Program-made: the position numbers and the translations under genes
Source of the DNA: Candidatus Latescibacterota bacterium
GTDB taxonomy: Bacteria; Latescibacterota; UBA2968
Assembly: GCA_965222605.1 (NCBI GenBank)
Contig: OZ244960.1
Span: 2,592,001-2,656,000 of the forward strand
Direction of reading: 5' to 3'
DNA: 64,000 bases
Shown here: positions 1 through 64,000 of the stretch, piece after piece
How the letters are laid out: every line of letters starts with the position of its first letter
Position numbering within the stretch: the stretch's first letter is position 1
The notes under the pieces: model-generated
The model's input: only the letters and a program-made list of their open reading frames with translations
Told to the model about the DNA's origin: nothing
The model's database searches: none

Positions 1-885
1 GCCTATAACCGCGGCGAAACCGACGAATTTATCAAACCCATCGCCATAGCCGACAGCGCGGACAACCCCACCATAAAAGATGGGGACAGCGTCATCTTCT
101 TCAACTTCCGCGGAGACAGACCCCGGCAAATCACCCGCGCCTTTGTACTCAAAGACTTCGACGGCTTTGAACGCCGCGTCTGGCCCAACGTACACTTCAC
201 CACCCTGACCCGATACGAAGCGAACGTACCCGTCACAGGCATTGCGTATCCACCCGAAACCCTCTCGCAAAACATGCCCAACATCTGTGGATCAATCATC
301 GCCCAGGCGAACAAACGACAGCTTCGCATCGCAGAAACAGAAAAATACGCCCACGTCACCTTCTTCTTCAACGGACAGCGGGAAACGCCCTTTGACGGAG
401 AAGAACGCATCCTCGTCCAATCCCCCAAAGACGTCCCCACCTACGATCACAAACCCGAAATGAGCGCACCCGAAATCACAGATCGATTCACAGAAGCCAT
501 CGCATCCAACCAATTCGACACCGCAATATGCAACTTTGCCAACCCCGACATGGTAGGCCACACCGGCATCCTCGAAGCCGCTGTACAAGCCGTCACCACC
601 GTTGACACATGCCTGGGCCGCGTACTCAAAGCCATAGAAAACGCAAACGGCGCAGCCATCGTCACCTCTGACCACGGCAACGCCGAACAAATGCTACACT
701 ACAACACCGGCGAACCCCACACCGCACACACCACCAACCCCGTACCTTTTGTACTCGTTGACCCCACCTATAAGGGAAAACTCCGCGCTGGCGGCGCACT
801 CTGCGACGTTGCCCCCACCCTGCTCTCCCTGCTCAACCTGCCAAAACCCGCTGAAATGACTGGGGATGATCTGAGGGAAAAATGA
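1..885 (+). CDS. gpmI: 2,3-bisphosphoglycerate-independent phosphoglycerate mutase (5' truncated by window)
   Basis: Frame open from base 1 (ETDEFIKP...FFNFRGDRPRQIT); motifs AETEKYAHVTFFFNG, NFANPDMVGHTG, TSDHGNAE, HTAHTTNPVP. Confidence 0.97.
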   Translation, partial: AYNRGETDEFIKPIAIADSADNPTIKDGDSVIFFNFRGDRPRQITRAFVLKDFDGFERRVWPNVHFTTLTRYEANVPVTGIAYPPETLSQNMPNICGSIIAQANKRQLRIAETEKYAHVTFFFNGQRETPFDGEERILVQSPKDVPTYDHKPEMSAPEITDRFTEAIASNQFDTAICNFANPDMVGHTGILEAAVQAVTTVDTCLGRVLKAIENANGAAIVTSDHGNAEQMLHYNTGEPHTAHTTNPVPFVLVDPTYKGKLRAGGALCDVAPTLLSLLNLPKPAEMTGDDLREK

Positions 886-893
886 AAAAACCT

Positions 894-977
894 CTGGATC
901 GCGGCTAAAACCATGCCGCGATGACGAGTCGGGAAAGGATTTTCCTCCTACGGGACGGCACGGGGACCGTCCCCTAC
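894..977. repeat. Cluster of palindromic repeats (family D, a REP-like hairpin, family B)
   Basis: CTGGATCGCGGC-N7-TGCCGCGATGACG at 894-926 recurs at 18739-18772 and 46649-46680; GGGACGGCACGGGGACCGTCCCCTAC at 952-977 recurs many times. Confidence 0.85.
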
Positions 978-981
978 AACT

Positions 982-2403
982 TCACCCTTCATACGCTTCC
1001 CAAACCGGAATCGTCCCCGAAGTTGAACCATCTTTTACCAGAAGCCGTTCGCCATCTGTAAAACCCTCGGGGCGACCGACCAATTCCCCAATAAGACGGG
1101 ACCGCCACATAGCGACCTCGTCCGCCCACCCCCGATCATCGGCGAGATTGGTCATCTCGCATGGATCGTTTTCCACATCAAAAAACAGCTCCCGCCCCTG
1201 CCCTGGCAAATAAACGTACTTGCGCTTGCCATCCGTCACGTATTGCATCCCGCTATTCGACGTAGGCACACTCGCGCATTCGCCGTGAACATAATCTCGC
1301 CACGCCGCTTGTGAATCGCGAACAATCGGCAGCACACTCTCCCCATCCACCGTATCCGGAATCGGAACACCCACCGCATCGAGCAACGTCGGCATAATAT
1401 CCATCAACTCAACTGGACGATCGATAACCTGCTCTTGCGGCAATCCCAAACCCGCGGGAAATTTCATCAACAACGGAACCCGCGCAGACGGCTCAAAAGG
1501 ATTGCGCTTTCGCAGCCACTGATGATCCCCGAGCATCTCCCCGTGATCAGAAGCAAACACCACAATCGTATTCTGCGGCAACACGCGATTGCTAACCAGA
1601 CGCGCAACCTGATGATCAATATGTTCGATACACCCGTAATAACCCGCGCGCGTCGCCTTCATAACCGGCGGATCGAGACACAACCGCCAGCACTCCGGCT
1701 GCAACCCCCGCACCGGACCATCGAAAACCCGCGCCCAATCCCCCACATAAGGCTCGGGCAAATCCATCGCCATATACTTATCAAAATAATGCGCTGGCGG
1801 CGTAACCGGCTGGTGCGGATGGATAAAATTAACCGCCAAAAACCACGGCTGATCCCCGATTTGCGAATCGATAAACTCCAAACCCTTTTGTGTACACCAG
1901 TTCGTAAAATGCAAATGCTCATCCAAATGCCATGGACGCCCTGGAAAACCATTGCTATACATCCCATGGGCATCAGAGGCGCGGTGCCACGGCGCACCAT
2001 TCTCGCGCACATATTTCTGATAATCATTATCAACCCCCGAAATGGGACTATCCGCCCATTCCGCGGAATCAAACCCAAGCTCCGTCGCGGGCGGACCCCA
2101 ATGCGCCTTGCCCGAAAGATGGGTGCGATATCCCGCATCGCGCAAAACCCCGGGCAACGTTGGCCACGGCAGCGGTGCTTGTGCATTTTGAAGCGCGCCG
2201 TGATTGCTGGGCTTGCGACCCGTAATCACCGTGCGGCGAGCCGGCACACACACCGGACAAGCCGAATAAGCACTGCGAAAACGCACCCCCGACGCAGCCA
2301 TAAAGTCCAGATTGGGCGTTTGCAACACGGGATGCCCCTCAATACCCAGGCAATCGCCGCGTTGCTGATCCGTCATAATAAATAAAATATTGGGTCTATT
2401 CAT
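982..2403 (-). CDS. Sulfatase (Cys-type, arylsulfatase/choline-sulfatase-like)
   Basis: MNRPNILFIMTDQQR, CVPAR (CxPxR), SDHGEMLGDH; start at ATG 2403 after GAAAGGA. Confidence 0.95.
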   Translation of the reverse strand: MNRPNILFIMTDQQRGDCLGIEGHPVLQTPNLDFMAASGVRFRSAYSACPVCVPARRTVITGRKPSNHGALQNAQAPLPWPTLPGVLRDAGYRTHLSGKAHWGPPATELGFDSAEWADSPISGVDNDYQKYVRENGAPWHRASDAHGMYSNGFPGRPWHLDEHLHFTNWCTQKGLEFIDSQIGDQPWFLAVNFIHPHQPVTPPAHYFDKYMAMDLPEPYVGDWARVFDGPVRGLQPECWRLCLDPPVMKATRAGYYGCIEHIDHQVARLVSNRVLPQNTIVVFASDHGEMLGDHQWLRKRNPFEPSARVPLLMKFPAGLGLPQEQVIDRPVELMDIMPTLLDAVGVPIPDTVDGESVLPIVRDSQAAWRDYVHGECASVPTSNSGMQYVTDGKRKYVYLPGQGRELFFDVENDPCEMTNLADDRGWADEVAMWRSRLIGELVGRPEGFTDGERLLVKDGSTSGTIPVWEAYEG

Positions 2404-2405
2404 GT

Positions 2406-3116
2406 TTATCCTTTCTGAAGATGATGAATACAAATCGCAGCGGCGGCAGACACATTGAGAGACGCAATAGCACCGCGAGGGGCAATGCGGCATATCTCAT
2501 CGCACTTATCGCGCGTCAGGCGTCGCATGCCGCTCTCTTCATTTCCCAGCACCAGAAGCCAAGGGCGATCTGCCGAAAACGCACCCAAGTCTTTCTCGGC
2601 ATGCTCAGAAGTCCCCAAAACCCAGAGACCTGCATCCTTGGCAACATCCAACGCCCGACTCAAATTGGTCTGAACAGAAAACGGAACATACTCAACACCA
2701 CCCGAAGCAACATCGTACGCCGCGCCGCTCATCGGAGCAGATCGATCTCGTGTAAGCAAAATACCGCGCACCCCAAAAAAAGCCGCCGTGCGAAAAATCG
2801 CACCCAGATTTTGCGGATCCTGAACCGTATCGAGCGCCAAAAAAAGACCCGCCTTATCGGCAAACAACTCGCCAAGATCACAACCCGGATGTTCTTTAAT
2901 CGCAGCTTCAGCGTCTCCTCCACGGGACCGATCCTGCCGCGCCGACCTCTCACCCCTCCCAAAAAATACGCGCACACCGATCTTCTCTGCCTGCTCCCGC
3001 ACCGCTCCCCACGCGCCACCGCCCTGTTTAGCAGGCAACCGAATCTCGAAAATATCCTGCGGTCGCTTTTCCAGAACCGCCAGAATACTGTGCGGATTTT
3101 TGAGATATATCGGCAT
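2406..3116 (-). CDS. rlmB: TrmH/SpoU family RNA 2'-O-methyltransferase (RlmB-like)
   Basis: LDTVQDPQNLGAIFRTA, LVLGNEESG, SLNVSAAAAI SPOUT motifs. Confidence 0.88.
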   Translation of the reverse strand: MPIYLKNPHSILAVLEKRPQDIFEIRLPAKQGGGAWGAVREQAEKIGVRVFFGRGERSARQDRSRGGDAEAAIKEHPGCDLGELFADKAGLFLALDTVQDPQNLGAIFRTAAFFGVRGILLTRDRSAPMSGAAYDVASGGVEYVPFSVQTNLSRALDVAKDAGLWVLGTSEHAEKDLGAFSADRPWLLVLGNEESGMRRLTRDKCDEICRIAPRGAIASLNVSAAAAICIHHLQKG

Positions 3117-3129
3117 ATTATCTCTGTCT

Positions 3130-3615
3130 TTACCTGCTCTCAAACCTATCGTCTCGCGGTACGCGCTTCTCCAACTCAATCTGAGAAGAAACAGACCGGG
3201 TCCCAGCCCCATAGTGATAAACCAGATGCCCACCCGTATATCCCGCCGCGCACACCAAACCCGCGGTAATAAGACCGAAAACGAGATACACATAGCGAAT
3301 AATTCCGACAAATTTCTTTTTTAAAACAAAATGCGTGCGTATCAGCGCCAGTGCAACAGCGAGAAACGCGGTAACAGTCCCGAGCGTATCGTGATCGTCT
3401 AAATCTGCGGCAATATCATCAATATGCTGCGCGACCTCGGCTGCACTATCCCCTGTAAGCGCGACCGGAATCGCGCTCAAAGCACCGAGCGAAAAGAGCA
3501 AAAACCCCGCTCTCACAAAAAAGTCGCGATCATTCAATATGCCAATCGCATCGCAAACAACGCCGATCAGCAACAACACAATGGGAAAATGTGCAATAAG
3601 AGGATGGATATCCAT
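3130..3615 (-). CDS. DUF2231-like integral membrane protein
   Basis: HPLIAHFPIVLL N-terminus, four hydrophobic helices, GYTGGHLVY. Confidence 0.8.
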   Translation of the reverse strand: MDIHPLIAHFPIVLLLIGVVCDAIGILNDRDFFVRAGFLLFSLGALSAIPVALTGDSAAEVAQHIDDIAADLDDHDTLGTVTAFLAVALALIRTHFVLKKKFVGIIRYVYLVFGLITAGLVCAAGYTGGHLVYHYGAGTRSVSSQIELEKRVPRDDRFESR

Positions 3616-3632
3616 AACGCGGTAGGAAATCT

Positions 3633-4247
3633 TTATGGACGCAAGTCAAGTTGCAACGGCTCTACATGGCGCGGGTCGGCAACGGGCTGTCCCGGCCACG
3701 CGCCTTCCAGGAACGTAATGCTATTGTAGAAATTGTCCAGTGCGATAAACTTTCCGTTCTCCTCTGCCCATTCCCGCATGCGGCGGTTACAACTGTGACG
3801 CCACGACAACACTTCTATGTCCCAGCCCCTGCGATGCATCCGCTCTATGTCTGCGTGAAACCCAACGCCATCGACAAAGCCACTGCCATCGCCGGTAAGA
3901 AGAACAGCAATTCCCGGTACGCCGTTATAATCCACTGTATCGCGGAGCATAATCGTTTGAAGAACTTGATCCACGCCCTGTTCGCTACCGTGCAAGGCAC
4001 CGCGTTCTAACAACCGCACCTCAACATCCTCATTCTCGAGGCGGTTCCAGACCTGGCGCAACTCGGGTGGAATAGAACCAACAGCAATGGCCCGCTCAAT
4101 CGGACGGCCCGCATGTGCCAGCGCGAGGAGATTGCGAAAATGAATACGCACGCGAGCGCGAACAGCCTCACCCTCGCGCTCTGTTGCGGCCTCTTGCGCG
4201 CTAATAAAGATGTTGGAATTATCCCAGTAGATAAAAACCTTCTTCAT
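3633..4247 (-). CDS. NYN domain (LabA/DUF88, PIN-like) protein
   Basis: IYWDNSN, EQGVD, LLTGDG acidic motifs. Confidence 0.85.
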   Translation of the reverse strand: MKKVFIYWDNSNIFISAQEAATEREGEAVRARVRIHFRNLLALAHAGRPIERAIAVGSIPPELRQVWNRLENEDVEVRLLERGALHGSEQGVDQVLQTIMLRDTVDYNGVPGIAVLLTGDGSGFVDGVGFHADIERMHRRGWDIEVLSWRHSCNRRMREWAEENGKFIALDNFYNSITFLEGAWPGQPVADPRHVEPLQLDLRP

Positions 4248-4357
4248 GATGCTATTCTCCCGTTAAGTTCAAAAAAGTGTTTCAATCGCGCGACAAATCC
4301 ATTACAATGGGCGGGTTAAGATAAAGATAAAAGAGACCCGCGACAAGGAAGGATTAT

Positions 4358-5695
4358 ATGATTGATCGACCAAACATCTTATTTATGCACTCGCACAACA
4401 CCGGAACTTATGTCGAACCCTATGGACACGCTGTCCCAACGCCGCATCTACAGCAATTGGCAGAACAAGGCGTACTATTTCGGCGGGCGTATGCCACAGC
4501 CCCCACGTGTTCGCCCAGCAGAGCGAGTTTTTTAACCGGCATGTACCCCCATTCGTGTGGCATGACAGGACTCGCACACCGCGGCTTTGCCATGTCGAAT
4601 TACGACTGGCATGCAGCGCGCATCTTTAAGACAAATGGCTATTTTACAGCAACCGCTGGCGTGGAACACACCGCGCCGGACTTAAATACAATTGGCTACG
4701 ACGAAATCCTCTCCGGACTGGACACAAATTACCCCGGACAACCCAAATGGATTGAACCCGCGGATGCCGTCGTAGATTTCTTAAAAAATGCCCCCCAACA
4801 ACCCTTCTTCTTAAATTTGGGATTAAACGAAACACACCGGCCATTTCACAAAGCCGAACCCCACAAATATCCCGCAGAACGCAAACAATACTGCATCCCA
4901 CCCCGGCCCTTACCCGACACACCCGAAACGCGCGCAGACACAGCAGATTACAAAGCATCCGCCCGCATAATGGACAACCACTACGGCAACGTACTCGCAG
5001 CACTGGAAGAAACCGGTCTATCAGACAACACCCTCGTATGCTGCTTTGCCGACCACGGATTGCAATTTCCGCGCAACATGTGCAACCTGACAGACCACGG
5101 CATTGGCGTGTACCTCATAATACGCGGACCGGACGGATTTGAAGGTGGGAAAGTCGTAAATGCGATGGTAAGCTTGATGGACCTATTGCCCACAGCATAT
5201 CGGGCAGCCGGCATAGAAATACCCGACTATGTACAGGGGAAATCGCTATACCCGCTGATAAATGGCGACAAAGACCGCCACCGGGAGGAAATATTTTCAG
5301 AAGTAACGTATCACGCGGCGTATGAACCCATGCGAAGCATCCGCACGGAGAGATATAAATATATTCGGCGATACGACAACCGCGACAAACTCGTATTGCC
5401 CAACGTCGATGACACACCGACAAAAGCGTTCTTGCTCAATCAAAACTGGGAGCAATTGCCGCGAGATCAAAAAATGTTATACGATCTGATATTCGATCCC
5501 GATGAAGCGCACAACATCATCGACCGAGAAGACATAGCACATATTCAGAAGGATCTGAGCGACCGATTGGATACCTGGATGGAAGAAACGAATGATCCCC
5601 TCTTGTCAGATGGGTACATCGCCGCACCGGGTGGTTCTCAGGTCAACAATTCCGACGGCCGCTCGCCAAATGAGGCGCCGGAGGTTATGGCGTAG
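4358..5695 (+). CDS. Sulfatase (N-sulfoglucosamine sulfohydrolase-like)
   Basis: RPNILF, CSPSRASFLTG, ADHG; the stop TAG lies inside the REP at 5692. Confidence 0.95.
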   Translation: MIDRPNILFMHSHNTGTYVEPYGHAVPTPHLQQLAEQGVLFRRAYATAPTCSPSRASFLTGMYPHSCGMTGLAHRGFAMSNYDWHAARIFKTNGYFTATAGVEHTAPDLNTIGYDEILSGLDTNYPGQPKWIEPADAVVDFLKNAPQQPFFLNLGLNETHRPFHKAEPHKYPAERKQYCIPPRPLPDTPETRADTADYKASARIMDNHYGNVLAALEETGLSDNTLVCCFADHGLQFPRNMCNLTDHGIGVYLIIRGPDGFEGGKVVNAMVSLMDLLPTAYRAAGIEIPDYVQGKSLYPLINGDKDRHREEIFSEVTYHAAYEPMRSIRTERYKYIRRYDNRDKLVLPNVDDTPTKAFLLNQNWEQLPRDQKMLYDLIFDPDEAHNIIDREDIAHIQKDLSDRLDTWMEETNDPLLSDGYIAAPGGSQVNNSDGRSPNEAPEVMA

Positions 5696-5797
5696 GGGAC
5701 GGTCCCTGTGCCGTCCCGCACGCGCAGCACAACGACAGTAATATCCACATAAAATTGTCCCAACCACAACGGGCGGGCACGGGGGCACCGCCCCTAC
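5692..5797. repeat. Inverted pair of GTAG REP elements (family B reverse + family C)
   Basis: GTAGGGGACGGTCCCTGTGCCGTCCC 5692-5717; GGGCGGGCACGGGGGCACCGCCCCTAC 5771-5797. Confidence 0.85.
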
Positions 5798-5812
5798 AAA
5801 AGGAGGAACCCC

Positions 5813-6910
5813 ATGAAAATGCAAGCATCATTACTCTATGAGCCGGGCAGGCCATTGGAAGTGGAGGACCTCGACCTGGAGGGACCAAAAGAGGACGAAG
5901 TCATGGTGCGGATGGTTGCTACCGGGGTATGTCACAGTTGCTTACACGTCGTAGATGGCAGCTGGACCGGATTTCCAATGCCAATGGTACTCGGCGATGA
6001 AGGGGCTGGAATCGTAGAAGAAGTAGGACCCGGCGTTCGACATGTAAAACCCGGCGACCATGTCATCCTATCCTGGGCACCGGCATGCGGACGCTGTCAC
6101 TACTGCGTAACCGGACTATCGCATTTGTGTGAACGCACGATGCCGGGCAAAGGGGTATTAATGGACGGCACATCCAGAATGAAAATAAAAGGACAACCCG
6201 TGTACCATTACGGACCCGCGTGCAGCTATGCCTCTTACTCCGTCATGCCCGCCTCCTGTGCGATCCCCATTCGAGAAGACATGCCCCTCGAAGTAGCCGC
6301 ATTAATCGGATGCTCGGTCATGACAGGTGTAGGCTCAGTAATCAACACCGCCGCCGTAACTCCCGGAGCGAGCATCGCTGTATTCGGCACCGGGGGAATC
6401 GGCCTGAACGTCATACAGGGCGGAACACTCGTACAAGCACATCCAATTATAGCAATAGATATCAACCCCGCCAAATTGGAATACGCGAAATCCTTTGGCG
6501 CAACGCACACCATTGACGCGAGCAAAGAAAATCCGGTAGAAGCCATAAAAGACCTCACCGGACGTGGGGCAGATTATTCATTTGTAGCAGTCGGCAACGC
6601 GCAGGTCATCAATCAGGCGTGGGACTGTCTGGCATCCAGGGGCCAGTGTTTGCTCATCGGTCTGCCGCCAACCGGCTCCACCGTAACATTTGACACCGGC
6701 AACCTCCAATCCAACGAGCGCATCCTGCGCGGCTGCAAATACGGAAGCGCGAGAACCTGGGACGATTTCCCGCGGATGGTAGAACTCTATCTGGCAGGAA
6801 AGTTGAAAATCGACGAACTGGTAACCCGACGATTTGATCTCGAAGAAGCCAACGAAGCATTTGACGCCCTGGCCGCTGGCGAAGTGGCGCGGGGTCTGAT
6901 CGTTTTCTGA
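5813..6910 (+). CDS. Zn-dependent alcohol/formaldehyde dehydrogenase (MDR family)
   Basis: GVCHS, GDEGAG, CGRCHYC structural Zn site, GTGGIG Rossmann motif; RBS AGGAGG. Confidence 0.93.
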   Translation: MKMQASLLYEPGRPLEVEDLDLEGPKEDEVMVRMVATGVCHSCLHVVDGSWTGFPMPMVLGDEGAGIVEEVGPGVRHVKPGDHVILSWAPACGRCHYCVTGLSHLCERTMPGKGVLMDGTSRMKIKGQPVYHYGPACSYASYSVMPASCAIPIREDMPLEVAALIGCSVMTGVGSVINTAAVTPGASIAVFGTGGIGLNVIQGGTLVQAHPIIAIDINPAKLEYAKSFGATHTIDASKENPVEAIKDLTGRGADYSFVAVGNAQVINQAWDCLASRGQCLLIGLPPTGSTVTFDTGNLQSNERILRGCKYGSARTWDDFPRMVELYLAGKLKIDELVTRRFDLEEANEAFDALAAGEVARGLIVF

Positions 6911-6987
6911 TTTGACTTTCTTATACAATGTAATACTTTGCTTACATTTGTATAAAAAATATAAATTTACTTTCAAGAAGCCAAATC

Positions 6988-9507
6988 ATGAAAAAATTCA
7001 TATTTAATTTGTTCTTATGCCTGTTGCTCTCGTCAGTGAGCGATGCTGCCCCGGACAATGGTAGTCATTTTTGCGTCCCGGTCGATCTGGAGAAACTTGA
7101 GCAATATCGCCAATCTCAACCTGCTGCGAGCAAGCAGGCACTTTCGCATACTGGAGGACCGCGCATCGTGCGAATGATCTACTTCGTATCCGACCCACAG
7201 GGGTTCAGGCAAGAAGTGGTCGATAAGATGAAAACAACCATTCGGGAAGTACAGCGCATTTTTGCCGACCAGATAAGCGCGCACGGATTCGGAGAAAGAA
7301 CCTTCAATTATGAAAAAGATGCACCAGGTGAACCCATGGTTCATGTCGTATATGGTACCGGAGGTAATTACGACTATGTGCGTGCGCTTGGCAGAATTGG
7401 ACGGGAATATGGATATGATCTCAAGTCAAATATTTACTTCATCGTCCTTGGCAATGAAGAAGACATTCAATATCGAAATGTATTAGGGCTTGGTTTGCAG
7501 ACGTCAAGAAATAGTGGATGGGCGATGTTGAGGCAATATATTGACCCGAATTTCGTCGCCAGAGCAGCCCACGAACTGGGACATGCTTTCGGATTGTGGC
7601 ACAATTTCAACAATGATGCCTACATCATGTCTTATGGTCGTGGACGAACCAGGTTATCCGAGTTCAGCGCAGGGCATTTGGCCGTACACCCCCATTTCAA
7701 TCCCGATAGTTCAACGTATCAGGAATATGTGCTGGATTTGCCAAAGGGCCAGATCCTTTCGTCGCGTTCATATCGAACAGGAGCAACAAGCATCCCTATC
7801 CAACTGGAACTCAGCGACCCGGACGGTCTTCAACAGGTATCTCTATTTGTCACAACACCGGAAACCCACTTTTCCGCAGGCTCTCCCGAATTGAAGACAG
7901 GTCGTCTATTGGGAGGTGTGACGAATGCGACTATTGACCTCTATTATGACGGCATTATTCCATCGGATCCCGGTGCTACGAATCTCTCCACCCTTCTTAT
8001 ACACAAGATGACGTTAGAGGCGGTGGATACGCGCGGTAATATCCGCAAAATAGGTCTTTCGCTGCTGCATAATTCGACCCACAAACTCGTCATCCCCCTG
8101 GACAGACAGAAGGGGCATGGAGCCAATGGGGTGGCCTTTTCGCCCGATGGAAAAATCCTCGCCTCAGCGTCAGAGAACCTGACCGTTGAACTGTGGAACG
8201 CAGAGACCGGCGCACACATCGCCACCCTTGAGGGATATAACCCGTATCGGGGGTATATTAAACAGGTCTTTTCTTTGGCCTTTTCGCCCGATGGAAAAAT
8301 CCTCGCCACGGGAACATGGCATGGCAGCATCAAGCTGTGGGACGTGGCAACGAGGACAGAGATAACCACCTTCACACTTAGTGCTTATCAAAGTCGGATC
8401 ATGTCTTTGGCCTTTTCGCCCGATGGAAAAATCCTCGCCGCAGGAATAACGGATGCTGAAGGGAGCGGCCCAAACATAATCAGGCTATGGGACATGGAGA
8501 CAAAAACCCAACTCCCCCCTCTTATAGGCCATACACATGGTGTCCAGAGCGTGGCATTTTCACCGGATGGAAAGACTCTCGCTTCGGGTGCTTTTGATAG
8601 CACGATCAGGCTATGGGACGTGGCGACAAAGACCGAGATTGCCAACCTTCCCTATGAGAACACGGTCACTTCTGTGTCATTCTCACCGGATGGTAAAACC
8701 CTTGTTTCGGGTGCTTTTAATAACAAAGTCGCTTTTTGGGACGTGGATAAAAGAGCCTTTAAGGATCAATTTATAGTAAGGGTGAATAATCTTCTCCGTT
8801 ATGCGTCATTTACCCTTGATGGCGAAAAAATCGTCACCGCGTCACAGGGTGGGGATATTGATCTTCGGGATGCAAATACATACGAAAGAATCGCGAGATT
8901 TCAGGGCAACACTAACGCTCGACTGCTTGGTGCTTGTACAGCATTTTCCCCCGATGGCACAACTTTCGCCACGTCATTAGGCGGCGGTTATGAAAGAGAG
9001 GGGGATTACACCATCGTCTTATGGGATATGTCGCCTTACGTCACACCCGTAGTACATATCGCCGACTTCAACCTCAAAGCGGCAATTCGAGAAACACTGG
9101 GCAAATCGGGTTACGGACCGATCACCAGGACAGACATAGCGCGGTTGACCACACTCAATGTGAGCAACCGAAATATCCGCGATTTAATCGGGCTTGAATT
9201 TGCAACCAACCTGACCACATTGAATCTCGAGGACAACCCCCTGAGTACAACAGCCATCAACACATATATTCCAGACCTGAAAAAGAGAGGTGTTGAGGTC
9301 CTGTTTGACAAGCCTTCTCTTCCCGCAGACTTTGATGGCAGTGGCACGGTTGACGTTGCCGATTTTTTGGCATTTGTAGATCAATTTGGATTAAGCCGGG
9401 GCGATGCGGGGTATGACGCGCGGTATGATCTGGATGGCAATGGCGAGATTGGGATTGGCGATTTTCTGATATTTGTCAATGCTTTCGGTAAAACAGCGTC
9501 ATCTTGA
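6988..9507 (+). CDS. Secreted multidomain protein: zinc metallopeptidase + WD40 propeller + internalin/LRR-like segment + C-terminal EF-hand dockerin-like module
   Basis: Signal peptide; HELGHAFGLWH plus Met-turn (YIMSYG); repeated AFSPDGK..LA...IKLWD; IRDLIGLEFATNLTTLNLEDN; DFDGSGTVDVADF...DLDGNGEIGIGDF. Confidence 0.88.
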   Translation: MKKFIFNLFLCLLLSSVSDAAPDNGSHFCVPVDLEKLEQYRQSQPAASKQALSHTGGPRIVRMIYFVSDPQGFRQEVVDKMKTTIREVQRIFADQISAHGFGERTFNYEKDAPGEPMVHVVYGTGGNYDYVRALGRIGREYGYDLKSNIYFIVLGNEEDIQYRNVLGLGLQTSRNSGWAMLRQYIDPNFVARAAHELGHAFGLWHNFNNDAYIMSYGRGRTRLSEFSAGHLAVHPHFNPDSSTYQEYVLDLPKGQILSSRSYRTGATSIPIQLELSDPDGLQQVSLFVTTPETHFSAGSPELKTGRLLGGVTNATIDLYYDGIIPSDPGATNLSTLLIHKMTLEAVDTRGNIRKIGLSLLHNSTHKLVIPLDRQKGHGANGVAFSPDGKILASASENLTVELWNAETGAHIATLEGYNPYRGYIKQVFSLAFSPDGKILATGTWHGSIKLWDVATRTEITTFTLSAYQSRIMSLAFSPDGKILAAGITDAEGSGPNIIRLWDMETKTQLPPLIGHTHGVQSVAFSPDGKTLASGAFDSTIRLWDVATKTEIANLPYENTVTSVSFSPDGKTLVSGAFNNKVAFWDVDKRAFKDQFIVRVNNLLRYASFTLDGEKIVTASQGGDIDLRDANTYERIARFQGNTNARLLGACTAFSPDGTTFATSLGGGYEREGDYTIVLWDMSPYVTPVVHIADFNLKAAIRETLGKSGYGPITRTDIARLTTLNVSNRNIRDLIGLEFATNLTTLNLEDNPLSTTAINTYIPDLKKRGVEVLFDKPSLPADFDGSGTVDVADFLAFVDQFGLSRGDAGYDARYDLDGNGEIGIGDFLIFVNAFGKTASS
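8132..8439 (+). repeat. Three identical 32-bp copies within the WD40 repeats
   Basis: TGGCCTTTTCGCCCGATGGAAAAATCCTCGCC at 8132, 8276 and 8408. Confidence 0.9.
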
Positions 9508-9558
9508 GCGGGGGCTGTCTCCTACTTTGGATTTACTGCCTTTGGCCTATCGCGCTTT

Positions 9559-9981
9559 TCAAAGACTATCCACAGGGCTGGAAGCCGGAAAAATATTCAT
9601 AATCGCGTGTTGCGAAAGCGAATCTGAAAACGAAACCCTGGGAGAATCGGTCCGGCTCGTATCCATAACAGCAGCCGGCGACTCGGGAGACCGTGTCGTC
9701 GCGGGATCGGGCTGCGACTTGTGGATGCCAAAAACCGCAAACAGAACAATCCCCATCGCAAAAGCGACCTGATAAACAGGCCAGCGCACGGGAAACACAT
9801 TGGCCAGCACACGCCATATATTGAACCCACCGCGTTCTCGCGAGGACATCTGAGCAACAACAGAATTGCGAATCACCGGATCGGGTTCAAGACCCCCGGT
9901 CCTGGGAACCGCAAGAGCATGCTGTAACAGCTCATCTACATTCTTTTTATTATTAAACTGGATAGGAATAACCCTCTTCAT
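9559..9981 (-). CDS. Putative membrane-anchored anti-sigma factor
   Basis: Directly downstream of the ECF sigma; one TM helix (WPVYQVAFAMGIVLFAVFGI); RBS GAGGAGG before ATG 9981. Confidence 0.7.
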   Translation of the reverse strand: MKRVIPIQFNNKKNVDELLQHALAVPRTGGLEPDPVIRNSVVAQMSSRERGGFNIWRVLANVFPVRWPVYQVAFAMGIVLFAVFGIHKSQPDPATTRSPESPAAVMDTSRTDSPRVSFSDSLSQHAIMNIFPASSPVDSL

Positions 9982-9991
9982 ATCTACCTCC

Positions 9992-10585
9992 TCATCCGCA
10001 CAGGGAGTTTCTCCCCTGGAGATTTTTTGCCAACTTCTGCGTAACATGGTGAAGCCTCGACTTAACCGTACCCTCGGGACACTGGAGAATCTGGCTAATC
10101 TCTCGAATACTGCGGTTCTCCTGATGGCGCAATAAAAACGTCGTGCGCTGATCCACACTGAGCTTATCCAACTCATCCATCAGCGCGCGCAAAAATGCCC
10201 GTTCATCGCACGCCTTTTCTATAGCATGATCACCGTCAAAATAGCCACAATGCATATCGATATCGGGATCATTAACCACAATCTTGCGCACACTCTGCTT
10301 GCGATACTCATTCTTGCACATATTGTGTGCAACCGTATAAAGCCAGGCGGAAAAGGCATTACCCCGCTTAAAGCGGGTGGGATCTTCGACAATCTTGAAA
10401 AACAAATCCTGAAGAAAATCCTGCGCCTTCTCCTCATCTCCGCCCAGCATGCGATAAAAATAGTAAAGCATCCGCTTGCTATATCGGGCATAGAGTTCGT
10501 CAAATGCGGCCGTATCGCCCCGCTGAATGCGGGCCATGAGCTTTTCATCGGTGAACGTGTGGTATATTTTTTCAAATATGGGCAT
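9992..10585 (-). CDS. ECF RNA polymerase sigma factor
   Basis: DEKLMARIQRGDTAAFDELY, FSAWLYTVAHN, region 4 SIREISQILQCPEGTVKSRLH; alternative start 10633. Confidence 0.93.
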   Translation of the reverse strand: MPIFEKIYHTFTDEKLMARIQRGDTAAFDELYARYSKRMLYYFYRMLGGDEEKAQDFLQDLFFKIVEDPTRFKRGNAFSAWLYTVAHNMCKNEYRKQSVRKIVVNDPDIDMHCGYFDGDHAIEKACDERAFLRALMDELDKLSVDQRTTFLLRHQENRSIREISQILQCPEGTVKSRLHHVTQKLAKNLQGRNSLCG

Positions 10586-10672
10586 AAAAAACCAAACAGT
10601 GCGTGATTTACTGCGCGTCTCTATACATTGCATACACCTGAAATCGCCGAAAAGTTCAAACTTTTTTATTTT

Positions 10673-11143
10673 TTAATGCGTAACATCAGCTTCTACGACA
10701 AATTCGACTTTGCAATTCACAATATGCAGTAACGCGAGCAATTGCCGAACGGATTTTCGATAGTTAGTCTGGTCGAGAAGGCGATAGTATTGCGCGGGCG
10801 ATGTGCCCAGCCGACGAATAATCTCACGGGTACTCAATGGCGACCTCTCCACAGCTTCCCGAACCCGACACGTCAACTCATAGAGCAACATATCTGCCAT
10901 ATAGCCGGGGTCTCGGTTGTATTCGAGCACATGATCGATGTGAACGGTACCCTCATCTCCAGAAGCGAGAACATAGACAAACCCCTCATTGTCCAACTCG
11001 GGATCGACATACACTTTGACAACCCAGCACCCTTTGCGCGGTGTTGGTCGCACAACCGCATAGGGAAACAGATAGATATTATTGTACGTGTGAACTTCAA
11101 AAGCCTTCTTCCGATTATTCGGCACAACTTTTCGAATTTTCAA
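10673..11143 (-). CDS. Putative antitoxin with C-terminal HTH (partner of DUF4160 toxin)
   Basis: Overlaps the toxin stop; HTH-like LSTREIIRRLGTSPAQYYRLL. Confidence 0.7.
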   Translation of the reverse strand: MKIRKVVPNNRKKAFEVHTYNNIYLFPYAVVRPTPRKGCWVVKVYVDPELDNEGFVYVLASGDEGTVHIDHVLEYNRDPGYMADMLLYELTCRVREAVERSPLSTREIIRRLGTSPAQYYRLLDQTNYRKSVRQLLALLHIVNCKVEFVVEADVTH

Positions 11144-11334
11144 AGCACTCCCCTGTCTTGCAATTCTCGTATATATTTTAAAATTTGACCCGTAGGCTTT
11201 CCCTTCATCGCCCTGTTATTTTCCAAATCCCATTTAACCACCAGTTTTCCTGACCGATAGACGTGAACATGTCTTGGCGGATGGTCGCCAGCCCAAAACA
11301 CAAAAATGAAATTTCCTCGACGAATTCTACCCAT
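11140..11334 (-). CDS. DUF4160 family putative toxin
   Basis: 64 aa with DHPPRHVHV motif. Confidence 0.8.
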   Translation of the reverse strand: MGRIRRGNFIFVFWAGDHPPRHVHVYRSGKLVVKWDLENNRAMKGKPTGQILKYIRELQDRGVL

Positions 11335-11339
11335 TCTTA

Positions 11340-11369
11340 AATGTAACCATATAAGGTTACACTTGTCAA
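11340..11369 (-). promoter_or_regulatory. Sigma70 promoter with palindromic operator for the TA operon
   Basis: TTGACA-18-TACATT on the minus strand; perfect inverted repeat TGTAACC-N6-GGTTACA at 11342-11361. Confidence 0.7.
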
Positions 11370-11386
11370 GAGTAGGCAAAAAAATT

Positions 11387-11785
11387 GGTATTGTGCCTAT
11401 CTTAGTTGAAATAGTAGAGGCTCCAATCTAAACAGCCTTGAAGAAGGTCTTGAAGAAACGCTGAGCTTGCATCGCTTGGGACTGATGCCGCAGTTGAAGC
11501 AGTCCTTTCGTACCACAAACTGCATTGAATCCCTCAACTCAATGGTGGCACAGATCACCAGAAATGTGAAGAGGTGGACAAACTCTAATCAACGCTCACG
11601 CTGGGCAGCCACCGCACTGTTGGACATCCAACCGCGCTTGCGAAGAATCAAAGGCTACAGATGCCTGCCCAGGCTCAGGCGCGCACTGCACAAGGACTTG
11701 AAGCTCGATACAGACTGGCAAGACGCGCTTGCTGCTGATTGAATCCACACGCCTCGATTATTTCAACTAAAAATAGGACTTGACC
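11387..11785 (+). mobile_element. Internally deleted IS256-family element (~400 bp, non-autonomous)
   Basis: Imperfect terminal IRs GGTATTGTGCCTATCTTAGTTGAAATAGTAGAGGC and GCCTCGATTATTTCAACTAAAAATAGGACTTGACC flank a transposase C-terminal fragment. Confidence 0.8.
11434..11742 (+). pseudogene. IS256 transposase C-terminal fragment
   Basis: SLEEGLEETLSLHRLG...SFRTTNCIESLNS...RNVKRW...RLRRIKGY; N-terminal catalytic region missing. Confidence 0.82.
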
Positions 11786-11855
11786 GTGCACACCCCTCAT
11801 ATTATATACAGCTTGAAGGAATTGGCGGTCATTGAAAGCCTCAGGAGGGTACAAC

Positions 11856-13970
11856 ATGTTTACGCTACTTCGCTTGTGTTTAGTGCAAACGTTTCTAATC
11901 ACACTCATCGCACTATTGGCCCAACCATTGTCTGCGGTCCCTTCGCCCGACTTTGACGAGAATGGGAGCATCGATTTTACCGACTTCTTGCTCTTTGTAA
12001 GCGCGTTTGGGACCCGGGAAGGACAAGAGGATTACGATACAAAATACGACCTGAATGGCGATGGCCAAATTGCGTTTGCCGATTTTTTGCTCTTTGTCAG
12101 CGACTTTGGCAGGACAGCGGATTTTTTCAGGAGCGCGACCACCTATCAACAATTTGTGAAGGCGAAAGAGTATGGGACAGAACCCATCGTACCCGACTTT
12201 TCCTACGCAGGCTATCACCGCTTCACCAAACCCGTACCCGATGTCATGCATCCCATATTCAACGTCACGGATTACGGAGCCATCCCCAATGATGCCCTAT
12301 CTGACCAGAGTGCCATCCAGGCAGCCATTGATGCAGCAGAGGAAAATGGCAGAGGCATCGTCTTCTTCCCGCCGGGTGAATTTCTCGTCGCCACTGATGC
12401 GGATACAAATGCTACTGGTAATAACTCATCTATCGAGATTACAGGCAGTAATATAGTCTTGAGAGGGAGTGGTAGTAGAGACGGCGGCACAATTATCAGA
12501 CAAGTCAATCAGTCTATTTCCAGTAGGGAAGAACTCTGGTATTTATGGCATGCGATCAATATCTTCTCTCCTTCTACATCCAAGGAGGTTGCCAGAGTAA
12601 CCGCGAATGCCAATAGAGAATCTCACTGGATCACAGTTGAAAGCACTGCGCGATTATCTATCGGTCAATGGATCAGACTTCGTATGGCGAATAAAACGGA
12701 TGCAGTCATCAATGAATATCTCGCCCCTCGCGATATGAACGACTTTTCTTCCTTTTACCAGAATAAACTTCGCAATGGCGGTATTACAATAAACGAGATT
12801 CATCAGATTGCAGAAATAAGTGGGAACAGAGTTCGTTTTCATCAGCCTATTCGGACTCCCATCAATGCGACTCACGATTTTGCGATATACACTCTCGATC
12901 CTCTTGAAGAAGTAGGAATAGAAGATATATGTTTTCAGGGATCATTCTTAGAGAGATATGTACATGATTTCGGCAACACTGATCTATCTATGGAAAGGAG
13001 AGCGCTATGGTTTGGAGGCTATAGTCTTGTCCGATTTAGTAGATGTGTCAACTCCTGGATGCGTCGTTGCTCTTTTATCAATGTTGTAAGAGGATACAGA
13101 GCTACGAGTAGTGCTAATTTATCCTTCTATCAAATTACAACTGCTGGTAACCGTGGTCATTACTCGGTTATAGTTCAGAATGCAAACTCTATATGGATAG
13201 GATTAACCGAGGATATTGCAGGTCATCATCACGGTACAAGTGTTACTCATAATGCTTCTGGTAATGTTTTTTATTATTCTGATATGGTATCGACTCAAGA
13301 AATTGATGCGCACAGGACACGTCCAAGTTACGATAATCTCTGGGATCGTTGCAGCGGAGGACACCTTCACGGTAGTAGCGGAGGATCGACACCTCCCAAT
13401 CATCTACATCGCCTGATTCTCTGGAACTACAACAGATTAGCTGCACAACCTGACAAAAGTTTTTGGAGCAGGCCCTTTTGGTTAGAACCTATCATTGTTG
13501 GGCTACACGGCGTTGACGAAGGGGTCGGTCCTGGCACAGGCATTCTGGAGTCTCAAGGCACGCCTGTTGAACCGGGCTCTCTATTTGAGGCACAACTCGA
13601 ATTGCGTCTGGGAAGCGTTCCCATCTGGCTAAACGATCTGCACACAGAATGGGCAACACTTAGAAATACGCCGCTCACAGCGCCAACTATTTTGCCTGAA
13701 GGCAAGATTGATCAGGTAGATCTGTACGTGGGACAGGCAGAACTTCGCAGGGATATATCGGACGACTTCAAAGTGAAGTATGACACGAGTATAGACCACT
13801 ACAGTGCGTCGTCATCCGATGCAAGCATAGCGACGGTGAATGTGATGGGTTCAGTGGTAACAATCACGGCAGTGGCCCTTGGCAGCGCGACAATCACAGT
13901 GACAGCGACCACTACGGAGAGTTCAACGACCGCGCAGACCATCGCCGTAAACGTGACAAAGGGGGGATAA
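11856..13970 (+). CDS. Secreted protein: N-terminal dockerin-like EF-hand pair + pectate-lyase-like beta-helix (DUF4955-like) + C-terminal Ig-like domain
   Basis: Signal peptide; DFDENGSIDFTDF/DLNGDGQIAFADF; PDFSYAGY, FNVTDYGAIPND...AIQAAID, NIVLRGSG; ASSSDASIATV. Confidence 0.8.
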   Translation: MFTLLRLCLVQTFLITLIALLAQPLSAVPSPDFDENGSIDFTDFLLFVSAFGTREGQEDYDTKYDLNGDGQIAFADFLLFVSDFGRTADFFRSATTYQQFVKAKEYGTEPIVPDFSYAGYHRFTKPVPDVMHPIFNVTDYGAIPNDALSDQSAIQAAIDAAEENGRGIVFFPPGEFLVATDADTNATGNNSSIEITGSNIVLRGSGSRDGGTIIRQVNQSISSREELWYLWHAINIFSPSTSKEVARVTANANRESHWITVESTARLSIGQWIRLRMANKTDAVINEYLAPRDMNDFSSFYQNKLRNGGITINEIHQIAEISGNRVRFHQPIRTPINATHDFAIYTLDPLEEVGIEDICFQGSFLERYVHDFGNTDLSMERRALWFGGYSLVRFSRCVNSWMRRCSFINVVRGYRATSSANLSFYQITTAGNRGHYSVIVQNANSIWIGLTEDIAGHHHGTSVTHNASGNVFYYSDMVSTQEIDAHRTRPSYDNLWDRCSGGHLHGSSGGSTPPNHLHRLILWNYNRLAAQPDKSFWSRPFWLEPIIVGLHGVDEGVGPGTGILESQGTPVEPGSLFEAQLELRLGSVPIWLNDLHTEWATLRNTPLTAPTILPEGKIDQVDLYVGQAELRRDISDDFKVKYDTSIDHYSASSSDASIATVNVMGSVVTITAVALGSATITVTATTTESSTTAQTIAVNVTKGG

Positions 13971-14187
13971 GATTATGTCGCAGAGGGATTTTTAATAAGG
14001 AGGTAAAGGGGAATGAGGCTCACATAGCCAATAGCATTATGAGCGTTAATAGCGTTATTAGGCGTAAAAATGGGTTGCCTTGCTTGACTAAAAGACATAT
14101 CCTTTCAAAGGAGAATAACGGTAACCATTTGAGCACTCAGAGCAAGAAATCCTCTAAATTTTTTATCCACCACAAGAGGAGATTAAC

Positions 14188-14604
14188 ATGTCTGCAACTG
14201 CGGTGAAGCTACCAGAGAAAGAAGCTGCTTCTCGATTGCTTTATCATTGTTGGAGGGGTCGATTTGATGAAAAACATGAAGCGTTTAGCTTTCCCGGTAT
14301 TACAGAAGGAATGAGTGAAAAACTATTAAAAGACACTGAACAGCCAGTCAACACATTCCAAATTGATTTGCCATTAATTACTGGACGATGGCCTCTTGTT
14401 TTTGAAGAATTTGTAGATGGATGGGTGGTGTACTTTAAGGATTTTCCAAGTATTATTGCGGATAGCGATGGTGGTAATATGGAAGATGCTTTGGACAATT
14501 TAGCAGAGGTTGTGCTTGACGATTTTCAAATCATGGAAGAATACAAAAACAACGTTTCTTTGCACCTGAAAAAACGACACCAATTCTTAAAAACGGTTTT
14601 CTAA
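14188..14604 (+). CDS. Hypothetical protein with HicB-like C-terminal half
   Basis: RBS GAGGAG; GWVVYFKDFPSII...GNMEDALDNL resembles the HicB partial RNase H fold; AT-rich. Confidence 0.55.
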   Translation: MSATAVKLPEKEAASRLLYHCWRGRFDEKHEAFSFPGITEGMSEKLLKDTEQPVNTFQIDLPLITGRWPLVFEEFVDGWVVYFKDFPSIIADSDGGNMEDALDNLAEVVLDDFQIMEEYKNNVSLHLKKRHQFLKTVF

Positions 14605-14676
14605 ATGCAACATGTCAAAAACCGATTATTACAACCATCTGCTTAATAATGGAATTATATAACCTGTGTAGTGCGG

Positions 14677-14718
14677 AAAATCGGGCTTATCTGTTATGTT
14701 GGTAAGCCCGATTTTTTT
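14677..14718 (+). terminator. Rho-independent terminator
   Basis: AAAATCGGGCTTA...TAAGCCCGATTTTTTT. Confidence 0.75.
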
Positions 14719-14837
14719 ATTTAGGCATCGCTGTAATGATTACAAAATATTAGTTGCTTTTCATGCCTTCGCCGACTTAATTTTTCTCATCGGTGATTTT
14801 TGATTTATGCAAACTCCTCAATTAAATCGGAGGCACA

Positions 14838-15947
14838 ATGGAACGAGTAAAACGTCGCGAATTCATAAAAAAAGCCGGACTTGCCGGCGGTGCTGCACTA
14901 TTGGCGGGCTGTGCATCCCCCCAGGAAACCGGGGCACCTGCCGTGCAAACGCGCAAAAAATACGAATGGAAAATGGTCACAACCTGGCCGCCGCACTTCC
15001 CCATCCTGGGAGAATCCGCTGAACACATCGCCAAATGGGTCGAAGAAATGTCCGAAGGCCAGCTCAAAATACAGGTCTATGGCGGCGGCGAACTCATCCC
15101 ACCCCTGGAAGGCTTTGAAGCCGTAAGCGCGGGAACCGCAGAAATGTGTCACGGTGCCGCGTATTACTGGGCTGGAAAAGCGCAGGCAACCCAATTCTTT
15201 GCCTCTGTACCCTTTGGCATGAACGCCCAACAAATGAACGCCTGGATCACCAGCGGTGGTGGCCTCGCCTTATGGGAAGAACTCTACGCCCCATTTAACC
15301 TCATCCCCATACCCGCTGGCAATAGCGGTGTGCAAATGGGCGGGTGGTTCAACCGCGAAATCAACTCCGTAAGCGACTTGCAGGGCCTCAAAATGCGCAT
15401 CCCGGGATTAGGCGGCAAAGTCATCTCCAAAGCCGGCGGATCCGCTATATTATCAGCCGGTGCAGAAATCTTCACCAACCTCGAACGCGGCGTCATTGAC
15501 GCAACCGAATGGATTGGACCCTTTCACGACACACTCATGGGCTTTTACAAAGCCGCCAAATACTATTATTATCCCGGCTGGCACGAACCCGGCACCGTCA
15601 TAGAACTCATCATCAACAAATCCGCATATCAAAGCCTGCCCAAAAACCTGCAAGACATCGTGCGAACAGCCGCAGCGCGGGCAAATGCCTGGGCACTATC
15701 GGAATTTGAAGCAAAAAACAATATGTATCTGCAAACCCTCACAAAAGACCACAACGTAATCCTGAAAAGATTCCCGGACGAAGTCCTCAACACACTTCAA
15801 AAATATGCCTGGGAAGTCGTAGATGAAGTTGTCGCAGCCGATGCAATGAGCAAAAAAGTATATGAATCATTTGAATCATTTCGCAAAAAAATGAACGGCT
15901 GGGCGGCGATATCGGAGAAAATCTATTACGAGAACTTGACTGGATAA
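14838..15947 (+). CDS. dctP: TRAP transporter substrate-binding protein (TakP/alpha-keto acid type), Tat lipoprotein
   Basis: KRREFIK Tat motif + LAGC lipobox; WKMVTTWP, QMGGWFNREINS, GLKMRIPG, YYPGWHEPG. Confidence 0.92.
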   Translation: MERVKRREFIKKAGLAGGAALLAGCASPQETGAPAVQTRKKYEWKMVTTWPPHFPILGESAEHIAKWVEEMSEGQLKIQVYGGGELIPPLEGFEAVSAGTAEMCHGAAYYWAGKAQATQFFASVPFGMNAQQMNAWITSGGGLALWEELYAPFNLIPIPAGNSGVQMGGWFNREINSVSDLQGLKMRIPGLGGKVISKAGGSAILSAGAEIFTNLERGVIDATEWIGPFHDTLMGFYKAAKYYYYPGWHEPGTVIELIINKSAYQSLPKNLQDIVRTAAARANAWALSEFEAKNNMYLQTLTKDHNVILKRFPDEVLNTLQKYAWEVVDEVVAADAMSKKVYESFESFRKKMNGWAAISEKIYYENLTG

Positions 15948-16019
15948 ATTGACCAAAGCGGGCGGGCACAGGAGCCTGCCCCGTAGTGCCTTTATACGGG
16001 GGCACCGCCCCTACAGGTC

Positions 16020-17339
16020 TCAATCCATCAAATACCGGGGAAGAGAAGTCGCCATCTCGGGAAAGGCAATAACGAGCGTCAGCCCAATAAGCTGAATAAT
16101 AACAAACGGAATAATCCCGCGATAAATATGTCCCGTGCGGACTTCGGGCGGAGCAACCCCCTTCAGATAGAAAAGCGAAAAACCAAAAGGAGGCGTCAAA
16201 AAAGAAGTCTGCAAATTCATCGCAATCAGAATACCCAACCACAGAAGATCCACACCTAACGCCACAAAAATAGGCGCCACAACCGGAACAATAATAAACG
16301 TAATCTCGATAAAATCGATAAAAAATCCCGCCACAAAAATCATAACCATCACAAGCGCGAGAAACGCCCCTGGACTCATATTTGCCGAAAGAATGAGATT
16401 GGTCAAATAAGCATCGCCGCGCATACCGCGAAACACCAGACCAAACGCCGTGGCACCTATTAGAATAACAAAAACCATACAGGTCAGATGGGTCGTCTCC
16501 ACCATCACGGACTTCAGCGTCGCATAAGAGAACTTCTTTTGCACCACCGTCAAAAGCGTCGCGCCAAACGCACCCACCGCTGCCGCCTCAGTAGGAGAAG
16601 CAATCCCCGCAAAAATAGAACCGAGCACCGCAACAACGAGAACAGCCGGCAGAACAAACGCCTGAAAAACGCGCCGCACCATCGCCCTGCCGTGAAACTG
16701 GGCGAGTTCTTCCTCCGGCATAGCCGGTGCCCAATCGGACTTAAAAATCGCGACCAAAATGAGATAAACCACATAAAGACCCACCAGAACAAAGCCCGGC
16801 ACCACAGCACCCACAAACATATCGCCGATAGACACATTGAGAACACTACCCAACAGCACCAGCACAATACTCGGAGGAATAATCTGCCCCAAAGTACCCG
16901 ACGCCGAAATCGTCCCCGTCGCCACCTCTGCCCGGTATCCCCGCTTCAGCATCGTTGGCAAACTCAGCAAACCCATCGTAACCACAGTCGCCCCAACAAT
17001 ACCCGTAGAAGCCCCGAACAGCGCCCCCACAGCAACCACAGAAATCGCCAGCCCCCCGCGCAAATGACCAAAAAGCAAAGCCATTGTCTCCAGCAAATTC
17101 TCAGCCAACCCGGACTTCTCCAGCATCACCCCCATAAACACAAACAAAGGCACGGCAATCAGCACATAATTGGTCATCACGCCCCAGATACGCAGGGGCA
17201 AAAGATTGAAAAAATCGGCACCAAACGTCAAATATCCCAAAATAAAAGAAACACCACCGAGCGTAAACGCAACGGGAAAACCGAGCAAAAGCAGAAGAAA
17301 AAGAACGCCAAACAAAATCAGGGGCATCGCCTCGATCAT
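16020..17339 (-). CDS. dctM: TRAP transporter large permease
   Basis: GTLGQIIPPS, SPTEAAAVGA, QTSFLTPPFG. Confidence 0.95.
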   Translation of the reverse strand: MIEAMPLILFGVLFLLLLLGFPVAFTLGGVSFILGYLTFGADFFNLLPLRIWGVMTNYVLIAVPLFVFMGVMLEKSGLAENLLETMALLFGHLRGGLAISVVAVGALFGASTGIVGATVVTMGLLSLPTMLKRGYRAEVATGTISASGTLGQIIPPSIVLVLLGSVLNVSIGDMFVGAVVPGFVLVGLYVVYLILVAIFKSDWAPAMPEEELAQFHGRAMVRRVFQAFVLPAVLVVAVLGSIFAGIASPTEAAAVGAFGATLLTVVQKKFSYATLKSVMVETTHLTCMVFVILIGATAFGLVFRGMRGDAYLTNLILSANMSPGAFLALVMVMIFVAGFFIDFIEITFIIVPVVAPIFVALGVDLLWLGILIAMNLQTSFLTPPFGFSLFYLKGVAPPEVRTGHIYRGIIPFVIIQLIGLTLVIAFPEMATSLPRYLMD

Positions 17340-17860
17340 CCATCCACCTCCTCATCCCAACCGCGGACCCCCAGCAAAGACCGACACGCCAGACCCAAAC
17401 CCTGTAGCAAAAGCAGAACAAAACCTGCGGGAATAGCCGCCTTCAGCACCCACCGCGCGGGCAACCCCCCCGGATCGGGTGACGTCTCCCCAAAGTGGAA
17501 TGCACTAACCACAAAATGCTGTGAACTCACAATTACAATAATGCAAAACGGAATCAAAAACAGAACACTGCCAATCAAATTCACCCACGCCTTTTTGCGA
17601 GCAGAAAACCGGCTATAGAACACATCCACGCGCACGTGCTGATCGTGCTTGAGCGAATAAGCAGCGCCAATGAGAAAAATCAGCGCGAACAAATGCCATT
17701 CCAATTCCTGAACAGCAACCAGACTATTCTTCAGCAAATACCGGGTAAAAACATCGTAACACACCACCGCCACCAGCACAGCCGTAAGCCACGCGACAAC
17801 ACGCCCAACGCGCTCATTTAATCCATCGACAAATCGAATATATGCTCTCAACACCTGCAA
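17336..17860 (-). CDS. dctQ: TRAP transporter small permease
   Basis: QELEWHLF, HVRVDVFY, four TM helices; overlaps dctM start. Confidence 0.92.
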   Translation of the reverse strand: MQVLRAYIRFVDGLNERVGRVVAWLTAVLVAVVCYDVFTRYLLKNSLVAVQELEWHLFALIFLIGAAYSLKHDQHVRVDVFYSRFSARKKAWVNLIGSVLFLIPFCIIVIVSSQHFVVSAFHFGETSPDPGGLPARWVLKAAIPAGFVLLLLQGLGLACRSLLGVRGWDEEVDG

Positions 17861-17893
17861 AATTGTCTCCTGAAACTTGCGTTCCCCAAGAAA

Positions 17894-18160
17894 TCATCCT
17901 TCCATCGCCTGCTGAATTTCATCTATAGATGGCTCATCACCAGGCTGCGTTTTTTGTAGAAAATCTCCAAATTTAGCGATCACAAGGTCAGGATTTTTTC
18001 CACTCAGACGACTTTTCATCCACTCGATAGTTTCATCTTGTTGGACAGCAGCTTGAAGCCAATAGTTTACCAGGGTGTTAAAAGACATATTTTTCTTTTT
18101 TGCCAGCCGCATCGCTTTGTCCTTTAGTTCGTCCGGCAATCGTACAGAAATCGCGCTCAT
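17894..18160 (-). CDS. Ribbon-helix-helix antitoxin
   Basis: MSAISVRLPDELKDKAMRLAKKKNMSFN; adjacent to the PIN toxin. Confidence 0.8.
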   Translation of the reverse strand: MSAISVRLPDELKDKAMRLAKKKNMSFNTLVNYWLQAAVQQDETIEWMKSRLSGKNPDLVIAKFGDFLQKTQPGDEPSIDEIQQAMEG

Positions 18161-18176
18161 GGTCTGTCTCCATTGG

Positions 18177-18611
18177 CTATAGATACAGGTCACAGAACTG
18201 TTGAGGGGTCAAAACCACAAGGTCTGGAAATTTCAACTCACCCATTCTAAAGTCTGTGATATTTTTAGTTATCACTAAAGCGTTGGTTGCAACAGCCGCT
18301 TCTAATACAAAATTGTCTTCTTCATCGGGTAGGTTTGGACGCCATAAATAAAAGACTTCAGATCGATAGGCCAGTGCCAGCAATGCGTCCAAAACAAATA
18401 CAATTTCTTCTTTACTGGCACCTATTAATTTGAGGATACTTCTTCTCGTCAAGACCGATTCATATTCAAGATACAGCTTTTGTGTTAAAACCAATGGAAT
18501 GGCTGCCTTTTGAATATTCTGAAGAATTTTGAAACTGGGAGAGTCTATGCGGCGACATAGTCCAGCTACAAGCACATTTGTATCGAGAACGACCAGCGGC
18601 GGCGTTGCCAA
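18177..18611 (-). CDS. PIN-domain toxin
   Basis: VVLDTNVLV, LYLEYE, PDEEDNFVLEAAV, ITKNITDF; probable TTG start at 18611. Confidence 0.88.
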   Translation of the reverse strand: MATPPLVVLDTNVLVAGLCRRIDSPSFKILQNIQKAAIPLVLTQKLYLEYESVLTRRSILKLIGASKEEIVFVLDALLALAYRSEVFYLWRPNLPDEEDNFVLEAAVATNALVITKNITDFRMGELKFPDLVVLTPQQFCDLYL

Positions 18612-18701
18612 GTTATCATCCCTTAAGCGATAGGTGGTTGCTTGCGTAACGCCAGTAATATAAATAAATTCGTATTGTATAAGACAAAAAACGGATTCAA
18701 C

Positions 18702-18772
18702 GGGCGGGCACGGGGACCCGCCCCTACATTTACAAACACTGGATCGCGGCTCAACATCATGCCGCGATGACG
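18702..18772. repeat. REP family C + family D
   Basis: GGGCGGGCACGGGGACCCGCCCCTAC 18702-18727; D copy 18739-18772. Confidence 0.85.
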
Positions 18773-18960
18773 GCGCTGTTGAATGATTCACACAGCAAGC
18801 GGCAAAATAATGATCCTTGATATAGAATTATTTTTCGTGTAATTTCAAAATGACAAATTAAATTTACACAAAAATTGCGCCCATGAATTATCGTTCTCGA
18901 CAAGCGGTGTTCGTATTTGCAACTGGTCAAATTATCTCACCCAAAAAAAGGAGTAACCCC

Positions 18961-20391
18961 ATGTCAAAACAACCGAACATCCTCCTCTTCATCAGCGACC
19001 AACAGCGAACAGACACCTTAAAATGTTACGGCAACGACTGGATACAATCGCCGCATCAAGACGCCCTCGCAGAGCGCAGCTTCGTCTTTGAAAACACCTA
19101 CGTCACACAACCCGTATGCACCCCTGCGCGCGGGTCCTTAATGACCGGCCTGTACCCGCACAATCACGAATGCATGGTCAACCGCGATATATTGCGCGAC
19201 GAAATCTCATCCATCGCAGAAATGCTACCCGACACCTATCGAAAAGCCATGTTTGGAAAATGGCATCTCGGCGACGACTCCGTGCGGCAGCACGGCTTTG
19301 ACGAATGGATCAGCACCGAAGACGACCACCGCAACAAATATTCCCGCCCTGGCCTGCCCTTCAGCAGCTATTACTACTGGATGAAAGAACAGGGCATAGA
19401 ACCCCAAAACAACAGCGCCACCGGAGAAATCATCTTCTCACCGCGCCAGCGATCACAACTACCCCCAGAATACCAGATGGCCACCTTTATCGCAAACCAC
19501 TCAGACCGATTCATCCGAGAAAACACAGACCGCCCGTGGTTGCTCGTATTCAGCACATTTGAGCCACATCCCCCCATGACCGGACCTTATGACGGCATGT
19601 ACGACCCCGATACCTTACCAGTCGGCCCCACCTTCATGAAAAAACCAGAAGGACACGCCTTATTTAACCGCGCACGCGCAGAACACTACCTCAGCAACAG
19701 GGTTGAAGGCGAAGACCTGCGCGCAGAAAAATCCTGGCGAAAACTGCGGGCGCAATACTACGGCAACGTAAAAATCATCGACGACGCCATAGGCCGCATG
19801 GTACAGGCACTGGAAGAAACCGGACAAATGGAAAACACCATCTTTGCCGTCACCAGCGACCACGGTGAAATGGCAGGCGACCATGCCATGCTGGAAAAAC
19901 GCGCATTCTACGAAGAATCTGCACGCGTACCCATGATATTGAGCGCCCCCTATCTCACCCAGTCGCAAAAGCGCATCGACGGCGTCTTTGGACACGCGGA
20001 CCTGATCGCCACCCTTGTGGAACTGGCCAATCAGCCGCTACCAGAATCCCTTCCGGGCCGCCCGTGTGCCGACGTCTTAAACGGCGAAGCCAACCTGCGC
20101 GATCACACCGCATTCATGGAATGGAACGGCATTGGCGACCGCAACCTGGGCAACCCCAAAATCAACCTCATGGCCACCTTACCCTGGCGCTGTGCCGTAA
20201 CCGGAGACCGGTGGAAACTCAACTTATGTGCCGGTGACCAGTGCGAATTATTCGACCTGAACAACGACCCCTATGAAGAAACCAACCTATTTGACGACCC
20301 TGCTCACCGCGACCGGGCGCGAGAAATCGCAGCCCGCATTCGCCTGTGGCAACACGAAACAAACGACCACGCGCCCTTGCCTGGGGTATAA
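18961..20391 (+). CDS. Sulfatase (Cys-type)
   Basis: MSKQPNILLFISDQQR, CTPAR, GKWHLG, SDHGEM; RBS AGGAG. Confidence 0.95.
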   Translation: MSKQPNILLFISDQQRTDTLKCYGNDWIQSPHQDALAERSFVFENTYVTQPVCTPARGSLMTGLYPHNHECMVNRDILRDEISSIAEMLPDTYRKAMFGKWHLGDDSVRQHGFDEWISTEDDHRNKYSRPGLPFSSYYYWMKEQGIEPQNNSATGEIIFSPRQRSQLPPEYQMATFIANHSDRFIRENTDRPWLLVFSTFEPHPPMTGPYDGMYDPDTLPVGPTFMKKPEGHALFNRARAEHYLSNRVEGEDLRAEKSWRKLRAQYYGNVKIIDDAIGRMVQALEETGQMENTIFAVTSDHGEMAGDHAMLEKRAFYEESARVPMILSAPYLTQSQKRIDGVFGHADLIATLVELANQPLPESLPGRPCADVLNGEANLRDHTAFMEWNGIGDRNLGNPKINLMATLPWRCAVTGDRWKLNLCAGDQCELFDLNNDPYEETNLFDDPAHRDRAREIAARIRLWQHETNDHAPLPGV

Positions 20392-20405
20392 GCGGGACGG
20401 CACAC

Positions 20406-20433
20406 GTAGGGGCGAGGCATGCCTCGCCCCTAC
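20406..20433. repeat. GTAG REP family A (perfect palindrome)
   Basis: GTAGGGGCGAGGCATGCCTCGCCCCTAC; other copies at 25333, 26899, 28741, 28863, 37373, 52888, 53520, 56913, 57225, 60940. Confidence 0.9.
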
Positions 20434-20665
20434 ACGGATTAACAATATCTCTACCTTTACAATTTAGCTTGCAAATAAGCAAAGAATGACTATATTGCAT
20501 ATTGAGTGAGAATGCGGAATTGTGGGTATCGCAGAGCTTCCCCTATCTCTGCTAACTGTGCCCTCCCTTCGAGTATCTCGCTTTTTTTCCCTCTTATTCG
20601 TTCCGACTCTCTGTTTGTATCAGAGAGCGGTGTAGTGTGTTTTACACCTGTTAAGGAATCCCGCA

Positions 20666-20881
20666 ATGGACGACACGGCATTGTTGAAACTGCTGGCGGC
20701 TGGGATTGGCGAAGAAGTTGCTGCGACACAATTGAACATTTCTCCCCAACAAGTCAAAGGACGAATTAGAGAATATTTGCATGCAGGCATCTTGAATTGC
20801 AATGGCGAACGCGAAACCATCAATTGGAAAGCCTTTGGCAAATGGAAAAAACTGGCACAAACAGTTGAAACCGTGCAATAA
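20666..20881 (+). CDS. Small HTH-like protein
   Basis: RBS AAGGA; LLAAGIGEEVAATQLNISPQQVKGRI resembles a LuxR/sigma4-type HTH. Confidence 0.6.
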   Translation: MDDTALLKLLAAGIGEEVAATQLNISPQQVKGRIREYLHAGILNCNGERETINWKAFGKWKKLAQTVETVQ

Positions 20882-20910
20882 AAAAAGCCAAAACGGACTT
20901 AAATAATAAG

Positions 20911-22176
20911 GTGGGCAGTCGCCAGTGTGCAACTGCCCGTTTTTTATCGGGAGAAAAAAGGTTGAGAACTGGTAGATGGTATAAATCCCTTTTCCTTTTC
21001 TTTCTGGTACACTTCGCGACATCTGTCTCAGCGACACAGGTACAAATGGGTGTAGATGTATTCCTGGAAAACCACACCCATCTGGTAACAAACGCACGGG
21101 TCGGATTGATCACCAATCCCACGGGACGCACAGCAACAGGCATCACAACCGTCAATGCCCTGAAACAGCACCCCGACGTAAATCTCGTCGCACTATTTGC
21201 ACTTGAACACGGAATCAAAGCAAAAACAAAAGCCGGCGAACATGTGCGCGACACGCAAATCGACAGCTTGCCCGTATATTCGCTCTACGGAAGCGGCCGC
21301 TCCATAGAATCCGCATTGGACAAAATCGATGTCATAATCTACGACATACAGGATGTGGGAAGCAGAGCCTATACCTACATCTGGAGCCTGGTCAAAATCC
21401 TGAAAGCCGCGGGCGAACACGACAAGCGCGTCATCGTCCTCGACCGCCCCAATCCCCTCGGCGGGCGAACAGTAGATGGTCCCATAACCGAAGAAAAATG
21501 GCTATCGTTAATTGGGGGGCTACATCCAGTACCCCGCGCGTATGGGCTTACAGTTGGAGAACTCGCGCGATATCTCAACCGGGAACACATGCTCGCGTGT
21601 TCCCTCACAGTCGTACCCATGGAAGGATACCAGCGCAACACGCGCTGGACAGACATCGGACGCGATTGGGTCCCTCCATCGCCCAATATCCCATCGCCCG
21701 AATCTGCCATAACCTTTGCCGCAACCGGAACCATGGGCGAACTGGGAACCTTACACATCGGCGTTGGAACCGACATGCCCTTTCAAATCGTCGGCGCGCC
21801 GTGGATCAACGCAGAAAAAACAGCCCGTGACCTGAACGCCATGCAACTGCCCGGCGTACAATTTCAACCCATAACACTTGTACCCGACACCTATCTCTTT
21901 CGCAACCAAAAAATAGAAGCTATATTTCTGGACATAACAGACCCCATCGCCTTTCGCCCAACGCGCACAGAAGTAGCCATACTCGCCCATCTTGTGGCAA
22001 CATATCCCGAATTCAAAATCCCAAAAGACCGGTATAGCCGATTCGACCGCCCTATGGGAACCAGCACCGTGCGCGAAGCCCTCTTAAAAGGCCACACCGC
22101 GAAAAAAATTTGGGAACATTGGGAATCGGAATTGGAGGAATTTTCCACCGCGCGGGAAAATTACTTGTTGTATTAA
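20911..22176 (+). CDS. namZ: DUF1343 family exo-beta-N-acetylmuramidase (NamZ/YbbC-like)
   Basis: GLITNPTG, EHG, DIQDVGSRAYTYI, LDRPNPLGG, WVPPSPNIP; start may be TTG 20962. Confidence 0.88.
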   Translation: MGSRQCATARFLSGEKRLRTGRWYKSLFLFFLVHFATSVSATQVQMGVDVFLENHTHLVTNARVGLITNPTGRTATGITTVNALKQHPDVNLVALFALEHGIKAKTKAGEHVRDTQIDSLPVYSLYGSGRSIESALDKIDVIIYDIQDVGSRAYTYIWSLVKILKAAGEHDKRVIVLDRPNPLGGRTVDGPITEEKWLSLIGGLHPVPRAYGLTVGELARYLNREHMLACSLTVVPMEGYQRNTRWTDIGRDWVPPSPNIPSPESAITFAATGTMGELGTLHIGVGTDMPFQIVGAPWINAEKTARDLNAMQLPGVQFQPITLVPDTYLFRNQKIEAIFLDITDPIAFRPTRTEVAILAHLVATYPEFKIPKDRYSRFDRPMGTSTVREALLKGHTAKKIWEHWESELEEFSTARENYLLY

Positions 22177-22188
22177 AAGGAGCACCCC

Positions 22189-22812
22189 ATGCCCGGCATC
22201 ATCTTCTGGGATGTCGATACCCAATACGACTTCATCATGCCCGACGGCAAACTCTACGTCACCGCATCGGAAACGCGCTTGCCAAACCTCAAAAAACTCA
22301 CAGACCACGCAAGACAACGGGGCATCCCCATCTTCGGCTCGGTTGACAACCACCAGCCATCTGACCCCGAAATCTCCGACAACCCGGACTTCCTAAAAAC
22401 CTTTCCCCCCCACTGCATCGCCAGCACAGCCGGACAAAAAAAAGTACCCGAAACCCAACCGCAAAACCCCCTCTGGATCGACCCGCACACCTCGGGCGAC
22501 CTCATCAGCCAGGTACAAAAACACCGCGGTGAAATCATCTTTCGCAAACAGCGCTTCGACGTCTTCACCAACCCCAACGTCGAACCCGTACTCAACGCCA
22601 TCAAACCGGACCGCATCGTACTCTACGGCGTTGCCCTCGACGTCTGCAACGCCTATGCAATTCACGGCTTCTTAAAACGCAACACAGCACCCATCTATCT
22701 CGTCCTGGACGCCTCACAAGCCATCGACCCCAAACGCGGCGACCGCCTGGTAGCCGACTGGCAACAACAGGGCGTCAAAATCGTATCGACCGAACACATC
22801 GTCAACCCGTAA
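22189..22812 (+). CDS. Isochorismatase/nicotinamidase-family cysteine hydrolase
   Basis: DVDTQYDF, FPPHC, KQRFDVF, GVALDVC catalytic Cys. Confidence 0.88.
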   Translation: MPGIIFWDVDTQYDFIMPDGKLYVTASETRLPNLKKLTDHARQRGIPIFGSVDNHQPSDPEISDNPDFLKTFPPHCIASTAGQKKVPETQPQNPLWIDPHTSGDLISQVQKHRGEIIFRKQRFDVFTNPNVEPVLNAIKPDRIVLYGVALDVCNAYAIHGFLKRNTAPIYLVLDASQAIDPKRGDRLVADWQQQGVKIVSTEHIVNP

Positions 22813-22819
22813 CAAAAAC

Positions 22820-22886
22820 GGGCGGGCACGGGGACCCGCCCCTACAAACCACAACATCACCGTAGGGACGGTCCCTGTGCCGTCCC
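22820..22886. repeat. REP family C + family B (reverse)
   Basis: Copies at 22820-22845 and 22862-22886. Confidence 0.85.
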
Positions 22887-22915
22887 GAAATCATCAACAC
22901 ATAAAGATACCGCCT

Positions 22916-24700
22916 ATGAACGTCTTCCTCCGCCTCATCACCTATGTTCGCCCTTACCTCGGTCGCGTGTGCGTCGGCATCGGCGCCACCCTCGTCATTA
23001 TCGGCCTCGAAGCCGCGCAACCCCTGCTCATGCGCGAAGTCATCGACAACATATTAACCCCCTACTTCACAGAAGGGCGTTATATCGGCAACGACTTCTC
23101 CGACACAAAAATCGCAACCGACTTCGACCTCCTCCAATTCTACGCCCTGCTCCTGCTCGGCGTCTATATCCTCCACACCATCTTCAGCTTCATCAGCCGC
23201 TACTTACTCAACCGAACGGGCCAGGACATCCTCTTCAGCCTCCGCGTCCAGGTCTATGACCACCTCCAGCACCTGGGACTGCGCTTTTACAACGACCGCA
23301 GCACCGGCGAATTAATGTCCCGCGTAACCGCCGACGTCGAATCCCTCCAAAACACCATCACCGACACCCTGGAACGCGTACTCGTCAATATCGCAACCAT
23401 CCTCATCTTTGGCGGCATCCTCTTTGGACTCAGCTTTGAACTCGCCCTCATCACCCTATTACCCCTGCCGCTATACAGCCTACTCATCATCTTCTACAAC
23501 CGCACCGTGCGCCCCTATTACACCATGGCACGCGAGCGCATTGCCGACATCAGTGCCCTCCTGCAAGACAACCTCTCGGGCATCCGCGTCATCAAATGCT
23601 TTGCCCGAGAGGACCACGAACTCTCTCGCTTCACCCAAAAATGCAAAGCCTTCCTCACCATCAGCATCACCATCATCAAAACCCGCGTGGCTTTTTTCCC
23701 CGTTGCCCGATTGGTCATCTCAATGGGACCCCTCCTCATCCTCCTCTTTGGCGGGCGACAAATCATCTCGGGCGACCTCACCATCGGCACCCTCTTCGCC
23801 TTTCAAAGCTTTCTCTGGCGCTTCTACGGCCCCGTAGAAAGCCTCACCCGCATCAACGACACCATCGTGCGCGCAGCCGCCTCAGCGCGTCGCATTTTTG
23901 AAATACTGGACACCCAACCCGAAATAAAAGACACCCCCAATGCCCAAACTTATGGGCACCTGGACGGCCGCGTCGAATTTCAAAACGTCACCTTTGCCTA
24001 CGAGCATGGGCCACCCGTCCTCCACGACGTATCCCTCAACGTACAACCCGGCCAACTCATCGGCCTCGTTGGCCCCAGCGGCGCGGGCAAAACCACCATC
24101 ATCAACCTCATCTGCCGCTTCTACGACCCCGATTCTGGCGCCGTGCGCGTTGACGACCACGACCTCAAAAACATGCAACGCGCATCCTTGCGCAGCCAAA
24201 TAGGCATGGTCTTGCAAGAACCCTTCCTCTTCAATGGAACCATCCGCGAAAACATCGCCTATGGCAAACTCAACGCCACCGAAGCCGACATCATCAACGC
24301 CGCCATGATGGCCAACGCCCACGACTTTGTTTCCGGATTCCCCGACGCTTATGACACCCACATTGGCGAACGGGGCGTGCGCTTATCCGGCGGCGAAAAA
24401 CAGCGCATCTCCATAGCCCGCGCCATCCTCAACGACCCGCGCATCCTCATCCTGGACGAAGCCACATCCTCTGTTGACACCGAAACCGAAATGCTCATCC
24501 AAAACGCCCTTGAACGCCTCATGGAAAGCCGCACCACCTTTGCAATCGCCCACCGCTTATCCACTGTGCGCCGCGCCGACTGCCTCTACGTCATCGACCG
24601 CGGCAAAATCGTCGAATCGGGCACACACACCCAGCTACTCGCCAGTGACGGCCTCTACGCCCATTTGTGCGACATGCAATTCGCGCTTGAAGAGGCATGA
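22916..24700 (+). CDS. ABC exporter, fused permease/ATP-binding protein
   Basis: TM domain; GPSGAGKT, LSGGEKQR, ILDEATS, IAHRLST. Confidence 0.95.
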   Translation: MNVFLRLITYVRPYLGRVCVGIGATLVIIGLEAAQPLLMREVIDNILTPYFTEGRYIGNDFSDTKIATDFDLLQFYALLLLGVYILHTIFSFISRYLLNRTGQDILFSLRVQVYDHLQHLGLRFYNDRSTGELMSRVTADVESLQNTITDTLERVLVNIATILIFGGILFGLSFELALITLLPLPLYSLLIIFYNRTVRPYYTMARERIADISALLQDNLSGIRVIKCFAREDHELSRFTQKCKAFLTISITIIKTRVAFFPVARLVISMGPLLILLFGGRQIISGDLTIGTLFAFQSFLWRFYGPVESLTRINDTIVRAAASARRIFEILDTQPEIKDTPNAQTYGHLDGRVEFQNVTFAYEHGPPVLHDVSLNVQPGQLIGLVGPSGAGKTTIINLICRFYDPDSGAVRVDDHDLKNMQRASLRSQIGMVLQEPFLFNGTIRENIAYGKLNATEADIINAAMMANAHDFVSGFPDAYDTHIGERGVRLSGGEKQRISIARAILNDPRILILDEATSSVDTETEMLIQNALERLMESRTTFAIAHRLSTVRRADCLYVIDRGKIVESGTHTQLLASDGLYAHLCDMQFALEEA

Positions 24701-24701
24701 C

Positions 24702-25241
24702 ATGAACCTCATCACACAAAACCAACTCATTCCCCAGGCCATTGACATACGTCAAAACGGCGATGGCCTGCTCCTCTTCGCCGACGGTGAGGAACAGGCC
24801 ATAGATCGGGTGGTCCTTTGTTTTCCCTTTTCCACGCCCGACCAATGGATCAGTCTCCGCGACCGGGACGGAACCGAACTCGGCCTCTTGCCCACACTCG
24901 ACGGATTGAATGCACAAGCGCGGAAACTCATTGAAACGCACCTCAAAGGCCGCTACGACATCCCCAAAATCCAAACCATCCTCAACATCGAAAGCAGCAA
25001 AGAAGGCGGCACAGTCTGGGACATCGACACCGACGCGGGGCCCATGAGCTTCACAATCCGCGGCGACCAGAACCTCAACGCATTTCCCGAAATCGTATTC
25101 ACCGATGCCATAACGCGCAAACGCTACAAAATTTCCGACTACACCAAACTCGACCGCGCCAGCCAAAAAATCGCCCGTGCCTACCTGCCCATGGGCTCTC
25201 GTCACTACTCTGGGCGCCGCGGCGGCAGAAGCAGGAGGTAA
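24702..25241 (+). CDS. DUF1854-like protein
   Basis: CFPFSTPDQWISLRDRDGTELG, WDIDTDAG; starts 1 nt after the ABC gene stop. Confidence 0.75.
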   Translation: MNLITQNQLIPQAIDIRQNGDGLLLFADGEEQAIDRVVLCFPFSTPDQWISLRDRDGTELGLLPTLDGLNAQARKLIETHLKGRYDIPKIQTILNIESSKEGGTVWDIDTDAGPMSFTIRGDQNLNAFPEIVFTDAITRKRYKISDYTKLDRASQKIARAYLPMGSRHYSGRRGGRSRR

Positions 25242-25249
25242 AACAAAAA

Positions 25250-25356
25250 GGCCGACCACATGTGGTCGGCCCTACAACAACGGGCGGGCACGGGGACCCG
25301 CCCCTACAACACCCTGCCGCGATGACGAGTACGGGCGAGGCATGCCTCGCCCCTAC
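25250..25356. repeat. REP cluster (variant palindrome, family C, D half, family A)
   Basis: GGCCGACCACATGTGGTCGGCCCTAC; C at 25282-25307; A at 25333-25356. Confidence 0.85.
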
Positions 25357-25358
25357 AC

Positions 25359-25433
25359 CCTTCACACCCTTCACCCTTCACCCTTCACCCTTCACCCTTC
25401 ACCCTTCACCCTTCACCCTTCACCCCTTCACCC
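25359..25433. repeat. Heptamer tandem repeat (CCTTCAC)n
   Basis: About 10 units with two indels, overlapping the pafA 3' end. Confidence 0.92.
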
Positions 25434-26880
25434 GCCTCAAGCCCATCATCTTCGACGCGATCTCGACCTCCTCGGCAAACGCCTTCACCTCATCGTCGTA
25501 CGTATCAAACGGCTCGCGGAAACTCAAATGGAATTCATTTTCCAAATACACCGAATCCCAATCCACAATATACCGCACCCGATTTTTCGACAACGTCTTC
25601 ACCATCGCCGCACGCGCCTTTGCCCGCGTATCAGCCGGAGGCGTCGTACAAGCCTGTTCAACGCGCTCATCCGTCAGCACCCGCTGCATCTTACCCTGCT
25701 GCACCAGATCAAAATACAACCCGCGATTGGGATCAATATTGTGATACTCCAGATCCAAACTCTGCAACCACGGATCGTTCCAACTCAAATTTTCCGACTC
25801 GCGAAACGCATCCAACAACCACTTCTTCGCCACCCAGTCCACACGATCTGTCAACTGCATCGGATCGGACTCCAGATCATCCAGCGTGCGCTCCCACTCA
25901 TCCAGCACCCAATCCGACTCCTCATCCAGACCTCTCAAGTGGCGTTGTGACAAATCCAAATAATTGCGCTGTACATCAATAGCCGAAATAGACCGCCCAT
26001 TCTGCCGATCCAGAATCCACTTATATGTTGGATCCCGCGAAATCTCCTTCAGTGCCCACACCGGATCACCCACCCCCATATCCTGAGGAAAAATTTTGCG
26101 CTCCAGAAGATTTAGCACCATCGCAGTCGTGCCAACCTTCAGAGCCGTCGCATACTCCGACATATTTGAATCGCCCACCAGAAGGTGCAAACGGCGGTAT
26201 TTGCTGTGATCTGCCAGCGGTTCATCTCGCGTATTGATAATCGCGCGAGAAAACTGGATCCACTGATAAATCTCTGTCACAATATGATCGGCACGCTGAG
26301 AAATCTGGAAAGAGACAGAATCCTCTGGATCAGCGGCATCTCGCACATTTTGCCCATAATAATAAAAACTGTCGTCATAACTGCCCACGCGACCTGCACC
26401 GCAAAAAATCTGGCGCGTCACCAAAAACGGCAACAGCGCGGGAATGACAACAGTTGAAAACGGCACATTGCGCCTGACCAGATAATTTTCATGACAGCCA
26501 AACGTCGCACCCGTATAATGATCGATATTATTCTTTAAAAACGACGCTTCTTTCGCCAACCCCAGCGCGTGCAATGCCCGGTGCAAAATGAGATCGCCAG
26601 CCCGATCAAACGCCACAATATCCCACAACCCCATACACTCCGGCGTGGCGTATTCCAGATGCCCCATATCGATATAAACCCGCCCCGCATTAAACAAAAA
26701 ACCCCCATTGCCCGGGGGTTCATCCCGTCCGCGATAGTGAATATCCACAATCCCCATTCGGTCAACGTGAAAAATGTGATCCTTCACCTTCACCGAAATC
26801 GTATCGGGACTCACAAAACCCTCGTGCTCGGGAGCCAAACACCCATATTCGGTTTCTATGCCAAAAATGCGATCTCTCAT
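25420..26880 (-). CDS. pafA: Pup/UBact-protein ligase
   Basis: RIFGIETEYG, NAGRVYIDMGHLEYATPEC, GCHENY, INTRDEPLAD..YRRLHLLVGDSN; last gene of the operon. Confidence 0.9.
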   Translation of the reverse strand: MRDRIFGIETEYGCLAPEHEGFVSPDTISVKVKDHIFHVDRMGIVDIHYRGRDEPPGNGGFLFNAGRVYIDMGHLEYATPECMGLWDIVAFDRAGDLILHRALHALGLAKEASFLKNNIDHYTGATFGCHENYLVRRNVPFSTVVIPALLPFLVTRQIFCGAGRVGSYDDSFYYYGQNVRDAADPEDSVSFQISQRADHIVTEIYQWIQFSRAIINTRDEPLADHSKYRRLHLLVGDSNMSEYATALKVGTTAMVLNLLERKIFPQDMGVGDPVWALKEISRDPTYKWILDRQNGRSISAIDVQRNYLDLSQRHLRGLDEESDWVLDEWERTLDDLESDPMQLTDRVDWVAKKWLLDAFRESENLSWNDPWLQSLDLEYHNIDPNRGLYFDLVQQGKMQRVLTDERVEQACTTPPADTRAKARAAMVKTLSKNRVRYIVDWDSVYLENEFHLSFREPFDTYDDEVKAFAEEVEIASKMMGLRRVKG

Positions 26881-26918
26881 GTGAGCCTCTCACTGACAGG
26901 GCGAGGCATGCCTCGCCC

Positions 26919-27710
26919 CTACAATATAAACTGTGCCAAAGCGGGCGAAATCTCTTCTGTATCGACATTGCGATATTTGTTTTTTCCCAACTGCGACCGC
27001 CCGAGCACCACCGCCTCCACCTCTAAATTTTCCAGCTCCGTACTAAGCACATCAGCCACATCGACTACCCCCGCCATCTGCTCGAGCTCTTCAGCATCGG
27101 TGGGCACCTCATCCATCTTCCCAACCCATCGTCCCATTGCCCAGGCGCGCAGCGCAGCACCCGCGGCATCCGACAAAGACAACGCGCCCGTATCCAAATC
27201 CGACAACTCGCGCCCCATCATCACATCCGCCTCCACAACGCCGCCCACAACAGCCCATCCCTCGTGACGGTGAAACGCGCCATCGTAATCCACAGAATAA
27301 AAAATCTGCGCCCCCTCCTGCCCGTCCAGCTCAGCGAGAAGCACCCGCGCCAAAAACGGAGAATGCACCACATCGTCAAACCCCGCCTTTATCGCAGGAC
27401 CGAGACCAAAATACACAATTTGACGCAGCGTCACATCGTCCTCTGAATAATTAAACCCAATCGAATGCGCCATATCAATCGCAGCCTGCCTGAGCCTCTC
27501 GATATCCGTGGAATGCCCAATAGCCGCAAGCCCAATGCGATTGTACACCTCAAACAATTTCTGCTGACTCTGCGACAGCGTCAGCAACAAAACACCGCTA
27601 TCGTATCCCACACCCACAACCGGACTACCCGCCCGAATTTGATCTTCAATATAATCGCGCCGATTCGCAACCGCCTCTGCCCAGCGATACGGCTCATCTG
27701 ACAACATCAT
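26919..27710 (-). CDS. prcA: 20S proteasome alpha subunit
   Basis: EPYRWAEAVANRRDYIEDQI, KLFEVYNRIGLAAIG; follows prcB. Confidence 0.88.
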   Translation of the reverse strand: MMLSDEPYRWAEAVANRRDYIEDQIRAGSPVVGVGYDSGVLLLTLSQSQQKLFEVYNRIGLAAIGHSTDIERLRQAAIDMAHSIGFNYSEDDVTLRQIVYFGLGPAIKAGFDDVVHSPFLARVLLAELDGQEGAQIFYSVDYDGAFHRHEGWAVVGGVVEADVMMGRELSDLDTGALSLSDAAGAALRAWAMGRWVGKMDEVPTDAEELEQMAGVVDVADVLSTELENLEVEAVVLGRSQLGKNKYRNVDTEEISPALAQFIL

Positions 27711-28510
27711 GCGCGTCCCGCCTCCTCCCCATCCACATATTGAACATAAAGCCGCCGCAACGCCTCGGTCTCAATCTCTTCCAGACCCGACGCCGTAATC
27801 GTCTTCACCGACGGAAAAATATCAGCCGAACGCTCGTATCGCCCCGTAGCCGAATCGTATTCCGACGCCGTATCCAAAAGCTGAAGCGCGTGCCCGATTG
27901 CCGTATCGCGGTCCATATCGACAAAACGCCGACCGCTCCAGCGATTCAAATAATACATCGCCCCGCGAATCGCCGGCGACCCCGACCCCGTCGTCGTAAA
28001 ATCGGCACTTTCAAACTGCGCCCCCAACGCATCGTAAAAATAAATTTTGCCCCGCGCATCCACCAGATCATACGTCGCAAAAATTGGAATCACAGCACCA
28101 ATACCCTGCATCGCCAGCGGCAAATTATCCTTAATCAACAGCGACAACCGGCGCAACTTCGCCTGCAAACTCATCTCCTGAAGCAAACGGCGGCGATAAT
28201 ACTGAAACGCATGCTCCAAAATGCGCGCGATCTCAAACGCAATAGCTGGCGAACCCGAAATCGCCATCACCGAATACGCATCCAGATCAACCACCTTATC
28301 CGCGCGGTCATAAAGCACCATATTGCCCGCTGTAGCGCGGCGATCACCTGCAACGAGCACCCCATCGGCATATTGAAATGCCAGAATCGTCGTCGCATCC
28401 GTCGGCTCAAAAGGCAAATCGCGCCCGGACTGTACATCGCCCAAATTCTCACCCGGAAACCGGTAGCCCGTTTGCCGCAGCAAATCGACAAAATCCCCAC
28501 CCGATTGCAT
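27707..28510 (-). CDS. prcB: 20S proteasome beta subunit (with propeptide)
   Basis: TTILAFQYADGVLVAGDRRATAGN, DKV, TGSGS Ntn-hydrolase motifs. Confidence 0.93.
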   Translation of the reverse strand: MQSGGDFVDLLRQTGYRFPGENLGDVQSGRDLPFEPTDATTILAFQYADGVLVAGDRRATAGNMVLYDRADKVVDLDAYSVMAISGSPAIAFEIARILEHAFQYYRRRLLQEMSLQAKLRRLSLLIKDNLPLAMQGIGAVIPIFATYDLVDARGKIYFYDALGAQFESADFTTTGSGSPAIRGAMYYLNRWSGRRFVDMDRDTAIGHALQLLDTASEYDSATGRYERSADIFPSVKTITASGLEEIETEALRRLYVQYVDGEEAGRA

Positions 28511-28513
28511 AAT

Positions 28514-28705
28514 CTACTCGCCTGTACGCTGGCGATAACGCCGCGCCTGGTTGGGATCAACGCGCCGCATGCGCCGCATCAAATCGCGCGTATCTGGCCG
28601 CTCCACCTTCGGGCGTGCGGGACCACCATCGCCATCATCGCCCGGACCAGGTCCTCCCGGATCGACCGGCTTCGTCCGTCGCTCAAACTGCAAGACCTTA
28701 TCCAT
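28514..28705 (-). CDS. ubact: Prokaryotic ubiquitin-like protein UBact
   Basis: 63 aa, Gly/Pro-rich; ends LMRRMRRVDPNQARRYRQRTGE (R[ST]G[EQ] signature); lies between dop and prcB; RBS AAGGAGG. Confidence 0.92.
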   Translation of the reverse strand: MDKVLQFERRTKPVDPGGPGPGDDGDGGPARPKVERPDTRDLMRRMRRVDPNQARRYRQRTGE

Positions 28706-28740
28706 CTACGGCCTCCTTAATAAAAAAATGACCCACCTGC

Positions 28741-28886
28741 GGGCGAGGCATGCCTCGCCCCTACAAACCACAATATCTGCGGGCGGGCACGGGGACCCGC
28801 CCCTACAAACCACAATATCATCGTAGGGGACGGTCCCTGTGCCGTCCCGGATGTCCACCTGCGGGCGAGGCATGCCTCGCCCCTAC
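28741..28886. repeat. BIME-like REP cluster (A, C, B reverse, A) with repeated linkers
   Basis: Linker AAACCACAATATC occurs twice; CCACCTGC precedes both A copies. Confidence 0.88.
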
Positions 28887-30412
28887 GGATCTACCTTCTC
28901 CAACGCCTCTAAAAAACCCTCCAACGTCTCCGCACTATCCAACACCTCATTATAACGCTCTACCCGCCCCGCATCCACCAATAATTTCATATCCACCGCA
29001 TGCTGGCGGCCATTGCGCTTAAACACTATGCGATCCCAATTAATCGACGACACATAATCGCCAAACTTCTCCAAACTGCGCCCTCGAAAATACGCCCGCG
29101 TACCCGAAGGCGGTTCCGACATCGCCGCGGCCACCTCATCATCGCCCACCAGACGCACCATCTGCCCCTGCGACTCCAGCAAATAATACAACCCCTCATC
29201 CCGATTCACATTGCTATATTCCAGATCCTGACTCTGCATCCAGAACAAATCATCGGGATTATCCCACGCCAGATTCTCCGCCTCGCAAAAACTATCGATC
29301 AGCCACTTCTTCGTCACCCAATCGCACACACCCACCAGATCCATCGGATCGCGACTCAATTTCCCCAGCACATCGTCCCACGCCGACAACACCCAATCCG
29401 TCTCTCGATCGCGCCCGGCAAACTCGCGCCGCGCCAACGCCAAAAACGCATCCTGAATTTCAACCGCGGGAACGAGGCGACTGCCCGGACCCTCGACCTC
29501 CACCAACCACGCATGCGACTGATCTCGAGCGATATTCTTCATCGCCGCAATCGGATCCTTCAACCGATAATCGGGCAAACAATCCGCCTCAATCAAATCG
29601 ATCACCAGCGCCGTTGTCCCCACCTTAAGCGCCGTCATATACTCCGACATATTGGCATCGCCCACAATGACATGCAACCGGCGATAACGCGCTGCATCTG
29701 CGTGGGGTTCATCGCGCGTATTCACAACGGGACGCTTGTGCATCGTATCCACACTCGCGATCACCTCAAAAAACTCCGCGCGCTGCGACAACTGATAAAT
29801 CGGCGCCCGATCCTCCCGCTCAACACCCACCTTGCCAGCCCCGCAAAAAATCTGCCGCGTGGGAAAAAACTGCAACAACCCCTTCAATATACGCTCGAAA
29901 GGCACCGAACGATCCATCAAATAATTCTCGTGGCACCCATAGCTATGCCCTTCAAAATCCGTATTATTCTTATACATCCGCACAGCACCCTGATCCAGTA
30001 TCTCCGTCCGCCGCTGCGCGCAAATATCGACAATGCGCTCCCCCGCCTTATCCTGTGCCACAAGCTCGAACAAACTCACGCACTCACCCGTCGAATACTC
30101 CGGATGCGTATGATCGTTATAAAACCGGGAACCATTGTAAATAATCAAATCGCTCTTCAATTCCACAAACGGAATCTTGCGCTTGCGATCCTGTTGCAAA
30201 TGCACCTTTTCATCGGCATCATTCAACAGATTTTTAACTTCAAACCCCCGGTCATCCCGACGGGGGTTTTCCAATCGATAATCCCACAACGGAACAAACT
30301 TGCCCTGCTGATAGCAGCGGATCAACTGCATCGACTCTTCCACCACATCGACCCTATCCACCCCGTCGATCGTGATCCCATATTCCGTTTCCAGCCCAAA
30401 CAAACGCGTCAT
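28883..30412 (-). CDS. dop: Depupylase/deamidase Dop
   Basis: RLFGLETEYG, NGSRFYNDHTHPEYST, YKNNTD..GHSYGCHENY, TRDEPHAD. Confidence 0.9.
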   Translation of the reverse strand: MTRLFGLETEYGITIDGVDRVDVVEESMQLIRCYQQGKFVPLWDYRLENPRRDDRGFEVKNLLNDADEKVHLQQDRKRKIPFVELKSDLIIYNGSRFYNDHTHPEYSTGECVSLFELVAQDKAGERIVDICAQRRTEILDQGAVRMYKNNTDFEGHSYGCHENYLMDRSVPFERILKGLLQFFPTRQIFCGAGKVGVEREDRAPIYQLSQRAEFFEVIASVDTMHKRPVVNTRDEPHADAARYRRLHVIVGDANMSEYMTALKVGTTALVIDLIEADCLPDYRLKDPIAAMKNIARDQSHAWLVEVEGPGSRLVPAVEIQDAFLALARREFAGRDRETDWVLSAWDDVLGKLSRDPMDLVGVCDWVTKKWLIDSFCEAENLAWDNPDDLFWMQSQDLEYSNVNRDEGLYYLLESQGQMVRLVGDDEVAAAMSEPPSGTRAYFRGRSLEKFGDYVSSINWDRIVFKRNGRQHAVDMKLLVDAGRVERYNEVLDSAETLEGFLEALEKVDP

Positions 30413-32115
30413 ATCACACCATGCCCGGAGGTGCGGCGCTCTCGCCTGGGGCGAATCGGTGCTGCGCGCACCACATTTTCCGGATCGTAATCCAGCAACT
30501 TCAACCAATCCTCTGTATTATCCGTCGGCGGGAAAATCTCATTCTCGCTATACTCCATCTCAATCGCCGCGAGCATATCGTCAAAACCGATCCCCTCTAC
30601 CGAACCCGAAGCAATACACCGCTTAATCGCAATCTCCTTCGCGCGCTGCACAATAGACTCGAGAATTGCCCCACTGCACAAATCCCCGCGGCTCAGCACT
30701 TCCTTGCGACCGCTTCTAAGCATCACCTCTAAAAACCGCGTATCATCGCGCCTGACATATATCTCCGCAATCGTACGCGCCACCAGATCGTCAACCGCTG
30801 CCCGCACATTGCCATCCTGTGCATTTAACTCACCCTCTGCCACCGGCAAATCAGCCGTCAAATAAATACCCAAAATCTCGCGCGCCGCATCTTCGTCTGG
30901 CCGGATCACCTTAATTTTGCGATCAATACGCCCCGGCCGCAAAATCGCCGGATCGATCAAATCGGGACGATTGGACGTCAAAATAATCACCACATCATGC
31001 AAAGACTCGATCCCATCCATCTCGGCACAAAACATCGGCACAACCGTATTTGAAATATTGTGCGACCGAGTCGCCCGCCGCGTACCCAAAACCGACTCTG
31101 CCTCATCGATAAACACCACCGGCAAAAACCCCTCGCGCCGCTTCTCGCGCGCCTGAGAGAAAATCTCGCGCACCTTGCGCTCGGACTCCCCCAACCACAT
31201 ATTCAAAATCTCAGGCCCCTTAATATGCATAAAACACGCCTTGAGATTCAGTCCGTCTTCCTGCACCTGCTTCTCCAGATTGTACGCCGTCGCCTTCCCA
31301 ATCAAAGTCTTGCCACATCCCGGCGGGCCGTATAACAAAAACCCCTTGGGCGTACTGTAATGAAAACGCTTAAACAACTCCGGATGCAACACCGGCATCT
31401 CAATCGTATCTTTGATCGCCTGAATCGCCTTTTTTTGCCCACCGATTTTTTCCCACGGCAAATCGGGAACTTCCTCCAGATAAAAATCCTTAACTTCGGA
31501 ATGCGGCATCTTTTCCAGCGCCACGCGAAAAAGGGGATCAATACGCACCTCCTCGCCCGCCTTCAAAGACTCGCGCACCAGATCTGCCCCACGCAGGAGA
31601 ACATGCGTCTGCGAACCGTGTTCTTGCCCCACCTGCAAACGCCCATCGTCCAGCACATCGACAATTTTGCCCACCGTACCCGACGGAGACTCGCCCATAT
31701 CGCCCACCACGGCAAATGCCTCATTGACCAGCACCCGCGTCCCCACCTTCAAACGGCGTTCATCCAACCGCGCATCCACATTCGCATAATACTCCGACCC
31801 ACCCACCGTAATATACGCCACGCCATTTTCCGGCGGCGCCAACAACGTCCCCACCCGATTGGCCGGTGCAGTCACCTTCTCCAGCGTCCCTTCCAACTCC
31901 ACAATCGTGCGCCTCGCCTCCTCAAACGTAATCTCATCTTCCTGAAGCTGCCGGCGCAACTGGAATAAAAGGGGCCGCCGTCGATCTGTCTCATCCATCG
32001 TCATCAAAATCTGATCGATAATCGACAGCGACTGAAACGTATGCTGCATATCCACATAGTCCTGAAGAAAATCTTCAGGTGACTTTCTCTGACGATCAGA
32101 ATCGCTGGTATTGAT
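30409..32115 (-). CDS. arc: Proteasome-associated AAA ATPase ARC/Mpa
   Basis: N-terminal coiled coil + OB-like region; GPPGCGKT, IKGPEILN, FIDEAE, SNRPDLIDPAILRPGRID; start either ATC 32115 (best RBS) or ATG 32049. Confidence 0.92.
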   Translation of the reverse strand: MNTSDSDRQRKSPEDFLQDYVDMQHTFQSLSIIDQILMTMDETDRRRPLLFQLRRQLQEDEITFEEARRTIVELEGTLEKVTAPANRVGTLLAPPENGVAYITVGGSEYYANVDARLDERRLKVGTRVLVNEAFAVVGDMGESPSGTVGKIVDVLDDGRLQVGQEHGSQTHVLLRGADLVRESLKAGEEVRIDPLFRVALEKMPHSEVKDFYLEEVPDLPWEKIGGQKKAIQAIKDTIEMPVLHPELFKRFHYSTPKGFLLYGPPGCGKTLIGKATAYNLEKQVQEDGLNLKACFMHIKGPEILNMWLGESERKVREIFSQAREKRREGFLPVVFIDEAESVLGTRRATRSHNISNTVVPMFCAEMDGIESLHDVVIILTSNRPDLIDPAILRPGRIDRKIKVIRPDEDAAREILGIYLTADLPVAEGELNAQDGNVRAAVDDLVARTIAEIYVRRDDTRFLEVMLRSGRKEVLSRGDLCSGAILESIVQRAKEIAIKRCIASGSVEGIGFDDMLAAIEMEYSENEIFPPTDNTEDWLKLLDYDPENVVRAAPIRPRRERRTSGHGVI

Positions 32116-32145
32116 GGCTGACCCCCTCTCGGATGAAGCATAAAA

Positions 32146-32177
32146 GCAACCACAGATGAACACAGATGAACACGGAT
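32146..32177 (-). repeat. 10-mer tandem element (TTCATCTGTG)n-GTTGC, family E
   Basis: Copies at 32146, 33193, 35054, 47861, 55175 and 60970. Confidence 0.85.
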
Positions 32178-32202
32178 AAAAGGCAAAAAGCGTCTTCTGT
32201 CA

Positions 32203-32231
32203 AGAATACCATATCTCAAAACCCGTGTCAA
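32203..32231 (-). promoter_or_regulatory. Sigma70 promoter of the proteasome operon
   Basis: TTGACA-17-TATTCT with extended -10 TG. Confidence 0.7.
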
Positions 32232-32240
32232 GCCGTGAAC

Positions 32241-33176
32241 TCACTCCTTTTCGAGCTTTTCCAGCTTGCGTTCCATATCAATTTTAATCTCAGCGACAAT
32301 ATTGGCAATCGGGTCCTTCTTCCCCGCCTTAATAACCACAGGCTTATTGATATCAAAATGCACCTTGTGATATAACACCAACCCGCGCGTCGCATCGATT
32401 ACCCACGAACCCCCGCCTGTACCCTTCCCGTTATAATACAGAGAAACCACACTCACCTCGATCCACCCCGCGTACTCCACCTCACTATCCTCATCGATAG
32501 ACACCTCCACGCGCCCCTTCTCATTCTTGATATTCTTCACCTCGTAAGTACTCTTAATTTTAATCTGCGAATCGCGCCCCAGCATATCCATACTCGCAAA
32601 CGGACGCCAAAAATCGCGCTCGCCCGTCCAGGTATCGCCCTTATTAACCGGCTCATCCGGCAAAACGGGCGCAAACGCCGGCATCGCCCCCTGGAACATA
32701 TCCGTAACCAAATCCTGCCGATCCACGCGAAACGCTGCAAATTCAGGCTCAAACTTCTGCACCATGCCCTCGGGCGTCACCTGCCAGGTAAAAGCCCTAT
32801 CATTAAACATATCAAACGTAAACGGAAACTGCTCATACGTCTGCTTCTCGCCCAAAAAAATCGCTGCACTCGCACCCTTTTTAATCTCAGCGCGAACACT
32901 CATCACCCCCTCGGGTATTGTCTTCCCCCGCAACGCCTGCGGCACAACCACCTCTTCATGGCTGCGCCACTCATTATCTATGGTCACGCGAATATGCCCG
33001 CTCTGCATCACAATCTGCTCGCCCTGATTGCTATAATACTCCACCCGAAACTTATGCTTATATTGCGCCTTGCGCCCCTCTGGGAACTTCAGTTCCAACG
33101 CTATAGGCTGTGCCCAACAGTCGGTGACAGCACTGACGAGCACCCCGAAAATAATCGTTAATTTTAATATATGCAT
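32241..33176 (-). CDS. Hypothetical secreted beta-rich protein
   Basis: Signal peptide (MHILKLTIIFGVLVSAVTDCWA); LPDEPVNKGDTW; RBS GGAGG. Confidence 0.75.
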   Translation of the reverse strand: MHILKLTIIFGVLVSAVTDCWAQPIALELKFPEGRKAQYKHKFRVEYYSNQGEQIVMQSGHIRVTIDNEWRSHEEVVVPQALRGKTIPEGVMSVRAEIKKGASAAIFLGEKQTYEQFPFTFDMFNDRAFTWQVTPEGMVQKFEPEFAAFRVDRQDLVTDMFQGAMPAFAPVLPDEPVNKGDTWTGERDFWRPFASMDMLGRDSQIKIKSTYEVKNIKNEKGRVEVSIDEDSEVEYAGWIEVSVVSLYYNGKGTGGGSWVIDATRGLVLYHKVHFDINKPVVIKAGKKDPIANIVAEIKIDMERKLEKLEKE

Positions 33177-33230
33177 AAGAACCTCCAAAACTGCAACCAC
33201 CGATGGATACAGATAAACACGGATGAGATG

Positions 33231-33737
33231 CTAATCTATTTCGATTCTTTTAATCACTTCTCGACACAAATCGGCTGATATCCAGATAGCATCATGGGCG
33301 ATGATGATCTCTATCAAGGTATTGACTTCAGCAAGGGAAATCAAATTTTCGCGGTAAGCCTGAACAATTATACCCAATGTCCCTTTGACCCTCAACCCGA
33401 GTTTTTTGGCCTCTTCTCTCGCCTTTAGGTCATCAAGTAGTACCAAGCTATCTGCTTCTTGTGTACTGAGATAAATGGCTTCTTTTTCTCCCGCATCCAA
33501 AGCCAGTGAAACTATCTCTAATGGTAAATCAGCTACATCCTCAACGATGAGTTGCTTTTGACGTATTGCTATTTCGGCCATCCTCGCATCAATGTGACCT
33601 TGTTTTCCCCCCGTGATAACAACCTCTCGATGAACCTCTGCGGAGATACTTACTTGCCCAAATAGTCGAAAAAGGATATCCAAAGTACCTATTTTACCCA
33701 GTGCCATCAGAGGACCAGAATTACAAAAGACCTTCAC
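33231..33737 (-). CDS. DUF3368 PIN-like nucleic-acid-binding protein (TA toxin-like)
   Basis: NSGPLMAL, LDAGEKEAI, LLDDLKAR, GTLGII. Confidence 0.85.
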   Translation of the reverse strand: MKVFCNSGPLMALGKIGTLDILFRLFGQVSISAEVHREVVITGGKQGHIDARMAEIAIRQKQLIVEDVADLPLEIVSLALDAGEKEAIYLSTQEADSLVLLDDLKAREEAKKLGLRVKGTLGIIVQAYRENLISLAEVNTLIEIIIAHDAIWISADLCREVIKRIEID

Positions 33738-33997
33738 ACCAGTTCTTCCTGGACCTGGGTTTTACTCCAACGAGGTTGGATTCCAACGATCCGAGCCTGA
33801 TGTACCATTTCCTGCTCTGTTAGATCGGCGAGTTCTGCTGCTCTGCCAATTGATACAAGCCCGCGCTGGTAGAGCAACAGGGCTTCCTGAATTTTGACCT
33901 GAGACAACCCGAGCAACAGAAGCTCTCCCAACCGGTCTTTATAGGCTTCCAACTCCGCCATTTTTTGATCGGGAATTTCGACTGTTGTTTTTGCCAT
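33734..33997 (-). CDS. UPF0175 family antitoxin-like protein
   Basis: LYQRGLVSIGRAAELA; overlaps the DUF3368 start. Confidence 0.8.
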   Translation of the reverse strand: MAKTTVEIPDQKMAELEAYKDRLGELLLLGLSQVKIQEALLLYQRGLVSIGRAAELADLTEQEMVHQARIVGIQPRWSKTQVQEELV

Positions 33998-34019
33998 CCG
34001 TAAGATCCTTATTCTCAAT

Positions 34020-35030
34020 TCACCGCCTTCTCGCGCGCTTCACGCGCACCGGGCGGCCGTTTTTTTCTGCGGACTCCCAGGCGGCTTCGGTCAACTGAAT
34101 CACGCGCAAACCGCACACGGGCGGCACCTGAATTTCATCGCGCCCCAAAATCGCATCTACAAAATTTTGATCTGGACTCACAAACCGCGACGGCAAACTA
34201 TTGGCATCGACCTCAACCGGTGCATTGCCACCGTACTTGCACGTCACCTTCCCATTGCGAGAATAAATCGCCCCCTTTGTGCCCCAAATCGTAATATCCT
34301 CCCACATTCCCGGACCCGGACCTGTACCCACAACAGAAAAATTCGCCAACGCGCCATTCTCAAACACAATGGACAGCGCCGAATTAATATCCACCTCCGT
34401 ATCCAGATTCTCCATAAAAGCCGATACGCGCGCGGGCGCCTGATCCACCATCCACAGCACAACATCCAGCAAATGACTCCCCGAATCATTCAACTGACCC
34501 CCGCCCGACAGCGCGTGGACCTGCCGCCACTTCCCCTGTTGATTCTCATACCAATGCTGATCTTGCATCGCCTGAATAAACTGAACCTCTCCGATCTCAC
34601 CCGCCTGAATCTGATTCCGCATAAACCGAAACGTCGGCGCCATGTGCCGTTGATAGGACACCATCAAAACCCGATCCACCTCCTCTGCCTTATCCATCAC
34701 CTGAAGCGCGTGGTCAACCGTACACACCATCGGCTTCTCCGTCAGCACATGCAGACCCTTATCCAAACTATCCATAATCTGTTCAAAATGCAACGTATGC
34801 GGCGTAGAAATCTCTGTCGCATCCATCTCCACATTATTCAGCATCTCCCTGTGATTGGCAAACCTCGGCAACGCCTCTGCCTGGGGCACGCGCTCAAACA
34901 ACCGCGCAAAACTCGCCTCACTCGGATCTGCGAGTGCCACAACCTCCACATCCTGCATCTTCATCAAACGCCCGATGTGGCCGCCCATATTGCCACCACA
35001 CCCGATTAAACCCATTCGCACCTTCTCCAT
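34020..35030 (-). CDS. Gfo/Idh/MocA family oxidoreductase
   Basis: GLIGCGG, HVLTEKPM, GGGQLNDSGSH. Confidence 0.93.
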   Translation of the reverse strand: MEKVRMGLIGCGGNMGGHIGRLMKMQDVEVVALADPSEASFARLFERVPQAEALPRFANHREMLNNVEMDATEISTPHTLHFEQIMDSLDKGLHVLTEKPMVCTVDHALQVMDKAEEVDRVLMVSYQRHMAPTFRFMRNQIQAGEIGEVQFIQAMQDQHWYENQQGKWRQVHALSGGGQLNDSGSHLLDVVLWMVDQAPARVSAFMENLDTEVDINSALSIVFENGALANFSVVGTGPGPGMWEDITIWGTKGAIYSRNGKVTCKYGGNAPVEVDANSLPSRFVSPDQNFVDAILGRDEIQVPPVCGLRVIQLTEAAWESAEKNGRPVRVKRARRR

Positions 35031-35159
35031 CCAAAACTCCTTTCAAATCAAATGCAACCACCGATGAACACCGATGAACACAGAGATGACGGGACGGCAC
35101 GGGGACCGTCCCCTACAACGTGCTCGAATATAGTTTCACATATACAATACCGCAATAAC

Positions 35160-35199
35160 AAAAAAAAGGCCACTGGACAATATGCCCAATGACCTTTTT
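35160..35199 (-). terminator. Rho-independent terminator after the surface-protein operon
   Basis: AAAAAGGTCATTGGGCA..TGTCCAGTGGCC followed by a T-tract on the minus strand. Confidence 0.7.
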
Positions 35200-35221
35200 G
35201 AATCGGCACCGTCCCAACAAC

Positions 35222-35275
35222 GGGACGGCACGGGGACCGTCTCAACAACGGGACGGCACGGGGACCGTCCCCTAC
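35222..35275. repeat. Tandem REP family B copies
   Basis: 35222-35241 and 35250-35275; another copy at 35091-35116. Confidence 0.85.
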
Positions 35276-37320
35276 TTCAACAGCAGCATCTTCTGGATCG
35301 CGGTATTTGAACCCGCTTTGATCTCGGCGATATAAACGCCACTACCAACGCTGCGGCCCAGATAATCCTTAGCATCCCACTGGACACTATAACGACCTGC
35401 TGTATAATGCCGGCTCACGAGTTGACGAATCTCCTGCCCAATCGCATCGTAAATCACGATAGACACATCTGTCTCAGCAGGCAAATCATAGGAAATCGTC
35501 GTTCTCGGGTTAAACGGATTGGGATAAACCGTCGAAGCAAATTCTGTGGGCAGAATGAAACGCGCGCCCAACAGCACCTCAATCGGATTCGAACGATTAA
35601 TCGTCCCATCCAGATCAATTTGCTCGAGCAGGTAATAAACCTTCCCAACAGCGGGAAGGCTCGTATCCTCAAACATATAATCCATCAACTGATCGGTCGT
35701 ACCGGCACCGGCTATGAGCGCGCTGACCACCTCGTAGGTCTCACCATCCGTGCTGCGAAGCACGCGGAAACCCGCATTATTGGTCTGCGAAGCCGTCGCC
35801 CAATTCAGCACCACGCGGTCTTCAATCACCGATCCGACAAAAGACGACAACTCAATCGGCACCTGCTCGTCAAACTGAACAGTTGTCTCAACAGAAGCCA
35901 TGCCATCACTCGCCGTCACCGTGACAACAGCGGAACCCAGACCAGTCGCAGTCAAAACATAAACTTCAAGCATATTCATGTCCGGGTGACCATCGATCAT
36001 AGCCGCGCCTTCTACAGTATGCGAAAAGGTAATTTTAGAACCCTCGGCAAAGCCCAGAGCGGTAATCTTAACCGTCGCTTCACCACCGCGCGGAATCGTC
36101 GCAATAGTCGCAGACACCTCCAGCCGCGGACCGAAATTATACATCACCGGTGCTGGAATCATCAGCATCGTCGTCTCGCCAGACGCGAGAAGCCCTGTAA
36201 ACGACTCAACACCAACCGTAAACGGCACAGCCTCAGCACCTGTCATCAGCTTCACCGTGCCCAAAAAACCACCATTGGACAGCATCACCGCTTGTTCAGA
36301 ACCAACATCGACCATATTACCGGAAATACCCAGCAGAGTTATACCCTCAGCAGGTGCAAAACCCGTGATCATCGCCGCAGAAGCCGGATCAATCGTAAAT
36401 GAGATACTCGCACCGCCGATACCACCATCTATATCACCTGCAAACACCTCAATGGCAATCTCTTCATTGGCACCGGCACTGGCCGCGAGCATACCATCAT
36501 CCATCATATTCATCATGTCCATGCCGACAACGGCATCCAGCGCGGGAAGCCTCACCTCGACAAACTCAATCGTAATCGGATCGGTTGTGGTCATACCATC
36601 ACTCGCCGTCACGATCGCCTTTGCCGGGCCACTTGCCGTCAACGTCAGCGTGGCGCCATCCATCATGGACATAACATGCTCAATCATTTCGCCCTGCACG
36701 TCAAAGGTAATCGTCGCATCGGCGGCAAAATTCACAGCCGTAATCGTTGCCTTCCCGGTGCTACCCGCTGGCACAGAAACCACAGTCGCATCTGCTTCCA
36801 GCCTGGGAATGGCATTAAAAGACAAGGGTGCCATCATCGCCGTGGTAATATCATCAGTGTTAGTAGGATCGGCACCACTGGCCAGGCTCTTAATACTGAC
36901 GCCAACTGTAAATTCAGTACTTGCCATCACACCTTCTACGGGCGTCAGCGTAACAGTCGTGAAATAGTCGTTGGTCAAAGAAGCACCAGGTGGAACACCA
37001 CCAATAGTAGCAACATTTGCTGTTGTACCCAGAACAAAAAGTCCCGCAGCAGAAGTCGCACTTTTGACCGTCAGCTTATCCGTATCAAAAGTTATCTCAC
37101 CACCGACAATGGGACCTGCCAACCCACTGATAAATATTTCAACGACAACATCGGTACCCGCAACAGCAGTACCCGATGTATGGCCATCATTCATTTTATT
37201 GTCACTGGCATCAATGTCAACTGACAAAACAGCATTTGCATTGGGACCAGCAGAAGCTTGACCCACAAACGCCAGAAATGCAAGGGCAGTAAAAAATAAC
37301 AATCCTCTTTTCAAAAACAT
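35272..37320 (-). CDS. Secreted acidic protein with two cohesin-like/Ig-like domains and FlgD-Ig/T9SS-like C-terminus
   Basis: Signal peptide; VPIELSSF...WATASQTNNAGF; YPNPFNPRTTISYDLP...WDAKD...SGVY...KMLLLK. Confidence 0.85.
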   Translation of the reverse strand: MFLKRGLLFFTALAFLAFVGQASAGPNANAVLSVDIDASDNKMNDGHTSGTAVAGTDVVVEIFISGLAGPIVGGEITFDTDKLTVKSATSAAGLFVLGTTANVATIGGVPPGASLTNDYFTTVTLTPVEGVMASTEFTVGVSIKSLASGADPTNTDDITTAMMAPLSFNAIPRLEADATVVSVPAGSTGKATITAVNFAADATITFDVQGEMIEHVMSMMDGATLTLTASGPAKAIVTASDGMTTTDPITIEFVEVRLPALDAVVGMDMMNMMDDGMLAASAGANEEIAIEVFAGDIDGGIGGASISFTIDPASAAMITGFAPAEGITLLGISGNMVDVGSEQAVMLSNGGFLGTVKLMTGAEAVPFTVGVESFTGLLASGETTMLMIPAPVMYNFGPRLEVSATIATIPRGGEATVKITALGFAEGSKITFSHTVEGAAMIDGHPDMNMLEVYVLTATGLGSAVVTVTASDGMASVETTVQFDEQVPIELSSFVGSVIEDRVVLNWATASQTNNAGFRVLRSTDGETYEVVSALIAGAGTTDQLMDYMFEDTSLPAVGKVYYLLEQIDLDGTINRSNPIEVLLGARFILPTEFASTVYPNPFNPRTTISYDLPAETDVSIVIYDAIGQEIRQLVSRHYTAGRYSVQWDAKDYLGRSVGSGVYIAEIKAGSNTAIQKMLLLK

Positions 37321-37403
37321 TTGCAAGACTCCTTCGCTGAAAACTACTCCTTGTAAGTTCTGAGGGAAAAATTAGGGGCGAGGCATGCCTCGCCCCTACC
37401 GAA

Positions 37404-40400
37404 TTACTTGAGCAGCATCAGCTTCCGCACATCCTGGAACTTCCCTGCCGAAATCTGGTAGAAATAAATCCCACTCGAAACCGGCATCCCGCGATCGTCC
37501 ATACCGTCCCAACGGACCTGATAACGACCGACCGACTGCGATTCAGCAGCCATAAGCGTCCGCACGACCTGACCCACCACATTGTAAATCTGGAGCGTCA
37601 CATCGGCAGACTCGGCCAATTCATAACCGATCGTTGTGTCGGGGTTAAACGGATTGGGGAAATTCTGGAGCAGTGCAAACTCTGTAGGCGTCGTCTGAAT
37701 ATCCAGCACACCGCCAGCCAACGGATTGGCGAACTGACTCGGATCGAAAACCAGACCGTCGGCAATCTCAAACCGCGCATTATCTTCAAAATCGCTCAAC
37801 ACGCGGAAAATCAACCGAACAATATCGCCATCACCAGAAACCTCCGAGCCATTAACGATCGCATTCATAACGTTAACCTGCCCGGCCTCATCCGACAAGC
37901 TTCTGAACAGCGGGGTCTCGCCACCTGCGGACTTCAGCAAATCCTCAGCAGCCGGCACCGCTTCTACAAACTCGAACTTCTCAGCATCGAAGTGCAGCAC
38001 AAACCCATAACCCATCAGAGCCTGCACATTGGCCAGAGACACATCCACAAACATCATCTCGCCAGCCACCACGCGATCACTGCCCAAACGCAATGAGAAC
38101 TCAGCATTCTCATTCACGCCAAGAATAGGCGTAACCAGAGACTTGCCCGCCGGACCCTGTGCTTCTTTGCCATACGAGCTAAAGAACAGAATAAAGTCAT
38201 CGAAATTGACCATCTTATCGTCATTCAGGTCAGCCTGAACAAAAACTCTCCAGTTCTCGTGCGTCTCATCGGTATTAAACGCCATCGTAAAGGCTACAAA
38301 GTCTTCAAAGTCAACCGTCAGCGGCGTCATAGCCCCGTGCCTGTCGAGCTTCACGACATAAACAGAACCACCGTCTGCATCCACAAACGCCTTGCGCGTC
38401 GGGATAAGCTCAACCACCAGCGGCACACTCGGCGTCATATTGGTCCCGTCCATCGCAACCACAGTCAACAGCACCGCGGGCACACCCTGATTAATCAGAG
38501 ACTCAATCAAAGCCTGCGGAACCTGGAAACTGGTCGAACCAGCGGGAACAACACCGATATCGATCATCGCATCTTCGCTGGCACCACCCATAATCCTGTA
38601 ACCCAGCACATGGGGAATGACAATCGCGTAACCGCGATACATCACCATATCCAGGCCACCATCATCGGCGGACGCCGTCCAGGTAACCATCCCGGTCTCC
38701 ACATCAGCGGCAAGATCGGTCGCAGCAGCAGGGGCTGTATCATCTACCGCACCCACCATATCACCCGTGGGCGTAATTGGAGACGAAACAATAGGACCAG
38801 ACCCATCCGTGCGAATATTCTGCGGAACAGCAACATCGCCACCCACCAGAACACTCAAATCCGGATCCAGCGCGGCAAACACCACATTCTTCCTACCGCC
38901 AATAATCGAATTGATATAATCAGCAGAAGGCATAAACATCTTGGCAAGCTCATCCTCGGTGACAATCCGATTGGGATCCACACCCAAAAGCTGAGCCATC
39001 AGTTGCACGCTCTCCTTGGAGAACACGCGCTTGCCAGCAGGCGTAATCTCTGCCGAATCCATACCCTTCTCAGCAGCAACGCCCCAGCGAGTCGCCGTGT
39101 CGTCCGTCACCGGAACAACCGCGCGCGTCATACCTTCTTCATCATCATTGTCCATCGCGTCAACAACAGCCCAGGGAACCCACTTCGCCACCGGCTCACC
39201 GACTACCACATTGCCGTCGGCATCCATTGCGGTATTCACCATCATCTCGCGATAAACGCGATACTGACTCACATCAGCGTGATTTGACGAATTGGCAAAA
39301 CTCACCATCACATAATGGCCATTATCCCCTTCCTGATCCTGCACAACCACACTCGCAGGAGCAGCGGGCAACTCTTGCTCAAACGTCACTTCAACCGCAG
39401 ACGTCGTAATGCCCGCACCAGAAGCCGTCACAGACACAGTAACCGTGCCAGTAGAAGTCAGCGTCAGCACATTGCCATCTGCCGACGTTGTAAGATAAGG
39501 ACTGTCTGACGGATCAACATTGAACGTAATCTCGGCACCTTCGGGGAAACCAGTCGCAACGACCATTGCCATAGCACTGGGAACCGTAGCTTGCGGAACC
39601 ATAACCGTCTCAGTCGCATCTGACGCAACAGAGGGCATCGCCCGGAACAGAATGCTAACCATCTCAGTTGATGTACCATCAGCACCAGTACCTGTCACTG
39701 ACACCATCGCAGACCCTTCACCGCTCGCCGTCAACGTCACCATACCACCATCGGTATCGGCGTTAACCGTAGCGGTACCAGAAGTCCTGCTTATCATATA
39801 ACTAATAACACCTTCAAGACCCGTTGCCGAAATCGTCACCGAATAGTCCCCACCCTCGGGGATAATAACATCCGTTTCACTTGCAGTCAGATAAGGATCG
39901 GGATTCGAGAACGTAATCGTCAGCGAAACAGAAGCCGTACCATCGGTAGCCGTCACCGTCACAGTGCCGGGAGCTCCCGTCGTAATCATCAGGCTGGAAC
40001 CATCTTCCACAGCCTGAAAATCGGTAGAAGCTGTATAAGTAAACCTGATCTCAGCACCTTCATCAAAACCGGCAGCCGTAACCGACGCTGAAGCTGAGGC
40101 GCCAAAATCTTCAAACATCACCTCGGTGCTCTCAGTCATCAACACCGGTGGAGCCTTTGTAAAAACAATCGTAACCGGATCGAGATCAACGCCACCAGCC
40201 GTTGCAGACACCGTCACTGTGGCATTGCCCGTTGCGGACACCGTCACAGAATTACCATCATCCGACACCGTGCCCGCATCAGCGGGATCTACGGTAAACT
40301 CAACCGCTTCACCCTCTGTATCAATCGCGGTCACTGTCGCCATCGCCGTTTCGCCAAAGGGAACTTCGACCGCAGTTGCATCGGCTTCGAGAGAGGGCGA

Positions 40401-41330
40401 GAACGCATTGACCACCACCGGATCACCAGCTTCAGCGGCGACTTTCATCCCACCCGCTGTAAACACAGTAACCGAAGCACTAATGGTAAACGTCGATCCA
40501 TCGTAATCGGGACCTGTGGTAAACGTCACAGAACCATAACTGCCGCCTTCCAGCATCGTGGGCGCACCAATAAGCGTGACGGTCATACCATCTCCGCCCG
40601 GAGCCTCTATCAAACCGCCAGCAGGCGCCCCATCAGTGATCCCCGCCACAGCGGGATCAACTGTAAAGGTAATCTCGGCACCAACCGTCATACCCGTCAA
40701 CCCATCAACAGCCACATCGACAACAATCTCAGCACCTGCGCCAACCTGGTTGACCGAGGATTCGCCGCCACTCGTCAGAGAAACGGACAAATCATCCATC
40801 GGCATCGGCATCCCAGTGTCGCCGTTGTCACCATTGCCATCACCATTGCCATCACCATTGCCATTGCCATCACCCGGCGGCGTCCCACCAGCATTAAACA
40901 TAAGTGCTGCGGGAAGTGGAACAGGAAGAGCAACATTATTGAGTTTAATTGACTTAATACCAATGGAAAATTCCACACCCGTTACATCTGAAGCTGTGGT
41001 AAAGGTAAAACTGGCACTTGCGGGCACCGGCATCGGTCCCGAAAGAGAAGCAAAGGCAGCCTTACTACCAACAACAGGAAGGGAAATAAAGTCGCCAGCA
41101 GTATAGGAACTCAGAGTTACAGACGCATCAATATCAAACTCAATCTCTATGGCATTCACGGATTGGTCAACACCCATTTGGGAAACATCAACCGCAATCT
41201 CCGTGCCCGCTCCAGTAACCGTGGCAGAGCCACCCTCACCAAGAGAGAGCGACACCTGCGCAGAAGCCTGCCCTGCAAACATCAGCAATGCCAAAGCAGT
41301 CGTAAACAAAAGACTTTTTTTCAAAAACAT
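37404..41330 (-). CDS. Large secreted acidic protein: cohesin-like/Ig-like repeats, dockerin-like EF-hand, cohesin-like domain, FlgD-Ig C-terminus
   Basis: Signal peptide; DLNDDKMVNFDDF; VDVSLANVQALMGYGFVLHFDAEKFEFV; QNFPNPFNPDTTIGY...KLMLLK. Confidence 0.85.
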   Translation of the reverse strand: MFLKKSLLFTTALALLMFAGQASAQVSLSLGEGGSATVTGAGTEIAVDVSQMGVDQSVNAIEIEFDIDASVTLSSYTAGDFISLPVVGSKAAFASLSGPMPVPASASFTFTTASDVTGVEFSIGIKSIKLNNVALPVPLPAALMFNAGGTPPGDGNGNGDGNGDGNGDNGDTGMPMPMDDLSVSLTSGGESSVNQVGAGAEIVVDVAVDGLTGMTVGAEITFTVDPAVAGITDGAPAGGLIEAPGGDGMTVTLIGAPTMLEGGSYGSVTFTTGPDYDGSTFTISASVTVFTAGGMKVAAEAGDPVVVNAFSPSLEADATAVEVPFGETAMATVTAIDTEGEAVEFTVDPADAGTVSDDGNSVTVSATGNATVTVSATAGGVDLDPVTIVFTKAPPVLMTESTEVMFEDFGASASASVTAAGFDEGAEIRFTYTASTDFQAVEDGSSLMITTGAPGTVTVTATDGTASVSLTITFSNPDPYLTASETDVIIPEGGDYSVTISATGLEGVISYMISRTSGTATVNADTDGGMVTLTASGEGSAMVSVTGTGADGTSTEMVSILFRAMPSVASDATETVMVPQATVPSAMAMVVATGFPEGAEITFNVDPSDSPYLTTSADGNVLTLTSTGTVTVSVTASGAGITTSAVEVTFEQELPAAPASVVVQDQEGDNGHYVMVSFANSSNHADVSQYRVYREMMVNTAMDADGNVVVGEPVAKWVPWAVVDAMDNDDEEGMTRAVVPVTDDTATRWGVAAEKGMDSAEITPAGKRVFSKESVQLMAQLLGVDPNRIVTEDELAKMFMPSADYINSIIGGRKNVVFAALDPDLSVLVGGDVAVPQNIRTDGSGPIVSSPITPTGDMVGAVDDTAPAAATDLAADVETGMVTWTASADDGGLDMVMYRGYAIVIPHVLGYRIMGGASEDAMIDIGVVPAGSTSFQVPQALIESLINQGVPAVLLTVVAMDGTNMTPSVPLVVELIPTRKAFVDADGGSVYVVKLDRHGAMTPLTVDFEDFVAFTMAFNTDETHENWRVFVQADLNDDKMVNFDDFILFFSSYGKEAQGPAGKSLVTPILGVNENAEFSLRLGSDRVVAGEMMFVDVSLANVQALMGYGFVLHFDAEKFEFVEAVPAAEDLLKSAGGETPLFRSLSDEAGQVNVMNAIVNGSEVSGDGDIVRLIFRVLSDFEDNARFEIADGLVFDPSQFANPLAGGVLDIQTTPTEFALLQNFPNPFNPDTTIGYELAESADVTLQIYNVVGQVVRTLMAAESQSVGRYQVRWDGMDDRGMPVSSGIYFYQISAGKFQDVRKLMLLK
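40823..40874. repeat. Short tandem repeat encoding a GDGN linker
   Basis: (CCATTGCCATCA)n. Confidence 0.8.
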
Positions 41331-41400
41331 TACAAACTCCTCTAATTGAAAAATGGAATCGGGAAGCCTCAACAGGGAAACTTCCCGACCCATCGGCGAA

Positions 41401-44400
41401 TTACTTGAGCAGCATCAGCTTCCGCACATCCTGGAACTTCCCTGCCGAAATCTGGTAGAAGTAAACTCCACTCGAAACCGACACACCGCGATCATCCATT
41501 CCGTTCCAGCGAATCTGATAGCGACCCGCATTCTGCGCCTCAGACCCGACCAGCGTCCGAACCACCTGACCCAACACATTGTAAATCTGCAGTGTCACGT
41601 CGGCGGACTCGGCCAAATCGTACTTAATGGTCGTATCCGGGTTAAATGGATTGGGGAAGTTCTGGCGCAAAGCGAACTCTCTGGGCGTGCTCTGGAGTTC
41701 CAACACACCCGCGACCACCGCCGGATTCTGAAGCTGACTCGGGTCAAAGACCAGACCGTCGGCAATTTCAAACCTGGCGTTATCCTCAAACTCGTACAAC
41801 ACGCGGAAGACAAACCGGACAATGTCGCCACCACCGGAAACCGCCGTGCCATTAACGATGCCATTGGCAACCGTAACCTGACCATCGGCAACAATGTGAT
41901 GGAACAGAGGCGTCTCTCCACCTGTTGACTTGAGCAAATCTTCATCGGAAGGAGCAACACTGATGAACTCGAACTTATCGGCATCGTAATTGAGCGCGAA
42001 CCCATAACCGATCAGAGCTTCGACATTGGCAAGCGAGACATCAACAGCCACCAACTCGCCAGCAATCACGCGATCACTACCCAGACTCAGCAAGAATTCA
42101 GCATTCTCATTTATGCCAGGCAGCAAAACGAGAGGCTTGCCAGAAACAGCAGCCGTCTTGCCATACGAGGTGATAAACGCGAGGAAGTCATTAATGTCAA
42201 CCATGCCATCATCGTTGACATCAGCCTGGATATTGTAATTCTCATCACCCGCGCTGCTACCATACGCAGCAACAAGGGCAAGGAAGTCATCCACGCCAAC
42301 TGTCATATCCGTGTCAGAGATGAGATAAACGGCATCGCCGTCAGCATCGACATAAGCCTTACGTCCTTCTTCAGCAGGTTCCTCGACAAAGACAATTTCC
42401 AGATCGCCTGTCGAATTCCCACCACTCGCCGCCGACACCGTTACAGTGCCTTCCGCAGCCATGGTCACAGACAATTTGGCATTGCCGTCTTCATCTGCCG
42501 CTATGGGATCCATATCCACGCCATTCTTGGTAAAGGTAACCATATCGCCAGCATTAAGACCCTCGACCAGGAACGCTACCATGACCTCACCATCAGCGGG
42601 AATCGGGACAGCTTCTTCTCTATCCGTCCAATCTTCACCATTTGGACCCCAGATCGTAAACACAAGATCCAGAGGCTGACTGACGGGAATTGTTATCTCA
42701 TCCGAGAGATTTCGACTGCGCGTATCCGCCGGATCGGTGTTGAGAAATCCATTATCGACCCTGACGCGAACCAGCGCTTCTCCACCATCTCTTTCAAGTG
42801 CGGTGACAGAGAACGTCTGACCACCAGCCACAATCGACCAGTCATCGGGCAGATAGTTGATCAAAGCACTGGAGAGTCTAACATCAAGAGTACTGTACTC
42901 CCGCGCAGTGTTCTTCTCTGCATTCCCCAGGAACTTCTTATTCACCCGGAAATCCAGGATATTCAGGGAGTCAGCACCAGCAGTTTTGGGATCTTGACCA
43001 GAGAACGTCTTCAAAGAGGGGTTGTCAAAATCGTCAACCGGCACCACCTCAAGATCGAAATCACCCCAAACTGCAGACACCTCCTCGCCATCCACCATGG
43101 GAGTTATCCTAAACTCCCGGAAGTCGGCGGCATCAACGGTAATCCCTTCTTTGGTGTTCATAAAGTTCACAACACCTTCTGCGGTCATATCTTTCACAGC
43201 AATAGTGACGTCATTCATCTCCTTTTCTATATTCACGAAAACGGTGCGCTCGCCAATCGTCCAACCATCGCTATTCAACGTGGCAAAACCGCCGCCTTCA
43301 TCGGGCGTCACACCGCCGCCCCAGAATGTCGCCGAAGGTATCATTTCGCCCTCAGAATCCATTGCAACGACCTTCACACCATCATTGGCGTAGGTAATAG
43401 CCGTGATCTTGTCATTCGCTTCGTCAACCGCGACAAGCGTCAACCGCAACGGCTGACCAGCTACCACAGAGTCCATCTGGCCATTGGCAAGTTTTCCGTC
43501 TGCATAACCATAAGCCGCATCAGTCTGGACACCCTTGGCCAGCGTATTATCACGGACGTGGGTATAAATCTTGAACGCACCAGCTTGCGGATTCATGAGA
43601 CCGCTCTCATACGTCAGACCTTCTTGCAGATTACTGAGGTCAACATGCCCTGCAAGGTCTCTAACATAGACTTGCAGATCATAAGTCTCACCCTCCCGAA
43701 GCGCGTCTTCACCCAGGAATTTGATCGTGATATTCTCGTTCTTTAGGTTTGACGTCGCATCAGTACCCCCTAATCCTACTTCAAGAATACCATCAGGACC
43801 ATCGTAGCGAACGAGAATCGAATCCACTAATTCGTTCACGCGGAACCGCGGATTCTGAGTCCCTTCGGGACCGCCGACCTTGTTATTCTCCAGGGCGTCG
43901 GTTCTCGGGAAAAATTTATTCTCATTAATTACGGGAGGCTTGGAATCGAAATACGGTTGCCCACCATCAGGCGTGGCCGACCCCTTGTTACCTGCCATGT
44001 CAAACATAACAACAGTAAGATCCGCGTTTGCACCAGGCTCATCCGGATCAAGATGGGGATTCTTATTCTTACCTTCATTGGCGGCGATATCATGGGGAAT
44101 CTTATCAGGATTTTTCAGGGTAAGACCGGTTATATCATAACCGTTAACCCTGTCCTCATCCTCAAAATCTATCGCATCGCCTGAAAATCTCGAAACCTCG
44201 AGCGTGTCCGGACCTGTGCCACCCGTTTTACCGGCCACACCAATGATAATCCATCCCTCGGACACTTCTTCATGGACTTCGAAATTCAAAGGCTTGAGAT
44301 TCTGAAACTCTTCGCCCCCTCCGAGAAATGTATATCCTGCAGTCCTTGGCAATGCCGTGAAGACTACACTATCGGCAACACTCGGTTTGGGATACAGAAC

Positions 44401-46083
44401 CGTGACTACTGGACGCTTACAATCCAGCAGGAACCGCCCAGATAAACCATCACCATCTACCTCAGCCTGAACAACTTCAGGATCGGCGTTAAGAGCAGCC
44501 TCAGCATCAGCATATTGGGGTCTAGAGTTACCGGCTTTATCTACCACATTTGCCCTAACTCTTACAGACACACCATCAACTGGAACCGTGTCTTTATTTC
44601 TAAACGCGTCATCGTCTGTCGGATCGGATGCGGTATATTTGCGCATAAGCTCATTTTCAGCCACCTGCACCGAGTCCCTCAGTGAATTTCCAAGCTTAAA
44701 TATCTCCGTGGCAGTTACTTCATTCTTATATCCGACCAAAGCTCCGTTTGCCTTGATGACTGTTATGGCATCTCCATCACTATCTGTCCCTTTTGTCAAC
44801 GCTTCCGGCGTCATAATATCAAGCACCACCTTGGCCTCTCTGAAGGCACCGCTAATGGACGCATTGGTCACAATCATCTTACCAATGCCAGCATACCCAT
44901 CTGCGGCAGCAGCCGTCTTGGTTTTGCCCTTGTTACCAATCTCAACACTCAAATCCTGAATGACGCTGGTGAGAGGGATATCGCGGTCAATTTGTATAGA
45001 CTTCCCATCACCGACCACCTCTGAAAAGGCTGAAGGACTCTGAGGGAAAATCGATGTTTTCGTGTCCCTGCTTTCGATAGTTACCGTTACATCCTCACCT
45101 AATCCATCAACACCACCAGACACAAATTCAGCAACAGCATACACATTCGTTACATCTGGCGGGCCGAGGACGTCCTCATTTGGATCCTCTATATTAAACC
45201 GGAACTCCATCGTATCATCTCTACCAGCCCGTGTTCTCCGTTTATAGGCAGGGATGTTAGTGGTGATACGCGGGTCTGCGGTTACATCCTTTGAATCACC
45301 TACAGCACCTACATCACCGACGGCATCAGTGGACGTCAAAGAGTCCGTTCTCACCCGTGAAAAACCCAAATTACTAAGTTCACGGTTATCGTCCTCAACT
45401 GAAAACGCATAAAGTTCCACATCATTAGTCGTGGCACCATCACCATCACCATCATCCTGAGGATCATCGAACAATGAAACCTTGATTGAGTTATAGTTAC
45501 CCCATTGGCTGGATGGACCATCCTTGCGAAGTACCTGAACCTTAACACTGTTTTTATCGGCCTTCGCCCAATCGTCCGGACCATCACCAGGCGATGCGAT
45601 GATAACACGGAACCCTGCAGCATCCACAGCGTTCTTGAGCAGATTTGCTGAATAATCGTTTATGGTAATCGTTCCCTCACCATCTTCAGTCAAATCGCTC
45701 GATCTAGCGGTTACGGTAAACGTTTCGTCGTCAGCATCAGCATCATCAGCCGGATCAACAGTAATTTCAACATCTACTGCTGTGCCCGTTTTTTTATCAG
45801 CTGCAACAGTCACAGTCTCGGTGCCGGTACTAGAGGTGAACTCGCCAGCAGCTGTTTCAAGCGACACCACCACACTATAGGTTTCCTCGGCAGAAGGAGC
45901 CTCATCTAAGATTACGTTCACTTTTACCGTCACAGTCGTACTTTCATCCGTATCCTTTAGAGTGCTCGGACTAATCGAGACAATAGATACTTTCCCTGCA
46001 TCCTGCGCAAAACTGTCTGGCACTCCAAAGCCCACCATGAGCAACAGAGCCGCCAAATAGCCAATTGTCTTGTGAAAATTCAT
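41401..46083 (-). CDS. Very large secreted acidic surface protein (S-layer/scaffold candidate) with dockerin-like, cohesin-like and FlgD-Ig C-terminal modules
   Basis: 1560 aa, signal peptide; DVNDDGMVDINDF; C-terminal ~240 aa highly similar to the 37404 protein; RBS AGGAGG. Confidence 0.85.
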   Translation of the reverse strand: MNFHKTIGYLAALLLMVGFGVPDSFAQDAGKVSIVSISPSTLKDTDESTTVTVKVNVILDEAPSAEETYSVVVSLETAAGEFTSSTGTETVTVAADKKTGTAVDVEITVDPADDADADDETFTVTARSSDLTEDGEGTITINDYSANLLKNAVDAAGFRVIIASPGDGPDDWAKADKNSVKVQVLRKDGPSSQWGNYNSIKVSLFDDPQDDGDGDGATTNDVELYAFSVEDDNRELSNLGFSRVRTDSLTSTDAVGDVGAVGDSKDVTADPRITTNIPAYKRRTRAGRDDTMEFRFNIEDPNEDVLGPPDVTNVYAVAEFVSGGVDGLGEDVTVTIESRDTKTSIFPQSPSAFSEVVGDGKSIQIDRDIPLTSVIQDLSVEIGNKGKTKTAAAADGYAGIGKMIVTNASISGAFREAKVVLDIMTPEALTKGTDSDGDAITVIKANGALVGYKNEVTATEIFKLGNSLRDSVQVAENELMRKYTASDPTDDDAFRNKDTVPVDGVSVRVRANVVDKAGNSRPQYADAEAALNADPEVVQAEVDGDGLSGRFLLDCKRPVVTVLYPKPSVADSVVFTALPRTAGYTFLGGGEEFQNLKPLNFEVHEEVSEGWIIIGVAGKTGGTGPDTLEVSRFSGDAIDFEDEDRVNGYDITGLTLKNPDKIPHDIAANEGKNKNPHLDPDEPGANADLTVVMFDMAGNKGSATPDGGQPYFDSKPPVINENKFFPRTDALENNKVGGPEGTQNPRFRVNELVDSILVRYDGPDGILEVGLGGTDATSNLKNENITIKFLGEDALREGETYDLQVYVRDLAGHVDLSNLQEGLTYESGLMNPQAGAFKIYTHVRDNTLAKGVQTDAAYGYADGKLANGQMDSVVAGQPLRLTLVAVDEANDKITAITYANDGVKVVAMDSEGEMIPSATFWGGGVTPDEGGGFATLNSDGWTIGERTVFVNIEKEMNDVTIAVKDMTAEGVVNFMNTKEGITVDAADFREFRITPMVDGEEVSAVWGDFDLEVVPVDDFDNPSLKTFSGQDPKTAGADSLNILDFRVNKKFLGNAEKNTAREYSTLDVRLSSALINYLPDDWSIVAGGQTFSVTALERDGGEALVRVRVDNGFLNTDPADTRSRNLSDEITIPVSQPLDLVFTIWGPNGEDWTDREEAVPIPADGEVMVAFLVEGLNAGDMVTFTKNGVDMDPIAADEDGNAKLSVTMAAEGTVTVSAASGGNSTGDLEIVFVEEPAEEGRKAYVDADGDAVYLISDTDMTVGVDDFLALVAAYGSSAGDENYNIQADVNDDGMVDINDFLAFITSYGKTAAVSGKPLVLLPGINENAEFLLSLGSDRVIAGELVAVDVSLANVEALIGYGFALNYDADKFEFISVAPSDEDLLKSTGGETPLFHHIVADGQVTVANGIVNGTAVSGGGDIVRFVFRVLYEFEDNARFEIADGLVFDPSQLQNPAVVAGVLELQSTPREFALRQNFPNPFNPDTTIKYDLAESADVTLQIYNVLGQVVRTLVGSEAQNAGRYQIRWNGMDDRGVSVSSGVYFYQISAGKFQDVRKLMLLK

Positions 46084-46532
46084 CCTATCGACCTCCTAAA
46101 AAAATGTTAGGATCGAGTAAGTATTTGTTTGCGAACGAATTAAACTTACTGCGAAACTGCTGAACTGGTCTCAGACCAGTTCCTACTTTCTCGCGCTGTC
46201 CCTCGTGTTGTTTAAGACCGGACCCCAGAACAGGGTGAGAGCCGCGACCTTTGCGACACAGCGAAGAAGAACTACCGTATTCCAAATTTATATCCCTCCC
46301 TTCAACAGATTTGTTTTCATTTTCTCTATTCCTCACAGAAACAACAGGTTACGAACAACTATAAATTAACCATTTTATTCTAGTACCTCCTTCCAAAAAC
46401 AGCCTAACACACACCAATGCAACATCCTTACAATAGCCTTAAGGAGTAATGCGTTAGGAAGAATCAACACTCCTTCTGTTTTATTTGATGTTCGATTCAT
46501 GAAAACTGCTCCACATTATATATGACGGGCTA

Positions 46533-46561
46533 ATTATATGCAATCAAAAACACAGTGTCAA
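46533..46561 (-). promoter_or_regulatory. Consensus sigma70 promoter of the surface-protein operon
   Basis: Exact TTGACA-17-TATAAT with an A-rich upstream tract. Confidence 0.85.
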
Positions 46562-46589
46562 GCGTTTTTTCATTTGTTTTTAAACCCTG

Positions 46590-46680
46590 TCTGAATCAGG
46601 ATTTACAGGATGATAGGATGGACAGGATAAAAACAAAGGCAAAACCTGCTGGATCGCGGCTTAAACTATGCCGCGAGGAC
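46590..46680. repeat. 9-mer-periodic repeat family F + family D
   Basis: TCTGAATCAGGATTTACAGGATGA.AGGATGGACAGGATAAAA also at ~55107-55149 and degenerate at ~47938-47978. Confidence 0.8.
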
Positions 46681-46908
46681 AACCAAAAGAAGACAGCGAA
46701 TAATTCATAGATGAAGTGGATGAACGCGGCACAGGCGGGGCCTACACAGAATATAACACCTATGTCGTAGCACATCAAGCCATTCTTACATATATCAGCA
46801 ATGACAGGCAAAAATATTCTGGATCGCACGGGACGGCACGGGGACCGTCCCCTACAACATCACAACGCAATGACAAACGGGATGGCACGGGGAACCGTTC
46901 CCTGCGAT

Positions 46909-47181
46909 TTAACGGCTGGAGGGTGCCCGGCCAGATATGGCTTCACGCAATCCCTCAAGCAATCCTTCCAATTTCGCCTGTTGACGCTCCATCGTGCCCA
47001 TCCGCGCTTCCAACCTTTCAAATCGCGCATCCATTTGATCAAGCCGTGTATCCATTTTATCCAAACGCTCATTCACTTGCACTTTGAAATCTCTCAACTC
47101 CTCACAGATATTCTTCTGACCGTTCAAGATCAGACCCGCAAGACCAACGCCAACGGCTATAATTGTTATCATTTCTGTCAT
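46909..47181 (-). CDS. Small membrane-anchored coiled-coil protein
   Basis: N-terminal TM helix; heptads RLDKMDT RLDQMDA RFERLEA; KLEGLLEGLREAI. Confidence 0.7.
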   Translation of the reverse strand: MTEMITIIAVGVGLAGLILNGQKNICEELRDFKVQVNERLDKMDTRLDQMDARFERLEARMGTMERQQAKLEGLLEGLREAISGRAPSSR

Positions 47182-47208
47182 GACTATCTCATTATTATTA
47201 TAACGCGT

Positions 47209-47829
47209 TTATTTTTCGATACTGTGTTCAAGTCTGCCAATCTCGTCGCGCAGTCGGGCAGCTTCTTCGTACTCTTCAAGCGCGACCGCCTCTTGCAAAC
47301 GCATCTTGAGTGCGACCACCTGCTGTGCCACCTGATCGAGCACCTCTTCGGCGGCATCATCCTCTGCGATAGCCGCTACCATCTCGGCAATATCCTGAGA
47401 CCCCTCACCAGGCACTTGAGCATCTTCCCTCTTGACCGACAGCCCCGCCGCCTCAACCACCTGGTCCGCCACAAAAACCGGCGCACCAACGCGCAAAGCC
47501 AATGCCAGCGCATCGCTCGGGCGCGAATCAATACAAATCGCCTCCCCATCGCGGATGAGCGTTATCTCGGCAAAAAACGTCTCGTCCTTCAACGCAGTGA
47601 CCTGCACCTGCTCAACGTGTACATCGAACCCCTCTAAAATAGTGCGCAACAAATCATACGCAATCGGACGCGGCGGCGGCTCATCGTGAAGCGCCATAAA
47701 AATCGCTACCGCCTCAAAATTGCCAATCGCAATAGGCAAAAAGACCTTTTGATCCTTATCCTTTAACCAGACCAGCGGATGATTGCTATTTGGCTCAAGC
47801 TGCACGGCAACCACTTCCATTTCTGTCAT
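47209..47829 (-). CDS. Bifunctional nuclease (DUF151) with UVR domain
   Basis: LPIAIGNFEA, PPRP, DSRPSDALALALR; EEYEEAARLRDEI. Confidence 0.92.
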   Translation of the reverse strand: MTEMEVVAVQLEPNSNHPLVWLKDKDQKVFLPIAIGNFEAVAIFMALHDEPPPRPIAYDLLRTILEGFDVHVEQVQVTALKDETFFAEITLIRDGEAICIDSRPSDALALALRVGAPVFVADQVVEAAGLSVKREDAQVPGEGSQDIAEMVAAIAEDDAAEEVLDQVAQQVVALKMRLQEAVALEEYEEAARLRDEIGRLEHSIEK

Positions 47830-48086
47830 GTTTAAGAAACCCTTCTGATAAAACAGCAAAGCATCCACAGATGAACACAGATGAACACAGATGAAACACA
47901 AAAACAATATAGAAGGATATAGAGGCAAAAAGCAAGCGGAATCAGGATGTGCAAGATGAGAGGATGAGCAGGATAAAAGCAAAAGCAAAGGCAAAACCTT
48001 CTGGATAAAAGCAAAAGCAAAGGCAAAACCTTCTGGATCGCGGCAGGGATGCCGCTCCTACGGGCCAACCAGCCCCCAGCCCCCTC

Positions 48087-48115
48087 TTGACAGCCCGCGC
48101 GTCGCATCGTATCAT
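48087..48115 (+). promoter_or_regulatory. Sigma70 promoter upstream of the FGE gene
   Basis: TTGACA-17-TATCAT. Confidence 0.7.
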
Positions 48116-48160
48116 CTTATAACCGTATTCACGCAACCCAATATCCTCAGGAGAATCGCT

Positions 48161-49108
48161 ATGTCCTCCCCCTGCTGCGGTGCGAGCAGACCTGTATCAT
48201 CTAAAAAAAGAAAAACGCGCAAACAAAAAACAAAGCGCAGAAGCGACACATCACTCAAAGGCATGGTCCGCGTATCGGGCGGCACCTTTCTCATGGGAAC
48301 AGACGGCGACGAAGGCTTTGCAGAAGACGGCGAAGGACCCGTGAGAGAAGTTACAGTCGATCCCTTTTACCTCGACACCTGCGCCGTCACCAACGCCGAC
48401 TTTGCCAAATTCGTCCGCGCAACCGCGTACAAAACCGAAGCCGAAAGCTTTGGCTGGTCCTTTGTCTTCCACCTCTTTGTACCCCCCAACACCGCCTCGC
48501 ACATCTCTCGAACCGTCGTAGATACCCCCTGGTGGTGGGCTGTTGACGGCGCGTGCTGGCACCGCCCCGAAGGACCCCGAACAAATATAAACAACCGCTG
48601 GAACCACCCCGCAATCCACATCTCGTGGAACGACGCCATCGCCTATTGCAACTGGGCCGGAAAACGCCTGCCCACAGAAGCCGAATGGGAATTTGCCGCA
48701 CGGGGCGGCTTAAAAAGCATGCACTACCCCTGGGGAGACGACCTCGAACCCCGTGGCAAACACATGTGCAACATCTGGCAGGGCACATTCCCCGAAAAAA
48801 ACAGCAAAGCAGATGGGCACATCGGCACCGCACCCGTCACCTCATTCCCCCCCAACAACTATGGCATCTACAACATCTCTGGCAACGTCTGGGAATGGTG
48901 CAGCGACTGGTTCAGCCCCACCTTTCACCTCAAAAGCGCCGCCGTAAACCCCACAGGACCCCACATCGGACAGGCGAAAAGCATGCGCGGCGGCTCCTAC
49001 CTGTGCCACGACTCCTACTGCAACCGATACCGCGTTGCCGCCCGCAGCGCAAACACCCCGGACAGCTCCACGGGGAACCTGGGCTTTCGGTGTGCGCGGA
49101 ATGCGTAA
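48161..49108 (+). CDS. Formylglycine-generating enzyme (SUMF1/FGE, sulfatase maturase)
   Basis: RLPTEAEWE, GNVWEW, RGGSYLCHDSYCNRYR with both catalytic Cys. Confidence 0.95.
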   Translation: MSSPCCGASRPVSSKKRKTRKQKTKRRSDTSLKGMVRVSGGTFLMGTDGDEGFAEDGEGPVREVTVDPFYLDTCAVTNADFAKFVRATAYKTEAESFGWSFVFHLFVPPNTASHISRTVVDTPWWWAVDGACWHRPEGPRTNINNRWNHPAIHISWNDAIAYCNWAGKRLPTEAEWEFAARGGLKSMHYPWGDDLEPRGKHMCNIWQGTFPEKNSKADGHIGTAPVTSFPPNNYGIYNISGNVWEWCSDWFSPTFHLKSAAVNPTGPHIGQAKSMRGGSYLCHDSYCNRYRVAARSANTPDSSTGNLGFRCARNA

Positions 49109-49112
49109 AAGC

Positions 49113-49153
49113 AAAAAAAAAGCGGAAGACGCAAAAACGTCTTCCGCTTTTTT
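49113..49153. terminator. Bidirectional terminator
   Basis: A-tract GCGGAAGACG-loop-CGTCTTCCGC T-tract between convergent genes. Confidence 0.85.
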
Positions 49154-49215
49154 GAAATAGACACCTGAACACCGCCCCTACACCCACCGTTATTCAAACC
49201 CGTATGTGCCTTTCA

Positions 49216-49797
49216 TCAGAACATCGACAAAACAAGCCCGATATTCACAGTCGCGTATTTCCGGGTCGCTGAATCGCCCAAACAATCCTTATCAAACACG
49301 GAATTCAACTTAACACCCGCATGGAAACCGTACCTGGGAGACTCCAGAGGCTGGTATCGAAGACCAGCACCCAGATATACAAAATTCCTGGCACCATCAA
49401 TAGAGAACCCCGCGCCCTGCCTGCCCACCCCAACAGAAACATATTGCGCCACGGGACACGCCGCATTGAAAAATTGTGCAGCGCATACAGAAGCAGACCA
49501 CGTCGTCGTCTCCAGTGCAGGCGCCATCCCAATATCCACACCAATATTCGTTGTATTATTCAACCAATACGCAGCTTGAATACCCCCATTCCATTTCGAC
49601 AGATCCCCCAGATAGGTCCCCGTCCCCGTATAATCAAAAACGACCGGACGCACAAAACCCGTATAAGGCATAATATCAACCACGGCTGCCCTATCGAACC
49701 GGATATCTCTGGCTGAAGAAACAGAAACATCGGCCATCACACTCGCAACAACAAATAACAGCAAAAAAATTGCTCTGAACCCCTGTTTTGCAGACAT
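49216..49797 (-). CDS. Probable outer-membrane beta-barrel protein
   Basis: Signal peptide; alternating beta strands (YLGAGLRY); terminal Phe; RBS AAGGAG. Confidence 0.65.
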   Translation of the reverse strand: MSAKQGFRAIFLLLFVVASVMADVSVSSARDIRFDRAAVVDIMPYTGFVRPVVFDYTGTGTYLGDLSKWNGGIQAAYWLNNTTNIGVDIGMAPALETTTWSASVCAAQFFNAACPVAQYVSVGVGRQGAGFSIDGARNFVYLGAGLRYQPLESPRYGFHAGVKLNSVFDKDCLGDSATRKYATVNIGLVLSMF

Positions 49798-49827
49798 GGT
49801 CTTTCTCCTTATAAATATATGACCCCT

Positions 49828-50190
49828 CTAAAAACCTCCTGGATCGCGCGGGACGGCACGGGGACTATCGAACCCCAGATCATTTAGAGCACCTGCAATT
49901 TGTTGTGCCGTAACCGACCCAAAAATGCGATCCTCTTCGCCTGCTCTAACCGCCACATTGCACGAAACCTCTTTCAAAACCTCTGCCAGCGACTCCGCAT
50001 CGCGCACAGCGCGAGACGCCTGGGCTTCGCGTTGCCGGCGCACCTTCTCATACACCGCCATATTGCGCTCATTTGCAATCAACGCCACCGAGCGCGGCAG
50101 CAAAAAATTTCGCGCGTACCCAGCTTTCACCTCAACCACATCGCCAGCATTGCCCAGCGTATCCACATCTGCTATAAGAATAATTTTCAT
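49828..50190 (-). CDS. rplI: 50S ribosomal protein L9, C-terminally truncated
   Basis: LGNAGDVVEVKAGYARNFLLP, RIFGSVT; homology ends at LGFD, followed by a repeat-derived tail. Confidence 0.9.
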   Translation of the reverse strand: MKIILIADVDTLGNAGDVVEVKAGYARNFLLPRSVALIANERNMAVYEKVRRQREAQASRAVRDAESLAEVLKEVSCNVAVRAGEEDRIFGSVTAQQIAGALNDLGFDSPRAVPRDPGGF

Positions 50191-50195
50191 AATTC

Positions 50196-50447
50196 CTACC
50201 TCACCGAATCATTCACATAAGGCATAAGCGCGAGGAATCGGGCGCGCTTAATAGCGCGCACCAACGCGCGCTGACCCTTTGCACACGTACCCGTCATGCG
50301 CCGGGGGACAATTTTGCCGCGCTCCGTAACAAACCGGCGCAACAAACGATCATTCTTATAATGAACATCCAAACGGTTCGCTTCAAAATGGCAGGCCCTT
50401 GAGTGACCCTCGCAAATATGACAAACCTTCACACGTCCTCTATTCAT
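50196..50447 (-). CDS. rpsR: 30S ribosomal protein S18
   Basis: [37 protein letters not shown]. Confidence 0.95.
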
Positions 50448-50782
50448 TCCGCATCCTCCTCTTCTGTACCATCGGAAGCATCTTCAACCTCTTCCTCTTG
50501 AGGAGGAATCTCAGTCTGAAGAATCAGATGCCGCAAAACAGCCTCATCCAAACGACAAACGCGGTCCACACCCGCAACCGCGCCCGGATCAGCCCGAAAA
50601 AGAAAAAAAGTGTAATCGCCCCGTTGCCGCTTCTGAATCTCATAAGCGAGCCTGCGCACGCCCCAGCGGTCAACATTGACCACAGTACCGTGCTCGGCGA
50701 GCAGCGACTCATAGCGTTTGACCGTCTCATCCGCATTCTCCTGCGTATCGACAATCAAAGCCATCTCGTAACCTCGTGACAT
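50444..50782 (-). CDS. rpsF: 30S ribosomal protein S6
   Basis: [25 protein letters not shown]. Confidence 0.95.
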
Positions 50783-50835
50783 AAACTATCCCCCTGGACA
50801 AGTGGTTCAGAATACCGTGTTCTGAACGGGGTTGT
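50783..50835 (-). ncRNA. Probable S6:S18 ribosomal protein leader (CCR-motif cis-regulatory RNA)
   Basis: CCCC - hairpin GUUCAGAA/UUCUGAAC - CCA at the hairpin base - GGGGG SD just before the rpsF ATG; CCCC can pair with the SD. Confidence 0.6.
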
Positions 50836-50853
50836 GAAAAAAAGCGTCAGCCG

Positions 50854-52872
50854 TCACGCCAGCAAAGGAGCCAGCATCAGCGCAACCACCGACATTAACT
50901 TAATTAAAATATTCAACGCGGGACCAGACGTATCTTTTAACGGATCGCCAACCGTATCGCCAACCACGGCTGCCTTGTGTGCCTCGGACCCCTTACCGCC
51001 CAAATTGCCCTCCTCAATCAACTTCTTCGCATTGTCCAGCGCACCCCCGCTATTCGCCATCATCAGCGCCAGCAACACCCCCGACACCGTCGCACCCGCC
51101 AGCATACCGCCCAACGCCTCTGCCCCCAGAAAAAAACCGACCAGCACCGGCGTCAAAATAGCCACCAGACCGGGCGCCACCATCTCGCGCAGTGCAGCCA
51201 CAGAACTGATATCGATACAGCGGCGCGTATCCGGCTTGCCCGTCCCCTCCATCAGCCCTGGAATCTCGCGGAACTGGCGACGCACCTCTTCAACCATCTT
51301 AAACGCCGCATTGCCCACACTCGTCATCGTCATCGCCGCCACGCAATAAGGCACGCCAGCGCCCAAAAACAAACCAATCACAACCATGGGTTTAATCAAA
51401 TTAATCGACTCTATCCCCACAGCCGTCGAATACGCGGAAAACAGTGCAAGCGCCGTCAGCGCGGCAGACCCAATCGCAAACCCCTTGCCAATCGCCGCCG
51501 TCGTATTGCCCAGCGAATCCAGCTCATCCGTAATCTCGCGCGTCTTCGGACCCAACTTCGCCATCTCGGAAATACCGCCCGCATTATCCGCAATCGGACC
51601 GTAAGCATCCACAGCCATCGTAACACCCACAGTCGATAACATCCCCACAGCGGCAATGCCAATACCGTATAACCCCGCAAAGTGAAACGACCCGGCAATG
51701 GCAACACAGATCCCCAAAACCGGCAACGTCGTACTCTCCATCCCCACCGCCAACCCCGCGATCATATTCGTTGCCGACCCCGTCTCCGAAGAATGCGCAA
51801 TGCGTCTGACAGGTGCCCCGCCCGTATAGTATTCCGTCATCAGCGCAATAGCAATACCAACGAGACAACCAAAGAGAATCGCCCAAAACACACCGCGAGC
51901 CAAACCGAGATATTCCGCGGCAAAAAAAGATCCTACAAGCATCAAAACAGCGGAAATATACGTGACATAGCGCAGCGCTGCATCCGGGTTTAAAGACTGC
52001 AAAATGCGAATCGACCCCACGCCGATCATCGACGCCAACAAACCGATCATAACCACGACAAGCGGATATTGCATCGCCGCGACCCGCACCAGCGCGGTAT
52101 CGCCTCCCAACGCACTCAACGCCGCGCCACCAGCCATTGCCGCAATCGCAATCGTCGCAATAATAGACCCCACATAAGACTCAAAAATATCCGCACCCAT
52201 CCCGGCCACATCGCCCACATTATCGCCCACATGATCTGCAATAACAGCCGGATTTCTCGGATCGTCCTCCGGTATCCCTGCCTCCACCTTACCCACCAGA
52301 TCCGCACCCACATCCGCCGTCTTCGTATAAATACCGCCCCCAACCCGGGCAAACAGCGCAATAGAACTCGCCCCCATTGCAAAACCATTAATCACAGCCG
52401 CCTGACCGGGATTGCCGTAAAAATAAAAAAGCAAGCCCACGCCAAAAAGCCCCAGACTTGCCACAGCCAGCCCCATCACTGCCCCACCTGAAAACGCGAC
52501 ATTCAACGCCTTATCCCGCCCACTCTGACTGGCGGCATAAGCCGTCCGTACATTTGCCTTCGTCGCCGCCTTCATCCCGATAAAACCCGCGACAAGCGAA
52601 CAAAGTGCGCCGCCAAAAAAAGATATGGCCGTCGGGAAATTAATACCCCAGAACACCAGCGCGAACACCACAACAATAAAAATAGAAAGCACGCTGTATT
52701 CGCGCTTCAAAAAGGTCACGGCGCCATCCTGAATATCCGCTGCGATCTCTCGCATCAGCTCCGTGCCCTCTGATTGTCTGGCAACATAGAGATAAATCAA
52801 ACCAGCGCAAACCAGCCCAACCACGCCCAGCACAGGTGCCAAAATCATAATCATAAAGAACTCCAAACCCAT
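50854..52872 (-). CDS. hppA: Membrane-bound pyrophosphatase, K+-dependent (probably Na+-translocating)
   Basis: [32 protein letters not shown] (Ala marks K+ dependence), [14 protein letters not shown]. Confidence 0.95.
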
Positions 52873-52966
52873 CCACGCCGCAATGACGGGCGAGGCATGC
52901 CTCGCCCCTACGGTTGCTTCTCACATTTTGTATCTTTGTGTCTTTGTGTCTTTGTGTGAGACCCTC

Positions 52967-53548
52967 TCACTTCTTATTATACTGATTCATTGCCCGTTCA
53001 ATACCTTCTGTTGCCCAACAAAGAGCGCCCTCGACCACTTGCCCAACCGCATCTGTAATCACATCCCGATCTTTGGATGTAAATTCACCCAACACATAAT
53101 CAATCATCCCATCCAACTCGGCGGGTTGCCCAATACCGACGCGCAACCTCGGAAAATCCGCAGCCCCCAACGCGCGCTCAACAGACCGCAAACCATTGTG
53201 CCCGCCGTGACTGCCCGTGCGCCGAAAGCGCAACTGCCCCAAACTTAGATACACATCGTCAACCACCACGAGCACATCTGCCCGTGCAACCTCAAAACAC
53301 CGCGCAATCTCCGCCACACCCAAACCGCTCTTATTCATATAAGTCAGCGGCTTGACCAGCACCAGATCATCTGAAAACTTGCACCACGTACAAAACTCAA
53401 ACGCATGCCACTGTGCATCTTTGCCCAGCGCATCAACCACCCAAAATCCCACATTGTGGCGCGTATGTGCATAGCGCGCGCCCGGATTGCCCAGCCCCAC
53501 AACCGCCTTTACACCGTACGGGCGAGGCATGCCTCGCCCCCTACTCAT
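52967..53548 (-). CDS. pth: Peptidyl-tRNA hydrolase
   Basis: VGLGNPG, TRHNVGF, KPLTYMNKSG, GGHNGLRS; N-terminus contains a REP-derived peptide. Confidence 0.93.
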   Translation of the reverse strand: MSRGRGMPRPYGVKAVVGLGNPGARYAHTRHNVGFWVVDALGKDAQWHAFEFCTWCKFSDDLVLVKPLTYMNKSGLGVAEIARCFEVARADVLVVVDDVYLSLGQLRFRRTGSHGGHNGLRSVERALGAADFPRLRVGIGQPAELDGMIDYVLGEFTSKDRDVITDAVGQVVEGALCWATEGIERAMNQYNKK

Positions 53549-54233
53549 CGCCTTCTTCGTCATCGCTGCTGCGCCTGCCACCGCGCTCAATAAGCTCTGG
53601 CTCTTGCATTTCTTCGCCTTCTTCGCCTTCTTCGCCCAATTCGTCTTCTTCTTCCTCTTCTTCTTCGACAATAAGCGCGGGCGCAGCCACCGCAAACACC
53701 GTGCGGTCGTCATCCGTCACAATGGTCATCTCATCGCCACTCAGGACAATATCCGAAACGTGCAGCGAATCGCCAATCTCCAAATCCGACACATTAATTG
53801 CAACATTATCGGGTATATCTACAGGCAGGCACTCAACCTCAAGCTCGTGCAACATCTGTTCCAGAATCCCCTCGCCAATCCGCACCCCAACGGCAGACCC
53901 CGTAGCGTGAATAGGCACTTCAACCACAATTTTGCGCGTCAAATCAATGCGGTGAAAATCAACATGCAAAATCTCACCGAGCACGGGATGATACTGAATA
54001 TCCTTAATAATAGTACTCTGGCTCGTATCGCCCGCACTCAGCGAAATAATCGCGTTGCGGCCGTGCGCCTTCAACAAATCGGACAACGTGCGATAATCCA
54101 CGGAACAGGCAACAGACGCGGCATTCTCGCCATAAACAACCGCGGGCAATTGACCGCGATAGCGCAACCGCTTGGCAAATTTTTTTCCGGCTTCCGTGCG
54201 AACATCTACATTGAGAGAAACTTGATCGGACAT
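53541..54233 (-). CDS. rplY: 50S ribosomal protein L25/Ctc
   Basis: LPAVVYG, ILHVDF, IGDSLHVSD, acidic tail. Confidence 0.95.
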   Translation of the reverse strand: MSDQVSLNVDVRTEAGKKFAKRLRYRGQLPAVVYGENAASVACSVDYRTLSDLLKAHGRNAIISLSAGDTSQSTIIKDIQYHPVLGEILHVDFHRIDLTRKIVVEVPIHATGSAVGVRIGEGILEQMLHELEVECLPVDIPDNVAINVSDLEIGDSLHVSDIVLSGDEMTIVTDDDRTVFAVAAPALIVEEEEEEEDELGEEGEEGEEMQEPELIERGGRRSSDDEEGDE

Positions 54234-54235
54234 AT

Positions 54236-55099
54236 TTATTCTCCAACGGGACAACACAAAAAAGCCCGAAACTGTTCGGCCTTAAACCGTGCCCAAACAG
54301 CCTCGGCAACATCTCGAGACTCAAAAACACCGTAAAGCGTGGAACCACTGCCAGACATCGACGCAACTATCGCGCCGGCATCTGTCAATCGCGACAAAAT
54401 ATCGCGCGTTTCCGGATACGACTGCACAATGAGAGGCAAAAAATCATTCTCAATACGCCCCCAAAAATCCGAAACGGACAAATCTTTTACAGAATTGATG
54501 AAATTATCATATTCACCATGCCCTGTCAAGGTCTTTTTGTAATTTGCAAAAGCCCAGCCCGTATGCACCTGAAACCCCGGACAAACCAACACATAAACCA
54601 CATCCGCAGACCACGGCACATACCGCACAGACTCCCCCCGCCCCGAAACAACTGCCGTACCCTTTTGCCGCACAAAAAACGGCACATCAGACCCCAAAGT
54701 CGCGCCTATCTCGCGCAATTCTCGACTTGAAAGACCCGCTTCCCACGCGCGATTCAAAACCCGCAACACAGCCGCCGCATCTGAACTCCCACCCCCCAAA
54801 CCCGCCGCCATTGGAATCCGCTTCTCCAGCACAACCTCAACGCCCCGCGCCATCCCCGTATAAGACCGAAATGCCGAAATCGCCTTATACACCAGATTCT
54901 CTGGACCCACGGGCAAATCCGCATCGTCGCACGACAAAATAATCTGCCCCTGCCCGGCGTGTTTGAAAACGAGGCGATCGCACAGATCCACAGTCTGAAA
55001 AACCGATAAAATATCGTGAAACCCATCGCCGCGCCGCCCGAGAATCTTCAGCCCTAAATTGAGCTTTGCATATGCGTACTCGACAATATCCAAAAGCAA
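54236..55099 (-). CDS. ispE: 4-diphosphocytidyl-2-C-methyl-D-erythritol kinase
   Basis: AKLNLGL, KRIPMAAGLGGGSSDAA, LGSDVPFF, MSGSGS. Confidence 0.95.
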   Translation of the reverse strand: MLLDIVEYAYAKLNLGLKILGRRGDGFHDILSVFQTVDLCDRLVFKHAGQGQIILSCDDADLPVGPENLVYKAISAFRSYTGMARGVEVVLEKRIPMAAGLGGGSSDAAAVLRVLNRAWEAGLSSRELREIGATLGSDVPFFVRQKGTAVVSGRGESVRYVPWSADVVYVLVCPGFQVHTGWAFANYKKTLTGHGEYDNFINSVKDLSVSDFWGRIENDFLPLIVQSYPETRDILSRLTDAGAIVASMSGSGSTLYGVFESRDVAEAVWARFKAEQFRAFLCCPVGE

Positions 55100-55195
55100 C
55101 CACCGTCTGAATCAGGATTTACAGGATGAAAGGATGGACAGGATAAAAGACAAAGGCAAAATCAAAGGCAAAAGGCAACCACGGATAAACACAGA

Positions 55196-55224
55196 TTGAC
55201 GCCTTTTGCAAAATGTGATACATT
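55196..55224 (+). promoter_or_regulatory. Sigma70 promoter upstream of the TPR gene
   Basis: TTGACG-17-TACATT with extended -10 TG. Confidence 0.6.
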
Positions 55225-55298
55225 CGAGAAACAACGACCCACATCGCGGGCGACCACAGGGGGTCGCCCCTACAACAAATTTTCAATAACGGTCCTAA

Positions 55299-58200
55299 AT
55301 GATCCTTCTCAAAAACACATTAATTTTCATCGTCCTCTTCGGAACATCATCCCTCTGCGCGCAGGGGACCCAGGATGAAAATTCGCATTTTGAACTCGCA
55401 AAGCGAATCTACAACGACGGCCTCTATGCCGATGCCGCGCGGGAATATAAGCAATTCATCATCAACTTCCCCACCAGCAAGCGACTGCCCGATGCCACGC
55501 TGCGCGTTGGGCAAGCCCATGCCAGAGCCGAACAATACGACCTCGCACTCGAAGCCTTTCAGCAATTCATCGACCGCTACGCCACCCACATCGAAGTCGC
55601 CAGTGCAATGCGCGCACGCGCCAATGCACTCAGCCAACTTGGGGAACACACCCGAGCCGGCGCGGCCTATCGCGATGTACACGCGGCCTATCCCGCCTCG
55701 ACAAACGCGCCCCAGGACCTCTTATCAGCCGGCGAGAACTACCACAAAGGCGGTGCCTTATCAGAAGCTGGCGCGGCCTTTCGCCAACTCGCCGCACAAT
55801 ATCCCAAATCGCCACTAATCAATGAAGCCACCTTCAACCTGGGCCGCGTCTTACTCGAAGAATCGCGCGCCGAAGAAGCCCTCGCGCAATTCCGCACCCT
55901 CGCCGAACACCCCGGTTCAGCAAAGCGCAAACCCGACGCCCTCCTCGAAATGGGCAACATCGCCCTATCGCGCGACAACCTCCCTGAAGCAGAACGCATC
56001 TTTGCAAACCTGCGCGCCAGATATCCCGCAACACCTGCCGCCCAGAACTCGCACCTCATCCTGGGCGCGTGGCACGCCGGCAAAAACGACTGGGCACGCG
56101 CTGAAAAAACCTATAACAACGCCCTTGCAACAATCCCGAACAACACCCGTCTCCAGCAAGCCATGTTGGGAAGTGCAAATGCAAAACGCAAACTCGGCAA
56201 AAGCGAAAGTGCGCTACAACGCTACGCCTCATTTCTAAGAGCCTATCCCAAAAGCCCCTTCCACGCCCACGCCCTGCTGGGCTATGGCCGCACATTTGCA
56301 GACCTGAAAAATTATCGCAATGCACTGGACGCATTCAAAAACCTGCAGGAAAAATATCCAGACACAGACATCAGCATCCAGGCTTATGGCGACATCGGAA
56401 ACTTATGGCGCGCGCTTGGAACGCACCAAAAAGCACTGTCAGCGTATCAAACATACCTCACGCGCATACAATCCCCCAGCGAAAAAGCCAATGCACGGCT
56501 GCACATCGCGCAACTCTGTGAAGACCTGCACTGGTATGACCTCGCAGCCGAAAATTATCGCACCCTGATCAACAGCCCAATCGCACACTACGCAGCCGAA
56601 GGTCAATACGGATTCGCCCGCGTATTTGAAAAAACCGGAGACCCCGCACTCGCACTGCGAGAATACCGCACCTACATCAAAAACCACGCCGACGCCTCGC
56701 ACGCCGAAACAGCAGAAAGGCGCATCCAACTCCTCACCGAATTTGGCACCGCAACCGACCGCGACCGCACATGGCTCGAACTCCTCGCCAACTTGCCCGG
56801 CATCGCCGACGATGCACACACGCAATTTATACTCGGCAAAACCCTCTACAATCAAAAACACTACAACCGCGCAATCACCCACCTCGAAGCCGCGCTCGCA
56901 TGGCATACGTACGGGCGAGGCATGCCTCGCCCCTACACGCCCACATCGGCTAACGATGACACATCCACCAACATGCCTCGCCCCTACACACCCGCAAGTA
57001 CGGGCGAAAAATCTTTCGCCCCAACATCCAGCGACACACTCGCACTTGCCGCCGAAGCCGCACGCGCAGCCGAAGCCGCACTCGCGGCATTATCCACATC
57101 TAATGACACACCATCTAATGACGACACACCTGCTCCGCCACCCAACGGGCGGGCACAGGGGGATATGCGGGACGGCACGGGGACCGTCCCCTACACATCT
57201 GAAGACACACCATCGGATGAGTACGGGCGAGGCATGCCTCGCCCCAACGACACGCTCGCCTCAGCACCCAACGACGCCCCCCCCTGGGCATCTGAAGCCT
57301 ATTATCTCCTCGGCAACAGCTACTTAAAACAGGCGCGCAGAGCCACCCTCGAAAACAAATCCCCAGACAAATGGCAAAACAAAGGCATCGCAACACTCAA
57401 AATACTCGTCAAAATATTCCCCGACAACGACCATGCGGAAAACGCCGCACTCGCCGTCATACACACAGAAACAGCCCACATACAACCCGACACCCTCCGC
57501 GCACAAACGCGTCTGAGCGCCTATCGCGCATATCAAAAAACACATCCCAACAGCCCCGATTTGCTCCTGCGAATCGCCGACGCCCACTTCTCCAACACCC
57601 ACATCGACAGCGCCCTCAGCCTGTATCTCCAGATCGAAAAAAAAGCCAGCGACCCCACACGCAAAGAAAAAACCGCCTATCGCATCGGCTTGTGTCAGGC
57701 CCGGCAACAACAACACATACGCGCCGAAGAAACCCTGAAAAACTTCCTCTTCAACTATCCGCAGAGCAACCTATTACCGCACGCGCAATTTCAACTGGGC
57801 CGCATACTCCTCGACCGGGAATTTTACGCCAGCGCCGCCGAAGCATTCTCCGAACTCCTCTCCGCATCCCCAACGCTCGCACTCCAGCGATCTGCCCGCT
57901 CGCTATTGGCCGAAAGCTACCATCGCCTGAGGAACTATCAACGCGCCATAGAAATAGACGAAAGCCTGATCACCCACAACACCACCCCCCAATTATTGCG
58001 CCGCCTCGCCAAATCCTATTCTCAAAACAACCAGCACAACAAAGCCATCACAACTTATGACATGTACCTCCGCAAATATCCACAAGCACCCGACGCCGAC
58101 AGCATCGCCTTCACACGCGCCGAACACCTGACATCGCGCAACCGCACATCAGAAGCCCTCACCGCCTTCCGCGAATTCTCCCAAAAATACCCCAACAGCC

Positions 58201-59264
58201 CGCTCGGTACACAGGCGGATCAATCTGTGGGCGACCTCCTCTTTCAAACGGAAAAATACGCCCAGGCCATCGCCGCGTACCAGCGCATACCAGAACCCGC
58301 GCGCAACGAAACCATGGCCGCCCGCGAAGTCTTGAGCCTCTACCGCCTCCGGCGCATCAGCGAAGCCAACAAAGCCGCGGGCCAATTCAAAAAAACCTAT
58401 AAAACAGCAACCGAATGGCTCGCCCGCTTCGAAGTCGAAAAAGGCAAATATCAACTCGCCGTCAAAAATCCCAAAAAAGCGCGACAAATCTTTGAAGACA
58501 TCTCAAAAAAATACGCCGCCACCGAAGCAGCGGCCGACGCGCGTTATTACATCATCCGCGCCTATCGCGACGAAGGACCCGACAAAGACGGCAACAACGA
58601 CCCCTATATCAACGCACTCACCGCATTCATAAAAAATTATCCCGACAGCCCGCACTGGGCAAACGCCAACATCGAACTCGCCGAATTTTGGGAACGCAAC
58701 GAAGAATACAACCTATCTGCACGCGCATATCGCAACGCCATTGAAAAAGGCGTCTCCCAATCCGAAAAACCCCGCATCCTTCAAAAACTCGCAAAAAATT
58801 ACGGCAACCTCAACGCCTACGACCTCGCCATCAACTTTGCGCGCCAACTCATCCGCGAATTTCCCCAGGACCCCCTTGCCCTGGGAGCCAGCATCGACAT
58901 CGGCACCATCTACCTGCCCAACAAAGGCGCCCACGCGCAAGCCATCGCAGAACTTCGGCCCCTGCTCAAAATCGTGACCGAGGAAAGTAAAAAAGCCAAT
59001 ATCCAATACGCCATCGCAGAAAATTATTTTAAAATGGCCGACTATACCAACGCACTCCGAGAATTTTTGATCCTGCGCTACAACCAGAAAGCGGGGCCCA
59101 TGTGGATCGTATCCGCACAAATGAAAGTAGCAGATTGCTATGCGGCACAGGGCAAGACTGAACAAGCCATACACGAACTCCAGGCAATCAAACGCAGCCA
59201 CGGCGCCGCCAGCAACTACGGCGTGGGCGCGGAGAAACGCATTCGGGAAATAAAAAAGAAATAA
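55299..59264 (+). CDS. Large secreted tetratricopeptide-repeat protein (YfiO/CpoB-like TPRs) with an in-frame repeat-derived insertion
   Basis: Signal peptide; many TPR units ending ..YPxS; insertion at ~56905-57290. Confidence 0.9.
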   Translation: MILLKNTLIFIVLFGTSSLCAQGTQDENSHFELAKRIYNDGLYADAAREYKQFIINFPTSKRLPDATLRVGQAHARAEQYDLALEAFQQFIDRYATHIEVASAMRARANALSQLGEHTRAGAAYRDVHAAYPASTNAPQDLLSAGENYHKGGALSEAGAAFRQLAAQYPKSPLINEATFNLGRVLLEESRAEEALAQFRTLAEHPGSAKRKPDALLEMGNIALSRDNLPEAERIFANLRARYPATPAAQNSHLILGAWHAGKNDWARAEKTYNNALATIPNNTRLQQAMLGSANAKRKLGKSESALQRYASFLRAYPKSPFHAHALLGYGRTFADLKNYRNALDAFKNLQEKYPDTDISIQAYGDIGNLWRALGTHQKALSAYQTYLTRIQSPSEKANARLHIAQLCEDLHWYDLAAENYRTLINSPIAHYAAEGQYGFARVFEKTGDPALALREYRTYIKNHADASHAETAERRIQLLTEFGTATDRDRTWLELLANLPGIADDAHTQFILGKTLYNQKHYNRAITHLEAALAWHTYGRGMPRPYTPTSANDDTSTNMPRPYTPASTGEKSFAPTSSDTLALAAEAARAAEAALAALSTSNDTPSNDDTPAPPPNGRAQGDMRDGTGTVPYTSEDTPSDEYGRGMPRPNDTLASAPNDAPPWASEAYYLLGNSYLKQARRATLENKSPDKWQNKGIATLKILVKIFPDNDHAENAALAVIHTETAHIQPDTLRAQTRLSAYRAYQKTHPNSPDLLLRIADAHFSNTHIDSALSLYLQIEKKASDPTRKEKTAYRIGLCQARQQQHIRAEETLKNFLFNYPQSNLLPHAQFQLGRILLDREFYASAAEAFSELLSASPTLALQRSARSLLAESYHRLRNYQRAIEIDESLITHNTTPQLLRRLAKSYSQNNQHNKAITTYDMYLRKYPQAPDADSIAFTRAEHLTSRNRTSEALTAFREFSQKYPNSPLGTQADQSVGDLLFQTEKYAQAIAAYQRIPEPARNETMAAREVLSLYRLRRISEANKAAGQFKKTYKTATEWLARFEVEKGKYQLAVKNPKKARQIFEDISKKYAATEAAADARYYIIRAYRDEGPDKDGNNDPYINALTAFIKNYPDSPHWANANIELAEFWERNEEYNLSARAYRNAIEKGVSQSEKPRILQKLAKNYGNLNAYDLAINFARQLIREFPQDPLALGASIDIGTIYLPNKGAHAQAIAELRPLLKIVTEESKKANIQYAIAENYFKMADYTNALREFLILRYNQKAGPMWIVSAQMKVADCYAAQGKTEQAIHELQAIKRSHGAASNYGVGAEKRIREIKKK

Positions 59265-59268
59265 CAAC

Positions 59269-60780
59269 ATGTCCGACCAAAAAGAAGCCCTCATCATCGT
59301 AGATCAGCCCACCGCACTGGGCCGCGACCTGCGCGCCGAACTCGAAGAACTCGGCTGGCAAACCCTCGTGACCAACAGCGTGCGCCCCGCCAGAAAACTG
59401 CTCTCTGAAAACCAGTTTGACCTGCTCATCCTGGACGAAACCATATTGCCCGAAGTGCAACTCGCCGACATATTATCTGAGCGGTCTGAAACACTCCCCG
59501 TCTTCGTAATCACCACGCAAGACGGCTCACAACTCCAAACAGCACCCTCATTAGACCCCGATGCCCTGCTCTCCTATCCACTCATCCCCGCAGAATTGCA
59601 GGACGCCCTGCGTCAAAAACGCACCCGGCCCGACACCACCATCCTGGGACGCTCAAACGCCATGCAACAAATCCGGGAAAGCGTAGCCCAAATCGCGCCC
59701 ACCCCCGTCAGCGTACTCATCACAGGCGAAAGCGGCTCCGGAAAAAACCTCATCGCCGAAGCCCTCCACCGGCAAAGCGCGCGCAGCGACGAACCATTTC
59801 TCATCATCAACTGCGGCGCAATACCCGAAACCCTCCTCGAAAGCGAACTCTTCGGCCACGAAAAAGGCGCGTTTACCGACGCACGCACACAGCGATCTGG
59901 CATCTTTGAAGCCGCCAACCGCGGCACCGTCTTCCTCGATGAAATCGGCGAAATGTCGCTCTCTGCACAGGTGCGCTTATTGCGCGTTCTCGACGCCAAA
60001 GAAGTCACCCGCCTGGGCAACACCGCCCCAATAGCCGTTGACGTCCGCGTCATAGCCGCCACCAATCGCGACCTGCAACAAGCCGTTGCCTTTCGGCAAG
60101 ACCTCTACCAGCGCCTTCGCGTCATCGAAATCGAAATACCCCCACTGCGCGCCCATCCCCAGGACATCCCCCTCATCGCACAAAACATCATCCAAAAACA
60201 AAGCGACGACCTCCGCATGCCCCCCATTGAATTCGCGCCCGACGCGATGAACGCACTACAACAGTATTACTGGCCCGGCAATGTGCGGGAACTCATCAAC
60301 CTCATCGAACGCCTCATGGTCTTATCCAAAACCCGACAAATATCCGCCCTGGACCTCGCACAATACCTCGACACATCTCCCGTGACAGAACCATCTTATC
60401 TGCCCGTCCTCGCGGGTAAAACACCCGCAGAATCCGATCGCGATTTGCTCTATTGGGCAATACTCGAAGTCGCCAAAGACATCAAAGAACTCAAAGCCTA
60501 TCTGATGCAAAGCTGGCAAACATCGCCCCCGCCATCTCTTCCCGTCCCCATCTATGACACACCCATAGAAGACACGGAAATAGGATACACAGAAACAGAA
60601 GTAGAGGCAGGTTTCAAACCTGCCTCTACCGAAAAAGACATACGCCCACTGCGAGACCTCGAACGCGAAGCCATCGCCAATGCCCTGCGCATAACCGGCG
60701 GACACCGCGAACGCACCGCAAAACTCCTCGGCATGGCCGTACGCACCCTCTATCGGAAGATTGATCAATACGATTTGTAA
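59269..60780 (+). CDS. Sigma-54-dependent Fis-family transcriptional activator with degenerate receiver domain
   Basis: GESGSGK, ESELFGHEKGAFTDA, FLDEIGE, WPGNVREL, C-terminal Fis HTH. Confidence 0.92.
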   Translation: MSDQKEALIIVDQPTALGRDLRAELEELGWQTLVTNSVRPARKLLSENQFDLLILDETILPEVQLADILSERSETLPVFVITTQDGSQLQTAPSLDPDALLSYPLIPAELQDALRQKRTRPDTTILGRSNAMQQIRESVAQIAPTPVSVLITGESGSGKNLIAEALHRQSARSDEPFLIINCGAIPETLLESELFGHEKGAFTDARTQRSGIFEAANRGTVFLDEIGEMSLSAQVRLLRVLDAKEVTRLGNTAPIAVDVRVIAATNRDLQQAVAFRQDLYQRLRVIEIEIPPLRAHPQDIPLIAQNIIQKQSDDLRMPPIEFAPDAMNALQQYYWPGNVRELINLIERLMVLSKTRQISALDLAQYLDTSPVTEPSYLPVLAGKTPAESDRDLLYWAILEVAKDIKELKAYLMQSWQTSPPPSLPVPIYDTPIEDTEIGYTETEVEAGFKPASTEKDIRPLRDLEREAIANALRITGGHRERTAKLLGMAVRTLYRKIDQYDL

Positions 60781-60784
60781 TGAC

Positions 60785-61004
60785 GGGCGGGCACGGGGAC
60801 CCGCCCCTACATCTGACTGTGTACGCGTAGGGGACGGCCCCTGTGCCGTCCCGAATGCCTCCGATTCTCGGAACCATCCAATAGGGTCGTGGGTCTAATC
60901 GTGGGAAAAATACGACGGGCGAAATGTTCTCACCCAATCGGGCGAGGCATGCCTCGCCCCTACATTCATTTCATCTGCGTTCATCTGCGTTCATCTGTGG
61001 ATCA
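60785..61004. repeat. Repeat cluster (C, B reverse, variant, A, family E)
   Basis: 60785-60810, 60827-60852, 60940-60963, 60970-61004. Confidence 0.85.
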
Positions 61005-61027
61005 CACTTCAAAAAGGAGTTATCGCT

Positions 61028-62503
61028 ATGAAACACCGCACGATCGCGCTATTGAGCCTCATCGCACTGCTATCGTCCGCATTCTTAAATACAACGGGCG
61101 AAGCCGCAATCACAGCCGAAGAAAAACGAGCCATTGCCCAACTCAGAGCTTATAACACCGCCTTCAAAGCCATCGCGCGAGAAGTCACCCCATCGGTCGT
61201 AACCATCAACGTCACCCTCAAAGCAGAGGACATGCCCCGCCGCCACAACTTCCCCTTCCCCTTTGAATTTGAAGAAAGGCCCAATCGAAGGCCAGACCGA
61301 AGACCACAAATGCCAGACCCACAAACCACGGGATCGGGCATTGTCATAACCGCCGACGGCTACATACTCACCAACCACCACGTCGCGGGCAACGCCGATA
61401 AACTCACCGTCACCTTCAGCGACAACCGCGAATACGACGCCGAACTCGTCGGCTCGGACCCCCGCACCGACATTGCCGTAATCAAAATTGACGCCACAGG
61501 ACTAAAACCCGCCACCATTGGCAAATCAGACGCCGTTGAAATTGGCGAATGGGTACTCGCCATAGGCGCGCCCCTCAACCTCAAATCCACAGTCACAGCG
61601 GGCATCGTGAGCGCCGTTGGCCGCAACATCGGCATCCTTCAGAACAACGACCGCTTCACCGTCGAAGACTTCATCCAAACCGACGCCGCCATCAACCCCG
61701 GCAACTCGGGCGGCGCCCTCGTCAACCTCAACGGCGAAGTCATCGGCGTCAACACAGCCATAGCCACATCCAACCGATCCTTTATCGGCTATGGCTTTGC
61801 AGTACCTATTGACCTCGCCAAAAAAGTAATGGACGACATCGTCAAACACGGCAAAGTCAAACGCGGTTATATCGGCATTAGCCTCAGCACCGTAGATGCG
61901 GGCACAGCAGAGGCTTTTGGACTCGATCGCCCCAAAGGCGTGCTCATCAACGCCATCCTGCCCAACACCCCAGCCGCAAAAGCCAACCTGGAAGAAGGCG
62001 ACATCATCCTCTCAGTAGATGGTCAACTCGTCAATCGCTCCAACCAGCTCCAGAGCCTGGTAGCCCGCAAACACCCGGGCGACACCGTAACACTCGCCGT
62101 GCGGCGCAACACCGAAAATTTGACCGTGCGCGTCACCCTGGATGAACGCCTGCCCAATGAATTGACCAGCGCAACCGACGCGCCTTCAGAAGAAGAAAAT
62201 GCATCCGCTTCAGAAATCGGCCTGACCGTCCACGACATCACCGCGAAAATGATCGAAGAATACGGCATCGCTGAAAAGACCAGAGGCGTGGTCGTCACCG
62301 AGGTCTCTCGCGAAGCGCGCAACGCCGGCTTTAGCGAAGGCGACATCATCTATGGCGTGCGTCAAGTTCCCTATAAAAAAGACATAAAAACAGTCCTCGA
62401 CTTTGAACTCGCCGTATCCAAACTCAAAAAGGGGAAAAACGCCGCATTTTCCGTCATGAACGGAGACAACCGTCGCTTCTTGTCCCTGAAAATCCCGGAG
62501 TGA
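61028..62503 (+). CDS. degP: Do/DegP (HtrA) periplasmic serine endoprotease with two PDZ domains
   Basis: GSGI, LTNHHV, DIAV, IQTDAAINPGNSGG. Confidence 0.93.
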   Translation: MKHRTIALLSLIALLSSAFLNTTGEAAITAEEKRAIAQLRAYNTAFKAIAREVTPSVVTINVTLKAEDMPRRHNFPFPFEFEERPNRRPDRRPQMPDPQTTGSGIVITADGYILTNHHVAGNADKLTVTFSDNREYDAELVGSDPRTDIAVIKIDATGLKPATIGKSDAVEIGEWVLAIGAPLNLKSTVTAGIVSAVGRNIGILQNNDRFTVEDFIQTDAAINPGNSGGALVNLNGEVIGVNTAIATSNRSFIGYGFAVPIDLAKKVMDDIVKHGKVKRGYIGISLSTVDAGTAEAFGLDRPKGVLINAILPNTPAAKANLEEGDIILSVDGQLVNRSNQLQSLVARKHPGDTVTLAVRRNTENLTVRVTLDERLPNELTSATDAPSEEENASASEIGLTVHDITAKMIEEYGIAEKTRGVVVTEVSREARNAGFSEGDIIYGVRQVPYKKDIKTVLDFELAVSKLKKGKNAAFSVMNGDNRRFLSLKIPE

Positions 62504-63642
62504 GGACCCACATAATGAACGAACCCAGCGAAGCGCGGCTCATGATTGCCGCCAGCGAAACCGACGCCGACATGTACTATGCCACGCGCTTTCTCGCGCC
62601 CGACCCCTTCATCTTCTTTCAAATCGGCGCGGAAAAACACCTCCTCATGTCCGACCTGGAACGCGACCGCGCGCGTGCACAAGCGCAAGTCGATCGCGTA
62701 CTCTCCCTATCGGAATACCAGGAAAAAGCAAAAAAAAATGACGAAGAACCCTCTCAAATCGATGCCTTACACGAAGTACTACAAGAAAAAAATATCAACC
62801 ACCTGAACGTCCCCCGCGCCTTTTCCATTGCCACAGCAGACGATCTGCGCGAACGCGGCTACACAGTGGAATTTCCAAAAGGCGCGTATTGGCCCGAGCG
62901 AGAGATCAAAACCCCTGGTGAAATCGCATATATTCGCGAAGTACAACAACACACCGAAATGGCAATGGACGCCGCAATAACCCTCATCCGCAACTCGGAA
63001 ATTCGCGGCGACATCCTCTACCACAACGGCGAACCCCTCACATCGGAAACCGTCAAACGCGAAATTAAATTTCTCCTCCTTGAACGCGACTGCACAGCCG
63101 GTCACACCATCGTCGCCGGTGGCGATCAAGCCTGCGACCCTCACAACGAAGGCAGCGGACCCCTGCACGCGCACCAGGCCATCATTATCGACATCTTTCC
63201 GCGATCAAATATCACCGGCTATTTCGCCGACCTCACCCGCACCGTCGTCAAAGACGAACCCTCTGCCGAACTCCAGAACATCTACGACGCGGTACTCGCA
63301 GGACAAAACCTCGTCCTCGACAGCATCCGCGCAGACGCAGACGGCCAGGCCATCCATCGAGCACTCACAGAACTATTTGAAAACCGCAACTTTGAAACCG
63401 GCAACATAGACGGCCGAATGCAGGGATTCTTCCACGGCACCGGCCACGGCCTGGGCCTTGAAATCCACGAACCCCCGCGCATTGGCAAAACCCCGGAAAA
63501 CCTCCGCGCCGGACACATCATCACCGTTGAACCGGGCCTCTATTATCCCGGTCGAGGTGCCGTACGCATCGAAGACCTCGCCGTCGTCACCGAAGACGGA
63601 CTCGACAATTTAACGACCTATCCGAAGTTTCTGGAGGTTTAA
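62500..63642 (+). CDS. Xaa-Pro aminopeptidase (M24B)
   Basis: IDIFP, ADLTRT, HGTGHGLGLEIHE, TVEPGLY, VRIED; start GTG 62500 or ATG 62515. Confidence 0.92.
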   Translation: MRTHIMNEPSEARLMIAASETDADMYYATRFLAPDPFIFFQIGAEKHLLMSDLERDRARAQAQVDRVLSLSEYQEKAKKNDEEPSQIDALHEVLQEKNINHLNVPRAFSIATADDLRERGYTVEFPKGAYWPEREIKTPGEIAYIREVQQHTEMAMDAAITLIRNSEIRGDILYHNGEPLTSETVKREIKFLLLERDCTAGHTIVAGGDQACDPHNEGSGPLHAHQAIIIDIFPRSNITGYFADLTRTVVKDEPSAELQNIYDAVLAGQNLVLDSIRADADGQAIHRALTELFENRNFETGNIDGRMQGFFHGTGHGLGLEIHEPPRIGKTPENLRAGHIITVEPGLYYPGRGAVRIEDLAVVTEDGLDNLTTYPKFLEV

Positions 63643-63999
63643 TCATGCCCTCGGATGAAATGTCCGATGCACCTCCTTCAAATACTCCCGGTCAACATGC
63701 GTATAAATCTGCGTGGTTGAAATATCTGCATGCCCCAGCATCTCTTGAACCGCCCGCAAATCTGCGCCCCCCTCCAGCAAATGCGTCGCAAAAGAATGCC
63801 GCAGCGTATGCGGACTCACCTTCTTCTCCAAACCCGCCAGCACCACATATTGCCGCAACAACTTCCACACCCCCATCCGCGACAACATCGCACCTCGAAA
63901 ATTCAAAAACACCTCAGCCCCCGTATGTGGCCTGGCCAACTCTGGACGCACCGCATGCAAATACTCGGTTACCCAATCAATACCCTCTGACCCAATCGG
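63643..63999 (-). CDS. xerD: Site-specific tyrosine recombinase XerD (5' truncated by window)
   Basis: [41 protein letters not shown]; frame open to the window edge. Confidence 0.88.
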
Positions 64000-64000
64000 C

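Follow-up and report, generated by a model that had tools for sequence, protein, structure and literature searches.

Gene Content and Organization of the Locus

Six co-oriented genes, arc/mpa, dop, ubact, prcB, prcA, and pafA, lie at 25420-32163 on the minus strand of the window, a 64,000-nucleotide stretch from an uncultured Candidatus Latescibacterota bacterium. HMM searches with Pfam and NCBIfam models (UBact, Pup, PafA/Dop, PrcA/PrcB) matched each of the six ORFs to its expected family. A preliminary description of this DNA had proposed the layout arc-dop-ubact-prcB-prcA-pafA, and all six ORFs were found in this arrangement on the minus strand (Table 1). The genes had also been described as partly overlapping. 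This holds for arc/dop and prcB/prcA, which overlap by 4 nt each, and not for the remaining three of the five junctions, which have gaps of 177 nt (dop-ubact), 3 nt (ubact-prcB), and 38 nt (prcA-pafA).

Table 1. Features of the UBact-proteasome locus, with positions in the window
Feature	Position	Strand	Description
arc/mpa, proteasomal AAA+ unfoldase	30409..32115	-	AAA, Prot_ATP_ID_OB_N, Prot_ATP_ID_OB_C (Pfam); TIGR03689
dop, de-conjugase (deamidase/depupylase homologue)	28883..30412	-	509 aa from ATG 30412; TIGR03688
ubact	28514..28705	-	63-aa modifier ending RQRTGE; NF033388 and PF20513 matches
prcB, proteasome beta subunit	27707..28510	-	39-aa propeptide; Thr1 = T40, Asp17 = D56, Lys33 = K72
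prcA, proteasome alpha subunit	26919..27710	-	PF00227, TIGR03691; most divergent of the six genes
pafA-like ligase	25420..26880	-	486 aa; without Dop loop; DMGHLEY after catalytic Asp
Promoter-like site	32203..32231	-	TTGACA, 17 nt, TATTCT; upstream TG (extended -10); predicted
dop-ubact spacer	28706..28882	-	Two palindrome copies GGGCGAGGCATGCCTCGCCC, two more GC hairpins, terminator-like hairpin, AAGGAGG
Terminator-like hairpin with T-run	28747-28732	-	In dop-ubact spacer; followed by TCATTTTTTT
REP-like palindrome	26899..26918	.	Directly after prcA stop; TAG stop within the GTAG head of the element
Heptamer tandem repeat	25365..25434	.	(GTGAAGG)n on coding strand, from pafA stop codon
Two REP-like GTAG-headed hairpins	25281..25356	.	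Downstream of pafA
Terminator-like hairpin	25248..25273	-	11 pairs, 7 GC; followed by TTTGTTTT

A chance occurrence of this locus is most unlikely. UBact was present in all 41 related genomes, and tblastn showed that the gene order arc-dop-ubact-prcB-prcA-pafA was kept in 71 of the 73 loci with all six genes; the other two, L030 and L057, had one coordinate out of order each. Over the 73 loci, the median gap was 6 nt for ubact-prcB and -4 nt for prcB-prcA. The arc-dop, dop-ubact, and prcA-pafA spacers ranged from about 0 to more than 1000 nt, and only ubact-prcB-prcA was tightly coupled. The host genome encodes BamA (513.8 bits; cut-off 297), which makes it diderm-type and bears out its earlier description as Gram-negative-type.

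UBact-proteasome loci of Gram-negative phyla were reportedly described in 2017 by Lehmann, Udasin, Livneh, and Ciechanover (BBRC 483:946-950), with mpa/arc-dop-ubact-prcB-prcA-pafA as the common gene order. Such operons are already catalogued, are annotated as a matter of routine with curated HMMs, and appear by name in public records for this phylum, where database homologues carry the title 'ubiquitin-like protein UBact [Candidatus Latescibacteria bacterium]'. The Pup-proteasome genes of M. tuberculosis (mpa, dop, pup, prcB, prcA, pafA) belong to the same six families and stand in the same order around the tag. All five enzymes of the window (ARC, Dop, PafA, PrcB, and PrcA) scored below the NCBI equivalog cut-offs, which are based on actinobacteria. 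Judged from its sequence, the locus is an intact six-gene UBact tagging and proteasome set and a typical member of a known system. It is very probably a UBact-proteasome system of the standard kind, which is the counterpart, in Gram-negative bacteria, of the Pup-proteasome system of actinobacteria.

The UBact Tag

The gene for the tag lies between dop and prcB, within an mpa-dop-ubact-prcB-prcA-pafA locus. The 63-aa ORF scored 78.7 bits against NCBIfam UBact NF033388 (cut-off 35) and 68.4 bits against Pfam UBact PF20513 (cut-off 27.8), and Pfam Pup gave no match even at E<=10. As had been noted from the letters alone, the translated ORF ends in RQRTGE; its tail is thus RTGE, whereas that of actinobacterial Pup is GG[EQ]. 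The tag is also basic (16 K/R against 11 D/E by sequence count), unlike actinobacterial Pup, to which it has no detectable sequence match. These results indicate a UBact-type and not a Pup-type locus, as previously proposed, and the small ORF did not fit Pup, or nothing, better than UBact.

The RQRTGE end of the window tag fits the UBact C-terminal motif R-[TS]-G-[EQ]. A single ubact copy was found in the genome, and 216 UBact homologues were found at E<=0.001. Among the 120 homologues listed, the C-terminal residue was E in 92, Q in 27, and another residue in 1, and the ends included RQRTGE (91), RQRTGQ (27), and RQRSGE (1). According to two reports, Gln-ending Pup requires deamidation by Dop and Glu-ending Pup does not (PMC8223512, PMC7947786). 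By analogy, the terminal Glu would make the window tag ligation-ready, leaving Dop mainly as a de-conjugase. The occurrence of both E and Q ends among UBact homologues lends some weight to this suggestion, which had been made for this DNA before.

Dop and the PafA-Like Ligase

Since the genome contains only two Pup_ligase genes, any conjugation of the tag has to be the work of one of these two. The upstream paralogue matched Pfam Pup_ligase with 506 bits and scored 446.4 bits against the Dop model TIGR03688 (equivalog cut-off 492.3) and 343.4 bits against the PafA model. It aligned over residues 1-472 with Acidothermus Dop (4b0r, 386 bits), including the Dop loop and DHTHPEY, and the motif DH[TA]HPE[YF] was found in 82 of 84 loci. 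The most probable start codon is the ATG at 30412 (the protein begins MTRLFGLETEYG), in an ATGA overlap with the arc stop; the TTG at 30508 (ORF 28883-30508) is a less likely start.

The downstream paralogue is also a member of the Pup_ligase family (487 bits). Its scores were nearly equal against the PafA model TIGR03686 (379.4 bits, below the equivalog cut-off of 551.3) and the Dop model (372.8 bits), and among solved structures it matched Dop (304.5 bits) better than PafA (251.6 bits). Position 80 is Pro, as in Dop. When compared with the uniquely conserved PafA residues listed by Hecht et al. (Table 1, PMC7947786), the protein has F54, G66, A72, H188, S200, and D439, and lacks S50, S51, S67, A74, W190, E191, G192, S194, S195, A196, and R199. 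The last seven of these belong to the alpha-loop, and only two of the nine alpha-loop residues necessary for ligase activity according to the same text are shared. On these grounds, the gene at 25420-26880 could encode a second Dop-like hydrolase or a mixed-activity enzyme, with ligation performed by the upstream paralogue or elsewhere.

We considered the identification as a second Dop, to which the better score against solved Dop points, and rejected it as the main reading on three observations. First, the Dop loop of about 40 residues, described as absent from PafA (PMC7947786), is missing from the downstream paralogue, which aligned with C. glutamicum PafA from end to end and had just a 7-residue insert at the loop site. 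Second, the six PafA-type residues named above are retained. Third, in a midpoint-rooted FastTree of 119 rows labelled by motif rule alone (27 matched no motif), the deepest split, with support of 100 on both sides, placed the window PafA-like protein with all 21 D-x-G-x-H PafA-motif rows and the window Dop with all 37 D-H-x-H rows. The rows were 50%-identity cluster representatives of the 150 matches listed, with sequences outside 430-620 aa left out. In addition, the upstream paralogue carries the full Dop signature and no third Pup_ligase gene is present in the genome. We therefore consider it very unlikely that the downstream gene encodes a second Dop-like or mixed-activity enzyme.

As the PafA-like ligase, the downstream protein has features of its own. 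The motif DMGH[LIV]E[YF] was found in 76 of 76 loci, and DMGH stands in the window where actinobacterial PafA has DVGSH. The alpha-loop region differs from that of actinobacterial PafA and was invariant in 24 of 24 alignment rows. A complex model of the PafA-like protein with UBact residues 28-63 scored 0.84, and the best of three controls scored 0.01. Among solved complexes, 58 of 80 reached this mark; among mismatched pairs, 2 of 110 did. Contact agreement between runs was at least 76%, and the partner pLDDT was at least 68. The modelled contacts run from UBact residues 49-63 to PafA-like residues 11, 13, and 71-74, which comprise the nucleotide-binding strand and the catalytic Asp. In this model, the C-terminal end of UBact lies in the active site of the PafA-like protein. 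Resemblance to the solved PafA-Pup structure 4BJR may account for the score.

The Proteasome Core and the ARC Unfoldase

Residue 40 of PrcB aligned with residue 1 of the mature Rhodococcus beta subunit, and the TT[IV]...D...K pattern was found in 88 of 88 loci. PrcB scored 171.7 bits against TIGR03690, below the equivalog cut-off of 191.9. PrcA matched Pfam Proteasome PF00227 with 29.9 bits (cut-off 22.4) and TIGR03691 with 77.7 bits, below the equivalog cut-off of 139.05; against the solved Rhodococcus and M. tuberculosis alpha subunits, it scored 52 bits.

ARC has an AAA domain with Walker A and B motifs and two proteasomal-ATPase OB domains. It scored 471.8 bits against TIGR03689 (equivalog cut-off 504.75), and its residues 100-565 aligned with M. 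tuberculosis Mpa (chain 5kwa_A) at 348 bits. The two OB domains, the AAA domain, and the alignment of the C-terminal region with Mpa together indicate a member of the Mpa/ARC family. The protein has 568 aa from the ATC at 32115-32113 or 584 aa from the GTG at 32163, the start of the longest ORF (30409-32163), and the ATC at 32115 is most likely the true start. Throughout the order of the host, the arc start seems to be a conserved AUC/AUU/AUA codon preceded by a strong Shine-Dalgarno sequence. Start codons of this type are rare in bacteria; E. coli infC and pcnB use AUU. If true, such a start would make ARC synthesis sensitive to initiation factor IF3.

The GQYL tail of Mpa is required to open the 20S gate (PMC8142254), whereas the ARC of the window ends in SGHGVI, that is, in Val-Ile. 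A tail of the form [VI][VI] was found in 73 of 76 loci of relatives, and Tyr at position -2 or -3 in none of 76. The lack of a GQYL/HbYX-type tail would suit a system in which tagging serves chiefly to regulate proteins, not to have them degraded, and in which the proteasome acts largely without UBact. Some actinobacteria, moreover, retain pupylation without a proteasome. We regard such a role as highly improbable here, since ubact is translationally coupled to prcB-prcA (gap 3 nt in the window, median 6 nt in 73 loci) and the ARC tail is itself conserved, which argues for a retained docking function.

Promoter, Hairpins, and Transcription Units

The preliminary description had assigned the genes to one operon behind its own sigma70 promoter. 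The TTGACA-17-TATTCT pattern is real. Promoter-like sites in the region occurred at chance level (7 found, 6.1 expected), and support for this site comes not from the site count but from conservation: 17 of 39 related loci, distant ones included, carry TTGACA...TGnTAnnCT ahead of arc. The one-operon, one-promoter part of the claim is weaker. Between the six genes lie four hairpins of REP-like type and one terminator-like hairpin with a T-run.

As in mycobacteria, the genes may instead be transcribed in two or three separate units (arc-dop; ubact-prcB-prcA; pafA), and the hairpins would then be partial terminators or RNA-stability elements that set separate levels of tag, protease, and enzymes. 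The 177-nt dop-ubact spacer contains four hairpins, the last of which is terminator-like, and ubact is preceded by a strong AAGGAGG of its own before the ATG. The tight spacing of ubact-prcB-prcA alone among the variable spacers of the 73 loci also fits separate units. We rate this arrangement a real possibility, at slightly less than an even chance, since the searched spacers, both in the window and in its relatives, yielded no minus-strand promoter-like site and arc and dop are joined by the ATGA overlap. The strict and narrow pattern search for internal promoters in the dop-ubact spacers of the 73 loci gives only a weak negative. All six genes are co-oriented, and the sole strong terminator-like site comes after pafA; this hairpin (Table 1) is the probable end of the transcription unit.

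Rfam gave no match at E<=0.1 in 24800-32600. Metatranscriptome runs found by word search contained just 0.10-0.16 of the sampled words.

Proposed Pathway and Comparison with Known Systems

Our observations cover the genes present, the families to which their products belong, the intact catalytic motifs, conservation in relatives, and the active-site model; we infer every biochemical step of the locus as well as its transcription pattern. By analogy with the Pup system, the PafA-like enzyme would use ATP to activate the side-chain carboxylate of UBact Glu63 and couple it to the side chains of lysines in target proteins. No deamidation step should be needed, because the tag is made with Glu. The ARC hexamer would bind the tag, unfold the tagged protein, and thread it into the PrcA/PrcB 20S core, where PrcB Thr1 would cleave it once the 39-residue propeptide has been removed. 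Dop would hydrolyse the isopeptide bond, and the tag would be recycled.

The locus shares its catalytic residues and its C-terminal Glu/Gln logic with the actinobacterial Pup system. It differs in that pafA adjoins prcA and no pafBC is present in the flanks, where no bpa or cpa-type partner was found either. No system-level difference could be shown from the UBact loci of Gram-negative phyla, with which it shares a tag that matches the UBact HMMs and ends in R-T-G-E, and a diderm host. As a locus, it adds little to knowledge.

Its value lies elsewhere. Our literature search, which covered a minority of subscription journals, found no experimental work on any UBact system, in keeping with the earlier statement that these systems are barely characterised biochemically. 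Clean and complete, the locus offers a candidate UBact system that could be the first to be reconstituted biochemically. Its Glu-ending tag would need no deamidation step, and all catalytic motifs are intact. After trypsin digestion, the conjugates are expected to retain Thr-Gly-Glu on lysine as an informative remnant, with a calculated mass addition of +287.11 Da.

It may be too simple to see the UBact branch as a copy of Pup: its recognition interfaces may have been rewired together and its unfoldase held back at translation, a reading that we consider evenly balanced. This reading is suggested by the basic tag without detectable Pup match, by the ligase with its own invariant alpha-loop region, by ARC docking, if any, through a Tyr-less Val-Ile tail, and by the apparently conserved AUC/AUU/AUA start of arc with its strong Shine-Dalgarno sequence. 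Four concrete differences from the well-studied mycobacterial system lend themselves to testing: the probable non-AUG start of arc, the Val-Ile end of ARC, the ligase loop specific to this lineage, and the REP-like elements within the operon.

Gene Content and Family Assignment

The preliminary description had proposed an operon of six co-oriented genes, arc-dop-ubact-prcB-prcA-pafA, with a 63-aa tag ending in RQRTGE. We found six ORFs, all on the minus strand within 25420-32163 of the window, and assigned their families by Pfam and NCBIfam. All six matched the families named, and RQRTGE was read at the C-terminus of the 63-aa protein. A better score against Pup had been named as grounds for rejecting UBact; both UBact models scored above their cut-offs and the Pup family gave no match to this protein even at E ≤ 10, so the question was decided in favor of UBact. 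These results support the UBact interpretation of the locus. The UBact-proteasome system itself is known and already part of routine annotation, and the accompanying observations are modest, testable refinements and not a new kind of system.

Features of the UBact-proteasome locus in the window
Feature	Position	Strand	Evidence
arc/mpa	30409-32163	-	AAA and both proteasomal-ATPase OB domains; TIGR03689, 471.8 bits
dop	28883-30508	-	Pup_ligase family; Dop model 446.4, PafA model 343.4
ubact	28514-28705	-	63 aa; NF033388, 78.7 bits (cut-off 35); PF20513, 68.4 bits (cut-off 27.8)
prcB	27707-28510	-	TIGR03690, 171.7 bits
prcA	26919-27710	-	TIGR03691, 77.7 bits
pafA-like	25420-26880	-	PafA model 379.4, Dop model 372.8
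Promoter candidate	32231-32203	-	TTGACA-17-TATTCT, TG upstream
Terminator-like hairpin	25273-25248	-	Strong; downstream of pafA

In comparison with the actinobacterial system, the tag was basic (16 K/R versus 11 D/E), all five enzymes of the locus scored below the NCBI equivalog cut-offs, and no PF00227 proteasome-family gene, HslV-type included, was found in the 6.34-Mb genome besides prcA and prcB of the locus.

Identity of the Two Pup_ligase Paralogues

The GhExE strand was present in both paralogues, as was the catalytic Asp. The upstream protein aligned with Acidothermus Dop over residues 1-472, with the Dop loop covered, and its motif DHTHPEY was of a type found in 82 of 84 loci. The downstream protein lacked the Dop loop, its alignment with C. 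glutamicum PafA ran from end to end, and DMGH[LIV]E[YF] was present at this gene in 76/76 loci. Its score was 304.5 bits against solved Dop and lower, 251.6 bits, against solved PafA. Among the PafA-type residues of Hecht et al. (PMC7947786, Table 1), F54, G66, A72, H188, S200, and D439 were present. S50, S51, S67, and A74 were missing, as were seven of the nine alpha-loop residues; its own alpha-loop region was invariant in 24/24 aligned relatives. A FastTree phylogeny was built from 119 rows: both window proteins, eight sequences from relatives, and, out of 150 matches listed, 109 unnamed cluster representatives with lengths of 430-620 aa. With rows labelled by our own motif rule (27 rows had no motif match) and a midpoint root, the PafA-like protein fell on the side containing all 21 D-x-G-x-H rows and the window Dop on the side containing all 37 D-H-x-H rows, and the split had a support of 100 on both sides. 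We concluded that the downstream gene is an orthologue on the PafA side with its own course of divergence, and we infer ligase activity for its product.

Tag C-Terminus and Predicted Tag-Enzyme Complex

Glu was the C-terminal residue in 92 of the 120 UBact homologues listed, Gln in 27, and another residue in one; over 92 loci, 89 tags ended in Glu and three in Gln. Gln-ending examples include homologues P0076, P0082, P0089, P0099, P0112, and P0120 and related loci L003, L027, and L065. These tails, about one-fifth of them Gln in the listed set, mirror the actinobacterial PupQ/PupE split. In the Pup system, Dop deamidates Gln-ending Pup before ligation and also detaches the tag (PMC8223512, PMC7947786). 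By analogy with this rule, the natural reading, as already suggested in the preliminary description, is that Glu-ending UBact would be ligation-ready and Dop would act mainly as a de-conjugase.

The PafA-like protein (from a 24-row alignment) was modelled in complex with UBact residues 28-63 (40 tag rows). The model scored 0.84, with 0.01 as the highest score among three controls, and passed a mark attained by 58/80 solved complexes and 2/110 mismatched pairs. Contact agreement between runs was at least 76%, and partner pLDDT was at least 68. UBact 49-63 contacted enzyme residues 11, 13, and 71-74, and the C-terminal Glu is predicted to lie at the PafA-like active site. Because a PafA-Pup complex has been solved (4BJR), the pass may partly stem from likeness to that structure. 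UBact itself has no detectable Pup match.

Proteasome Core and ARC

PrcB Thr40 aligned with residue 1 of the mature Rhodococcus beta subunit, giving a 39-residue propeptide; Asp17 and Lys33 corresponded to D56 and K72, and the catalytic pattern was present in 88/88 loci. ARC contained a W-L-G pore loop together with the Walker A motif GPPGCGKT and the Walker B motif FIDEAE; its alignment with M. tuberculosis Mpa extended to residue 565. ARC ended in SGHGVI (30409-30430); a [VI][VI] tail preceded by a basic linker was found in 73/76 relatives, and no Tyr was found at position -2 or -3 in the 76. This Val/Ile-Val/Ile ending without Tyr differs from the GQYL and HbYX tails known from proteasome activators. 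In Mpa, the C-terminal GQYL is required for 20S gate opening (PMC8142254).

Start Codon of arc

A conserved ATC, ATT, or ATA codon (AUH; ATC at 32115-32113 in the window) lay 6-8 nt past a Shine-Dalgarno sequence of the GGAGG(TGA) type in 38 of the 39 Latescibacterota-type loci compared (L012-L078); the single locus with ATG had it one codon further upstream. Thirteen codons separate the AUH codon from the next canonical starts (GTG37, ATG39). Summed over these codons, entropy was 3.09 at the first, 1.47 at the second, and 14.03 at the third codon position, compared to about 25 at every position in the 5' flank. Codon-like variation thus starts directly after the conserved codon. No in-frame ATG, GTG, or TTG lay between this codon and the nearest upstream stop in 14/39 loci, and in several loci that stop sat between the Shine-Dalgarno sequence and the AUH codon. 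In 17 other loci, a GTG within the Shine-Dalgarno sequence, in frame and three codons upstream, could serve as the start. From the sequence comparison, we somewhat favor the AUH codon as the arc start.

Junctions, Promoter Candidate, and Repeats

The dop start is most likely the ATG at 30412 (MTRLFGLETEYG), which forms an ATGA overlap with the arc stop; prcB and prcA overlap likewise. The claim of partly overlapping genes held for these two junctions, but gaps were present at ubact-prcB (3 nt), dop-ubact (177 nt), and prcA-pafA (38 nt). Over 73 loci, only ubact-prcB-prcA kept a tight spacing, with median gaps of 6 and -4 nt; the lengths of the remaining three spacers lay between about 0 and over 1000 nt.

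As for the sigma70 promoter proposed in the preliminary description, the pattern was present, but seven such patterns were found against 6.1 expected, a count not above chance. TTGACA...TGnTAnnCT recurred upstream of arc in 17/39 loci, some of them distant with diverged spacer sequence, which makes this site a reasonable promoter candidate.

GC-rich palindromes with a GTAG head occurred in the spacers of the putative operon, and a hairpin followed by TCATTTTTTT lay immediately 5' of the ubact Shine-Dalgarno sequence AAGGAGG. The REP-like element consists of the GTAG head and the palindrome GGGCGAGGCATGCCTCGCCC. It was located at 25329-25356, 26899-26918, 28741-28760, and 28863-28882 and at seven sites elsewhere in the window; of 20 exact copies in the genome, 11 were inside this 64-kb stretch. 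The dop and prcA TAG stop codons sit in its head. At 25365-25434, about nine tandem copies of a heptamer, which read (GTGAAGG)n in the coding orientation, begin at the pafA stop codon and provide the final pafA codons.

Distribution and Host

In a genome-collection scan, at least 510 stretches encoded a relative. UBact was present in 41/41 genomes from the genus, family, and order of the source genome, and the best-matching public records, among the matches listed, were titled Candidatus Latescibacterota, then Poribacteria and some Gemmatimonadota-labelled MAGs. Homologues already appear in public records under the name [quoted passage not shown]. The texts examined in our literature search on UBact gave only mentions or citations, and a related-phrase search returned nothing relevant. 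Using the six window proteins as tblastn queries, all six genes were found in 73 loci, and 71 of these had the coordinate order arc-dop-ubact-prcB-prcA-pafA, in agreement with the UBact layout proposed earlier; loci L030 and L057 each had a single coordinate out of order. Loci outside the 73 were short, truncated at the end of a contig, or a lone UBact copy. Such a second gene without nearby proteasome genes was seen in some relatives (L031, 4792-5025; L008, 1492-1665), and in L031 it sat between two response-regulator genes and a gene of the sigma-70 family.

The source genome is one contig with a single ubact copy. It encodes BamA (513.8 bits, cut-off 297), so "Gram-negative-type" was a fair label. 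An FCB-group diderm host would fit the 684-aa protein encoded at 35272-37326, which carries a FlgD Ig-like domain and a Por_Secre_tail, the sorting domain of type IX secretion. Upstream of the putative operon, 33231-34018 encodes a 94-aa UPF0175 protein and, next, a 168-aa DUF3368 protein, which together resemble a toxin-antitoxin pair.
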